Part shown: positions 1-64,000 of the stretch, in pieces
How the letters are laid out: the number at the start of each line of letters is the position of its first letter
Position numbering within the stretch: the stretch's first letter is position 1
From: Octopus vulgaris
Lineage: Eukaryota
Assembly (NCBI GenBank): GCA_951406725.2
Contig: OX597834.1
Span: 35,092,001 to 35,156,000, forward strand
Length of the DNA: 64,000 nucleotides
Direction: 5' to 3'
Made by a program: the position numbers and the translations under genes
Notes under the pieces: generated by a model
What the model saw: only the letters and a program-made list of their open reading frames with translations
What the model was told of the DNA's origin: nothing
Databases searched by the model: none

Positions 1-2679
1 TAAGGAAAAAAAGTCAAAGTAGAAAATGCTAAAATAATTTTATCATAAAAAACATTTTAGTACAGGTTTCAGTCGTTGAGACTTTTTCAACTCTAAGTAT
101 GGAAAACAATTAAATTTTGGAAAAATTAAATGAAAAGTTTTTTAAAAGAATATTTGAATGGTATTCAAAGACAAGAGGCATTTTCCTTGTTTCTGCCTGT
201 CTCCGTCTCTCTTGTGGGTTCGAGGTCATTGTAAATTCTTGGCAGAGGCGGAGAAGGAGAATGCAGAAGTGGTATGATAGTAGTAGGATGTTAAATGGTC
301 AAGTGCCCTGAAAGTGACTTGTGGATGGTAGTAGTGATTGAACTCTTGAGATATCTCTTTTGAATGTATTGTTTTTAATATTTATAATATATGTAACAAT
401 TTAATGTCCATGTTCCATGCTGGCATGAGTTGGTCTCATTCACTTGTCATTGCCTCTGTGAAGCTAAAAGTTCAGAGATTGTGCTTCACCACTTCATCCC
501 ATGTCTTTCTGGATCCACCTTTACCATAGGTTCCTTCCAGCTAGAGATCGGCACTTCTTTACACACCTGTCCTCATTCATACACATCACATGACCATACC
601 AGCACAGTCATCTCTATTTCTTTCAGTCATTTTACTGCAGCCATGCTGGAGCACTGCCTTTTTAGTTGAACAAATCGACCCCAGGACTTATTCTTTGTAA
701 GCCTGGTACTTATTTTTTCGGTCTCTTTTGCCAAACCTTTAAGTAATGGGGACATAAACACACTGGCAACAGTTGTCAAGCGATGGTGTGGGGGACAGAC
801 ACACAAACAAACATATATATATATATATATATATATATACCATGAGTTTCAGTTTCCGCCTACCAAATCCACTCACAAGGCTTTGGTTGGCCCAAAGCTT
901 ATAGTAGAAGACACTTGGCGAAGGTGCCACGCAGTGGAACTGAAACAAGCTTCTTACCACACAACCACTCCTGCACATTATTTATAGCGCCACCTCAACT
1001 GGCTTCCATGCTGGTGTCACGTAAAAAGCACCATCCGAATCGTGGCCGATGCCAGTGCCACCTCGACTGGCTTCCATGCCTGTGGCACGTAAAATGCACC
1101 AATCCGACCGTGGCCGTTGCCAGCCTCGCCTGGCACCTATGCAGGTGGCATGTAAAAAGCACCCACTACACTCACGGAGTGGTTGGCGTTAGGAAGGGCA
1201 TCCAGCTGTAGAAACATTGCCAGATAAGACTGGAGCCTGGTGCAGCCTTCTAGCTTCCCAGATTCCCTGGTCGAACCGTCCAACCCATGCTAGCATGGAG
1301 AACGGACGTTAAACGATGATGATGATGATGATAAAGTCATTAAATGACAGGGAAATAGTTTGATGAAATTTTATTTAACAATAAGAAAATTCTAATATCA
1401 TGGCAATATTTTCTGTAACTTTCTACACTCTTTGTTGTTTTCTCTTGTATTGCACGATATATTCTGTTTTGTAAAATGATACGTTGAGCTTTTTTTATGA
1501 GTACTACAAGATTACTTGAATCCATATATTGTGACACACACACACATATATTACATATATATATATATATTACATGTATATATAAATATATATATATATA
1601 TATACATACACACATTAAATCATTTCTTTAGTTTCTATGGCATCAAATCAATTACGTGTGTGTGTGTGCGTGCGTGTGTAGTGCTGTTTCTTTAGTTTGG
1701 TACCAACCAATTACAAAGCCAACAGCCAAAACTAAACGTTTTAAAAATTTTTTTATTTATTCATTATATTTACTTGCTGTACTAATAGAAGATCAATTTA
1801 GTTTAATTAGTTAACATGGCAACTAAACAGCACCTGCTGCCCATTAACTGTATCTTTATTAATTATCAAAGAGCAGAAGATAAAATACACACACACACAC
1901 ACACATAATTATTTTCCCACTATCTTTCAGAAATAATTCAATAATGGCACATTTACCATATTGTGTAATGGGGGTAGGGATATAGATAAAGGTGTGTGAG
2001 TGTGTGGGTGTCGGGGAGAACTGTACATTTGTGTATATGTAATTGGATAACCGAGTACCCCTTTTGGATATGGTCTACAAATGGGTATTAAGTGTTGGAT
2101 CAACTGTACTACCTGTATGTGTATGTGTGTGAGGGAGAGAGAGGGGGAGAGGGGGGAGAGAGTGTGTGTGTATGTGAGAGAGAGAGGGAGTGAGGCAGAG
2201 AGTGAGAGAGACAGAGTATGTGTGAGTGTGTGTGTGTGTGTGCATGACCAAGAGTGTGAGAGCAAGAGCGAGTGAGAGGTGCAAAATTTGTTGGGGCATA
2301 TTTTTTGTGGTTGGATGCTCTTCTTGTTGCCAATTCTTACCTGTTTCCAAGTAAGATAACGTTTCCTCATACAGACAGACATGTTTTCACAGAAGTTTAG
2401 CAACGATGGACACTGCTTGTATGACAGTGACTCTTGTTTACTACAATCACACACTGTCAAGACAAGCAAACATCAACTCTCTCTCTCACACACACATACA
2501 CACACACACACATACATACACACACATGATGGACTTCGTTCAATTTGTTACAAATCAACTCACAAAGCTTTGACTCTAATAGAAGACTCTTGCCCAAGGT
2601 GCCACACAGTGGGATTGAACTCAGAACCAAACGACTGAGAAGCAAGCTTCTTAACAACCACACAGTCATGCCTGTGCTA

Positions 2680-2720
<41 letters not shown>

Positions 2721-3506
2721 TTCTCAACAGACAGACAGATTGTAGCATAAAACTCAAGTTGTGAGACAAACTTTGTTTCAGCTTCAATAAAAAAAAAAAC
2801 TACACACACACACACACACACACATACATACATACACACACAGAGTGTGCATGTCTCTGTGTGTATATGTGTATGTCTGTGCATGCACACGCATGTATGT
2901 GTGTGACAAGCTACTCTGATGAAGATGTTTTAAGCAATGCTGCTATAAATAGTTCAGTCTAGGTTTAAGATTATGTCACACCACATTACACTGATTAAAC
3001 TGGGACAAATCAATCACAGAATGAAGAAAGAAGATAATTACATGCTTTCACTTTGTTTTGCTTTTTTTTTTTTTAGTATTCCATTTATTTATTTATTTAT
3101 TTTGTAATACTTCCCATCCTTCAATGCATTAAATGTCTCCATGTTCGACTAAAAACCATAGAGTACTAACTTACCCCACTCCTTTCACAGGTGAACATGG
3201 CAGACTACACAATGACTTCATCTGCTAAAAATAGCAATGAAATTTCCAAAAGGGTTTTTCTTTTAAGCTGTTGGCTTATTGGATCATATAATCCTGGATA
3301 TATACAAACAAGGTGTAGTAGTTTGAGACTCAGGCAAAATAGAAAAGTCATTGACATTTCAGACCTATGCCCTTCTACAGAAAGGAACGTGGGAAGAAAA
3401 CGATGAAGAGAGGACAAAAAGAAAAGGTTATACTGAATTGTTGTATCTTGTTGAAAGTTGTTGTTGTTTGTAATGAAAAATTAATCAAGTAAGAATTTTT
3501 TTTTGG

Positions 3507-3803
3507 TTCCTTCTCGAGCCATGCCTGGCTCATAAGGGCCGGTTTCCCGGTTTCCTTGGCGTATAGGTTCCCCACCTGGATGGGACGCCGGTACGTCACA
3601 GGTGAGCTGCCAGATGCAGGAGGAAAGAGAGAGAGAAAGTTGTGGCGAAAGAGTCAGCAGAAGTTCGCCATTACCTTCTGCCGGAGCTGTGTGGAGCTTA
3701 GGTGTTTCGCTCATAAACACACACATCGCCCGGTCTGAGATTCGAACCCACGATCCCTCAACTGCGAGTCCGCTGCTCTAACCACTAGGCCATGTACCTC
3801 CAC
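3507..3803 (-). mobile_element. tRNA-derived SINE family 4
   Basis: Minus-strand head with A box TGGCCTAGTGG and B box GGTTCGAATC; near-identical copy at 35606-35882. Confidence 0.85.
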
Positions 3804-6486
3804 AAGTAGGAATATGCAAAACTTTACAAGTTATATAGCAAGTGAGTGGCAGGAGGATTGTTTTTTAGCTCCAGGTCTACTAGTCTCATTTAACAGACCT
3901 AACTTTTTATTTGAAGACAGTCCACCTGTGACCATCACAATGCACCATTTTGTATATCAAAGATTAAATGATCCAATATGCATTTACTTTTTTGATTTAT
4001 TTTTGATTTTGTAACCAGAGTTTTCACTTCTATTTCTAGCAGATCAAGATGAGGATAAACAACAACAATAGCAACAAGCACTGCTTACATTTATATTGAC
4101 CCTTACACTAAGATTTCTTTATTCAGATCAGTAAAAAAGAAGAAGAAAAAACAAATAAAGAAAGAAAAGAAGAAGAAAGACTAAAGATCAATCAGGCTTG
4201 AATTATTTGATTCAATAAAACAGAATTTAAACAAATTTCTTTATTGAAATTTAACAGACCATTTATCCAGTCCAAGAGATTGTTTGCAAAATAGCAGCAG
4301 AGGCTACAACAACAATAACAACAACAAATTCTACCAGGAATAATAATAATAATAATAATAATAACATGAACTTCCAACCTTTTGCTTCTTGAGGTCTCTG
4401 GGTGAGACTTGGAGTCAACTTGTACAAATATAAAGCAAAAGTCAAACATAGAATAATAATAATAATAATCTTTTCTACTCAAGGCACAAGGCCCAAAATT
4501 TTTGGTGGGGAGGGGGACGGTCAATTAGATCAACCCCAGTATGCAAATGGTACTTAATTTATCAACCCCAAAAGGATGAAAGGCAAAGCTGACCTCAGCA
4601 GAATTTGAATTCAGAACATAGCAGTAGACGAAATACCTATTTCTTTACTACCCACAAGGGGCTAAACACAGAGAGGACAAACAAGGACAGACAAACGGAT
4701 TAAGTTGATTATATCGACCCCCAGTGTGTAACTGGTACTTAATTTATCGACCCCGAAAGGATGAAAGGCAAAGTCGACCTTGGCGGAATTTGAACCCAGA
4801 ACGTAACGACAGACGAAATACCATTAAGCATTTTGCCTGGCATGCTAATGATTCTGCCAGCTCACCACCAATAATGATGATGATGATGATGATGATAGTG
4901 TTAAATTTTGGCACAAGGGCAGCAATTTTAAGAGTAAAGGAATAGACAGTTACATCAACCCCAGTATTCAACTGGTACTTATTTTATTGACCTTGATTGG
5001 ATGAAAGGCAAAGTCAACCTCAGTAGAATTTGAACCCAGAACATAAAGAGGTAGGAGAACAGCTGCTAAGCATTTTGTCCAATGATGATGATGATGATGA
5101 TGAAGATGATGATATTTGTGTTCCAAGCAAAATATGGTTATGGGAAGAACTTGCTTTTGTGTGTTATTTTCTTATATGTTTCATCCTTTTACTTGTTTCA
5201 GTCAATTCGACAGCGGCCATACTGGAGCACCACTTTGAAAAATCAACCCCAGTTATCCTACTGATCTCTTTTGGCACACTGCTAAGTTACTGAGATGTAA
5301 ATGAACCAACAGCAGTTGTCAATTAGCGGGGACACACACACACACATATATACACACAACAAACTTCTTTCAGTTTCCATCTGCCTAATTCACTCATAGG
5401 GCATTGGTCAGTCAAGAGCTATAGTAGAAGACACTTGCTCAAGGTGCCACGCAGTGGGACTGAACCCGGAACCATGTGGTTGGGAAACAAACTGCTTACC
5501 ACACAGTCATGTCTGCACCTATGAAACATTAATTTAATTTCAATGCTCGATATATTTATTATAAAACAAAAAAAACCAAATTTATAGAACCAAAAAAAAA
5601 AAAAACGTGAAAACAAAAAAAAAAGAAACAAAAAATTCATCTTTCACTCATGCTGAATTTAGAAAGCAATTATGATTTGTCGCTGAGTTCGTTAAAAGAC
5701 AACAGAAGCTAGCTTATGAAGAAGAGGGAAGTACAATCAATAACGATTCTTAGTTATAGACTGTTATTTGAAGCGGACAATCACATCATCGGCGACGTTG
5801 ACCATAGTCATAACAGATTAAGAGATCACTTCAACAAACATTCTGCTGCCGCCGTTGCTGCTGCTGCTGCTACTAACCGAAAATTCTAAAAATACGTCCT
5901 TCAATCAACTTATATTGCAGATAAGGACAAGAGGGCGGAGAAAGAGGAACTTTAGAATAGCTTTGAAAAACAATTGAAATTATTATTATTATTATTATTA
6001 TTATTATCATTATTATTATTATCATCATGGTAGTGTCCAGCAAGCTGGATGACATGCTTACCAATATTTCATCTGTCTTTATGTTCTGAATTCTAATTCT
6101 ACATAGATTGATTCTGCTTCTCATCCTTTCGGTAACAATAAAGTACCAGTGAAATACTGGGGGCAATGCAATCAACAAACCCTCTTCCCCAAATTTCAGG
6201 CTTGTGCCTATATGAGAAATCATTATTATTATTATTATTATTATTAAAAAGGCGGCAAGCTGCAGAATTGTGTGCGTGCTTAACAAAATGCTTAGCGGTA
6301 TTTCACCCATCGCTACGTTCCGAGTTCAAATTTTGCCAAAGTCATCTTTGCCTTTCATCCTTTCAGTGGTCGATAAAATAAGTACCTGTTACATACTGGG
6401 GTCAATGTAATTGACTATACCCCTCCTCTAATTTTCAGGGCTTCCACCTATAGTAGAAAGATTATTATTGGTAGAAAGATTATTAG

Positions 6487-6742
6487 TGGTGTGCCATGAT
6501 ACACTAGTGTGCTACAGTACACCAGCAGCATCCTACGATACATTAACATGTCACAATACATAAGTAGTGCACCATGGCACACCAGTGTGCCATGGTACAC
6601 CATTGATGTACCATGTGACACTAGTGTGTCAGTGAATCAAAGGTATCCTACAATACACCAAAGTGCCACAATACACAAGTAATGCGCTATGGCACACTAT
6701 TAGGTCACGGTACACCAGTGGTATACCATGACTCACCAATGT
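6487..6742. repeat. Degenerate ~20-bp minisatellite (GTGTGCCATGGTACACCA-like)
   Basis: About a dozen diverged semi-palindromic units. Confidence 0.7.
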
Positions 6743-9700
6743 GCAAAGATATATTTGAGATCCACTGCGAACAGGCCCCATTTCAAGTTTTGATGTGTCA
6801 TAAGAAACCAACAAAGAGGGAGGAGCTGAGTGGAGAGATGGAAGCAAGTGGTTTTCAAAATCCTCCACCATTGGAGATGAGGAAATAATAAACAATTTAT
6901 TATTATGCAATTAAAATCCATAAGAGGCCAAGAGGCCATTTTCTGCTTATCATCATTATCATTGTTTAACACCCAATGTACCATGATTGTGTAGGTGCGA
7001 CAGAATTTGTTGAGGTGGATTTTATACAGTCAATGCTTACACACACACACACACACACACTTGCTTCCATTACTGGCTGCAAATTATTGATGAACTACAT
7101 CTGCCAATTTTAGGAGGTAATTCTGAGCCCTCAGAAACAGCTGTCAGACTTGTAAAACCTTCTCCTCTCTAATTCTTTGAATCTATGGGATGAGGTGGTA
7201 AAGCATGATACTGGAGTATTGGGCCTCACAGAGGCGATGTCAAGTGACCAAGATCCCTTGGCGATATGCTGTGCTTGAGAAGATTCACCAAGTCGAGTGA
7301 AATCATAGTTGAGGCGGATTTTATACAGTCAATGCTTACACACACACACACACACACACACAACATGCTTTCGATTTCCATCTACCAAATCCTCGCAAGG
7401 TTTTGGTTGAACCAGGGCTATAGTAGAAGATCTTTACTTGAGGTGTCGCACAGTGGAATTGAACCTGAGGCCAGGAAGCAAACTTCTTAGCACACATCCA
7501 TGTCTGTACCCTTCGCCTGACTGTATTTGTTGTTGTTGTTGTCATCGTCGTTCTTCTAATCTACTTCAACATCAGCCTTGACTGAGCAGACCTTTGATCA
7601 AAAGCATTCCAGTTATGACAATTAATAACAATCCAACATAATTTCTGACACACAATAGCCGGTTGAGCGACCACAAAAACACGCCTGTCTGCAGTGACTC
7701 TCACTGTCATATGAGAAGAACAAAGAGGAAGGAGATAAATGGGGCGAGTGCAAACATTCGTGAAAATCCTCTAACAACTGGACATGAATGGACTAAAAAC
7801 ATGTACTTAACACTTTGCCTATAAGACCCATTTTGCCCCACATTTTCTTTTGCACTAGCGCTAAAATTTTCTTATAAATTCCATTTTTTGTTTTGTTATT
7901 TTTTTTGGGGGGGGGGGGGGGTTCAATTTTTTAACCACATATGTTCTAGTTCCCTATATAAAGAGTGATCTTTAGTGTCGGTATCACCAGTGACTCCTGC
8001 AATAATTGGTACTCTGCCAGTTATGATGACAAGGGTTCCAATTGGTCTGATTAATGGGACAGCCTGCACATGAAATTAACATGCAAGTGGCTGAGTACTC
8101 CACTGACACATGCACCTTTAACATAGTTCTCAGGTATATTCAGTATGACACAATGTGACAAGGCTGGCCCTTTGAATTACAGGTACTATATATATTTCCC
8201 ATGAAATCAGGGCCACAACAGAGGCCCAGATGACCAGAAAGCAACTGCACTTCAGGGGGGGGGTATACAAGTTTACCTTCTCCTAGAAGGAAGTTCTAAC
8301 AGGAACTAGGGTTCCCTAACTCCCATTGGTTCACATGTTAGTTAACCCGTAGCTGGGACCCACCTAGTTGCTTTTATTCTGGATCAAACTAGACTGGGGA
8401 ACAATACTAGCAGAGAAGTGGTTCCACTCTCTTCAAAACCCTGGAACCCACTACCTGGGTCTCACTACTGGATGAAGTTTAAGGTCATACCTGGGATATA
8501 CACACACTGCAAGCTTCTTTCAGTTTTCGCCTACTAAATCCACTCACAAGTCTTTGGTCAGCCTGGGGCTATAATAGAAGTCACTCACTTGCTGGTGCCA
8601 TGCAGTGAGACTGAACCTGAAACCACAGGGTTGGAATGTACACTTCTTAACCACACAACCAAGCATGCACACAGAGAAGAAAAACAGGCCAAACAAATTA
8701 ACCTAAATTATTTAAATACATATTTTTTCCCCAAATATTTGTTTCAAAATAGAAAAAGGAAGACAAAACAGTCAATAAAGGCAGGGAATTTTATTGTAGC
8801 TAAGCACCAACATTAATTATTGTAGTTTATTATAGCAATCACATTAGCAATGACAAAAAAGGGTAAATTATTAAAATAACTAATTACATGAATTGCTTCT
8901 TCGACTTTTTTTTTCCGTCCATCATTATTAAGATTTATCATTTTATCAGGAATCAAATTGAAAAATAATTATTGATTTAATTTTTTTTCATTTCGGTTTT
9001 GTATTTGGTTTGCAAGATTCTTGATTTGAACATAAGTGTTGAAACAGATTTCGTTGTACCTTGGGGTGGGGTGGGGTGGGTGGGGTGGGGACATTATGCT
9101 AACAACAGGCACATGCACTGGTTCTATTATCATTACTACTACTACTACTACTACTACGCAACTGACAAACTACTTAACCAACTAACTAATTGATTCTTTG
9201 AGTATTCATTTGGTTAATCAAAAAGGACTTTGACAAACACAACCGATTGATTAACTGAATGATTAATCAAGCAATCAATTAGTCGGTTGGTTGGTTGGTT
9301 GGTTAAATAGTTAACCAACTAACGAGCCATAAAAAAGTGAAACTGAACCAATGCATGTGTTTATTATTGGCATAATGAACCTCCCAAGATACAAATTTTG
9401 CTTTATTTCATCTTCATCATCATCATCGTTTAACGTCCGTTTTCCATGCTGGCATGCGTTGGATGGTTTGACTGGGGTCTGGGAAGCCAGGAAGCTGCAC
9501 GCCCTTCCTAAAGCCAACCACTCCAAGAGTGTAGTAGGTGCTTTTTACGTGCCACCAGCACAGGGGTCTGAGGGGGCTGGCAATGACCACGATCGCTTGG
9601 TGCTTTTTATGTGCCACAGGCACAGAAGCCAGTCAAGGTTTTGCCTCCAAAGAGACAAATTCCCTTTAAAAACCCTAAATAAAAACCCAGCCTTGACTTT

Positions 9701-11112
9701 GAAATACTTGGCTACCAAATGTTTTCAAGCTTGTTACAAGCGCTTTATGCTGGGTAAGACTTTAAACTTCATCCAACAGTGGGGCCTTGATACACAAGTT
9801 CCAGGGATTTGAAGAGTGTGACACCCTTCTTAGCCACTATTGATCCCAAATATACTCAGACATGGAGAAGTAGCACTTGTTAGGGTCCCAACTACAGGTG
9901 AACAAGCATGTGTATCACCAGCTTCAACCCCAGGCTACATCTGCTCCAATAATTAATTAGCAGTGACTTGGTCAGTGAATCCATTACAATGGTTGACGAT
10001 GACAAAATGAGTTGCTATGGATCACACTGTCCCAAAGTGTGCATGCATGTGACCAGGGACCACATGTGAACTTGTATTCCCAGTGACACTCCGAACATGA
10101 ACTCTCCACCTCAACAACGAATGACATCTATGGCTATGGTATCCACACTTTCCAACGTACTTCTCTCCCAGTGGCACATTCATCAAATTTGCAAGCTGGA
10201 TTATTGAGGCCACAGGCAGAAGTATTACTTTGTCTGCTAGAATGTTAGGGCCAACCGAAGGATGTGGTCAGCATTTGTGAGGGACATGGTAAACTCATTG
10301 GTCAGAACCAGCTTGACCCAGCCTGGATAAATTCTATCACAAATATAAATAAATAAATGTGCCCTTTTAAAGCCTAGCCAGGCTCATGGTCCCAGTTTCC
10401 CAGTTTCTATGGCGTATGTGTTCCCCAGCTGGACGGGACGCCAGTCCATTGCAGCATTACTCATTTTTGCCAGCTGAGTGGACTGGAGCAACATGAAATG
10501 AAGTGTTCTGCTCAAGAACAAAACGCGTTGCCCGGTCCAGGAATCGAAACCACAATCTTATGATCATGGTACCCCCAAATAGTAGTACTTAGGTCATGTC
10601 CTTTGCCTGCACAAAGTGTACTTTTCTGTCAGCAACATAGTACCCAAGATCCTTGAAATCATCACCTCCTTGAATTACATGCAGATATCTTTCTACCATA
10701 TTCTCTCTCAGCCACACTGTTGCTTGTAATTCGTTCAACTAAAACTTCTTAAAGCGGTGCTCCAGCATGGCCACAGTAAACAAGTAAAAGATAAACAATA
10801 AAGAAACTACAGAGTATTTCTTCTCAGCCATAAGAGATCTTCTCCATTTTAAGCACCACCCAAATAATTTGACATTACATATCTCACAGATTGTTCTTGC
10901 TTCAATAGTAATTGGTGCCCTTGGCTCCATTCCTAACAAGACAACAACAACACATCAATTGGCTAAATATAAACCTATCATTGCATGTTAGTTGAAACAG
11001 CACTTCATGAAACTACCAGCATCCTGTGAAAGATACTTTGCCTGAGGTCATAGTACACGATGAAGAGCACCTAGTATGTATTCCCATTTTCAATCTGAAG
11101 CCATGTTATGAG

Positions 11113-11153
<41 letters not shown>

Positions 11154-13597
11154 AATGATGATAATAATAATAATGATAATAATAATTTTTGCCACAAGGG
11201 CAGCTTGGGGGAGGTGGGGATGATTCGATTACATCGACCCCAATGTTCAACTGATACTTATTTTATTGACCCCGAAAGGATGAAAGCCAAAGCTGATCTT
11301 AGTGGAATTTGAACTCAGAACACAGTGGCAGACGAAATACCTCTAAGCATTTTGCCCAGTGTGCTAGCAATGCTAACAATTCTGCCAGCTTGCCGCCAAT
11401 GATAATTTCAAATTCTAGCACAAGGCCAGCAATTTTAGAAGAGGAACTAAGTTGATTAAATCAACCCCTGTGCTCAACTGGTAATGATTTTATCGACCCC
11501 AAGAAGGATCAAAGGCAAAAGTTGACATTGATGAAATTAAACAGTCCTTTCTACAACAGATAGAAAGTGTGAAATTTTAGGGGAGAGGGTTAGTCAATTA
11601 CATTGACCCCTATGCTCAACTGGTACTTATTTTATTGACCCTGAGAGAATAAAAGGCAAAGTCAACCCCAGCAGAATTTGAACTCAGAATGTAAAGAGCC
11701 AAAAGAAATGTTATAAAACATTTTGTATAGTATGCTAACGATTCTGCCAGCTCAATACCTTAATAACTGTTTCCAATTCAGGCACCAGGCCAGCAATTTT
11801 AGGGGGAAAGGTTAGTCAATACCATCAAACCCAGAACTTGACTTATACATTATTTTATTTCCCCCAGAGGGAAGAAAGGCAAATTTAACTTCAGTAGGAT
11901 TTGAACTCACAACAGAGAAAACCAATGATTCTGCTGGTCCACCACATTATACAATTGATTCTGATTTAAGCACAAAGTTAGTAATTTTATAGTGAAAGGG
12001 TTTGTTAAACTGATCCCTGTAGTTGACTGGTAGTTTATACTAGAAGGATAAGAAAGGTGGTTAAGCTGGTAGAATCATTAGCTTGTCGGATAAAATGGTT
12101 AGGAACATTTTTCTGTTCTTTACGTTTTGAGTTCAAATCCTGGCAAGGTCATAAACTTTGCTTTTCATCCCTTTAGGGTGAAAAAAGTTGAGAAAGAAAA
12201 GTACCAGTCAAGTTCTGGGATCGATGTAATCGACTTGCCTGCTCCCATCAATATTGTTGGAATTCAACCCTGCAACAGACCGATATCCTGTTCAGTGGGT
12301 GGGATTGGGGTGGAATGTTGTGATCTTGGTCATTTAAACACCTTGGAAACTAGGTAAAAGGCAAAGATGGCCTCGACAGGATTTGAACTCAGAATATAGA
12401 AAACTAGAAGAAATACAGCAAAGTATTTTGTTCAATGCTCTGGAGGTGAGGAGAAAGATAAACTGAAATGAAGAGCCAAAGTAAATAAATAAATAAAAAC
12501 TATCATTTTTAGACAACACTAGGGTTACAGACATCAAGGGTTTTCACTTCAGACTGACTATCTTGCAATATTTAGTTGAGATCTGTGTTCAAACCCCATC
12601 CTGGAGTGTTCACATTACATTTAAATTTTTCTTATATTTCTTCGGTGTTGATAAAATGAGCAACAGTGAGAATTCTGCAAGTCAATGCGATTGGCTACAC
12701 CACACCTTCAGTTGGAAATTTCTGAAATTTTGCCATCAAAGAATATCAACATTACAAAGCAGAGATCTTAGGGAAAAAGAGCTTCTAATCTACTCAAACA
12801 CTCCCCATGTTGGTCTGGTGTTATCTCTTATGAAATGTAATACTTTAAACTACTTAGCAATATTTCAATACCATTTTGTTTACATATACTCCCATTACAT
12901 AGAATTTGATATGATAAATAATTTTTAAAAATAAAATAGCCTAAATGTTTATTTATCCTATACGTTTAGTGTGATAAATCTTAGGGATTAAGGAGATAAA
13001 TCCGGCATACACCATAGCAATCATTTGCATTCAAGAACACAAAATTAAATGTGAGGAGAAAGTTCAAAGTCTGGAAAGAGGCAAGGGCTGGAAGCTGATA
13101 CACTTGACAGCAGATGACGCTGGTAATGGCAGTGTCGGTCTCCTAGTCATCCCCACCTTCTATGCATCCCTTGAACCTGTCACATCCGTCTCTCAACAGG
13201 TACTCATCTCCATGGTTTTCTGTAATAAGAAATCTCAGAAATCATGGCCTAAACCAGCAATTATTATTATTATTGCTACTCACCAATTAGTATGGCAAAA
13301 GATGATGTATCTTCTATGATGACACACAGTGGGTCATCAATACCATTGGATGAAAGTCCATTCTAGCAATCCTCAGTGACTGGACTGCATGTCTACAAAC
13401 CTCACCACACAATCCATCGACATCTTCAGACAAACCAAATAGAATCTCTGATAGCTTCTCAGACTTTCTCACTCTTTTCTGTAAACACAGTTTTCCACAA
13501 GTACCATGACAAACTTTCCATGCACAAAGACCTATGAAAAGCAATGTGATCACAAATTGACCACATTGTCTGTCATTGAGAGTATTCTAATTCTGTT

Positions 13598-13922
13598 ATA
13601 ATGATAGCAATAATGACGATTACAATTATGATGATGATAATGATGACAGTAGCAATGATGATGATGATGTTGATAGCAATAATGATGGTTACAATGATGA
13701 TGATGATGATGATGAAGATAGCAATAATGATGGTTACGATGGTGATGGTAGCGACCAGAATGATGATGATGATAACAAGAGTAGTGATGATGATGATGAT
13801 AACAAGAGTAGTGATGATGATGATGATAACAATGGCAATTATGATGATGACGACAATGAAGATAATGACAATGCCAATGCTGATGATGATAGCACTGACA
13901 CCAACAACAGCAACAACAACAA
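13598..13922. repeat. Degenerate (ATG)n/(ATA)n trinucleotide tract
   Basis: Direct reading; it generates the poly-Met and poly-Ile ORFs. Confidence 0.9.
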
Positions 13923-14785
13923 TTTCTGCTGTTGATTTAAACCTCATCATTTTGTTTACATTTCACTCACATCGTCCCCTGTAAAACAAGGTGTTGATGA
14001 GATAGGGGTGAGGCAGGGGTACCTTGAGAGGGAAAGAGAATGAAGTGGGGGAGCGAACCTGCTCTGATCTTTCAAACAACATCTAATTTAGTATGTAGGC
14101 TTATAAATATCTCAAAGAGATGGGTTTGTTTATTTATTTGTTTGGATTAAGTGGTGGGGTGGGGTGGGGGGACATTTTTGCTTGTTTCTTTTAGTTTTTT
14201 TTCTTTTTTTGTTTTTGTTTTCCGAAATACATTGTGAAAAAATTTCTCCTGTATCCTCAACGTTTATAACATTCCTATGCATGTTATGTGTGTGTGTATG
14301 TAATGGTATTTTGTCAGAGCTTGAAATAAACAGCCATTAAATATGAGAATATCTTCAGAGAAAAACATCAACAAAAAAAAAACAGCAAGAAAGAAAAAAA
14401 GAAAAAGAACCATGAAAACGAAAGAGAATAAAATACAATGTCATTTTCAAGTTCAGTCACAAAACATTACGATTTGGTTTCTTATTTTTGTGCGGAATTC
14501 TGAGAAGTGTGGGTAGGGTAGGCGTGGGGGTTGGGGGTAAAGAACCTCCAGATCACAAACAGTTAAAGTCTTTGATGAATAGATAAGTAGAACTCTCTAG
14601 ATAGATTTCGGCTGGGATGTTGCTGTTTGTTTGTTTGTTTTTTTTTGTTTTTGTTTTGTTTTTTTTTTGGTTTATTTATTTATTTATTTACTGAATATTG
14701 AAAGAATGGTGATGGTACCACCACAGTCTATTAGCTGACATTGATGAAACATGGATAAAATGAATTTCATATATATAGGTATATA

Positions 14786-14820
<35 letters not shown>

Positions 14821-15319
14821 CATCATCATCATCATCATCATCGTTTAACGTCCGTTTTCCGCGCTAGCACGGGTTGGACGGTTCAACCGGGGTCTGGGAA
14901 GCCAGGGCCGCTCCAGGCTCCAGTCTGATTCTGGCAGAGTTTCTACGGCTGGATGCCCTTCCTAACGCCAACCACTCCGTGAGTGGATTGGGTGCTTTTA
15001 CGTGCCACCTGCACAGGGGCCGGGGGTCCGGCATCGGTCACGATCGGTTCGAGCTTTTAACGTGCCAGGGACACGGGGGCAACGGGATGCGGGGTAGAGT
15101 TGAGTTGGGGGGGTCCAGCTGAGAAAGGTTTCACCAGTGAAAAGAGAGGGAGAGATAGTAAAGGGGTGCAGGTAATATAGGGGAGCACCAGTGGGGAAGG
15201 TTGGGGGAGGAGGAACGATGGCAGGAAGGGTTGGTGAAGGTTCGTAAGAAATATAAACGTAGGATGTGTATATATATATATGGGTAGGTGTGGGGAAGGT
15301 TGGGTGGGTAATATATATA

Positions 15320-15320
15320 T

Positions 15321-15379
<59 letters not shown>

Positions 15380-15380
15380 T
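15320..15380. repeat. (GATA)n microsatellite
   Basis: Direct reading; a complementary (TATC)n tract lies at 43233-43373. Confidence 0.95.
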
Positions 15381-15616
15381 ACATACATACACACAAGCAC
15401 ACACAAACAAAATCATTATTAGCAAGACTCAATTTGGTGGGAAAAAACAAAAGAAAAATAAAAAAAAAAAAAAGAAACTCAAAAAATGGTTGTAGCATTG
15501 TGCTGAATATATATATATATATACATGCACACGCACATACATACACACATCTATATATACACTCACATCTACACACACATGCGCACTAATGCTTCACAAT
15601 TCTTTAACACCCTGCA

Positions 15617-15658
<42 letters not shown>

Positions 15659-15866
15659 GCGCACACACACACATATATACACATACACACAAGACTTGCT
15701 TCATATGCATGTCAAACATATGGAAAAAAGTTGTCTAATGTAAACGCGAGTATGTGTGTGTGTGTGTGTGTGTGTGTGAATGATGATAATTTGTTCAACA
15801 TGCTGAACACAGATCATACAAAGATAGCATCTTTTTTTTTACATCTCCACATTTGAGTAACAGAGA

Positions 15867-15917
<51 letters not shown>

Positions 15918-16424
15918 TGAAAGAGAGAGACAGATAGAGCAACAGTGGGTAGGTGTGTGACCGGGTATGTGTGATGTGTATAAGGGCAAGGAGTGGTGTT
16001 TTATTCAAATGAGCGGCTAATAGCGCTATCAGTTTATTTATCTGGTTATCAAAAGACTTTAATTGCTCTGATCTCAAGGGTCACCAACCTCTACCCTTTA
16101 CATAATGCCCCCCATATGTCATACATGTACCACCGAATGGGCATAATTTCTGAATATAAACAAAAACAAAGTCATTATCTTTATTCCATTGCTGTGTTTG
16201 TTTGTTCTCTGGACACACTGTCTGTTAAATTGCTGTTTGTTTCATGTTCTCCGCATGCAAAATGCCACATGTGTAAAGCTTGGCAGAGTAATTAAGAAGC
16301 TTGCTTTGCAATACAGGCATGTGGTTTCGGTCTCAGTCCCCCAACAGTGTGGGACTTTGGACCAGTGTCTTCTATTATACCTCCAGAAGATTTAGTAGCC
16401 AGTAACTGTATATATACTCATTTA

Positions 16425-16780
16425 CTTGTTTGTCCTGTGACTGTGGCCATGCTGGAGCACCGCCTTTATTCAAGCAAATCGACCCCAGGACTTATTCTTT
16501 GTAAGCCTAGTACTTATTCTATCGGTCTCTTTTGCCGAACCGCTAAGTTACAGGGACGTAAACACACCAGCATCGGTTGTCAAGCGATGTTAGGGGGACA
16601 AACACAGACATACATATATACGACGGGCTTCTTTCAGTTTCCATCTACCAAATCCACTCACAAGGCTTTGGTCGGCCCGAGGCTATAGTAGAAGACACTT
16701 GCCCAAGGTGCCACGCAGTGGGACTGAACCTGGAACCATGTGGTTGGTAAGCAAGCTACTTACCACACAGCCACTCCTAT
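16425..16780 (-). mobile_element. SINE family 1 copy
   Basis: Reverse complement of the 35948 element. Confidence 0.88.
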
Positions 16781-18800
16781 GTATGTATGTATATATATAT
16801 ATATATATATCATCATCATCATTTAATGTACACTTTCTATGCAGGCATGGGTTGCACGGTTTGAGTGATGGTGGTGGTGGTGTTGGTGTATGTGTGTGTG
16901 TAAGTGTTTGTGTTGTTCCGTTGTTTAGGTATCGCATGATGGTTGTAAAAGAGGTATCACCATTATGAAAGCAATGCTGCTCGTTATCAGTCTTCCATGA
17001 AAAAATAAAAAAACATGTCTAGCTATGTGGAAATATTACCTTGCTTAGAAACAAGTGAGGGCTGGTGAGGAGAAGGTGGGGGACACTGAGCCACAGACAA
17101 TCTGCTTCAACAGATTCCGTCCGACCCATGCAAGCATGGGAAAGTGGACATTAAATGAGGGTGATGAATATTTGGCAGAGGTTCCGCAAGTATTGGATAG
17201 CCAGTCTCTTAGGTCCAATGTTTATCTAAAAATATATATTTCTGACTTTTGTTTTGTTTGTATTTCCTCGTGTTTTACCATTTAATACTTCCCTAAGAAG
17301 AAAGAGAAATCTATAGCCCACACCCATTTACGTTAGAACAGACTTCCAGACTCAGTCGGCAGAATTCCAGTAACACTTATAGACTAGCCGTCTGCGTGTG
17401 ACTCAGTGCTGCACATAACACTCTGTGTGTGTGTGTGTGTGTGTGAAATACGAAACAATAAATAAACTATATTGAATTATTGTAGTATAGATGTCCATCA
17501 TTTCAACAGTTATAGATGCTATCATCATCATCATTGTCATCATCGTCATCAGCATCATCGTCATCACCATCATTGTTTAATGTCCACTTTTCCATGCTGG
17601 CATGGGTTGGATGCAATTTGTTGAGACATATTTCCTACAACTGGATGCCCTTCCTGTTGCCACCCTCATCTGTGTCCAAGTAAGGTGAATATTTCCCCAT
17701 GACCAGACGTGTCTTGTAAAACTGAAAATAAAGAACGCCACTTGCACGACAATGACACTCGCTTACAGCTGTCATGTGACGTCAAGGCAAGAAGACAATA
17801 ACCTCCCCGCCCACCACCCACACACATACACATGATGGGCTTCGTTCAGTTTCTCCTATCAAATCCATCCACAAGGCTTTGGTTGACTCCAGGCTATAGT
17901 AGAAGAGACTTGCCTAAGGCGTCACACAGTAGGACTGAACCTGGAACTATATGGTAAGGTGGCGAGCTGGTAGAAACATTAGCACGCCGGGCGAAATTCA
18001 TAGCCGTGTTTCGTCTGTCATTGCATTCCAAGTTCAAATTCCGCCAAGGTCGACTTTGCCTTTCATCCTTTCGGGGTCGATAAATTAAGTACCAGTTACG
18101 CACTGGGGTCGATGTAATCAACTTAATCCCTTTGTCTGTCCTTGTTTGTCCCCTCTGTGTTTAGCCCCTTGTGGGTAGTAAAGAAATATATATGGTAAAG
18201 AAGCGAACTTTTAAGCCCAGAGCCAAAAGCTATGTCTTTCCATCATTTCAAAATCCTCTGAAATGGTAAATGGCTTTATGTTTTTGAAACAATGGGCAAT
18301 GCTGCACATCCATAGGTGGTGAATTGATGGAAGGCCATACTTTTTGAAATGAATGACACACATAACAATTATAAAAATGGACATCCATACTACAATTATT
18401 CAAATAGTTATTTATTTCCCACTTTTTTTTTTTCAAGGTGCCATTCAGTATAACTGAACCTGGAACCATGTGGTTGTGAAGCGAGCTCCTTACCACACTG
18501 TCACATATCCGGTTAAAAAATGCACAACCTTGCAGCACAGTCACGTAAACATAAGCAACAGTCAGGGCATTGAGAGCAGCCGAACACTGTGGATCGTCAA
18601 TAGGATGTGTTGTTGCAATACAGGCAGAATCTGTGTTATCAGAGATCAATCAGTGATAAACAAGACTACATGTAGTATGTCAGACCTAACACTGAAGCCA
18701 AACACACCAAACGGCCAGGAGGTGGTGTTAACTTGGTAATTTTGCAAGTAGTTGAGCCCTCCAAACTAATTAAAAGTACCAAAGGAACAGATGGTTTTTA

Positions 18801-19027
18801 TTAACCCTTTAGCATTTACACCGGCCATATCCAGCCCAAATATTCTACCTGTTTTATATTCAAACAGGCCACATCTAGCTTCTCACACCTACCCTACAAT
18901 GTCATTCTAAAAATAAGCAATCACATCATTGAAATTTCGAAGCTACAAGATAACGTATGGTTAATTTAATACGATGTGAATAAATGAGGATTACATTTGA
19001 CAGAGTAATCTGAATGCTAAAGGTTAA
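18801..19027. mobile_element. piggyBac-like MITE (TTAA-flanked)
   Basis: TTAA-CCCTTTAGCATT ... AATGCTAAAGG-TTAA; related copies at 38664, 50100, 53354 and 54686. Confidence 0.75.
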
Positions 19028-20223
19028 TCCAGACAAGTATGTACGTTACATCATTATCATCATCGTTTAATGTCTGCTTTACATGCTGGCATGAGTTGAA
19101 CGGTTTGACTGAGGACTGGCAAGCCAGGAAGCTGCACCAGGCTCCAATCTGATCAGGCAAGGTTTCCACAGCTGGACACCCTTCCTAATGCCAACCACTG
19201 AGAATTTAATGGGTGCTTTTTACATGCCACAGACCCATTAGGCAGCACTGGTATCAACCACACTTGAATGGTGTTTTTTTTTATGTGCCACCAGTATGGG
19301 AGCTAGACAGGAGGTACTGGCACCAATCACGCTCAAATGGTGCTTTTTATGTGCCACTGGCACAGGAGCCAGTCTAGCGGCACATTACAACTCTTGAATA
19401 ATACTCCCTTTATTATGACAGTTCCATACCAATTTGGGATGACTTCTACTACAGCTGCCTTTAAACATTAGGAGGAGAGTGGGAGGGAGGGAGGGAGAGA
19501 GAGAGAAGGAAAGAAAGAGGAGTAAAGAAAAATAACTCCTGACATATTTCTCTTAAATACTGAAAATTTAGAAGACACTAATTATAACTTTGGACTTTAA
19601 ATTTGAAAAACAAAATTCCAGTTTGTGATAAGTCATCTTGAGCAGATAAATATAAAGGGGTGGTGGTGGTAGTAGTAGTAGTAGTAGCAACAGCAGCAGT
19701 AGTAGTAATAGTAATGGTGATGATGGTGGTGGTGGTAGTGGAGGAGATGATTAGAACAAGGTCAAGCTTCATTAAGACCTATGATCAAAAGCATACCAGC
19801 CATGGCCACCCAGTCTTTGTTCGCGATAACTAACACTACATTATCTAATATATGCTTTCCATTTTTATATGACGGCAAGGTGTGATTTCAGAAATTTTCT
19901 AAAGTTTTTTTTTTTTGGTATCACTGATTTCGGTGGTGATGATGGGGGTGGAGGGGTGGATCAGGTGTGGCAGAAATAGCTCTTGATTAAAAAGAAGGCC
20001 AATGTTTGAAGAGTTAATTTCCCCAACCACAGCATCTTGAATCCACCGAGAAGGGAAAAATAATTAGTACATAAAAGAAAAAACAATTAGTGATTTCTTT
20101 TTGACAAAGTAAGTAGTTTTAATATTTCTAAGAGGAAAACTGTGACAAGATTTGAGCAACTTAGGTACATTAATGGTGCTTTTATTAGCAATACCAGGAC
20201 AAATTGCTACTAACTAATAATAA

Positions 20224-20254
<31 letters not shown>

Positions 20255-21764
20255 AATAAAAATAATAATAATAACAAAAATAATAATCCTTTCTGTTATA
20301 GGCACAAGGCATGAAATTTGGGGGAGAGGCTAGATGATTACATCGACCCCCCCCCCAGTGTGTGACTGGTACTTATCTCATTGACCCTGAAAGGATGAAA
20401 GGCAAAGTTGATCGCAGTGGAAATTGAACTCAGAACATAAAGATGGACAAAATGCCGCTAAGCGTTTTGCCCAGCACTAATAATAATAATAATAATAGTA
20501 ATATAAATAATAATGATAATTAATAATAAATGCCTTGATACAGTACCAGGCAGAGGCTCTCGTGGCTTCTGATCTTAACTGATTGGAAGTATTATCATGT
20601 ACATTGTTTTGTCTTGGTATAAAAGATGGGCTACGGCAAATATTCTGCTCAATACCACAGATTTGCTTGTCACTTGTTTGACCATAACCAGTTGAGCATG
20701 TCCCTTAGTGGCTGACGATATGTGCATCTCTGATCACGAGCAGAAGTAGTGGGGGAGCATCATAGCCATGTGTTGTGAGGGATTCTTTGGGGTTTGAATA
20801 ATTCACCTCTGGAAACATGGGTGGTTCGTTCAACATCCTTATTCAGGGACCTTTTGAGCAGGATGGGCTACTCAATCTGAAGAAAATTCTAACTGGGCCC
20901 CATCTGCAAGTCATGTGGTCTTTATCTTGATATGAGATCACCAATTCGCACACATATGGTTGTAATGCATGTACCTGGAGTACCCTTATCAGACAGGTAG
21001 TCATGATGGGTATACTGGGCTTTGTATATTTTACCCCAGTGTCACTTTGATGGCATGCACTGCTCTCTCACTCAATAATAATAATAATAATCCTTTCTAC
21101 TAAAGGCACAAGGCCTGAAATTTGGGGGAGGGGGCTAGTCGATTACACATCACCCCAGTGCGTAACTGGTACTTATTTCACTGACCACGAAAGGATGAAA
21201 GGTAAAGTCAACCTCGACAGAATTTGAACTCAGAGCATAAGTACGATTCTGCTAGCTTGCTGCCTGAGATGATAACTACAACAACAACAACAATAATAAT
21301 GATGATTTCAACTCTTGGCACAAGGCTAGCAAGTCTGGGCCAGTGGTCAAGTGTTCAATGGGTATTGATTTTATCACCTCTGAAAGGATGAAAGACAAAA
21401 TGCTGAGTGGTAAAATGCCACTAAACATTTTGCCTGGCACTGTCATACAAGTCATGTCTTTCATTTCCAATTTTCCAATAAAACATTCCTGGCCAGGTAT
21501 GGGAAATATCACCTTGCTTGGAAACAGGTGAAGGTTGGTCACGAGAAGGGCATTCAGCTTTTGAAAAACTTGCCTCAATAAGTTCTAATTGATGCAGGTA
21601 TGGAAAAGTACACATTAAAAGGACGGCGATGATGACGATGACAACACACACACACAGATACACACAGAGGCATGGCTGTGTGGTAAGAAGCTTGCTTCCC
21701 AACCGCATGGTGCCAGGTTCAGTCTCACTGTATGGCAACTATATATATATATAGTAGTTGTGAT

Positions 21765-22088
21765 ACCTGTGCCGGTGGCACATAAAAAGCACCATCCGAA
21801 CGTGGCTGATGCCAGCGCCACCTCGACTGGCTTCTGTGCCGGTGGCACGTAAAAAGCACCATCCAATCGTGACTGTTGCCAGACTCCCCTGGCACCTGTG
21901 CCGGTGGCATGTAAAAAGCACCCACTACACTCACGGAGTGGTTGGCGTTAGGAAGGGCATCCAGCTGTAGAAATTCTGCCAGATCAGACTGGAGCCTGGT
22001 GCAGCCTTCTGGCTTCCCAGACCCTGGTCGAACTGTCCAACCCATGCTAGCGTGGAAAACGGACGTTAAACGATGATGATGATGATGA

Positions 22089-22090
<2 letters not shown>
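21765..22090 (+). mobile_element. Retroposon family 3 with internal GTGCCGGTGGCACGTAAAAAGCACC repeats and (GAT)n tail
   Basis: Shared 3' end GGACGTTAAACGATGATGAT; copies at 990-1332(+), 9415-9630(-), 14821-15070(-), 19050-19380(-), 35258-35400(-). Confidence 0.8.
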
Positions 22091-22149
<59 letters not shown>

Positions 22150-23810
22150 AATATATTAGAGAGAGAGAGACAGAGAGAGAAGAGATAGGTTGCTTATACT
22201 CTTCATTGGAAAAACAACGGGTGATAGACCAACCAAAAGCAAATTGCATTGATCTCATTCATCTCCGAGGATTTTGAGTAAATCAAAGGATAAAGTGATC
22301 TTAGTGGAATCAATAAAACTGAAATCAATGTTTAAAAAGAGAACAAGGAATTGGAAGAGAATTTTAAGATTTAGAGAAAAAAATTATGCAAGATTCCAAG
22401 AGTGTTGTACTTTGGTAATGAGAAGTGAAGAAAACAATGTAATACTTTCTGTTAATGGGAAATAAGTGGTGGTGGTGGTGGCATTGATGGTGGTGGTTAC
22501 AGTAGTGGTAGTGGTGGCTACAGTAGTGGTAGTGTTGATAGTGGTGGTTACGGTGGTAACGGCGAGCTGGCAGAAACGTTAGGACGCCGAGTGAAATGCT
22601 GTGCGGTATTTCGTCTGCTGCAACGTTCTGAGTTCAAGTTCCGCCGAGGTCGACTTTGCCTTTCATCCTTTCGGGGTCGATTAAATAAGTACCAGTTATG
22701 CACTGGGGTCGATATAATCAATCAGCCCCAGTACTTGACTAGTATTTTATCATCATCATCATCATTGTCCTAAATTTCTAAATTGGTTAGGCCTGACTGA
22801 GCCGACCAATACTCAGAGGCATTCCATCCATGACCACACTGAATATTACTCACACACAGTGTATCTAGGATTACATCATACAACCTTTAAGACAGCAGGG
22901 CTTCATAAGAGGGAGACTTGTCTGCTATTATTGCCTATGTGTGTCTGTGTTGATATCCACTGTGTATATTAGGTCCTGTTACTTAGCAGTTCAACAAATG
23001 AAGAGTGATTAAAATAAGAACCAGACTCTCTCTCTCTCTCTTTCGGAGAAGCACTGAGCAGCTATACGCACACATACACACCCGGCAGTAACTCCCGCCT
23101 ACCGAATTCAATCACAAAGCTTCGGTTGGCTCAGGGCTATAGTGGAAGACACGTACCCAAAGTGCCACGCAGTGGGACTGAACCCGAAACCATGTAGCTA
23201 GGAAGCAAGCTCCCTAACCACACAGCCATGCCTGCGCCTAATAGAAGCAAATCCTGGGTGTGAGGGTAGTCGAGAGGCTGTACCCCAGAATGGCTGCAGT
23301 GAATGAGTGGAATGAAATGAATAAAAGAATATTCTTCACAGGTTCAGTAACGACGTAGAGAGACTCCCCGACTATCTTTAGTTTTCTCTATATGTGTCAC
23401 CTCATGAATCTGGGTGGGTGTGTGTGTATGTAAGTATCTGTGCGTGAGTGTTGGGGGGGGAAGATATGGATATGTGAATGCGGGTAGGTGCATGTGAGTA
23501 TGTGTGTGTGCGCATGTGCATGTGTGAGCATCTGTGCGTGAGCGAGTTTAATGCATGTGTTTATGCGTATGTGTTGAAGCATGTATATAATGTAAAACCG
23601 ATCAATTCTGTGTGTATAGTATACGGATTGTGTAAAACTATGACTCACCTTACGCGTGTGTATGTGCATAGATATGTGTGTGTATAGCATACAGATAGTT
23701 TAAAACTGTGTCACTGTGTGTGTGTGTATGTGTGTGTGTGTAATAAACAAATGCAATGAAACTAATTCATTTTGTATATGTGTGTTAGTATGTATGTATA
23801 AGTATATATG

Positions 23811-23874
<64 letters not shown>

Positions 23875-23935
23875 TACCTGTGTGTGTGTGTAACAAGCAG
23901 AAACTGTAGAACCTATTCATCTTGTGCATGTGTGT

Positions 23936-23988
<53 letters not shown>

Positions 23989-24117
23989 CAAGTGGGTGCG
24001 TGTGTAGCGTGCGGATACTGTAAAACTCATCAAAGGTTGCATAAACAACTCGAGTTCTGGAACATATGCTAGATGAGAGTGGGGGGGGGGCAGATAGCAG
24101 TAGTAGTAGTGATGATG

Positions 24118-24167
<50 letters not shown>

Positions 24168-24349
24168 GTATAAGGTGAATGAAATATCATCATTTGTGGT
24201 AATAGTGATGGAGAATAATCACAGCAGTGATGGTGTTGGTGGTGGTGATGATGAAGATGACAGCAGTGGCAATAGCGATGATGGTAATAGTGCCAGCAGT
24301 AGTGGTGGCGGTAGTACCAGAAGTGGTGGTTGTGGTGGCAGTGATAGTA

Positions 24350-24576
24350 TATGTGGGGGGGGGGGGACTGAAAAGTTCCTGGTTTTATGGGTATCGTGAA
24401 AGGCCTGGTAGGAGACTCCAACCTCCCAAGTTCTTTTACAGGGTTTAGGAAAACTGAGGGACCACTGTAATAAGTGTGTGAATCTGAGAGGGGAATATGC
24501 TGAATAAAATCATAATTAACTGATCCTCCTGTATTTTCTTTTACCCAAAACCAGGAACCTTTCAGCACCCCTCGTA
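24350..24576 (+). mobile_element. Mariner-derived MITE
   Basis: TIRs CTGAAAAGTTCCTGG / CCAGGAACCTTTCAG with TA ends; interior matches the 3' end (52810-53009) of the mariner above. Confidence 0.85.
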
Positions 24577-25179
24577 TGGTAATAGAAATAGTAATGGTGG
24601 TGGCCACCATCCATGATGGCAGTGCTAGTTACACTGATGGCTGTAGTGCAGTAGTGGTGGTGGTGGTGGTGGTGTCAATGGTGGTGTCACTGCTTCTACT
24701 GCTTTTGTCAGAATTAGTGACGGTGGTAGTAAATCTGCATATCATTATTAAATTATTCACAGTCATGATTAAGTGACGTCTCGCTAAGAACATATGGCAC
24801 AACCTCGCCACTTTTCCAGTTTACAGCTGGCGATACTTATGAATATTTAAAACCACTTTACACCTCAACAATTGCCATAAAACCTAACACTAAATCACTC
24901 CAGTTGCTGCTCTCATTGCTATTGCTGTATGTCTAAACCTAAGTCAGCACACTGATCTCACTAACAGACCTTTTGATCTAAGACATTTCAGCTCTGATTT
25001 ACGATAACAATGAACTATATTTCAGTGTGGCTGTGCACTAAGAAGTTTGCTTCCCATCTACATTGATCCAGGTTCAGTCCCACTGCATGGCACCTTGGGT
25101 AGGTGTCTTCTGTTATAGCTCTGGGCCAGCCAAAAGCCTTGGGAGTGGAGCTGGTAGACAGAAACTGAGAGAAGTCCAA

Positions 25180-25396
25180 GGTGGTGAGCTGGCAGAAACG
25201 TTAGCACACCTGGTGAAATGCTTAGCGGTATTTCGTCTGCCCTTACATTCTGAGTTCAAATTCCGCCAAGGTCGACTTTGCCTTTCATCCTTTTGGAGTC
25301 GATAAATTAAGTACTAGTTACACACTGGGGTCGATGTAATTAACTTAATCCCTTTGTCCCCTCTATGATTAGCCCCTTGTGGGCAATAAAGAAATA
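25180..25396 (+). mobile_element. SINE family 2 nested in a family 1 SINE
   Basis: 20-bp TSD AGAAACTGAGAGAAGTCCAA at 25160-79 and 25397-416. Confidence 0.88.
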
Positions 25397-25552
25397 AGAA
25401 ACTGAGAGAAGTCCAATGTGTGTGTGTGTGTGATCGAGAGGTAGGCCTTGAAATGGTGCACATTCTCACCTGATGACCCCATACACGTGCTGGCTTCTGG
25501 TATGTGGAGCTCTTGACTGGTAGCACTTATATGTGCAAGTTGTTTACAAAAC

Positions 25553-25587
<35 letters not shown>

Positions 25588-27481
25588 CACACACGTGTAT
25601 AACTATGTGTGACTTTGTGTCTGTGTTTGCCCCTTCCATGACCACTTGACACCGGTGTTGGTGTGTTTACATCCCTGTAACTCAGCGGTTCAGCAAAAGA
25701 GACCAATAGAATAAGTAGTGGGCTCCAGCATGGCCACAGTCAAGTGACTGGAACAAATAAAAGAAAAGAGTAACAGAATATCCGTCCTGTCGTCAGTTGC
25801 TCTGTTGGAACTCATTGTGTTTCTGACACCTTGCAGAAGCATTCAATCCAACGGTGCCTACCGTGCCAAAAAAAAAATAAATAAATAAATGCTACCTAAG
25901 AATTACAAGACAGAAGAAACATCAGAGATTTGTATGGAATGACAGAACAGCATCCAAAACAAGACATTACACAAGAATTGTTCCAAACTACCAGCCTGGC
26001 CTGGCTCTTCGTCAGTTACAACAAAGTGTGTTCCAGTTGGTTCGATTGGCAGAACAGCCTGCTCAGGAAATTAACGTGCAAGTGGCTGAGTACTCCACAG
26101 ACATGCATACCCATAACGTAGTCCTCAGAGAGATTCAATGTGACACAGAATTGAAAAACAAAGCTGGCCCTTTTGAATTACAGGTACTACTCAATTTTGC
26201 CAGCTGAGTGGAGTGGAGCAGTGTGAAATGAAGTGTCTTGCTCAAGGAGACAACACACCACTGGGAACTGAATTCGTGACCTTATGGTCATGAACCAAAA
26301 TCCCTAACCATTAAACCATGCACCTTCCAAACCAACAATCACAAAAAAGGGGTAAAGTTATACAATCTGCATGGAGCCCAAAGGGATACTACCAAAACCC
26401 TACCATTACCTCCGCCTTTGCGAAGGCAGAGGTATTGTTTTCAGTCGTGTTTGTTTGTCCATGGACAAGATATCTCAAAAATCACTGGATAGATTTGGAT
26501 GAAACTTTCAGGGATGGTTGGCCTTGTGACTAGCACAAACTGATTAGATTTTGGGATCAATCTGGTACTGGACAAGGATTCTGGATTATTTTTCCTGTTT
26601 TTTTTTTACTTCATTTTTGAGAGTGGTCAGGTTCATTTTTAATATTCTCGTTTGTGAGAGCAGTCGAGTTTATTTCAGATATTCTCATTTTAAAAATCAT
26701 CTCTGGCTAATCAATGTGAGGATGTTGGTGTTGCCTTGGTGAAAGTTTGTGCTCACTGAGTGCTCTGGTTAGTAATTGAAATTAAAAGGGAAAAAACAAA
26801 ACCTTAGACATAGGGGCATGGGTGTGTGGTAAGAGGTTTGCTACCCAACTCTACATGGTTCCCAGTTCAGTCCTACTGTGTGGCACCTTGATCAAGTGTC
26901 CTCTGCTAAGTTTTGTGGGTGGACTTGGTAGATGGAAACTGAAAGAAGCCCATTATGTGCGTGTATGTGTCATTGTGTTTGTCCCCCACCACCGTCTGAC
27001 ATTCGGTGTTGGTTTCTTTGTGTCCCTGTAACTTAGTGGTTCAGCAAATAAGTGCTAAGCTCAAAAAGGAAAAACAAAAAATGAAGGACTGGGGCTCGAT
27101 TTATTCGTCTAAAACCCTTTAATGTGTTGCCCCAGCATGGCCACACTCCAATGACTGAAACAAACAAAAGCTAACAGGTAATGCTTAAACATACAGTATA
27201 AAAGGAATAAACACTTGTTTATCAAAAAACCTATTTATTAACGAGCACGAAAATGGAATTAAATGAAACAATACAGGTTATTTACACTAGCATTAATTAA
27301 ACAACCAACTAATTAAAATCAATGTAAAGAATAAAATCACAAGTCATAATTACACCAATTAACGAACACGTGTTTCATTTGCTTCTGAGACTAGCACAGA
27401 AAATGTACAAAACCTATCTGGAACCCCCCAATAGTAAGACAAATCTCACTTCAATAAAAGAAACAAGCAGGCTAAACAAAT

Positions 27482-27899
27482 ATTTATTTCTTTATTGCCC
27501 ACAAGGAGTTAAACATATAGGGGACAAACAAGGACAGAGAAAGGGATTAAGTCGATTACATCGACCTCAGTGCATAACTGGTACTTGTTTAATCGACCCC
27601 GAAAGGATGTAAGACAAAGTCGACCACAGTGGAATTTGAACTCAGAACATAGCGACAGACGAAATACCTATTTCTTTATTACCCACAAGGGGCTAAACAC
27701 AGAGGGGACAAACAAGGACAGACATAGGTATTAAGTCGATTACATCGACCCCAGTGCGTAACTGGTACTTAATTTATCGACCCTGAAAGGATGAAAGGCA
27801 AAGTCGACCTCGGCGGAATTTGAAGTCACAACGTAACGCAGACGAAATACCGCTAAGCATTTCGCCCGGCGTGCTAATGATTCTGCCAGCTCGTCACCT
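27482..27899 (-). mobile_element. Head-to-tail dimer of SINE family 2
   Basis: Two consecutive units flanked by one TSD AGGCTAAACA.ATATT (27469 / 27900). Confidence 0.82.
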
Positions 27900-28448
27900 A
27901 GGCTAAACAGATATTAAACCAGTGCTTAATAAACGAAATTAAACAAGAGGAATAAACAGATAAAAACTATCGCATGTTAAATCTATACCTTAATGACAAC
28001 TAGAATGAAAAGAGCATCACTCTAGTATTAGATAATAAAAGGTGTCCATAAATTAATAGCTTTGCAATTTAAAAAATTCTGGAAAAAATGAAATATAAAG
28101 ATAATATATAAGGAAACAAATAAAGTTATATTAGTGACTTGGAGGAACAAGCTATTTCGTTATGCAACCAAAATATACAACAAAATATATTAAACATTTT
28201 TATAAGTTAACACTATGTCCTACTGTGTTAGCAGTGCTATTACATCACTTGGTAATGTTATCTCTTCAGATTTTTTATAGAAATTATAGCCTCTGATGAT
28301 TTTGTCATGAAGTTGATAAATTGTGGAAGTTGTAAAAATGATTTATGAACACCCAGTAAATCATTGCAAGCAATGTAAAGACAATCACGAACCTAAATCA
28401 CAGCCGATAGATCGCAAACATGTTGCATGTAACAGCAGGACCATCCCA

Positions 28449-28522
<74 letters not shown>

Positions 28523-29800
28523 ATATGCATACATGTATGAATGTATCTTTTGCAAAATGTATGAAAGAAGAATGGAAGCATTGTCTCAAAAGAACTGAAA
28601 ACTCAGTGATTTTTTTTTTTTGTTCTTTTAATGAAAGTCAGCTTTGCAATATTTATTCTGCAATAAGTTACAGGCACTCCCTTTGCTCACTAAGTTGTCA
28701 GAAATGCAATGAAGCAATAATCAGTCCCATTAGAAATCTGTCATAAAAGGCCATCAATAATTATGATATAAAATAAATATATAAAAAAAAAAACAATAAA
28801 TATGTGATGACTATTTAATAATTCTTTGACAGATATCTTTTCTTTCTTTAAATTTTTAATTAAAATAGTAACAAAGGAAAAAAAAAACAAAGAAAATAAA
28901 ATCATGACTTGAATGAGACTTCCTGGAAATAAAATTTAAAACAAGGAATTATCAAGAGGACTATTATGTGGTTGCCTGACATATTAGAAAGAGCCCTAAA
29001 TATCCCTCATATTACACCCTGCAATTTTCACTGAAGACAGCTATTTTTAGCCTGTTACATGTATACTGTATTTTAGTTTTAGCTAAATGTTTATAGATTA
29101 AGTATTTTATTACTGCAGAAAGATTTCTTTTCGGTTTTTTTCCCCAGTCCATCACATTACCTAAAATCCTTCATCATGTTACATCTTTGCCAGCCATCAA
29201 AGTCTTTGGATACACAAAGCCTGGGAGAGAAAGACAAGGGAGCTACTATGGCCAGAATGCCTCATGTCTTTGGTCATCAGGATCTACTTAGTTATAACTA
29301 AGCTGGCGCTAAAAGGGAAATAACATCTAAAACAATGAAACACTAGAATCACGTCTGTTTGCATTGAGAATATAAACAGGCGCAGGAGTGACTGTGTGGT
29401 AAGTAGCTTGCTTACAACCACATGGTCATGGGTTCAATCCCACTGCGTGGCATCTTGGGCAAGTGTCTTCTACTATAGCCTCAGGCTGACCAAAGCCTTA
29501 TAAGTGGATTTGGTAGACAGAAACTGAAAGAAGCCCATTGTATATATGTGTGTATATATATATATATATATAGTAGAAATATGTTACAAAAAGAAAATAT
29601 AAAATACACGTGGAAATGTAAGGGTAAAATATGAAAAATCAATGAAAATGCACATTGTAAATCAAAAAAGGCTTTTTATGACAGGTAACGACAAATATAG
29701 ACATTTAGATTGACTGACGTAGTCATAAAAGTCATTATTTTGAGATGATTATAAAATCAGAAAACAAAGCGTACCATGGTTTCCGCAAACCTATTCATTG

Positions 29801-29880
<80 letters not shown>

Positions 29881-30355
29881 ATGTTTGCTTTTATGTTATA
29901 ATAAAAAACTATTTTCCATTCCTCTGACAATGACTCAGCTGGCTGAAACTTTGAAGTCACTGTCAACAGCATTCTTACACAACATGGGAGGCGATAATAT
30001 GCTTCACCTTAAATTTTCAATTTTATGTTCTTTGTCTTTTTATACTTAATTCATGAAGCAACATCAACAACTACAACATTATCGTGGATATTAATGAAAT
30101 TTCCTCCAAGATAAAAACCAGCCTATCTAGAATACATTAACTTGTAACGATAATGAGCCGGAGGTAAACAATGTCACAGAAACTAACCAACGTCGAAAGA
30201 TAATGGTAATGAATTCCATGAAATATCTGTGGGTGTATTTGTGTGCGCGTGTGTATGCATGTATACATAAATGAATATAAATACGTATACAATACATATA
30301 TAAATATATGTATGTGAAATTGAAGCACAAAGCAGTAATGGGTATAAATATAAAT

Positions 30356-30494
30356 TTGTTACCAGTTGAAATATGCTTGAGGCTTATTCAAACCTGAAAG
30401 AAAGCCGTTACTGTATTTTCTCTCCTGACAAAATAAAATGAATGGCTTTCTCACAGGCCTGAGTATGCCTCAAACATATTTCAACTCGTAACAA
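30356..30494. repeat. Fold-back inverted repeat (~54-bp arms), MITE-like
   Basis: TTGTTACCAGTTGAAATATGCTTGAGGC... is the imperfect reverse complement of ...GCCTCAAACATATTTCAACTCGTAACAA. Confidence 0.8.
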
Positions 30495-31289
30495 GTGTGT
30501 GTATGTGTTTTCTTTTATTCTTTTACTTGTTTTAGTTGTTTGACTTCGGCCATGCTGGAGCACAGCCTTGAAGGGTTTTAATCAAACAAATCGGCCCCAG
30601 AACTCATTTTCTAGGACTGCTTGTCTATCGATTAATAGATAATGGTCTCAAATTTTGGCACAAAGCCAGTAATTTTAGGAGTGATAATATGTTGATAGCA
30701 TCACTCCCAGTGTTCAACTGGTACTTACTTTACTGACTCCGAAAAGATGAAAGACAAAGTTGACCTCAACAGAGTTTGCACTTAGAACATAAAGACAGAC
30801 AAAAAGACACTAAGCAATTTGCCCATCATGCTAACAATTCTGCCAGTTCACCATCTTAAAAGAAAAAAAATTAAATAAAAATCTGGACATCAAAATAAAT
30901 AAGAATGAAGCTGTGTTTTCCACTCCAAGAACCAGCTCTTGTTACTGTGTGACACTTTGTATGCCTCACTGCCTCATTAACCCCAAGAGCTTTGCTGGAA
31001 GAGCAGAAGTTACTTTGTAGGGCTTCCCATGCTGGAGGTGGCGAGCTGGCAGAAACGTTAGCACGCTGGGTGAAATGCTTAGCAGTATTTCATCTGCCAT
31101 TACGTTCTGAGCTCAAATTCCGCCAAGGTCGACTTTGCCTTTCGTCCTTTCAGGGTCGATAAATTAAGTGCCAGTTACGCACTGGGGTCGATGTAATTGA
31201 CTTAATCCCTTTGTCTGTCCTTGTTTGTCCCCTCTGTGTTTAGCCTCTTTTGGGCAATAAAGAAATAAGGGCCTCCCATGCTGGACAGG

Positions 31290-31595
31290 TCAAAGGACTG
31301 AGACCAGACTAATGTGGACCACTTTTTCCAGAGACACAAATGGGTTTGTGTAAGGCCAACACCTCCGCCTTGAAAAATGCAAACAGACCTCCGGGAGAGA
31401 AAGGCCTTCTCTCAAGGAACCTGGAACCAACCAGGGAGGCAAGAGAGAGGATACCCTAAAAATAGCTGGAGGCAGAGATGGAAAAGCAGGATCCAACTGG
31501 ATAGAAGCAGAAAAGATGGCCAAGAGTTGAGAACAGTGGAGAAAAGTTGTCAATGGCCTAGAACACTCAATAGCAAACGAAGTGTTTCAGTAAGT
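31290..31595 (+). mobile_element. RTE-clade LINE 3' fragment
   Basis: WNQPGRQERGYPKNSWR resembles the RTE C-terminal W.P.G.R.RGRPK.TW motif; ends in TAAGTAA. Confidence 0.6.
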
Positions 31596-32354
31596 AAATC
31601 GTGTTTTAATCATTTAAGTTCTAGATACTTCCATCCTGTGTTCTCTGGCCATAATTCATCTCTGACATTAAGTGCAAACCAGCAAGTAAAAGGTTTTATT
31701 TAACAACACCTCCCCCCCTTCCTTCTTCAGGCCTAAGATCTATTTCAATTGGTTGCAGAGCTTGAGGAGTGGAGGGTGAGGACAAAAACAGTGGTGGTTG
31801 TAGCGTTGGTGGTGATGAATGAAACAATAAAAAAATCCTCCGTCCCGCCCCCACCCCTGTGTTAGTCATTTCATTGTGAATGAAACTAAATAACACACTT
31901 GACAGCTGTATTTCTCTTAATTTATTTCAACAATTCTCACTGGACATTATAATCAAACAAAAAAAAAAGATGGACTGGTGGATAGCTGGATGGATGGTCA
32001 GTAGTCAGCCACAGTTTCTTCAGGATTACAACAACTCAATATCATCATCATCACCATCGTCGTTGTTATGTCCACGTTTCCATGCATGTGTCAAGACAAA
32101 ATCTGTTGAGGCAGAATTTTCTACAGTTGGATGCCCTTCCTGTCACCAACCCTCACTTGTTTCCAAGTAAGGGAATATTTCCTCAACACCAGACATGCTT
32201 TTCATGGAAGACTGGAAATGAAGGACAACTGCTTTTAAGTGGGAAAAGAAATAGAGGCAGGGAGGGAGGGAGAAAGAGAGAGGGAGAGAAAGAGAGAGGG
32301 AGAGAGGGGGAAGAGAGGGAGTAGGGAGAGAGAGAGGGAGAAGCCCATTGTATG

Positions 32355-32577
32355 TATGAGGTGGTGCTGAAGAGTTCCTGGCTTTGGGGTTTAAAAAATA
32401 CAGGAGGATCAGTTAATTATGGTTTTATTCACCATGTTCCCCTTCTCAGATTCACACACTTATTACAGCAGTCCTTCAGTTTTTCTAAGCCCTGTAAAAG
32501 AACTCAGAAATCTGGGCTTCCAACCAGGCCTTTTGAAATACCCCTTAAAGCCAGGAACTTTCCAGCACCTCCTCATA
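32355..32577 (-). mobile_element. Mariner-derived MITE nested in a SINE
   Basis: TIRs TATGAGGTGGTGCTG..AGTTCCTGGCTTT / AAAGCCAGGAACT..CAGCACCTCCTCATA; reverse complement of the 24350 element. Confidence 0.85.
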
Positions 32578-33920
32578 TGTGTGTGCATCTTTGTGTATGT
32601 GTTTATCCTCCACTACTGCTTGACAACTGATGTTGGTGTGTTTACGTCCCAGTAACTTAGCAGTTCAGCAAAAGTGAATGATCAAATAAGTACCAGGCTT
32701 TACAAAAAATAATAAGTACCAGGGTCGATTCGTTGAGATAAAAACTCTTCAAGGTGGTGCCCCAGCATGGCCACAGTCTAATGACTGAAACAAGTAAAAG
32801 GCAGAAGAAAAAATAGAAAGGATAAGATGTTTGTGGTTCAAACACCTTCGATTATTGGTCTTCCAAGCAGGTGTTGATCTAGGGGTCAACAAGTGCAAAG
32901 CTGTATTTTTCACATAGCCAAGACTGAGACCATACAAAAAAGAAAAAAAAGAATCTTCACTGAATAGGATGCCAGTCTTCTACGAGGTTAACTTCCCAGC
33001 TATATTTCTTGTTTATAGGTGAGTGGACTGGAGCAATGTGAAATGAAGTATTTTGCTCAAGAACACATAACAGACTGCCCTGTGTGGGAATTGAAACCAC
33101 AATCTTACAATCAGGAGTGTAACATCCTAACCACTAGGGCACATGAGTTCACCAGTCCTAGACACACTTCCTCCCACACTCACACCAAAAGCGGAAAAGA
33201 TGCTTGTGGCTGGAACACCTTTGATCATGGGTTTTCCGTGCAGGAGATGACCTTGGGGGTCAACAGCAAGTGTAAGCTTACATTCTTGACATAGCCAAGA
33301 CTTGAGGTCTGGTCTTAAAGAAAAAGAAAGAAAAAAAGGCCAGACTTCCTTTAGCCAGTCAGAAAATACTGAACATTCCAGGACAGCTGGCTGCTAATAC
33401 TTCTACAAATCACTACATAGGTGAAACAAAGTAGGGGTTGGGAGTGGGACATAATAAAGGACACCCACTAATGTTCACCTTGCTGGTTTTAGTGTCCAAT
33501 AATGGTTGGTTGGTTGGGTGGTTGGTTGGTTGGAAAATTACATATGTATATCCTTCATCACGTATCAAGAAAATTGCCATAATCAAGGCTGTGTGGTAAG
33601 AAGCTTGCTTCCTAACCACATGGTTCTGGGTTCAGTCCCACTGCATGGCACCTTGAGCAAGTGTCTTCTGCCACAGCCTCAAGCCAACCAAAGCCTTGTG
33701 AGTGGATTTGGTAGACAGAAACTGAAAGAAGCCCATCGTATATGTGTGTGTGCCCTCCCGCCATCGCTTGACAACCCCATAACTTAGCAGTTCAGCAAAA
33801 GACCTTGATAGAATAGTACTAGGCTTACAAAGAATAAGTCCTGGGGTCCAGTTGTTCAACTAAAGGCAGTACTCCAGCATGGCCACAGTCAAATGACAGA
33901 GACAAAATTATATATATATA

Positions 33921-34031
<111 letters not shown>

Positions 34032-34301
34032 AATAATGTCGGTAGGGTTAAAATCCAAGCTGTGCCTTCTTGAAGCACATCTGCTTAGGAGTTGAAAATT
34101 CTGGAAATATTATCTGCAGAGTAATTGTATATAAAATCAAAAGACTGGAAGAATTCTTTGGTATTATCTATTCACCATTACACATGTTTCATTTGCCAAT
34201 AGGAAATACAAAATCATACATGTAGGATAAGCATGTGATATATCTCTTATTAGAAATTCTTCAGAGCGTTATCCCACACATACAGTTTTGTAACTCCTAT
34301 T

Positions 34302-34523
34302 ACTCTTTTACTCTTATACTTGTTTCAGTCATTTGACCGCAGTCATGCTGGAGCACTACCTTTTTAGTCGAGCAAATCGACCCCAGGACTTATTCTTTGT
34401 AAGCTTAATACTTATTCTATTGGTCTCTTTTGCCAAACCGCTAAGTACAGGGACGCAAACACACCAGCATTGGTTGTCAAGCGATGTTGGGGGGGGGGGG
34501 GAAACACAGACACACAAACATAT

Positions 34524-34560
<37 letters not shown>

Positions 34561-34731
34561 CATATACACGACGGGCTTCTTTCAGTTTCCGTCTACCAAA
34601 TCCACTCACAAGGCTTTGGTCGGCCTGAAGCTATAGCAGAAGACACTTGCCCAAGGTGCCACACAGTGGGACTGAACCCAGAACCATGTGGTTGGTAAGC
34701 AAGCTACTTACCACACAGCCACTCCTGCACC
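34302..34731 (-). mobile_element. SINE family 1 copy
   Basis: Reverse complement of the 35948 element. Confidence 0.88.
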
Positions 34732-35605
34732 TATTAGCAAATGAAACACGTGTAATGTTGACTAACTCATATCAATCTCCTGTTTTGACATATATATATG
34801 TTAGTTGCAATACAGAAAGATTATCTTAGAAAGCTAATAAACCCATGATTAAAATTAATGTTTATTTCTTGTGTTCTAACAAAGCAATACTACCTGAGGT
34901 GTCTAATTTCATTTTCTTGGACAGCAAACATTAATTTAGGTTACTCTTCTCGATTACACAGTATCGTTAGCAGTGAAGAGCAAACATTAAGCATTTAGAT
35001 GTACTTATGTGGTCAACACGGAGAGGAATAAATCATTTTTAGCTTTTTTTTTATACTGTTCAGATTTTAAGTTATTTACAATAAATGTTGGTGAAATATT
35101 AGTAAGAACCTGAGAATGGTATGTTGCTGCATCAGCAGACTTCTATTACAAGATTTAGTTTTGAGCATTTCATGAGTTATGTAGGTGTTACCTGAAAAAA
35201 GATTCCTTTTGATGAATTACCCTTACCTATAAAACAAAACAGGCAAATATAATAATAATCATCATCATCATCGTTTAGCGTCCGTTTTCCATGCTAGCAT
35301 GGGTTGGACGGTTCAACTGGGGTCTGTGAAGCCAGAAAGCTTCATCAGGCCCAGTCAGATCTGGCAGTGTTTCTACGGCTGGATGCCCTTCCTAACGCCA
35401 AATAATAATAATAATAATAATCAGCATCATTGTTTTAACATTCATTTTTCTATACTTGCATGGATCAGATGGAATTTAATGAGGCAGACTGTCTATAGCT
35501 GTATGCCCTTCTTGTCGTCAACTTTCATTTGTTTCTGAGTGAGGTAACATTTCCCAATGGCCAAATGTTTTTGCAGAACATTGGAAATGAATTGTTGTTG
35601 TTTGT

Positions 35606-35882
35606 TCCTTCTCGAGCCATGCCTGGCTCATAAGGGCCAGTTTCCCCGGTTTCCTTGGCATATAGGATCCCCACCTGGATGGGACGCCGGTCCGTCGCAG
35701 GTGAGTGTGAGAGAAAGTTGTGGCGAAAGAGTCAGCAGAAGTTTCGCCATTACATTCTGCTAGAGCCGCGTGGAGCTTAGGTGTTTCGCTCATAAACACA
35801 CACATCGCCCTGTCTGAGATTCGAACCCGCGATCCCTCGACCGCGAGTCCATTGCTCTAACCACTCGGCCATGTGCCTCCAC
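35606..35882 (-). mobile_element. tRNA-derived SINE family 4
   Basis: Paralog of 3507-3803. Confidence 0.85.
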
Positions 35883-35947
35883 TATTGGAAATGAATGACA
35901 TTCATTTATAACAATCACATGATGTCGAGTAAACACAAACACACATA

Positions 35948-36350
35948 GGCGCAGGAGTGGCTGTGTGGTAAGTAGCTTGCTAACCAACCACATGGTTCCG
36001 GGTTCAGTCCCACTGCGTGGCATCTTGGGCAAGTGTCTTCTGCTATAGCCCCGGGCCGACCAATGCCTTGTGAGTGGATTTGGTAGACGGAAACTGAAAG
36101 AAGCCTGTCATATATATATATATGTGTGTGTGCGTGTATGTTTGTGTGTCTGTGTTTGTCCCCCTAGCATTGCTTGATAACCGATGCTGGTGTGTTTATG
36201 TCCCCGTTACTTAGCGGTTCGGCAAAAGAGACCGATAGAATAAGTACTGGGCTTACAAAAGAATAAGTCCCGGAGTCGAGTTGCTCGATTAAAGGCAGTG
36301 CTCCAGCATGGCTGCAGTCAAATGACTGAAACAAGTAAAAGAGTAAAGAG
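35948..36350 (+). mobile_element. tRNA-derived SINE family 1, full-length representative
   Basis: A box TGGCTGTGTGG, B box GGTTCAGTCCC, internal (TA)/(TG) tract, tail GAAACAAGTAAAAGAG. Many copies, e.g. 617-975(-), 5185-5522(-), 16425-16780(-), 33585-33905(+), 34302-34731(-), 36706-37097(+), 54730-55094(-). Confidence 0.9.
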
Positions 36351-37559
36351 AGACACACATTCACACAAAAATGCATACAAATATGGTGATTGAACTCTCA
36401 GCTTACAATAAGCATGTTGCTCTCAACCCCTTTGCATTACGTATCCTTACACCCACAATTGGTCCTCCAAACCAGCGTTTCTCAGCTATTCCTATCTATG
36501 GATAAAACTACTTCTATAGATACTACTTTCAAATTTCCTATTTTGTCCCCCCCCCCCCCCTTCACTCATGTAAGTTTGCAACAAGACTCTCTAACAGAAC
36601 ATGTTTCAGTAGCTGGAAACATGTTGAACTACGTAAACCATTAAAGAAACAACCGAGCTTTTTCTTGCAATAAATACACCCAAAGCAAAATTTTTTTTCA
36701 GACATTGGAATGGCTGTGTGGTAAGTAGCTTGCTTACCAACCACATGGTTCCAGGTTCAGTCCCACTGCATGGCACCTTGGGCAAATGTCTTCTACTATA
36801 GCCTCGGGCCGACCAAAGCCTTGTCAGTGGATTTGATAGATGGAAACTGAAAAAAGCCCATCGTATATATATGTGTGTGTGTGTGTGTGTATATATATGT
36901 TTGTCTCCCCAACATCGCTTGATGACCGATGCTGGTGTGTTTACATCCCCGTAACTTAGCGGTTTGGCATAAGAGACTGATAGAATAAGTACTAGGCTTA
37001 CAAAGAATAAGTCCTGTAGTCGATTTGCTCAACTAAAGGTGGTTCTCCAGCATGGCCTCAGTCAAATGACTGAAACAAGTAAAAGAGAAAGAGTAAAGAG
37101 AAACCCTTAAAACACTACTGTGAATCCCTAATTTACTAAATTGCTTGCATGGCACCCCAACAGGGACATATGGACTTTGTTTGAGCCCCACTGCTTTAAA
37201 CGGATTACTGCAGGAGCTCCCTAAGATAGACACACTAACTCTCAAGCTGCTTAAGTGTTACTGGAAATGAAGACATAAGGATGGTGTCTGTGGTCTTAAA
37301 TCTGTATTGATGTCACGTGAAGCATATATTGTAATGCTGAAGTAACATCTGCAGAAGGGAAATGAAGCCAGGAACTAAACTTGCCCAAATTTGGCAAGAA
37401 TGAAAACAGCAATATCATTAGAATCAGTAACGAACCTGAAAAGAGGCACAGAGTAAGAGTTGATATAGATCTCACCCCAAGAAGCATTGGTTAATTCTAA
37501 TTATCAGAACAATAAAAAGTAATGGACAAGTTCACTTAGAACATAATGCACAAAAGACA

Positions 37560-38012
37560 AAAGCTCTATAGGGAATAAATCAAATCAAAAGCTTGGCACA
37601 AAGGACTGACAAGTTTATGACATATCACTTTGAAAGCAACTTCCATGCAATTGAAGAACAAGAGGTCACCACCAAGTGGCCGCTGTTTAGAAGGCAGAAA
37701 ACATTAACGAACAATAATTGTAGGTTGTGCAAAACTAAAACAGAAGACAGCAACTACATCATAGCCGACAGTGAGAGAATGTCTTCTAGGTCTTATCTGC
37801 CCATGAGGTATGATGCAGTGGCCAAAACAGTCTGGAATAGAATAAGTACAATGAAAATACTAACGAAGTTGATTGTATTGAGACCAATGGGTCATGGGTG
37901 GAACTTTAAAAATTCAAACAGCCACCAAGTTAAAAGACCAGCTAAATATTGTTGTGTGGAATCACAAGAAAAAATGTCGTGGAAATCAGCTGCTCTGGAT
38001 ACATGGATTTGA
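37560..38012 (+). mobile_element. Decayed RLE-type non-LTR retrotransposon fragment (R4/Dong/NeSL-like C-terminus)
   Basis: CRLCKTKTEDSNYII...YLPMRYDAVAK resembles the CCHC knuckle plus RHD motif. The next frame NIVVWNHKKKC resembles the PD-(D/E)xK endonuclease. Confidence 0.7.
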
Positions 38013-38663
38013 ACACAGAATGCTAGATGCCAGAATAAATACCTATTCCTTTACTAAACACAGAGTGGACAAACAAGGACAGACAAAGGGATTAAGTCGA
38101 TTATATCGACCCCAGTGCGTAACTGGTACTTATTTAATCGACCCCGAAAGGATGAAAGGCAAAGTCGACCTCGGTGGAATTTGAACTCAGAACGTAGCGG
38201 CAGACGAAATACCACTAAGCATTTCGCTGGCATGCTAACGTTTCTGCCAGCTCGCCAGAATAAATCCCTCAATGCCACTTTATTTAATTATCTATACTTA
38301 TGCCATTGAGCCAATTTAGTTATTTCCCTTATTGCGCTGTTGTCCTTTTTTTTTTTTTTAATTCGGTGGAGAAAAGTTTGTCTGAGGTGTGAAAGAGAGA
38401 GAGAGTGACGTAATGAGAAATGTTATTTTGTCGTCATCTGTCGCTAAGTTCAATTCAGCAATGTCAAACTCCCCGCTCGTCCTCCACCATGCAGCTAGTC
38501 TTTGATTAATTAAACTTATCCCGCCCGCCACATTAAGTGCGTAGGTGATTTATTAAGCTCGACGTCAATGGTTATGATAGTGATGACACAATAATAGGGT
38601 AGTACGTAGGTAGAGGCGGTGGTAATATGTATAAGTCTGCAGGGAGCTATTCTAAATATGACC

Positions 38664-38891
38664 TTAACTCTTTAGCATTTAAACCGGCCATATCCAGCCA
38701 AAAGTATTCTGCCTGTTTTATGTTCAAACTGGCCAGATCTGGTCTCTCACACCAACCCTACAATATCGTTTTAAAAATAACAGCTACCTCATCAAAATCT
38801 CATAGCTACAAGATAATGCATGATTAGTTCAAAACAAAGTGGATGAAAAAGCATTAATTATGGTAGAATAATGTAAACACTAAAGGGTTAA
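38664..38891. mobile_element. piggyBac-like MITE
   Basis: TTAA-CTCTTTAG ... CTAAAGGG-TTAA; same interior as the 18801 copy. Confidence 0.75.
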
Positions 38892-39067
38892 ACATTACTA
38901 CATCAAGAGAGAGGGTCGTTATTTCAAAGAGGAGACCAACAAACAGAGATAAAGAGAAAAGGGGACGAGGAAAAGAACCTAATAGAATTAGTTCTGTGGG
39001 ACTGTAATTTCTGATCCGGTAAAATATACAAAATTTTCATTTTCCAAAGTCGAAATATTAATTATCT

Positions 39068-39300
39068 GTTTCTTTACTACCCAAAAGGGGCTAAACACAG
39101 AGGGGACAAACAAGGACAGACAAAGGGATTAAGTCGATTATATCGATCCCAGTTCGTAACTGGTACTTAATTTATCGACCCCGAAAGGATGAAAGGCAAA
39201 GTCGACCTCGGCGGAATTTGAACTCAGAACGTATCGGCAGACGAAATACGGCTCCGCATTTCGCCCAGCGTGCTAACGGCTCTGCCAGCTCGCCGCCCTT
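39068..39300 (-). mobile_element. SINE family 2 (Nin-domain-like core), representative with TSD
   Basis: Core GCCTTTCATCCTTTCGGGGTCGATAAA, B-box-like GAGTTCAAATTC, 18-bp TSD TCGAAATATTAATTATCT (39050-67 / 39301-18). Other copies at 4480-4870, 11220-11940, 17958-18187, 22560-22720, 25180-25396, 27482-27899, 31037-31267, 38043-38256, 41365-41834. Confidence 0.88.
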
Positions 39301-39565
39301 TCGAAATATTAATTATCTTGAGTCTACTGTTTATCACTAATAGAAGAAATAATTATGCAAATTTATTTATTGCGTGTGTGTGTCGTGTGTACCCAGTGAA
39401 TGTGTGTAATGGGTGTGTGAATACGTGTACGTGTATGCCAGTGTGTGAAATTATGCATGTATATGTGTATGATCAGTGCGTGTGTACGTGTACGATGAGT
39501 GCGTTTGTGAAACTGTGTGAATACATATATGTGCACATGTCTGACTGCGTGTATGTATGAGTGTG

Positions 39566-39600
<35 letters not shown>

Positions 39601-40379
39601 GTGAAGGCATACGCGTGTTTCTCATCATATATATATATACACACACAAACACATATATACACACACACACACACGTGAAATCTACAGAATATTTTATTCC
39701 TACCCAACACAGTCACGTCAAACGAAAACCGTGTCTTTGGATTTTTCCATACACTGCAATGACAAAGCCGAAATTATTCAGTTAATTGCCGTCACGCAAA
39801 CACTGAACTTACAGTTTGACCTCCCACAATATATATAAATAAACAAAACTAAATAATAACGAAACTTCGCCCCCCCCCTCCTCTTTTGTGACAGTTATAC
39901 GAAGATAGATGTCAAATACGTCAAAGAGAAACTGAACGTGGGTGACAATAACGAAGATTGAAATATGGTAATTCTGATCTCTAACGGTTAAAGACGATGG
40001 GTCGGAGGCGGAGAGGGAGAGACAGAATCTAGCAAAACACATAAATATAAGCATAACTATTTATACATACACATGCATATATAGATCGCATATGCACACA
40101 TATATATACATATTAACACATGTACACACATTTATGTATAAATTTTGTTGTTTTGGGTTTTTTTTTTCTTTCAGTAGTTTCAGCTCCAGAGCTGAGGCCA
40201 TGCTGGAGCGCCGTCATTAGCTTTACCTTTCATCCTTTCGGGGTCGATAAATAAAGTACCAGATTCGCACTGGGATCGATGTAATCGACTTAATCCCTTT
40301 GTCTGTCCTTGTTTGTCCCCTCTATGTTTAGCCCCTTGTGGGTAGTAAAGAAATATATACTTTCTTTCACTATTTGAAA

Positions 40380-40625
40380 CTTCCTCTAAAATACGGCATT
40401 TTGGTGAATGAGGGAGTTTGATGTTGCTGCTCTCATCTGTGTTTCTTTGACAGGAGGAAATCCAGTTCTGTTCTGAAGACACCTTATATCCAACCCATGT
40501 AGCTGTCCAGGCTTTTGGGGGAAGATACTGAAGAGCTGTGGGCCCTTGAAACCCAAGCTGTTGCAGTATCTGGTTCTCTATCCTGATGGCAATGTTGGGA
40601 TCTTTGACAATATACAGTGGCACCC
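40380..40625 (-). mobile_element. CR1/L2-like LINE 3' fragment
   Basis: LGFQGP..LF-like and NWISS..DE segments resemble the post-RT terminus of CR1-group LINEs; frameshifted. Confidence 0.45.
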
Positions 40626-43253
40626 CGTTCAGCAGTTTGTGTAACTTTCAATGCCAAACTTTGACTCAAACCCTTCCAGGATTTCCCAAATGTATATCAC
40701 TACATATCTTTCCCGCTTTCGTTCTAGGGAGTAGAATATGAACTTTTTCCGTCTCTCCCAGTAGCTAATGTGTCGCACTGAGACGATCTTCCTTGTGAAG
40801 TTTCGCCGGATTACTTCGAATTCCCCCTTTAATTTTATAGTGGTGACCATCGTCGGGAACAGTAGTCTAAATGGCTGAGGACATGTATGCGTGCGCACAC
40901 ACACTAATTAACCATACCTTACTCGGAGTTTTTTGCAGTTTTTTTTTTTTTTGTGTGTGTGGGGAAAAGGGCAGAGACAAATTCGAACTTTGATAAACAC
41001 AGAATGTTAGCCTAAATTTTCAAATAAGGTACGTCTTAACATTAGAAATTATCCAAAACCCCTAGAGAGTGCATAATTATTTAATTAACCACGTAAACAG
41101 TGCACACAATGTAAGCTGTACCAGAAAAGTTTGTTTATAAAGAAGAAAGTAATAGGTTGTTCTTTCTCTGATGAATGTCTAAGAAGATTAGAAACTAGTC
41201 GAATCAATTCCAGTTTTTCTAACACACACAAGAGCCTACATTCCTGCAATCCTCTTAAAAATAAGAATACAATTCCGCGCATACCTCAGGGATACGGAGG
41301 TGTATTAGCTGCTGCAACAGCAACTAGCATAAAAGTACCGAAGAAAAACTTTTCGTAATAATAATTCTTTCTAGTAAAGGCACAAGGGCTGAAATTTTGA
41401 TAAGAGGCGGCCAGTAGATTACGTCGATAATAATAACCCATTCTATTATAGGCACTAGTCCTGAAATTTAGTTGGAGGGGACGAGTCGATTACATCGACC
41501 CCAGTGCTCGGCAGGTACATATTCTATCGACCCCGATATAATGAAAGGTAAAGTCGACCTCGGGAGAATTTGAACTCAGAACGTAAAGACGGGCGAAATA
41601 CCTATTTCTTTACCACCCACAAGGGGCTAAACATGGAGTGGACAAACAAAGACAGACAAAGGGATTAAGTCGATTACATCGACCCCAGTGGGAAACTGGT
41701 ACTTTATTTATCGACCCCGAAAGGATGAAAGGCAAAGTCGACCTCGGCGGAATTTGAACTCAGAACGTAGCGGCAGACGAAATACCGCTAAGTACTTCGC
41801 CCGGCGTGCTAACGTTTCTGCCAGCTCACCGCCTAATAATAATAATGATGATGGTGGTGGTGGTCCCAAATTTTAGTATAAAGCCAACAATTTCGGGGAG
41901 GGGTTAAGTTATCACATCGACCCCAGTGTTCAACTTTAAAAGGATGAAAGGCAAAGTCGACCCCGGCGGAATTTGAAGATAGAACGTGAAGACGGACGAA
42001 ATGCCGCTAAACTATTTGCACGGCAATAACGAGCTAGACCCCTATAGCCCAAAATTTTAGGCCTTATGTCTGTAGTAGAAAGGATTATTTTGATTATTGC
42101 CAAGTGACAATAATAATAATAATAGACACAGGATGGGCTTCCGCAAAGTTTCCCCTGGCATTTGACCGGTCCGATCCTACAGTTGAAGACATCTATGCCA
42201 AAGTGCCGCGCAGTGGGACTGAATCCGAAACCACGTAGTTGCGAAGCGAACTTTTTAACCACAAAGCCATGTCAGCTATAATTTTTGCACAAAAAAATAA
42301 CAATATTTTTGCCTTATATTCCAATTGGGTCTGTTAAGGCTCGGGCTAGCAGAATCTAAAGCATGCCGGGCTTAGTGGTATTTCGACCGTCTTTACTTTC
42401 TGAGTTCAAATTCCGCCGTGGTCGACTTTGCCTTTCAGGATCGATAAAATAAATATCAGTTGAGCGTTGGGGCTAATGTAATCGACTTACCCCTTACCAC
42501 GAACTTGCTGGCCTTGTGCCAAAATTTTCAACCAATATCAATGGGTCCCAGTCAAAATGTTCAACCATGTGTTTTCAGTTATGCGATCAATTGAACAATT
42601 GGGCTAATTGAATTGATGTTTAAAGTGGCAGACTATTCTGCAGATACGGGTACCTTGAACGTAATTCTCAAGCAGAAATCAGTGTGACAAGGCTAAGGCT
42701 TTTGATTACAGATACGATCCTTCCAATTGTTTCCAAACAGATGCCGTCTGCCCAGTTTCACTGACAAGGTTGAACCGAGGCTGCATAAAACGATAATGAC
42801 CTAAGAAATCATGCTGAGTCACCGTGGTGTATACATACATACAGCGCTGGACTAACCATTAAACAAAATAAGTATGTTCTTAGGACATCAAAGGGAAGGG
42901 AGGCACCATAGAAATGGTAAATGGTTGACGGCACAAAAGAATTCACTTTAAACTTGCTAAAATAATATTCGGGATTCCTTTTCTCTCCTAAGTATAGAAG
43001 CAGATGTGTTACATAAGATTAATTTTGAAGGTCTGATCAAAGACAAAGTAGGAGAAAACTTTTCAAATATAAAGTGAAAGTATAAAAAAAATACAAATAT
43101 TTTCTTACTGTTAGTTTTGTTTTATTTTAAAAAGTATAAATTTATTTTATGGTTTATTATTGTTTATATTTTGAATTGTGAGTGCACCAAACATTTCTAA
43201 GTGGATAGAGTCTGCATGGGTCTTAATCCAGCTCTATCTATCTACCTGCCCAC

Positions 43254-43288
<35 letters not shown>

Positions 43289-43338
43289 CTTGCCCACCTA
43301 TCTACATATCTATCTATCTATCTATCTATCTATCTACA

Positions 43339-43373
<35 letters not shown>

Positions 43374-44424
43374 ACACACACATTGGCATAGCTACACAAG
43401 TGTGATACGAGGTACGACGACTTTATTTCTTCATAACTTTCAGAAAGATGGACATTTTTTTGTTTGTTTTTTTAATGATATTTTCTACAAATACCTTTCA
43501 GACAGTGTAGGTTCCGACTGCATTCTAACTTTTGCTGTATTAGCTTTAATCGGTAGAATGTGCCGTACACGAAATTTTCTTCCCCGAGTCAATTTTGTAA
43601 CTTACAATCAATTAAAAATAGTAAAACAAAATACACACACATACATTCAGTTTATTTCTCCTGTTCTAACACAACACACACACACGTGTATGTATGTATG
43701 TACTGAGTGTGTTCGCATTTAAACTTACAGATTATTCTTTTTGATAATCATACAATTTAATTATAGGCGCGAGCACATACGTAATATAGACATTCAGATA
43801 CTTACACATGTCTACGCATTGTTATGTGCATGTATATAGTTAACTACAATTTATATAGTCAGATTGTGTAATATCTATACATATAACCATTACACAATCT
43901 CAGAAAATAACAGTATTCTTAAAGAAGATTAAATAAGAAAAATACCAACATCATACTGAACATTTTCAAAATCTTTTTAGTAAATATTACTGAGAGATGA
44001 ATTAATTATTTTACAAACGACGTTAGGTGCAGTTTTTCAATGAATAAAATCTCAAACAGCACTGCACTAGAGGTCCTTATTGCAAACTTGTGATATCAGA
44101 TTTCCAATTATGTATGAAGATATATATAAATAAATAAAACATTGCCATTTATTTACACTATAGAAACACACGTTGTTATTTTATTTCTGTTTCGTTTTTG
44201 TTTGGCTCCCCGCACCCAAGGATATAAATCCGGGTGGTTCGTAATAACCTGTCGGGTAAGTCGGAGATTTTGGATTGATGGATACAAAGTGTGATATTCC
44301 GTTATGTGGTGGGATGAACACTATAACAAAAATAAGTACTCTATCCAGCGAGAGGTAAATATTGAATATACACAGGGTTTATAGTGACTTATAGTAGATC
44401 AATCTTAAATCCTATGTATATTAA

Positions 44425-44504
44425 ATGATATATATATATATGTATGTATGTGTATGTATATATATACTTACATACATAAATATATACATATATACATATG
44501 TATG

Positions 44505-44551
<47 letters not shown>

Positions 44552-44727
44552 TGTTGCTCGGGTTTGTAGAAATAACTATAAAGCATTTTAGTTATAGCCA
44601 AAAATGAAAAAATTATGGTCAATTTTCTTTAGTTAAAAGGTCGATAGACAGTCTGTGGTTTGTATGATTCTCGACCCCATGTCGAATTTATCGATTTTAT
44701 ACATATGTATGTATGTGTGTGTGTTTC

Positions 44728-44761
<34 letters not shown>

Positions 44762-44944
44762 ATATATGTGTGTGTGTGTATGTATATATATATACTTACA
44801 TACATAAATACATATGTATGTGTGTATGTGCATATATGTATGTATATATATACTTACATACATACATAAATACATATGTATGTATGTGTTTATATATATA
44901 TATATATACTTACATAAATACATATGTACGTGTATGTATGTATG

Positions 44945-44987
<43 letters not shown>

Positions 44988-45042
44988 TTACATAAATACA
45001 TATATACATATGTACGTGTATGTATGTATATATATATATATA
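44425..45042. repeat. Compound (TA)n/(TATG)n microsatellite with repeated TACTTACATACATAAATA unit
   Basis: Direct reading. Confidence 0.88.
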
Positions 45043-46857
45043 ATTGGCCACGTCTTTCGTGCTATTGTTTAACGCTCGGTTAGCCCTGATAGAGTAGAGC
45101 TATAATTAAGGGTATCCCACCACATTTTAGTGCGTCCACCCATTGACTTTTCTCTTTCTTTTTCAAGACAGTAAAATATTCTAGATTCAGATGCCTTGGG
45201 GGTTTTTCTCTTTCTTTTTAGCCGGTCGAACGACCACGACAGGCTCCTATCATCATTAGCTAGATAGACATCAAGCTAATAACTCATGCAACTGAGTCAT
45301 TATAAACTAAACACGACATTGGACCTATACTTTGCAGTAATTTTCCACATAATAAGCCCTAAACAATTATGTTTCGATACGAGGCTTCGTTGACTCATCG
45401 ATACTGAAATAATCTTAACTTTCCACTAAAAAAAGTAGTGTTGTCCTCTCATAGAATGAAAATGAAGGCATTTGCGAAGAGGGATAAATTAATAAGGCAG
45501 CGGAAATTTCCCAAGTGTATATTTGAAGATATCAGGAACTGAGCCAAACATCCTGAACATCAAAAAGCATGTATAATGAGGAGGTTTCCGTAAAATGTAG
45601 TTAATATATATGTTGAAATAAAAATGAATAAAATTATAACAGGCCTATACATATATTGGAATGAAAAACGAGGGGCGGGGGAACTTTCACAAACAACTAT
45701 ATAACAATTATTACAAGACAGTCCCAGCTTTATATATGTATAAATTTCACAATTAAAAAATATTAACAATAGTACTGAATATGATAGTTATCCTGGTTCT
45801 TTTAAACAGTAAATGGTATTCTCTCAGAAACCATCTACAAGTGGATATACAGGGAACTTTACAGAAAACCTATTTTAATTTTATTCCAAGGCAGGTTGAC
45901 CGAGGTTATTATTCAACTGAGCACATTGAAATTTAGATCAGGACGTAAACATTGAAGTAAAAACAACGGATTACTAATGTATACCCTTTCCAAAAGCACA
46001 ATATGTAGTTTGTATTTAGAACTCGTCATTTTTAGACTTTATAACTTATAGAAAGTGTTTATCTAAAATGATACAAAAAAATTATAAACAAATGCACCAG
46101 GAGTGGGTGTCGAAATTTATGTTAATAGAATGTTACAGTAAACTTTAAACAACGTTCTCGACCAACACACACACACGTAATTCTTTGGTTTTACATTTAC
46201 TCTTGGTAATTGAGAAATACATATTGATTTTCTATTAATGAATAAAGTTGGTGTTGATGCCTGGCCATCAAAGTATAAAAATATTCTAGTTAAAATGAAA
46301 GTAAAAGAGATAATTTTAAAACATCTTACAATGAAAGAAAGCACTTCGTTCTTCGGACGTTGAAAACCATTTGCCGTTTTGGGTTTAGGGTACGATTTTT
46401 AATGACCTGGGATTATCAAAGATGTATTAATTAGGCGAGGACACGAATGACATTGCAGTTAAGTCTGATATATTTATACATATATTGTAATGTATATTTC
46501 AGTGTAGGTGTGAGAATAATTGCCTATTTCTGGAGTTTAACAGAGGGAATAGGCACTCACATGCATTGTATATCATCAGGTTGTGTCGTAATTTCTCGAA
46601 TAATAAATAGTTAGATGTGACGGTCAAGGAGGACATGAATGACAATGGAAAATAAAAGTGTTCAGGTGAGACTGTTGACTGAGACAAGTTGGTACGATTA
46701 GGAAAAATCACACATTTACGGGCTTTTCCCCACTACACACGTAACAATAAAACAGAAAGGCCAGGATGACAGCATTGGTTTCCAAATATGAGGCACGGAT
46801 AAGGAGAACCAGATATTGACAAAAATTAATATGGTTATTGGACCTGACTGATGTAGG

Positions 46858-48136
46858 GGTAGCTAGCACTAATTTATCAGTTGTGATACAATAATTGGAG
46901 ATTGAAAGAAGAAAACAAGAGACATGTGAATGACATTGAGAAGTAAGAAAACAACAAAGTGACGCCAAAGAAAGTCTATACACAACAGATGATAAATATA
47001 TTGATTTATAAGTGAGATGGTTAATAATGCCTGCCGGACTTCACTGTATTGTAAATAGATATAGGTTTTAAGAGGGTTTACATATTAACAAAGACAACAC
47101 ATTGATGAGACTTATTGGTTGTTACACACTATTTTAAAATGATAAATTTCGTTTATCTTTGTGGAAACAAAACAAATCTTTGAGTTGGAAAAGTCGCTCG
47201 TAAATAATAAAGAGACAGAGAGAAAGAGAAAGGAAGAATAAACCGTGTGTCTGTCTGTGTGTGTGAATGTGTGTGCGTCAGAGAGAAAGAAAGAGAGAAA
47301 CATAGAAATAGTGTCTGTGTGTGCGTCGAACACGAGATGAGAAGCTGGGATGAACATCTCAATCCCTTTTTTTCATACGAAACAAGTCGATAAAATAGGT
47401 AAATGAATAGAAAGGTTGTCTGCTCAACAATCTTACCTACGGCTGACCGCTGTTATTTCCTCTTCTATTCGTAAAATCCCATCCTATGGGGTAATAACAT
47501 ATCCATAGTGAGTAGAACCCAGCAGTATATCTACTCATGCTACGCTTCGTTTAATTGTAAACTCGCTGCCTTGACAGGTGCTCATACAAAACCCGAAATG
47601 GTTGCTAAAAGATCGATAATTCATCATCACATCACACTTCTGCTAAATACTTGTTGCATGAGCTTTATTTGTTTATTTCTTGGTCTTTGTTGTTGGGTTT
47701 TTTTTTGTCTCTTGTTCAAGTGTTACCGATTACGAGCGAAATAGAAATCTTGTCAACTCATCAGATATATAATTGTGTTTTAAATATATAATCTTAATAA
47801 TAGACTTGCTTTGTTTTCACATGCGAAGAATAACTTTTAAAAGTTTATAAATCAAGTATTGTTTACATGTATATAAATAAACAATATTTCTTGCAACTTT
47901 TTTTTTTTCCTTCCGATAGTTATTAGTGTGACGGGAAGGGAGACGGACTGGTTTCGTTCCGTCTTTATCAAAGTTTTTATATAGTCTAATGTTGCAATTA
48001 TATAAACCGGATGTATATCCCGAGTATATAAAGCGTGTGAGTACGTGTTTCGGTCATTTTTTGCGGAGCAGTTTGTTGGCTGTTGCTGAGGTATGTGCTT
48101 TATAAGTCAATCAGCAAGACCGGGGGTAATCGTAGC
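46858..48136 (+). repeat. ~1.25-kb near-identical segmental duplicate, copy 1 (upstream region, promoter, exon 1)
   Basis: Reads almost base-for-base with 60612-61841, apart from scattered substitutions and small indels. Confidence 0.95.
48006..48059 (+). promoter_or_regulatory. Pol II core promoter of paralog 1: ETS-like site, TATA box, Inr
   Basis: ACCGGATGT 48006-14, TATATAAA 48025-32, TCATTT (TCAKTY Inr) 48054-59 with the A exactly 31 nt after the TATA start. Confidence 0.7.
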
Positions 48137-48435
48137 GTATATTAAGATATATACAGCTTAAGCATGTTGAGGACAATCCGTAGTTTAAGACTTAGCCATT
48201 TTAGTAATCGAACTATTTTTTTTCATAATGTATTAACGTTAATCCCCTTTCTTCATAGATTAGTATGTATTTTATGACTAGAATTAATATATACTTATTT
48301 TTTTTCGCTTTTCCGGTGAAGCTAAATTTTTTTTTTTTTATCTTTTATCTCTTGAAAAAAGACATGGCTTTAATGTAATATATAGTATTTTGTGTATAGA
48401 TTTACGGTGATATAACTAACGGTTCTGCCGTGAGT

Positions 48436-48507
48436 GGAAACTGGCGGTAACCTGCAGCCACGTGGCTTCATCTGTTGCTCACCGTTCTCACACTTTACTC
48501 CACGTGG
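48436..48507. promoter_or_regulatory. Paired CACGTG E-boxes plus GGAAA.TGGCGG motif in intron 1 of paralog 1
   Basis: CACGTG at 48459-64 and 48501-06, both followed by G; conserved in paralog 2 amid diverged sequence. Confidence 0.6.
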
Positions 48508-48541
48508 TCTCTTGCTGTTTATTCTGCTACTGATTTTTTCT

Positions 48542-48663
48542 ATTTCGGTGATGACATTCGCGATTCTGAAGATCAGTTGTTCTCTTCGTGGTGCAGTTTT
48601 TGTGCTTCCGAAGTTCTGACAACTTTTTTACATTGCTGTCTTAGAGGCATTTGTCTGAGAAAT
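48542..48663 (+). ncRNA. SNORD15: Box C/D snoRNA, U15/SNORD15 homolog, copy 1 (D' guide altered)
   Basis: Box C GTGATGA 48548-54, D' CTGA 48566-69, D CTGA 48655-58, terminal stem ATTTC/GAAAT. The 3' end TTAGAGGCATTTGTCTGAGAA matches my recollection of vertebrate U15. Guide GAGGCATTTG is complementary to conserved LSU rRNA CAAAUGCCUC; the D+5 rule gives the A equivalent to human Am3785/yeast Am2281. Confidence 0.88.
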
Positions 48664-48834
48664 TTACATTCAGTACAGTCCTAATTGGGTTTTTTTTTTT
48701 AATCCTACCCTGCTGTCCATACCACTGCTAGAATCTGCTTTTGTACAGGGTTTTTTTTTCCTTTTAGTTCTATATTTTATATAGTTTCGAATATATGTGT
48801 TGCGGTTAATTTTGGATTTCGTTAAAGTGAGAAA

Positions 48835-48880
48835 TGTTGCTTGATGGATTCGTACATTTTTTTGTACCCAAGCTGTCCGC
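48835..48880 (+). pseudogene. Decayed SNORD52 remnant in host paralog 1
   Basis: TGTTGCTTGATGGATTC...AAGCTGTCCGC aligns to TGTTTGCCCTGATGAATTC...AAACTGTCCAC of the 62980 snoRNA. The downstream flank TGTCGATCA.GCCATA...TAGTGTAT.AATTAG is shared. Box C is mutated and the guide and D boxes are lost. Confidence 0.6.
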
Positions 48881-49177
48881 GTGTGTCGATCAGGCCATAA
48901 TTTACTAGTGTATTAATTAGTAGCCATTTAGTGTATGCTCGTTTTTAATGGTAGCTCTTTCATTTGTCTCCAGTTAAATTAAGGGATGTTTTGCTACTTA
49001 GTTTTAATTTTTACAGAAGTCATATTAGTCCGGTATGAGGATATTAAATTTCGTCGTTCCTCCTGGGTGGGTGATCTGTGTAACTGCCGTCTGCTAAGTT
49101 TGACCTCAACCCTACTGTGACGGTCAACATGTTACCCTTGCTAAATACTATATCGCTGTACAGTTGTAGTTCTATAG

Positions 49178-49259
49178 AAATGTCCTGAGAGTGATGACCT
49201 TGTGGATCGACTGATTATCTTGACGATTTCCCTTCGCCCCTATCTGACTCGGGACATTT
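49178..49259 (+). ncRNA. Box C/D snoRNA family A copy 1 (SNORD80/snR60-type D guide)
   Basis: 12-bp terminal stem AAATGTCCTGAG/CTCGGGACATTT, C GTGATGA 49191-97, D' CTGA 49211-14, C' TTGACGA 49220-26, guide TTCGCCCCTAT 49233-43, D CTGA 49244-47. The guide pairs with LSU AUAGGGGCGAA (human Gm1625/yeast Gm908 equivalent). Confidence 0.92.
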
Positions 49260-49983
49260 TAGTAAATGTTTTTTTTGTCTTCTGTGACTGGTGGTAGCGG
49301 TACAACTGAAATACCAGAAGATGGTGTTTTAGTAGATTAAATACGTTGTCTGATTGCTTTCTTTTCGCTCCTGTATATTTGATGTGTCACTTGTTTTATT
49401 TTTCACGCTAGCATAAACATGTAATTTGCTGTGATTGATATAGATTTGAGTGCCATCGTGGCGTGGAAAAAAAATTACGGTTAATATCTAGATCCGCACC
49501 CGGTGGGAAAATTGGAAACGAAAATGTGTAACAGTTGTAAGGCATCGTATATTGACGGGAAAAAAGCGCGCTGACAAACGGGGGGTGGGGGGCTCGGGAA
49601 ATTCCCAGGATCAACCGTAGAGGATCCACGCCCAGGTGGCAAAAATGGAAAAAAATATGTGTAACAGGTGTAAGGCATCGTATATTACTGTATGTTATAT
49701 ATCAGCTTTGCATGTTATTTAGATCACTTTCGTTTGTCTCAAAAGATTTTTATCCCTGACTTTTAATGAGAATAACCCAACAGGGGGAAAGCACAATGTG
49801 TGCCTTTGTTCATAGACCAACTCGGGTCCAGGGGACTTACTGTATAACGTATGGAAAGTGTCGTATGGGGCTGGGGTGACTGATAATTGTGGAGGGCGTT
49901 GATCCATTTATACTGCTAATAGACGGTCAACAATTGTAAAGGTGTTTTATGGACATACTGTTATAGTGTCAGCATTACGAATT

Positions 49984-50081
49984 AGCTTCTGATATCATGA
50001 TGAACACTAGGTCGGAGTACTGTGCTATTTTCAGCAGTGATGACAGCCCTACTCGTTCACTTCTTCTGAATATCAGAAACT
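49984..50081 (+). ncRNA. Box C/D snoRNA family B copy 1 (target unassigned)
   Basis: Stem TTCTGATAT/ATATCAGAA, C ATGATGA 49997-50003, degenerate D' (CTGT), short internal hairpin TGCT/AGCA, C' GTGATGA 50037-43, D CTGA 50066-69; paralog at 53030. Confidence 0.82.
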
Positions 50082-50777
50082 AATTCTGTGAGCTCCATAA
50101 CCCTTCAGTATTCGGTCAAATGTAATATTTATAAGCATTGTTTTGAGTCACGTTTTATCCCGTAGCTTTGGGATTTATTTTTAGAATGATATTGTTGGAT
50201 AGGTGCGAGAAACCAAAGATGATCGGTTTGAATGTTAGTGTTACTCTTAGGTTCCTTTTGCGAATTGGTTTTTTAAACCTGCCTTGTATAAAGTTTAATA
50301 AAATATGTTTATAAAAGATAAATATTTCCATGTCCCCCTTCTCCTGTTCTAAAATATCTGACTGGTGTGACCCAAAAATTTGTTTATAGCTTCTGTTGGA
50401 TTTCGTGTTGCTCTTCTAAGGGCGTATAGAATAGGTATGTATTGTTTCGTTTGTGTGCATCATGTACTAAAAGTTCTGGCTGCTGTTCTCCAGTGTTTTG
50501 CAAAATCAGGCTCATACTACGAATAAAATTTCTGCAACTTTTGTAGTAGGGTGTGGTGGGGGGCAAAGAATAGGCAGCCATTTAAAAGAACTTCATTTTT
50601 AATTACTATGGTTTGGTTTTGAGATAGAGGGGTATCAAAGCGTTTAATTGAATATACTTGTTGGACGGCTCAATATTTTACACTTGCAGGTAGAAGCATG
50701 ACTCTAGGTTGCTTCAGCCTTATTCAACCATGGTAAAGTAGAAAAGATTTCTCATTGAATGAGATGAGATTTGGCAA

Positions 50778-50860
50778 AAACTGTCCTGAGGATGATGATC
50801 TTGTGGATCGACTGATACCTTGACGATTTCCCTTCGCCCCTATCTGACTCGGGACAGTTT
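50778..50860 (+). ncRNA. Box C/D snoRNA family A copy 2
   Basis: 13-bp stem AAACTGTCCTGAG/CTCGGGACAGTTT, C ATGATGA 50792-98, D' 50812-15, guide TTCGCCCCTAT 50833-43, D 50844-47. Confidence 0.92.
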
Positions 50861-51196
50861 ATGATTGCTGCAATGAGTGAGATAAGAATAATGCCATGTA
50901 TTTGGAGTGATATCTGCTGCTGGTGTTGCGAAACTATCACGGTAAAGAGCACCTTTCGAGCACTGGGCCTCACAGAAGCAGTCAGGAAGGGCACCTAACT
51001 GTAGAATTAGGCTGGAGTCTGGCACTGCCCCTCAGCTTGCCAGCATGGACGTTAAATGATGATAGATAATGTGGTAATTTTGAAATATGCAGAGGTTGTT
51101 TCAATGGATTGAAGAATTTCCCTGGTGAAATTCTTTTTGCCCTTGTCTCACTTAAGACATTTCGTTGATGTTTTCACTTACATATACTGTTTGGGG

Positions 51197-51401
51197 AGAG
51201 TGCCTTATAGTTAACACGCTCACTGGTAAAATTTCCACTTATTTCGTTTCTTTTTCTGAAAATTTTTGTTGCGTCTTGCAACCTTTTCAATAGTTTTGAC
51301 AGTCAAAACTATTGAAAAGGTTGCAAGAAGCAACGAAAGTTTTAGAATGATAAAGGAAATAGGGGGAAATTTTACTGGTGTGTGTTAAATTATAAAGCAC
51401 T
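51197..51401. repeat. Long palindrome centred on 51301
   Basis: Perfect 27-bp arms TCTTGCAACCTTTTCAATAGTTTTGAC / GTCAAAACTATTGAAAAGGTTGCAAGA with a 1-nt spacer, extending imperfectly to about 100 bp per arm. Confidence 0.88.
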
Positions 51402-51564
51402 AAAATAGAATGACTCTCCCCAGACACAACAGAATGTACTTCAACACACAAACTCACATAAAGAATCTTGCTAACCAAATCCAAAAGCAAAATTCACTTA
51501 CATAGTTTTCCTTTTAGTATTCACAATCTGGTTGTTGCAATAAACCTCTCTCTCTCTTGTTTTT

Positions 51565-51637
51565 GTCCTGAGAATGATGATCTTGTGGATCGACTGATGT
51601 CTTGACGAATTCCCTTCGCCCCTATCTGACTCAGGAC
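51565..51637 (+). ncRNA. Box C/D snoRNA family A copy 3
   Basis: Stem GTCCTGAG/CTCAGGAC, C ATGATGA 51574-80, D' 51594-97, guide 51615-25, D 51626-29. Confidence 0.9.
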
Positions 51638-51856
51638 TGTTTATGAATATTATAAGTGGGATAAGATAATTTAAATTTTGATACAAGGTTCCTTCCACCC
51701 CAATAATGTGAAAGATTCTAAGGCTGGTTGTCATGTGGATTGACTTGTTTTGCATATTCTTCTTTACCTCTGTCTAGCTTAGAACATTTATATTGTAGGT
51801 TCAAAGGTGGTTGGGAAATGGTTTCATTTTTTCACAGTGGACAATGTGTGAAAATA

Positions 51857-53009
51857 TAGAAAGGTGATGTTGAAAAGATCTTGGCTTTAAGGGTAAAGCT
51901 GGGAGGTAGGTCAGAAGATATACAGAATATGATGTGGTATACAATATATCTTTCTCTTTTTTGCAGATTTAATGCATGATGGCAGCTCCTAGTGTATTTT
52001 GGGAGAATTGAAGTACAAGTAGTAATGAAATTACTCTTTCTGCAAGGCAAACAACCAGCAGAAATCCATGGCCATATGAAGAACGTCTTGAAATATGGCT
52101 GTCCATCTTACTCCACAATAAAAATCAGGCTAACTGATGATCATTTTGGCAGGACAGCCAACTTCTGCAACTACAGAGGACTCTGTGCATGTCATGATTC
52201 TCGAGGACTACAGGGTTTCAGCTGAGACTCCGAGGATTTCCCGCGAAAGAGTTAATCACTTCATCCACAACATTCTGGGCATAGGAAAGCTTTCTGCAAG
52301 GTGGGTGCCTGAATGCAGATCTCAAGTACATCAGGATGACAGCATCAGAGGTGATTTTGGACCAGTCTGCAGCAGGAGAGGTTGATTTTATGGCTTGTTT
52401 AGTCACCTTGGATGAAACTAGGCTTCATCCCCGGACCAAGCAGCAATCAATGGAGTGGAGTCACGGTTGTTCACCACATCCCAAGAAGTTTTGAACCTGG
52501 AAAATGACTAGAAAGGTTCTGGCTTCAGTGTTCTGGGAGTACCCCTTTTATAATACCTGCCAAAGGGTGCACCATCAATGCAGAATACTACATGTCTCTG
52601 TTGGATGAAGCTTTGATGCCATGGAAAGCTGACCCATAATGCCCTGCTTTTGTAGGGTAGTTGTATCAACACATGAAACCCTACAGAAACTACACAGCGG
52701 CTTTGAATTGGTAGACCTCCGACCGTACTCTTCTGATTATCACCTCTTTTCACAACTGAAGAAACGCCTCCACAATGAAATTTCACTCTGAGGGGTGATT
52801 GTTGCTACAACCTCCCAAGTTCTTTTTTCAGGGTTTAGAAAAGCTGAGGGACTGCTGTGATAGGTGTGTGAATCTGAGAGATGAATACGTTGAATAAAAT
52901 CACTAGCAGCTAAGCCTGGTCTGTTTGGATGATGTGGCTATGATAGATTAACTAATTCTCCTGTATTTTCTTTTATCTAGAGCCAGGGAATTTTAAGTAT
53001 CCCTTTGTA
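51857..53009 (+). mobile_element. Decayed Tc1/mariner (mariner-type) transposon with frameshifted transposase
   Basis: ORF fragments VMKLLFLQGKQPAEIH..PSYSTIK (HTH), KLSARWVP (WVPHEL motif), LVTLDET (first catalytic D) and SDYHLFSQLKK (YSPDLAP region). Degenerate TIRs end in TA. Confidence 0.88.
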
Positions 53010-53029
53010 TATAATGTTACCATTACCAA

Positions 53030-53125
53030 TAGTTTCTGATATCATGATGAACACAGGTCGGAACACTGTGCTATTTTCAGCAGTGATGACAGCTCTATTC
53101 ATTCACTTCTGAATATCAGAAACTA
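53030..53125 (+). ncRNA. Box C/D snoRNA family B copy 2 (target unassigned)
   Basis: Perfect 13-bp stem TAGTTTCTGATAT/ATATCAGAAACTA, C ATGATGA 53044-50, C' GTGATGA 53083-89, D CTGA 53109-12. Similarity to copy 1 stops near the stem ends. Confidence 0.85.
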
Positions 53126-53861
53126 ATTGTGTGATGTCTTGTTCTTTGATTCCCCTTCACTTATTCATTTCTTAAATCAATGCTTTGTAATCATGAATTT
53201 CAATAAAATGCTTTTATTAAAAAAGAAATAACTTGTCTGTGCTTTTCCTATTCTGTTTTTAGCCCAGTTGGATTTCATCTCACTTTTTCAAGGACATGTA
53301 CTGAATTGAAGTTTGGGCCACTGACCTATATTTTTAATACTTCACAGCCAGAATTAATCCTTTAGCATTCAGATTAATTTATCTAGTGTAATACTTATTC
53401 ATCACATTTTTTTAAAAAGTCATTTAGTGTTTTGAAGATGTGATTGTTTATTTTTAGAATGACATTGTAGGGTGGGTGTGAGAGGCTGAGGCTGGTCAGT
53501 TTCAACATAAAGCAATATTTGAGCCAGATATGGCCATTTAAGGGGTTATTGAACATTTAGCTCCTGCAGGAGAGGGTTCTTGCATTTTGGGTTTCTCATT
53601 TTTCTGGATTTCTAACCCTGCAAAGGAACTTCTTTTAAGAATACATTTGAAGAGGATTACTAGGAATCTAATTGAATCTTGTAGTATTTTGAGGAAAGTC
53701 AGCCCAATTATATTTTACACTGGCAGATAGAGGGATGCAACTCGGGTCGTTTCAGTCTTATTAGACTTTGGTTGAGTGGAAGGTTAACGTTGGTGGCCAC
53801 AAAGACATTGATGGTATTGATTTAGAATTTTAATCCTACAAGTATGGAGTGATTTGGCTGC

Positions 53862-53885
53862 AATGTCCTGAGGATAAACTGATTG
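53862..53885 (+). pseudogene. Possible deleted remnant of a family A snoRNA
   Basis: AATGTCCTGAGGAT..ACTGATT matches the family A 5' stem and the D' region. It lies in the expected position after family B copy 2. The match is short. Confidence 0.35.
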
Positions 53886-54685
53886 TAAATGGGTGTGGTA
53901 AGAGGATACAATAAGCACCACATTTTACTGTGTGTGTGATAATGGTAATACTTAAGTATACCAATTTCTGATCCATTACCTTTGTTTAAATTCATTAGGA
54001 AAATGATGACAAATTTAGTAGAATAATTTTGTCATAGTTGAGCTGGTGTTTGAAACAAATTAAAATGGAATTCTGTGTAAAGTTATGGAATCGCAACTAA
54101 GTAAAGTCTTAGTTGCATTTGTAGTAAGAAGCTTGGTTTGGCAAAAGAGACAGAATACTGGGGTCAGTTCATTTGACTTAAATTTCTTCAAAGTTGTGCC
54201 CCAGCATGGTCACAGTCTAGTGACTGAAACAAATAAAAGATGTGTTTATAGCAATATTTCAAAGTCAGAAGTTTTTTTAGGTCTAAATAATTCAATACCA
54301 GGGTGGGGGGCAAGCATGGGCTGCTCCCAGGTGGTACATGCACTAGTTACACCACTTCATGTTGCTCAAAGACACACTAATCTGTTAGTAGTTTTTGGTG
54401 AAACTGTTAACAGTTCTTTGAAAATAAATCTCATTAGGCAGCTGCTTCCATGGCAAGTAGGTTTACAGGGAGGAACTTGTTTTTTTCTTGCTGAAATCAT
54501 CTTCTGACATGGTTAATGACATTCATCCACAGCTTAAACATATGTTGGAAACTTTTGCAATATGCTTTGACATTAAGAAACTCCTTTTCTGGCAAGCCCT
54601 ATCAATGCATGCAAAATATCAGGTGTTTCTTAACAAAATATGGTGACTGTACTTTACCTGTATGTTGTACACCTGGGTTCAGTAC

Positions 54686-55255
54686 TTAATTCTTTAGCAT
54701 TCAGAATATTTTGTTAAGTGTAATACTTATTTACTCTTTTACTTGTTTCAGTCATTTGACTGTGGCCATGCAGGAGCACCACCTTTAGTCGAGCAAATCA
54801 ACCCCAGGACTTATTCTTTGTAAGCCTAGTATTTATTCTATCGGTCTCTTTTACCGAATCGCTAAGTTACAGGGACATAAACACACCATCATTGGTTGTC
54901 AAGCGATGTTAGGGGGACAAAAGCAAACACCTAAACATGCACATATATATGACGGGCTTCTTTCAGTTTCCGTCTACCAAATCCACTCGAGGCTTTGGTC
55001 GGCCCAAGGCTATAGTAGAAGACACGCAGCGGGGCTGAACCCGAAACCATATGGTTGGTAAGCAAGCTACTTACCACACAGCCACTCCTGCGCCTATTCA
55101 CAGTTTTGAATTATCTTGTAGCTTTTTGAGATTTTTATGATGTAGCTTAGTATTAGAATGACATTGGAGAGTAGATGTGAAGGGCCTGTTTGAATATAAA
55201 GCAGGTAGAATGTTCTGGTCATCCATGGCCCATTTAAATAATTCTAAAGGGTTAA
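54686..55255. mobile_element. piggyBac-like MITE interrupted by a SINE (54730-55094)
   Basis: TTAA..CTTTAGCATT start and CTAAAGGGTTAA end flank a full minus-strand family 1 SINE. Confidence 0.7.
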
Positions 55256-55846
55256 ACAGAATTATGGAAACCAGGATAAATTTTCAGGTGGAATCCATCT
55301 ATGCAATCAGGGATCTGCCATAAACAGAAGTAACAATGATACCTGGTGGTAGTTGTCCAAAATAACTGAAAGGTTGATAAACTGAGGGCTGAAGGTTAGA
55401 TTGCATTTAGCTACATGATCACCTCCAACCAGACCCAAGTGATTCTTCTTATTAATTATTATATATTCAATCCAGCTAGCTAAATGATGCTATTATCATT
55501 TCTACAATTGAATACCAATTTGCCTAACTCCAAGAACGTAGAATTTTCCCATATCTAAACACATTTTGCTCTGAAGACTGGAAAGGAAGCAACCTCACAT
55601 GTATGATGATGATGATTCTTATTTACAGCCATCAAGTGATGGCACACATAAACAGACATATATACACACTTGTTTCAGTCATTTGACTGGCCATGCTAGA
55701 GCACTGCTTTGAAGGGTTTTAGTTGAACAAATAACAAATTGAAGCCAGGACTTATTTTTTTAAGCCTCTCTTTTGCTGAACCATTAAGTTACAGGGACTT
55801 AAACACACCAACTCTGGTTGTTAAGCAGTGATGGGGAACAAACAGA

Positions 55847-55883
<37 letters not shown>

Positions 55884-58800
55884 AGGCTTCTTTCAGTTTC
55901 AGTCTACCAAATCCACTTGAGGCTTTGTTTGGCCTGCAGCTATGGTAGAAGACATTTGCCCAAAGTGACTGAACCTGGAACCATGTGGTTGGGAAGCAAG
56001 CTTACCAATATTTAGCAGAAGTAACAGTGACTCAAGGTCTAAGAGTTTCATACCTTGACACTAGAAATTCAGGCTTTAAGTCATTCTTCTAAATGTTAAA
56101 AAAAAAATTTACACATGCTCATATTTGGAGTTGTTTGCACTGTGCAGCTTACCAGTTACCAGTTCCATGTCTAACCCATGCCAGCATGGAAAGTGAACAT
56201 TAAATGAGGATATATATATATATATATAAAATATACTACTTGGCGTTAGGGAAGGGCATCCAGCTGTAGAACCTCTGCCAGATCAGAATGGAGACTGGCG
56301 CAGCCATCTGGTTCACCAGTCAAATTGTCCAATCCATGCTAGCATGGAAAACAGACGAAGGAAGATGATATACTACAGGCTTCTTTCAGTTTCTGCCAAA
56401 CATATTACACTTGCACATTTTGGTCTAGCTGGAGGTATAGTAGAAAACACTTGTCCAAGGTACCACGCAGTGGGACTGAACCCAAAACTGAGAAGCAAGA
56501 TTCCTAAATACATTACCAAGAAAGTTTCTAAAAGCAATTTCTAGAAATAGCAAATTCTGCTGGCATTGCATTGATTTGTAATAATACTTCCAAGATAGCA
56601 AAACTTGTTCATAACTTTGACAGGTTGACTATTAATTACAAGATTATTGGAGTTGTGTTCCCATGGCAGTCATTGATTTGGTTTCATCAAAATTAATTAA
56701 TTAAACTTTTTTTTTGCTTGTCATTATCATTGACATTTTTTCACATTCATTTTTCGATGCTCACATAGATCAGAATTTGTTGAAGCAAATTTTTTAATGG
56801 TTAGATGCCCTTCTTGTCAACCCTCACCTGTTTCCAAGTAATGTAATATTTTCTTCATGGCTGGACATGTTTTCATGGAAAATTGAAAATGAATGGAACC
56901 ACCTTTTTGACAGTAATGATGATCTACAAATAAGATGCATGCATATACAATGAAATTCAGTTTCTGTCAAGGAAATTCTCTCACAAGGCTCTGGTCAGCC
57001 TCAGTCTATAGAAGACTCTTGCCCAAGATGCCATGCAATAAAACAACCTAAGACCATGGGTGGTTTTTCTTTTACTCATCTCAGTCATTTAACAGCAGCC
57101 ATGCTGGAGTACTCTTAAATTAAAAGGGTTGGTGAGTAAATTTAACCAGATAGCTATGCCTATTTGTCTTCAGAATGTCTTATCAAGGTCGGTATCATGC
57201 TCATTTCGGGGATCATTCATCTAATGAATGTCACCATATTTCTATTGAAACATTGATTTTGGTTCAATTAATTTTGAAAATAATGAAGAATTTATTAAAA
57301 TAACTTTGTTATTAAGCTGATATTTAGAACAAATTAACATGAGATTTCGATGGAAGGTTTTTAAATCACTTTGTAGCATAGAACTAGGAACGGTCTCAGG
57401 TGGGTTGATGTCAGATAGTTGTTAATGACCTTTGAGGTCTAGAACATTCCTCAGAGTATTACAGTTGATACAATACATGAAGTTGGTGGAGGTGAAGTTA
57501 AATTGGTTAATGAGGTGGAATTGAGGATTATGACCAATAATAAGCATGCCATTGGAAATGAAATCAAATGTAGAACTGGAATATTTAAAGGCATCAAGAC
57601 TATTTTAGAGGTCCCTTTTATAAAAGAAGAGTTGGGGATTAAGAAAGACTGGTAATTAAAGTTAATATGGATAGCTGATTGAAGAGGCAGGTAAGACCAG
57701 TGAAAGTCATAGGAAGAACATTTTGGGTTTGTGTGTTTAGAATAAAAGAGCAGAAGGGGTTTTTTTTTTGCTATGGTTTGGAATCACTGGAATGCAGAAT
57801 AGACTAACACTTCAGTGAAATGCTGTGCCAGGAAGACATGCTGCATTTCATCAGTTTTGTAAATAGATATTGGAACCAAGATTTATTGATGGTTCTGGTG
57901 TGAAAAGAGGAGGTGATGTAAAGATAATCAATATTGACTGGAAGATACCAGAAGTATTTGAGCTGGTAGAGATAAATTCAAAAGATGGGTGGAAAGTGTT
58001 GAAGATAATTTCATGTGAAGAGTGTTTCATCATTTAACATTCATTTTTCCATGTTTGCATGGGTGAGAAGGAACTTGCTGGTTAAGAGCATGGGTTACTA
58101 ACCCCAAGATTCCGAGTTCAATTCTAGGCAGTGACTTGTATAAATAATATCAGCACAAAAAAAAAAAAAAAATTACCTTAGGAATGAGAACCCAGGGTTG
58201 GGTTCAAAATTCTACCAGGACACCTGATGAAGGCTGAAGAGTAAATCAACCAAAATATGGTAACAACAAACAAGATGAGGACATCTGTCCTTCAGTTCCT
58301 CAATAGTACAGTGCAGCAGTTTTACGGGTTGTGGATTGGTTGATTATTGGGCTCTTGGGATGCCGTCTCACTCCATCAAACAACAGCATCACTCTCGGTA
58401 GGTTTGATTTTGTCATTACTCCCACTTATGGATATCAGAGTTCATCAACTGTGATATTTAGTCTGGGCTCCTTTTTCAAATTAAATCAATTCTGACAGCA
58501 ATATTTCTTCGCGGATTGAACTATTCCAAGTCATTTGTTTATATCATGCTGTTCTGTTTAACATAGACAACTAAAATCATCAGTGTGTAAATAAAAAAAA
58601 AATTAAGCCTTCGATGAACAATAAAGCATAGAAATGAAACCTTCAGCATCCGACAGGGATAAAATTTATCATGAATGGTTACTATAGCATTATGTGGAAC
58701 GGTAGACGTTAACTGAGGGGAAGCTGGCTGGCGAGTTGGAGTTTGGTAAATTTTATTGGTGTTGAAAAAGCGAATAAAGCTGTTCATAGATGTGCATTTG

Positions 58801-58900
58801 TTTATCGAAGAAAATACGAGCGGAGAGAACAGGTGAACAAACGATGGCGAGATGTATACTGTAGTGAACGAAGTCACGGTAAAGATTGTTTACGTTAGGT

Positions 58901-59068
58901 CAGTGCTTTTCAACCTTTTTGCTGGAGCGGAACCCCAAGAAAACACTTCACTGGCTCGAGGAGCCCCTGTGCAATAATTTAATTGTCTTATGCACACATA
59001 TCTGCACAGGAGAATTAAAAATTACTGCCGATTTTAGCAATTTTTGTAACCCTGGTTGAAAACCACTG
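58901..59068. mobile_element. hAT-type MITE
   Basis: TIRs CAGTGCTTTTCAACC/GGTTGAAAACCACTG; perfect 8-bp TSD CGTTAGGT at 58893-900 and 59069-76. Confidence 0.92.
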
Positions 59069-60611
59069 CGTTAGGTGAACCTCTTGGACTTGCTGAACCG
59101 TATTTGGAGTGATACCTAATTATTGACCACACCCAATTATTCCGACCCTTAACTATTATCCACACAGTACTGTCATTTCCGAAAGTCTAACCAGATGCAA
59201 TATCATATAATAGTGTTGCTTGCTAGACACGGCATGGATAGGGATCAATGGCGATAGCAAATCGAACGGAAAAGCAAGCATAAGGCATGTAAGATGCGAA
59301 TGGAATTGCATAAAGTTATTAACTCTTATCCGGAACTCTCAAGCAACCGGTTTCAAGGGAAAATAAAGTTTTGTTAATTAGAGTCAAAATAATTTGTATT
59401 AATTAACTGTCCTTATAAGAAAGTTTCTACTGCATATTTCACTGCATTTACAGTACCTGCATTTTATTTGGTTAATGAAGCTTGTTCTTTAATTAGATGA
59501 AATTATATCTTCATTTGTATTTCGTTTCTACTATATTCAGAATATTAATTTTATATCTATATATAGAGAGAGATGGGGGGAATATTAAAATTTTGTAAGG
59601 CGCTATGGTAATTTCAAAAATGATGATCAGATATCCGGAAAATTCAGTTATCCGGCCACACTCCGATCCCTGTGGTGCTGGATAGGCGGGAGTTTACTTT
59701 GTGTATGTGTGTGTACATTTTGATGTCCAGGCATTACTGGACAATTTTCGTGTTTAGCACTCGATCAGTTTTAATCCAACAGAAGCGATCAAAGATGTTC
59801 CAATTTTGGCCATCCTGACATTTTTTTTCCAGGTTCAACGTTATCTAAGAGTACATTTTCCAATACATTATTCCTATTTTATTCAGAGGCGGAGATGTAT
59901 GTTTTGAAAGAGATTTGGCTGCTTTTTCTAGCAAATCAAGTAATCATAATTATTATGCATGCTCCTCCCGCTCATGTACAGGGCAGTGTTATTGTTTAAC
60001 CCCGGGTCACTGAGCGAATAGATCTTATGATTAACGGCAGAGCAAGCACGACTATTTCTTCTTTCACCAGGACACTATACCCTAAGGCGATATTAACCAG
60101 TTGTTTGTTTAAGATAGTAACTTCTAATTTGAGGGAGATTTGGCTAATATTTCTAGCAGGGTGAGATGTTTATGCAGAGCCCAGGACCGTCTCAGCAGCA
60201 TTATAGGCCACCGGGGAAATCAAAACGCTTGGTCCTATTGATTTATTGGCAGCAAGCCACAGCATACATAAATCATAACTAAGGCCTCAAGGCAACTGCC
60301 CTGTGAGCCCATATCTTAAAAGGACACTGATATTGGCTGTTGTTCACTTGGATATTGGTCATTCAGGGGATAAAATAACAGATAAAGGACACAATACTCG
60401 CTTTGAACAGGACTGGTCAGGTAAGGTAAATAAATATAGATGATTATGGACAGTACTATGGTGAGATGGTCAAAAATAGGAGCAGAATTTGCGGCGGAGG
60501 TAAACAATACGTACACCATCCGTTTTCGGCGTAACAAAAACCCTAACCCTAAACATCGGGTGTACGTATTCTTTACTTTCGCCAAATTTGCTTCATATTG
60601 AGGACAGTAGC

Positions 60612-61841
60612 GGTAGCTAGAACTGATGATTCAGTTGTGATGTAATAATTGGAGATTGAAAGAAGAAAACAAGAGACATGTGAACGACATTGAGAAGTAA
60701 GAAAACAACAAAGTGACGCCAAAGAAAGTCTATACACAACAGATGATAAATATATTGATTTATATCTGAGATGGTTAATAATGCCTGCCGGACTTCGCTG
60801 TATTGTAAATAGATATAGGTTTTAAGAGGGTTTACATATTAACAAAGAAAACACATTGATGAGACTTATTGGTTGTTACACACTATTTTATAAATGATAA
60901 ATTTCGTTTATCTTTGTGGAAACAAAACAAATCTTTGAGTTGGAAAAGTCGCTCGTAAATAATAAAGAGACAGAGAGAAAGAGAAAGGAAGAATAAACCG
61001 TGTGTCTGTGTGTGTGCGTCAGAGAGAAAGAAAGAGAGAAACAGAAATAGTGTCTGTGTGTGCGTCGAACATGAGATGAGAAGCTGGGATGAACATCTCA
61101 ATCCCTTTTTTTCATACGAAACAAGTCGATAAAATAGGTAAATGAATAGAAAGGTTGTCTGCTCAACAATCTTACCTACGGCTGACCGCTGTTATTTCCT
61201 CTTCTATTCGTAAAATCCCATCCTATGGGGTAATAACATATCCATAGTGAGTAGAACCCAGCAGTATATCTACTCATGCTACGCTTCGTTTAATTGTAAA
61301 CTCGCTGCCTTGACAGGTGCTCATACAAAACCCGAAATGGTTGCTAAAAGATCGATAATTCATCATCACATCACACATCTGCTAAATACTTGTTGCATGA
61401 GCTTTATTTGTTTATTTCTCGGCCTTTGTTGTTGGTTTTTTTTTTTGTCTCTTGTTCAAGTGTTACCGATTACGAGCGAAATAGAAATCTTGTCAGCTCA
61501 TCAGATATATAATTGTGTTTGAAATATATAATCTCAATAATATACTTGCTTTGTTTTCACATGCGAAGAATAACTTTTAAAAGTTTATAAATCAAGTATT
61601 GTTTACATGTATATAAATAAACAATATTTCTTGCAACTTTTATTTTCCTTCCGGACTAGTTTCGTTCCGTCTTTATCAAAGTTTTTATATAGTCTAATGT
61701 TGCAATTATATAAACCGGATGTATATCCCGAGTATATAAAGCGTGTGAGTACGTGTTTCGGTCATTTGCGGAGCAGTTTTTTGGCTGTTGCTGAGGTATG
61801 TGCTTTATAAGTCAATCAGCAAGACCGGGGGTAATCGTAGC
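60612..61841 (+). repeat. ~1.25-kb near-identical segmental duplicate, copy 2
   Basis: Direct repeat of 46858-48136. Confidence 0.95.
61714..61767 (+). promoter_or_regulatory. Pol II core promoter of paralog 2
   Basis: ACCGGATGT, TATATAAA 61733-40, TCATTT 61762-67; identical spacing to paralog 1. Confidence 0.7.
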
Positions 61842-62292
61842 AGTTATATTAAGAAAGATATCTTAAGCTGGAAACAATCTCACTTTAAACTACTTAATTT
61901 TAGAATTTAATAGTTAACTAGAACCGTAAGATTGCCGTTTATTTAGGAGGAACAGTATGGATGTGAGACAATCGCACATCGACATTTTCTTTAATTTCAT
62001 TGCATATATACACATTATTTTATTTAGTCGAATATTAGTTTAATTCACTATTAAGTAATAATTAATCTTATCTAAAATATAAAGATTAATTAGTAAATTT
62101 AAAGGCGACTTTCATTTCACTGTCGCTTGATAACCAATTCATGGATTTCACTTTATTTAAAGCATCGTTTTCTTATGGTAATTAGGATTCTCTTTAGAAT
62201 TTTAATTTCTTAGTGAATCGATCGGTAGGATTCTTTTTTAAAAGTTTAATTTCTTTATTAGTGAATCGATCGTTGAAGAGTCGAGGCGCCCT

Positions 62293-62364
62293 GCGGGAAA
62301 TTGGCGGCAACCATGACCACGTGGTGTCGTCTATTGCATGTCTCCAGAAAACTACTACACGTGG
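62293..62364. promoter_or_regulatory. Paired CACGTG E-boxes plus E2F-like GCGGGAAA in intron 1 of paralog 2
   Basis: GCGGGAAATTGGCGG 62293-307; CACGTG at 62318-23 and 62358-63. Confidence 0.6.
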
Positions 62365-62393
62365 CGGCTTTCTCATTTAGTATTACTGCAGCT

Positions 62394-62517
62394 TTTCTAT
62401 GATGACAACGATGACGAGTCTGAGGGCAATTTGCTGTCTTCGTGGTACAGTTTTTGTACTTTTGAAGTGCAGTTAACTTGCCATATCTGCTGCTTCTAGA
62501 GGCATTTGTCTGAGAAA
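62394..62517 (+). ncRNA. SNORD15: Box C/D snoRNA, U15/SNORD15 homolog, copy 2 (both guides intact)
   Basis: Box C ATGATGA 62399-405. D' guide GATGACGAG 62410-18 plus CTGA 62420-23 pairs with LSU CUCGUCAUC (human Gm3792/yeast Gm2288 equivalent). D guide GAGGCATTTG 62499-508 plus CTGA 62510-13. Stem TTTC/GAAA. Confidence 0.93.
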
Positions 62518-62979
62518 TAGCTGCTTTCAATACTTCATTCATACTATGCCCCGAGTAGTTTTTCTAACCTCTGTGGAACTTGATCTATATTTTACGTCAC
62601 GAATTGGCAGGTTTTTCGAGAAACAGGCCGCACTAAAAGAAAATCGGGGTAATTTTTAGTTAGGTATGCAATTAAGGAGTCATGCGAGCTCCATATAATA
62701 TATACTAATGGTAATTTTTCGCTAGGCGTCCTTATTGTCTTAAGGGTCGTGGTGAGAAATAGTAATTTTTCGTTAGGGATTCCATTTAAAGTCCCGCAGG
62801 TTCCCTCGTAACTGGTTTACAGTAAATCGTTCTGCATTTTCTCTTTAGTTGGGGTTGGCAGGAATGTATCTGGTGTTCAGCTAGCAGTAATTTATAGTTT
62901 TGATAATTATTAGTTTAAGACAAAATGCCTATTAGAAGTTATTTGTGTGGTTGAATTTTAATAGGGTCTGCGAAGGTGC

Positions 62980-63056
62980 TGTTTGCCCTGATGAATTCTT
63001 GGACTAGAGTCTCTGAAAAATTTTAATTTGAAGACAAACTGTCCACTGAGCAAATA
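62980..63056 (+). ncRNA. SNORD52: Box C/D snoRNA, U52/SNORD52 (yeast snR78) homolog
   Basis: Stem TGTTTGC/GCAAATA, box C TGATGA 62989-94, guide GACTAGAGTC-T before D' CTGA 63013-16, C' TTGAAGA 63028-34, D CTGA 63046-49. The guide is complementary to LSU GACUCUAGUC (human Um3925/yeast Um2421 equivalent by D'+5). Confidence 0.88.
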
Positions 63057-63673
63057 ATACCTTTCGTTATCTGTCGATCATGCCATATTTGTTCACATAG
63101 TGTATAAATTAGTGGTAGGCTTCGTGAGTCATACCGTAATTCGGTCTGTAATCGCAGCTTAGATTTTTTTTCGGCCAGTTTAATTTATAAGTTAGTCATT
63201 TTGATCGATTATCACGGGTTTTTTTCTATACGACCATTATTTTTTAACAGTAGGTTGTGATTTTTAGCAGAAGTGGGTTTCCGTTTTTTTTTTTTTTTTC
63301 CTCTGAAAATTTCCATGGACTGGGTTTTGGTTTCAACGGATTCACTTTTATTATAGTGTAGGATCGTTTTATTATGGCGCTGATTTTTTTTTTTTTTTTG
63401 TATTTGGTTATATGCAGAAATAGTTTACGACGAATACCTTTTCGTTCATGACTAGGGTCAGGTACTTCGTCTTTATGCCGGCATTTAGTTTTGTAGAAAT
63501 AGCAGCCAGCTCCTTAGGGGTAAGGAACTCTTAATGCAGTTTTATGATAGTAAGATAGCCGTATTGCTTCGTATTTAAGATTATTTAGATAAGACTTTGA
63601 CTTGGTATAGATTTCGTTTTAGTCATTTTTTTTGTATTTAACTATGGTGATACGTTATCTAGTCACAGTGTTT

Positions 63674-63757
63674 GAGATGTCCCAAAAGTGATGATTTCGT
63701 GGATCGACTGATTTCTGACGATTAATCCTTTTGCCCCTATCTGATTTGGGACATTTC
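63674..63757 (+). ncRNA. Box C/D snoRNA family A copy 4 (second host paralog)
   Basis: Stem GAGATGTCCCAAA/TTTGGGACATTTC with compensatory changes relative to copies 1-3, C GTGATGA 63688-94, GTGGATCGA plus D' CTGA 63708-11, guide TTTTGCCCCTAT (C>T gives G:U), D 63741-44. Confidence 0.92.
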
Positions 63758-64000
63758 ATTAGCCGCTATTTAACATCCGTTTTTCGTCCTAGCATGGGTT
63801 GGGTAGTTTGACCAGACCTAGTAGGGGACTGGTCGCATCAGGCTCCAACGTGGTGGCCGCAGCAGTATATGTGCACATGCCAGGGTGAATCGAGGAGGCG
63901 CATTTTTCAATGAAATTCGGACTTTGGTACAGATGTAAGTAAAATGTATTAATTCTCGTATTAATAAATTGTATCATTGGATTGATACCTCAAAAAGTAG

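Follow-up and report, generated by a model that had tools for sequence, protein, structure and literature searches.

What does a box C/D snoRNA methylate when one of its two guides is that of a well-known family and the other is not? This question is raised by four snoRNA copies, A1 to A4, in a 64,000-nucleotide stretch of the Octopus vulgaris genome (the whole of which is called the window here). Their D guide is of the snR60/U80 type, and their D′ guide is unlike the one known for that family. The initial annotation of this DNA recognized both features, and both stand: the D guide places the copies in the snR60/U80 family, and the D′ guide differs from the consensus of RF00309, the corresponding Rfam family, at 4/8 positions. 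From this difference it was concluded that the D′ guide had been swapped for another one with a new target, a reading that arose because the guide was compared with a generic rRNA and not with the rRNA of the species itself. When octopus rRNA is used, a different answer is obtained. With a probability that we put at about 0.9, the D′ guide has co-evolved with the octopus 28S rRNA at the ancestral snR60/U80 site, and the predicted products of the two guides are Um1246 and Gm1337.

Structure of the four copies

The D′ guide sequence GTGGATCGA is found exactly four times in the window, always on the forward strand (at 49202, 50803, 51585, and 63699), and in 4/4 copies CTGA, the D′ box, stands directly on its 3′ side, just as had been noted before. 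Each occurrence lies in a unit of 56–57 nt, counted from box C to box D, which contains C′ and D′ and is closed by a terminal stem of 8–12 bp (Table 1). A1–A4 thus have the structure of box C/D modification guides: C and D boxes, internal D′ and C′ boxes, and a terminal stem. In the four-copy alignment, the invariant columns amount to 6/7 for C, 4/4 for D′, 6/7 for C′, and 4/4 for D. The D′ guide columns are invariant throughout (9/9), against 18/43 columns outside the boxes and guides; with independent columns, such a difference would have a probability of about 4 × 10^-4, a figure that overstates the case and is too generous because copies A1–A3 are close paralogues.

Table 1. Coordinates of the snoRNA copies and of the duplicated upstream block (positions in the window; WC, Watson–Crick pairs).
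Feature	Position	Strand	Remarks
Copy A1, snR60/U80-type box C/D snoRNA	49178..49259	+	12-bp terminal stem
A1 boxes	C 49191-49197; D′ 49211-49214; C′ about 49220-49226; D 49244-49247	+	
A1 D′ antisense element, positions -10 to -2	49201..49209	+	8 WC + 1 G:U with 28S 1243-1251
A1 A at position -5	49206	+	Opposite U1246 of octopus 28S
A1 D antisense element, positions -11 to -2	49233..49242	+	10 WC; predicted target G1337 of octopus 28S
Copy A2	50779..50860	+	C 50792; D′ guide 50802-50810; D′ 50812; D 50844
Copy A3	51561..51642	+	C 51574; D′ guide 51584-51592; D′ 51594; D 51626
Copy A4, most diverged	63675..63757	+	C 63688; D′ guide 63698-63706; D′ 63708; D 63741
Block upstream of first snoRNA cluster	46853..48163	+	88-99% identical copy at 60607-61868
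Duplicate block, ahead of second snoRNA cluster (which holds A4)	60607..61868	+	

Pairing of the D′ guide with octopus 28S rRNA

Both guides of every copy were scanned against the species' own 18S, 5.8S, and 28S rRNAs, ITS1, ITS2, and 2 kb of the 5′ETS, and 28S positions are numbered from C20:23976852 on the minus strand. For 4/4 copies, the D′ guide has its highest-ranking ungapped partner in 28S 1243–1251. Guide positions 2–10 pair there by eight WC pairs and one G:U in A1–A3 and by nine WC pairs in A4, and the duplex energy is -13.6 to -14.9 kcal/mol. U1246 stands opposite guide position 5, in a WC pair and in register; the D′+5 rule had been expected to point to a U, and it does so at this site. 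The next-best partner in the rDNA scan has seven WC pairs and one G:U, and the 8-mer complement of the guide is present once in the 18.4-kb rDNA unit. Two other stretches of 28S, at about 4052 (seven pairs) and about 1314 (six pairs), were considered as D′ targets and rejected as too short. Compared with the consensus duplex, that of the octopus D′ guide lacks one pair, since -11 is mismatched, and its terminal pair is G:U in 3/4 copies. The octopus duplex conforms to the rule reported for zebrafish, nine pairs over guide positions 2–10 (PMC7668251), with a WC pair at position 5.

Compensatory changes at an ancestral site

Octopus 28S 1243–1251 aligns without gaps to positions 827–835 of RF02543, the Rfam LSU model, and the consensus of these positions is the reverse complement of the consensus D′ guide of RF00309. 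By this alignment, U1246 is the position of yeast Am817 and human Am1534, and G1337 is that of yeast Gm908. The D′ guide is accordingly predicted to direct methylation to a U, whereas the nucleotide methylated there in yeast, human, and plants is an A. The octopus rRNA departs from the eukaryote consensus at 4/8 positions (U827C, A830U, U832C, and U834C), three of which are upper-case, that is, highly conserved, in RF02543. Against the RF00309 consensus, the guide has changed from A to G at -2, from U to A at -5, and from A to G at -7 and -9. These four guide changes face the four rRNA changes and restore a WC pair at each, and the 4 unchanged guide letters face unchanged rRNA letters. By simple counting, a coincidence of the same four of eight positions, all complementary, would occur about once in 5,700. 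Because the match is letter for letter and lies at the ancient site of the family, it is likely that the guide changed with its target and was not switched to another one.

The rRNA changes can also be viewed within the rRNA fold, in the region of the two targets, whose helices we take to be H32/H33. C827 and C834 are compensated by changes of their partners to G at 939 and 917, respectively; the change at 917 lies opposite the -1 letter of the D guide, which has no need to pair. The combination of C832 with A919 is flagged as non-standard, and 830 lies unpaired in a junction. Because the rRNA's own helices hold compensating changes for two of the four, it is likely that drift of the rRNA led the way and that the guide followed. 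The three A to G changes in the guide, against U to C in the rRNA, could have taken a path through a tolerated G:U pair. For the change from U:A to A:U at the methylated pair, a mismatch would have been unavoidable, and several guide copies together with many rDNA copies may have buffered it.

D guide and family assignment

The D guide matches that of RF00309 and pairs with octopus 28S over 10–12 pairs (11 WC and one G:U in A4), with G1337, which is RF02543 position 921, at position 5. The two predicted targets, U1246 and G1337, are 91 nt apart in octopus 28S. The same spacing of 91 nt separates Am817 and Gm908 of yeast, both assigned to snR60 (PMC5699541), and Am1534 and Gm1625 of human (PMC11542601), and the site pair of RF00309 is listed for plant, human, and yeast (PMC3511168). 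Judged by both predicted targets, A1–A4 are the octopus orthologue of snR60/U80. Rfam at its gathering scores gives no match in the window; at a low threshold, A4 aligns to RF00309 with 27.7 bits (cut-off 41) by way of its D guide, and A1–A3 are unlisted for this family at E up to 10. Because the RF00309 score is below the cut-off, A1–A4 are not formal Rfam members, and their orthology rests on the two targets. A weak alignment to SNORD12 reflects common letters in the box region of that family, not its guide, and was discarded. The neighbouring snoRNA family B, for which Rfam gave no name, was also dropped as a second tracking case, its 18S site being in a low-conservation part of the model.

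The target site in octopus rDNA and elsewhere

Thirty genomic 28S places were fetched out of 69 candidates, of which 40 had been scored; the duplicate rows L009–L012 are excluded from the counts. The places were located by means of the genome's own neighbouring sequence, so that a strongly divergent second class of rDNA could have escaped retrieval. The exact octopus site is present in 23/30 places, and in 7/7 of those in the C20 tandem array. Among the remaining places, two have a G:U-compatible change at the end, three show other decay, one does not cover the site, and one has an A. The target position is U in 28 of the 29 covered places, with A only in the decayed fragment L046, so the D′ product would not be the 2′-O-methyladenosine that characterizes snR60/U80. 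The consensus form of the site occurs in none of the 29 covered places. The octopus 28S contains the H88 break motif, which is conserved in incirrate octopuses (PMC13321053).

A U at the target position is also seen in at least 113 metagenome stretches, a count that covers U-bearing stretches only. Among the metagenome matches listed, the octopus form of the site is absent (0/113), and many downstream variants are present. Identity to octopus 28S is about 68–75% in the best 15 of the 113 matches listed, and since even the best identity is only of this order, no cephalopod is among them.

Genomic context and other copies

A1–A4 are spread over two clusters that they share with other C/D snoRNAs, and a duplicated block of 1.3 kb lies ahead of each. 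No protein-coding frame was found near the clusters among the 24 stop-to-stop frames of at least 120 aa inspected, and because of this there is no protein handle for synteny with squid or cuttlefish. A GT donor-like site can be read from the sequence at about 48092, inside the first block, and this block probably supplies a non-coding host gene with its promoter and first exon. A1–A4 would be expressed from introns of such non-coding hosts and assembled into snoRNPs. Contigs from a run guessed to be RNA span the cluster without splice joints, an observation that has no bearing on expression.

In the whole genome (2.8 Gb), eight matches were obtained, namely the four window copies and four dispersed partial copies (C2, C7, C11, and C12), and GTGGATCGA is intact in 4/4 of the dispersed ones. 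One of these, L004, begins 4 nt before box C, stops at box D, and continues into an oligo-A tail, as would be expected of the ends of a retroposed mature snoRNA. In a close relative, with about half of the sequence words shared, a contig over A1 differs by four substitutions, all outside the snoRNA, and by one gap to which no place is assigned. A second related organism has one difference, whose place is unlisted.

Alternative explanations

The unfamiliar letters of the D′ guide invite the idea of a replacement, with a lineage-specific methylation directed either to another LSU site, at about 2012–2022 of octopus 28S, or to a non-rRNA target. At the proposed LSU segment, copies A1–A3 do form a duplex (-10.8 to -12.0 kcal/mol), with extra pairs past a bulge, but A4 reaches only -9.7 kcal/mol, and the whole range falls short of the energies at the orthologous site. 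Octopus 28S has G where an A had been assumed, so that six contiguous pairs are left; the pair adjacent to the target is a G:U, and the bulge follows. Outside rRNA, the RNAs covered by the scan, U1, U2, and U6 (three copies each), offer at most six contiguous pairs. A replaced guide would not be expected to keep unchanged letters facing unchanged rRNA letters, and a perfect partner exists at the family's own site, itself changed in octopus. A swap is thus very unlikely, although the proposed segment may be a minor second site. What survives of the lineage-specific methylation is the predicted base, U, and not the novelty of the site, which is ancestral. As for a coincidental complement of an orphan guide, an 8-mer match somewhere in mature rRNA is not rare (6% of 100,000 shuffled guides and 10% of random 8-mers have one), and for this reason the argument rests on position. 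Only 0.12% of 100,000 shuffles match the fixed site 28S 1243–1251, and the observed match falls at the sole expected position, in the expected register, with the D target 91 nt away, which makes chance extremely improbable.

It is also conceivable, albeit unlikely, that the guide co-evolved with the rRNA and is kept for base-pairing, chaperoning helix strands in assembly, while the U is un- or partly methylated. Each side of a hairpin carries one of the two snR60 sites, and a folding role has been suggested for this snoRNA (PMC5699541). The metagenome stretches indicate, in addition, that U is viable at this position in other eukaryotes. Against this reading, a perfect D′ CTGA is present in 4/4 copies, and the -5 letter is WC-paired in register. 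Fibrillarin methylates all four riboses. Zebrafish SNORD34 retained methylation through a change of base (PMC7668251).

Comparison with known systems

The preferred reading, a methylation guide that changed together with its rRNA, sets A1–A4 beside their closest relatives, yeast snR60, human U80 (SNORD80, with U77), and AtU80 (RF00309, clan CL00070). Like these, the octopus C/D RNA carries two guides, a D′ guide of the A817 type and a D guide of the G908 type, for sites 91 nt apart, and its D guide is nearly identical to the RF00309 consensus. It differs from these in that its D′ guide carries four compensatory changes, with Um instead of Am as the predicted product, and in that it is much shorter (56–57 nt from C to D), exists as four copies in two clusters, and scores below the Rfam cut-off. 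The same G908-type guide is found in nematode ceN111 (RF01615) and fly Me28S-Gm1083 (RF00528). The ceN111 consensus has the usual letters on the D′ side, and the octopus D′ letters are in neither consensus.

A similar event has been described in zebrafish, where three compensatory changes in SNORD34/LSU-2824 turned human Um into zebrafish Gm; this was called remarkable, and two further such cases were found (PMC7668251). In octopus as in zebrafish, guide and rRNA would have changed jointly, and with them the identity of the methylated base, which in octopus is a predicted one. However, SNORD34 is another family with another site, and methylation was measured there and is predicted here. In octopus, four of the eight pairs have changed, and the site is one that is listed for plants, yeast, and human alike (PMC3511168). 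An octopus ribosome structure (PDB 9EHO, EMD-48049, from O. bimaculoides) has been reported together with lineage-specific core changes (PMC13321053); in that text no account of modifications was found, and neither "snoRNA" nor "methylat" occurs. Term searches of PMC6984369, PMC8817022, and PMC11014333 gave nothing on an A817-type site. The literature searched contained no publication on cephalopod guides, although one may exist in subscription journals or in supplementary files.

Implications

Guide–target coevolution is already known, and the surprise is limited to that extent; octopus snR60/U80 offers a clean, testable case and not a new kind of system. Rfam misses diverged snoRNAs such as A1–A4, and "orphan" guides of fast-evolving lineages should be tested against the rRNA of the species itself. 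For a ribosome with a cryo-EM structure, Um1246 and Gm1337 make a precise prediction. The conserved feature at the junction is likely to be the ribose mark and not the underlying base. We consider it possible, if somewhat doubtful, that the octopus Um occupies a junction where the methylated nucleotide has been Am from the last common ancestor of eukaryotes onward, that the methyl group was selected through four guide–target changes including an unavoidable mismatch, and that this is one of many cases. If this is true, the drifted core rRNA of cephalopods would provide a datable series of guide–target pairs crossing fitness valleys.

Neighboring box C/D snoRNAs

The snR60/U80-type copies lie among other box C/D snoRNAs, whose guides were scanned for partners in the rRNAs of the same genome. 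The D' guide for G3384 has been retained only in the second of the two SNORD15-like copies, while the D guide for A3377 is found in both, and for the changed D' guide of the first copy the scan gave no partner scoring 8.5 or higher. A further C/D family, present in three copies, receives no name from Rfam. The D' guide matches 18S C1898 in two of these copies; in the third copy, where it has drifted, its 9-pair match is to 18S C1582. This family also has a conserved element near box D, which resembles the complement of 18S at about 2377-2386, out of register.

Box C/D snoRNAs neighboring the snR60/U80-type copies (L015, sequence reaching past the window end)
Feature	Position	Guides
SNORD15-like copy 1	window 48548-48658	D guide for 28S A3377 kept; D' guide changed
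SNORD15-like copy 2	window 62399-62513	D guide for 28S A3377 and D' guide for G3384 kept
SNORD52-like snoRNA	window 62988-63049	D' guide to 28S U3517, 11 Watson-Crick and 2 G:U pairs
snoRNA just beyond window end	L015 2-57	D guide fits 28S A4469
C/D family without Rfam name	window 49997-50069	
C/D family without Rfam name	window 53044-53112	
C/D family without Rfam name	L015 129-202	

Dispersed copies, repeats and rDNA

Partial copies of the snR60/U80-type snoRNA are scattered elsewhere in the genome (L004, L005, L006 and L007). Two of them end in oligo-A and are retrocopies, and one of the four carries the genomic 3' flank of copy A2.

A long, near-perfect hairpin occupies window 51198-51400. 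Its depth in DNA runs is very high, which marks it as a MITE-like repeat. Many miRNA models match it, all below cut-off, and we do not claim it as a miRNA.

The 28S of this genome has, at about 4080-4087, the H88 break motif reported from incirrate octopuses, and many 28S fragments are dispersed on other contigs. The ITS1 contains about three tandem copies of a unit of roughly 300 nt, and the 5' region of the adjoining 5.8S is visibly diverged.

Duplicated upstream blocks of the putative host

The upstream block of the putative non-coding host (window 46853-48163) is duplicated at 60607-61868 with 88-99% identity, and the snoRNA-bearing parts behind the two blocks have diverged far more than the blocks themselves. 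Recent gene conversion or block replacement possibly acted on these upstream blocks.

Follow-up and report, generated by a model that had tools for sequence, protein, structure and literature searches.

RESULTS

A cluster of box C/D units in the octopus genome

The sequence analyzed here is a 64,000-nucleotide window of the Octopus vulgaris genome (assembly GCA_951406725.2, contig OX597834.1, positions 35,092,001 to 35,156,000). Its plus strand carries a cluster in which the units of one family, denoted B, are accompanied by four units of a second family, denoted A, and by two other C/D-like units (Table 1). The D guide of family A forms 11 to 13 bp with the octopus's own LSU rRNA at G1337, a predicted target that is not known to match a yeast site. 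Family B, with units of ~95 nt (B1 and B2), had been described as a two-copy family, but a third copy was found just outside the window. The three copies (B1, B2, and B3) are all the DNA matches found in the 2.8-Gb genome, 3/3 in this one cluster, and a search of 94 kb with model R1 returned only the same three. The guide-plus-box motif matched the genome 14 times versus 10 times for a control motif; a box C lies upstream of it in B1 and B3 only (0 of the 12 remaining matches).

Table 1 Features of the family B cluster (window positions unless stated otherwise)
Feature	Position	Strand	Remark
C/D-like unit, 5' end of cluster	48542-48663	+	10 Watson-Crick bp on own LSU A3377
Family A copy 1	49177-49260	+	cluster mate
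B1, whole unit with outer stem	49979-50091	+	model R1, 143 bits
B1 terminal helix, 5' arm	49980-49995	+	pairs with 50070-50085; outer AATTAG, one C/A mismatch, inner TTCTGATAT
B1 terminal helix, 3' arm	50070-50085	+	pairs with 49980-49995; inner stem 49987-49995 / 50070-50078, outer stem 49980-49985 / 50080-50085
B1 box C (ATGATGA)	49997-50003	+
B1 D' guide, 16 nt	50004-50019	+	positions 2-12 complementary to own SSU 1895-1905
B1 box D' (CTGT), noncanonical	50020-50023	+	followed by a 4-bp hairpin up to C'
B1 box C' (GTGATGA)	50037-50043	+
B1 putative extra base-pairing element (CTCGTTC), C'-D spacer	50052-50058	+	complementary to own SSU 1888-1894
B1 box D (CTGA)	50066-50069	+
Possible short host-gene exon, 3' of B1	50390-50434	+	AG before, GTATGT after
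Family A, further copies	50778-50860, 51565-51637, 63673-63758	+
B2, whole unit	53021-53137	+	model R1, 136 bits
B2 stem	53030-53042 / 53113-53125	+	13 bp, uninterrupted
B2 boxes	C 53044-53050, CTGT 53066-53069, C' 53083-53089, D 53109-53112	+
B2 D' guide	53051-53065	+	differs at positions 2-3, one T fewer
C/D-like unit, start (63994-64000) in window	63994-64065	+	53 nt upstream of B3
B3	genomic 35156119-35156218 (~ window-equivalent 64118-64212)	+	DNA match, 118 nt past window end

B1 and B2 are covered by contigs of 4 runs from 4 studies, presumed to be RNA, although such contigs cannot show ends, strand, or level. The contigs of 3/4 runs (X1, X2, and X12) break at position 47437, exactly at a GTAAGA donor on the minus strand, and these three runs are therefore RNA. 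No splice joints were present inside the cluster in the contigs of the runs. The contig joints at 48346 sit in T-runs and were taken as artifacts. The core of the putative host-gene exon located 3' of B1 is repeated at 71% in positions 53267 to 53300, downstream of B2; no spliced contig was seen for this exon, and no convincing ORF was found in positions 40000 to 49000.

Structure and conservation of family B

B2 shares the layout of B1, and most of what the preliminary description had reported on the anatomy of the family was borne out. Canonical C, C' (GTGATGA), and D boxes are present in the family B copies; the terminal stems are long, with inner and outer stems in B1 and an uninterrupted 13-bp stem in B2; AGGTCGGA, located upstream of the noncanonical D' box (CTGT in 3/3 copies), is unchanged between the copies; and the D-adjacent spacer varies in both length and sequence. 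A hairpin of 4 to 5 bp separates D' from C'. Box C and box D are joined by a terminal stem in 3/3 copies, consisting of 9 to 13 bp plus outer extensions, such that the complete helices extend over 16 to ~25 bp. Pairing in these helices is kept despite changes on both sides: the outer stem AATTAG/CTAATT of B1 and B2 becomes AATAAG/CTTATT in B3 (T-A to A-T), and the pair next to it is T-A in B2, C-G in B3, and C/A in B1. The fold z-scores of the family B copies are -2.7, -4.6, and -2.5. The bodies of the copies are ~90% identical, and the flanks outside the stems do not align among B1, B2, and B3; this contrast and the fold z-scores indicate a resemblance beyond chance. B1 and B2 are also covered in organisms B to E, with few differences among the rows listed, these species being too close for a test of constraint.

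Dispersed genomic copies had been named in the preliminary description as the sign of a miniature inverted-repeat transposable element (MITE). Such an element, or any other dispersed repeat, was ruled out by the presence of only three genome matches, all in a single cluster. It is likewise very improbable that family B is nonfunctional, that is, that it consists of decayed snoRNA copies or a MITE-like inverted repeat riding in a transcribed intron. The long terminal inverted repeats are indeed MITE-like, B2 looks partly degenerate, and the mature RNA of ~90 nt is a predicted product, but three copies in 2.8 Gb, confined to a single cluster and a single strand, argue against this reading, as do the covarying stems and the conservation of the boxes and the guide but not of the flanks. 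Furthermore, in DNA-sized runs from related species, the sequencing depth over B1 and B2 is approximately that of a single-copy locus, whereas adjoining true repeats reach depths in the thousands.

The preliminary description had not recognized the family, and no Rfam family matches it: there were 0 matches at the gathering score in the whole window. The best Rfam match to B1 at E ≤ 10 is snoZ118/Z121/Z120 (RF00142), a plant family, at 19.3 bits versus a gathering cutoff of 48 (E of 0.22 on 121 nt). The generic C-hairpin-C'-D architecture and the terminal stem are common to both, but the guide region is unaligned, and family B is not a member of RF00142. The SNORD28 model (RF00085) gave no match at either the gathering score or E ≤ 10. 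The matches to miRNA families at positions 51198 to 51400 belong to an unrelated inverted-repeat element.

Taken as a whole, family B is very probably a genuine lineage-specific box C/D snoRNA family, which is to say, a new family within an ordinary kind of gene.

Predicted target of the D' guide

Targets were assigned as the nucleotide opposite the 5th guide position, with the D' box taken as CTGT. Under this rule, the top rRNA match for B1 and B3 is C1898 of the own SSU rRNA, with 11 bp (9 Watson-Crick and 2 G:U); the B2 guide forms 9 bp at the same site. This predicted target is the equivalent of human 18S-C1391, the SNORD28 site. SNORD28 (U28; RF00085) is the human guide for 18S-Cm1391 and is hosted by SNHG1. 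It is listed for 18S-1391, and when its D guide (PMC4914119) is aligned by hand on own SSU positions 1894 to 1908, the 5th nucleotide again lies opposite C1898, with two mismatches, at own 1899 and 1903. In a six-species table of 2'-O-methylated nucleotides (Nm), the position equivalent to C1898 is filled for human, mouse, and Xenopus only, with no entry for fly, yeast, Arabidopsis, or Dictyostelium.

Complementarity by itself is not significant: 53/400 shuffled guides score equally well somewhere in the rRNAs, and thus the match to C1898 alone is weak. It is supported by its coincidence with a known methylation site and by extra pairing that adjoins the guide duplex in B1 and B3. In these two copies, seven conserved nucleotides of the C'-D spacer, identical in B1 and B3 and lost in B2, are complementary to SSU 1888 to 1894, which directly abuts the guide duplex. 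Shuffled sequences contained 7 nt complementary to either flank in 300/20,000 (B1) and 237/20,000 (B3) cases and an abutting 7-mer in 122/20,000 (B1) and 131/20,000 (B3), about 1%, in a test that was post hoc, with the target chosen first.

These observations bear on the designation of family B as an orphan box C/D snoRNA in the preliminary description. The box C/D type stands; the orphan status is doubtful given that the best rRNA match of the guide is the SNORD28 site, and family B is probably not an orphan. A true orphan with respect to rRNA methylation would act on another RNA or serve as a 5' external transcribed spacer (ETS) pre-rRNA chaperone, with the C1898 match a coincidence. We consider this unlikely. 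In the 5' ETS, the guide of B1 and B3 can indeed form 10 bp, all of them Watson-Crick, and this match ties with C1898 in score, but it begins only at guide position 5 and requires the T that is missing from B2. The result of the shuffled guides, the noncanonical D' box, and the lack of methylation at the C1898 equivalent in 4/6 of the model organisms tabulated are likewise compatible with an orphan. They are countered by a top match that, by the 5th-nucleotide rule, coincides exactly with an established Nm site and by an abutting extra pairing rarely reproduced by shuffling. Nor did the own U6 and U2, the two snRNAs searched, show any complementarity above 6.5.

Two other candidate targets had been tentatively proposed in the preliminary description. 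The string given for the LSU does not exist there: of the octopus's SSU, LSU, and 5.8S sequences, only the first contains TCCGACC, at a single place, and the nearest LSU match of the guide, at 1199 to 1207, has 9 bp including 2 G:U. The SSU proposal was sound as far as pairing is concerned, for both GGAGT (B1) and GGAAC (B2) pair with own SSU GTTCCGACC (1579 to 1587), with two G:U pairs in the former versus none in the latter. The guide would in this case address own C1582 in GTTC*CGACC, and G:U pairing would accommodate the GT/AC variation among the copies. Both variable nucleotides stay paired in 3/3 copies, and B2 forms 9 Watson-Crick bp there with guide positions 2 to 10. As the best target, C1582 nevertheless gave way to C1898, which matches B1 and B3 better, and we regard it as improbable. 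The duplex reaches only 9 bp, with two terminal G:U pairs in B1 and B3, for which the energy is -14.0 kcal/mol at C1582 versus -19.5 kcal/mol at C1898; B2 pairs about equally with both sites (-17.9 and -17.1 kcal/mol, respectively). The spacer contributes just 5 nt of complementarity flanking C1582. Furthermore, C1582 is not a known methylation site: its human equivalent is 18S-1074 (by our own count from the SNORD59A D' guide, assuming no indel), for which there is neither a human guide nor a row in the six-species Nm table.

The D-box guide of family B was considered as a methylation guide and dropped: no rRNA match is common to the three copies, among which the register is shifted by indels. 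A nonexhaustive search of the genome with one motif found no second, canonical guide for C1898. Our favored interpretation, held with moderate confidence, is that the three copies of family B form a gene family with the complete box C/D layout, whose predicted role is to direct 2'-O-methylation of 18S rRNA at C1898.

DISCUSSION

The predicted target nucleotide of family B is the same as that of SNORD28 (own SSU C1898 opposite the 5th nucleotide), and both reside in multi-snoRNA host transcripts, yet the two resemble each other neither in sequence nor by covariance model. In family B the guide precedes D', in SNORD28 it precedes D, and family B differs further in its terminal stems of 16 to 25 bp. 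The annotated conservation of SNORD28 is limited to mammals (PMC4914119), and that of the site to human and Xenopus. A parallel to the mode of pairing is provided by the "extra base-pairing" C/D snoRNAs of yeast and human. As described by van Nues et al. 2011 (PMC3116282), these likewise combine a short guide duplex with a second conserved element, located elsewhere in the snoRNA, whose rRNA complement adjoins the methylation duplex, and divergent C'/D' motifs can be active. For family B, the extra pairing is a prediction, drawn post hoc from 2/3 paralogues.

A mechanism consistent with these features can be proposed. A long host transcript would release the family B units, whose long external stems would aid snoRNP assembly at a distance from splice sites. 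Pairing between SSU 1895 to 1905 and the 16-nt element that precedes CTGT would bring C1898 across from the 5th nucleotide, as the substrate of fibrillarin, and in B1 and B3, the 7-nt stretch of the otherwise free spacer may pair with SSU 1888 to 1894 as a stabilizing extra contact beside the guide duplex. B2, in which both contacts are weakened, may be decaying or drifting towards C1582.

We tentatively suggest, as a possibility short of an even chance, that the "vertebrate-only" SNORD28 site of 18S rRNA is methylated in cephalopods as well, by means of an unrelated snoRNA with a D' guide and an abutting second contact. In that case, the site would either date back to the bilaterian ancestor, its guide having been fully replaced, or have arisen twice, and the covarying external stems of 16 to 25 bp would represent this lineage's means of splicing-independent release of many snoRNAs from long introns. 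If true, family B would extend to a protostome an rRNA methylation tabulated so far in vertebrates only, illustrate clearly the turnover or convergence of guides, and supply an example of bipartite guide-plus-extra pairing beyond yeast and human; otherwise, it is an ordinary housekeeping RNA gene. No catalogue of snoRNAs in cephalopods came up, and, judged by title, none of the papers listed in a full-text literature search deals with them. The long covarying external stems, which families A and B have in common, fit a lineage with several snoRNAs per long intron.

Family B has three members

Family B consists of three box C/D-type units, B1 and B2 in the window and B3 beyond its end. The two units of the preliminary description are real, and their boxes and stems were located in both. 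The family is not two-copy as had been stated there, however: searching all 2.8 Gb of the assembly at the DNA level gave exactly three matches, and the family is therefore assigned three members, the third of which (G000:C21:35156119-35156218, on the contig carrying the window) lies 118 nt past the window end and was thus invisible to the first reading. A scan for a C box, a D box, and a terminal stem over the window and its 30-kb flanks likewise found B1, B2, and a third copy. Each unit folds more stably than its own shuffles (z-scores of −2.7, −4.6, and −2.5). The outer helix is AATTAG/CTAATT in B1 and B2 versus AATAAG/CTTATT in B3, a T-A to A-T change, and at the neighboring position B2 has T-A, B3 has C-G, and B1 is mismatched (C/A); this covariation was read off the sequences and folds, the B3 arm being left unaligned by MAFFT owing to a 5-nt insertion. 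At 49979, in the outermost B1 stem arm, the assembly has G, but C is present at full depth in all four RNA runs and is also the base of B2 at the equivalent place; the discrepancy is a strain or assembly difference, not editing.

Features of the snoRNA-like cluster (window positions)
Feature	Position	Strand	Remark
C/D-like unit	48542-48663	+	
Family A copies	49177-49260, 50778-50860, 51565-51637, 63673-63758	+	
Family B starts	49987, 53030, 64118	+	
C/D-like unit	63994-64065	+	53 nt upstream of B3; runs past window end
B1 whole unit	49979-50091	+	
B1 outer stem arm	49980-49985	+	AATTAG
B1 inner stem arm	49987-49995	+	TTCTGATAT
B1 box C	49997-50003	+	ATGATGA
B1 D' guide element	50004-50019	+	16 nt
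B1 box D'	50020-50023	+	CTGT
B1 hairpin	D'-C' interval	+	4 bp
B1 box C'	50037-50043	+	GTGATGA
B1 C'-D spacer	50044-50065	+	22 nt
B1 box D	50066-50069	+	CTGA
B1 3' stem arms	50070-50085	+	complementary
B2	53021-53137	+	layout as B1; 13-bp stem without interruption

Many dispersed copies, which would make the family a MITE, had been named as one outcome that would count against the first reading, and the genome search gave only the three matches. The "guide core plus box" motif occurs 14 times in the genome versus 10 times for a reversed control, and a C box lies upstream of it only in B1 and B3 (0 of the 12 remaining matches). A covariance model built on the three copies scores 135 to 143 bits for B1 to B3 and found no other members in the 94 kb searched, where the next, unrelated matches reach 15 bits. 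The unit bodies are 88 to 90% identical, with no alignment of the flanks past the stems. In DNA-sized runs of related species, the depth over B1 and B2 is near that of single-copy neighbors, whereas nearby true repeats reach thousands. Together, the copy number, motif, model, fold, covariation, and depth results exclude a MITE.

Rfam yielded no match at the gathering score anywhere in the window, in agreement with the earlier statement that the family was not recognized. At E ≤ 10, no family matched inside the units other than a miRNA family (B2) and, on the wrong strand, an archaeal sRNA (B1). The best match to B1 alone, plant snoZ118, was rejected: its 19.3 bits fall below the cut-off of 48, and only the boxes and stem align. 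Family B is a previously undescribed family within a known gene kind, and we consider it very probable that the three units are genuine box C/D snoRNA genes.

Cluster, transcription, and possible host

The other cluster members also carry predicted rRNA guides. The D-box guide of the unit upstream of the family A copies forms 10 Watson-Crick pairs on the LSU of this genome at A3377, and that of the unit next to B3 forms 10 Watson-Crick pairs and 1 G:U pair at LSU A4469, which we take to lie within the sarcin-ricin loop region. Family A, with terminal stems of 13 to 14 bp and a canonical CTGA D' box, matches LSU G1337 through its D guide over 11 to 13 bp; A4 is its weakest copy in stem sequence yet has the longest guide match. 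By our yeast numbering, G1337 is presumably not a known 2'-O-methylation (Nm) site in yeast. The table of PMC11014333 has no row near yeast 805 to 817 for this G.

The segment 48073-53219, including B1 and B2, is covered nearly without gaps by contigs of four runs from four studies of the same organism, presumed by guess to be RNA. Three of them (X1, X2, and X12) are taken to be RNA, and a gene transcribed divergently from the minus strand is taken to adjoin the cluster, because their contigs diverge from the genome exactly at 47437, a minus-strand GTAAGA donor, and have zero depth in bins 46000-47201. The first exon of that gene is at 47437-47900 on the minus strand. A possible start of the snoRNA host on the plus strand is suggested by a TATA-like sequence around 48026 together with the donor GAG|GTATGT at 48092. 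No splice joints within the cluster were seen in the contigs, and no convincing coding frame was found in 40000-49000. A short exon-like block 3' of B1 (50390-50434), preceded by AG and followed by GTATGT, has its core repeated downstream of B2 at 71% identity, which suggests duplication of units made up of a snoRNA plus an exon.

Two differences were noted near A1. At 49217, within A1, A reads G in part of X2 (depth 10.2 of 23.7), which may reflect either a second allele or A-to-I editing in an RNA rich in stems. Between A1 and B1, the intronic segment 49474-49683 is missing from contigs of two related organisms, in which 49473 is joined to 49684; because it contains a 133-nt tandem duplication, it is called a lineage-specific insertion.

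Predicted rRNA target

Targets were predicted on the rRNAs of this genome (SSU, 2643 nt; 5.8S, 159 nt; LSU, 4890 nt), taking CTGT as D' and the target nucleotide as that opposite the 5th guide nucleotide. The top rRNA match of the B1/B3 guide is SSU C1898, with guide positions 2 to 12 pairing to SSU 1895-1905 (11 bp, of which 9 are Watson-Crick and 2 are G:U; −19.5 kcal/mol). The match is not significant by itself, as 53 of 400 shuffled guides score as well at some place in the rRNAs, and a stretch of 10 Watson-Crick pairs in the 5' ETS reaches an equal score. The LSU string proposed in the preliminary description is absent from this LSU. The proposed SSU string does occur, once, at 1576-1587, but it offers the B1/B3 guide only 9 bp at C1582, 2 of them terminal G:U (−14.0 kcal/mol). 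The B2 guide, mismatched to the C1898 target at positions 2 and 3, forms 9 bp there (−17.1 kcal/mol) versus 9 Watson-Crick pairs at C1582 (−17.9 kcal/mol). C1582 lies 43 nt downstream of the equivalent of human A1031, as marked by the SNORD59A D' guide, and would, provided no indel intervenes, correspond to human 18S 1074; positions 1072-1076 have no entry in the human guide table or in the six-species Nm table. The D-box side guide has no rRNA match common to the three copies, and nothing in the U6 and U2 of this genome scores above 6.5.

Two arguments support C1898. First, the human SNORD28 D guide (PMC4914119 supplement), hand-aligned to SSU 1894-1908 with mismatches at 1899 and 1903 only, places its 5th nucleotide on C1898, and SNORD28 is listed as the guide for 18S-1391; C1898 is therefore assigned as the SNORD28 site. 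This site carries Nm in human, mouse, and Xenopus and is blank for fly, yeast, Arabidopsis, and Dictyostelium (PMC11014333 Table S4); since 18S accounts for 72 rows of this table, a position picked at random would seldom be a known Nm site. Family B resembles SNORD28 in its target, being predicted to act on the same 18S nucleotide, but it does not belong to the SNORD28 family, as it matches neither the covariance model nor the guide position.

Second, the otherwise variable C'-D spacer of B1 and B3 contains CTCGTTC, complementary to SSU 1888-1894, which directly abuts the guide duplex, so that 18 consecutive rRNA nucleotides would be paired. Among 20,000 shuffles of each spacer, complementarity to either 15-nt flank extended to 7 nt in 300 (B1) and 237 (B3), and a 7-mer abutting the duplex arose in 122 and 131; this test is post hoc, the element having been noticed only once the target was chosen. 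In B2 the element is lost, with 3 nt left. Such "extra base-pairing" was described by van Nues et al. (PMC3116282) for yeast and human snoRNAs, chiefly those with short guides, and was shown there to boost methylation up to five-fold; the family B contact, predicted from complementarity, would be the same arrangement. That family B is both a genuine snoRNA family and directed at C1898 is a joint claim we hold with moderate confidence.

Anatomy, copy number, stem covariation, and RNA-contig cover form the observed base of a possible mechanism. Family B units would be processed out of a long host transcript. External stems in mammals aid snoRNP assembly independently of splice-site distance, and the long stems of family B may support it in the same way. 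Docking on SSU 1888-1905 would involve both the D' guide and the element in the spacer, and fibrillarin would methylate C1898; B2 may be a weakened copy or one drifting toward a new site. The family is of modest note in that its predicted Nm site is otherwise vertebrate-only, its rRNA contact would be bipartite, and its covarying external stems are of unusual length.

Neighboring repeats and rDNA

A near-perfect inverted repeat at 51198-51400 is very high-copy in all runs compared. Several miRNA families match it below cut-off (MIR6288, 47.5 bits versus 74); a MITE-type repeat is the most likely identity, rather than a miRNA gene. The wider spacing between A3 and B2 is attributed to a moderately repeated element at 51950-52900, which has long open stretches and is transposase-like by eye. 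The 18S contains large GC-rich expansion segments within its 2643 nt. On contig 20 (G000:C20) the rDNA units recur at intervals of ~18.3 kb; contigs 1, 5, and 28 carry additional copies.
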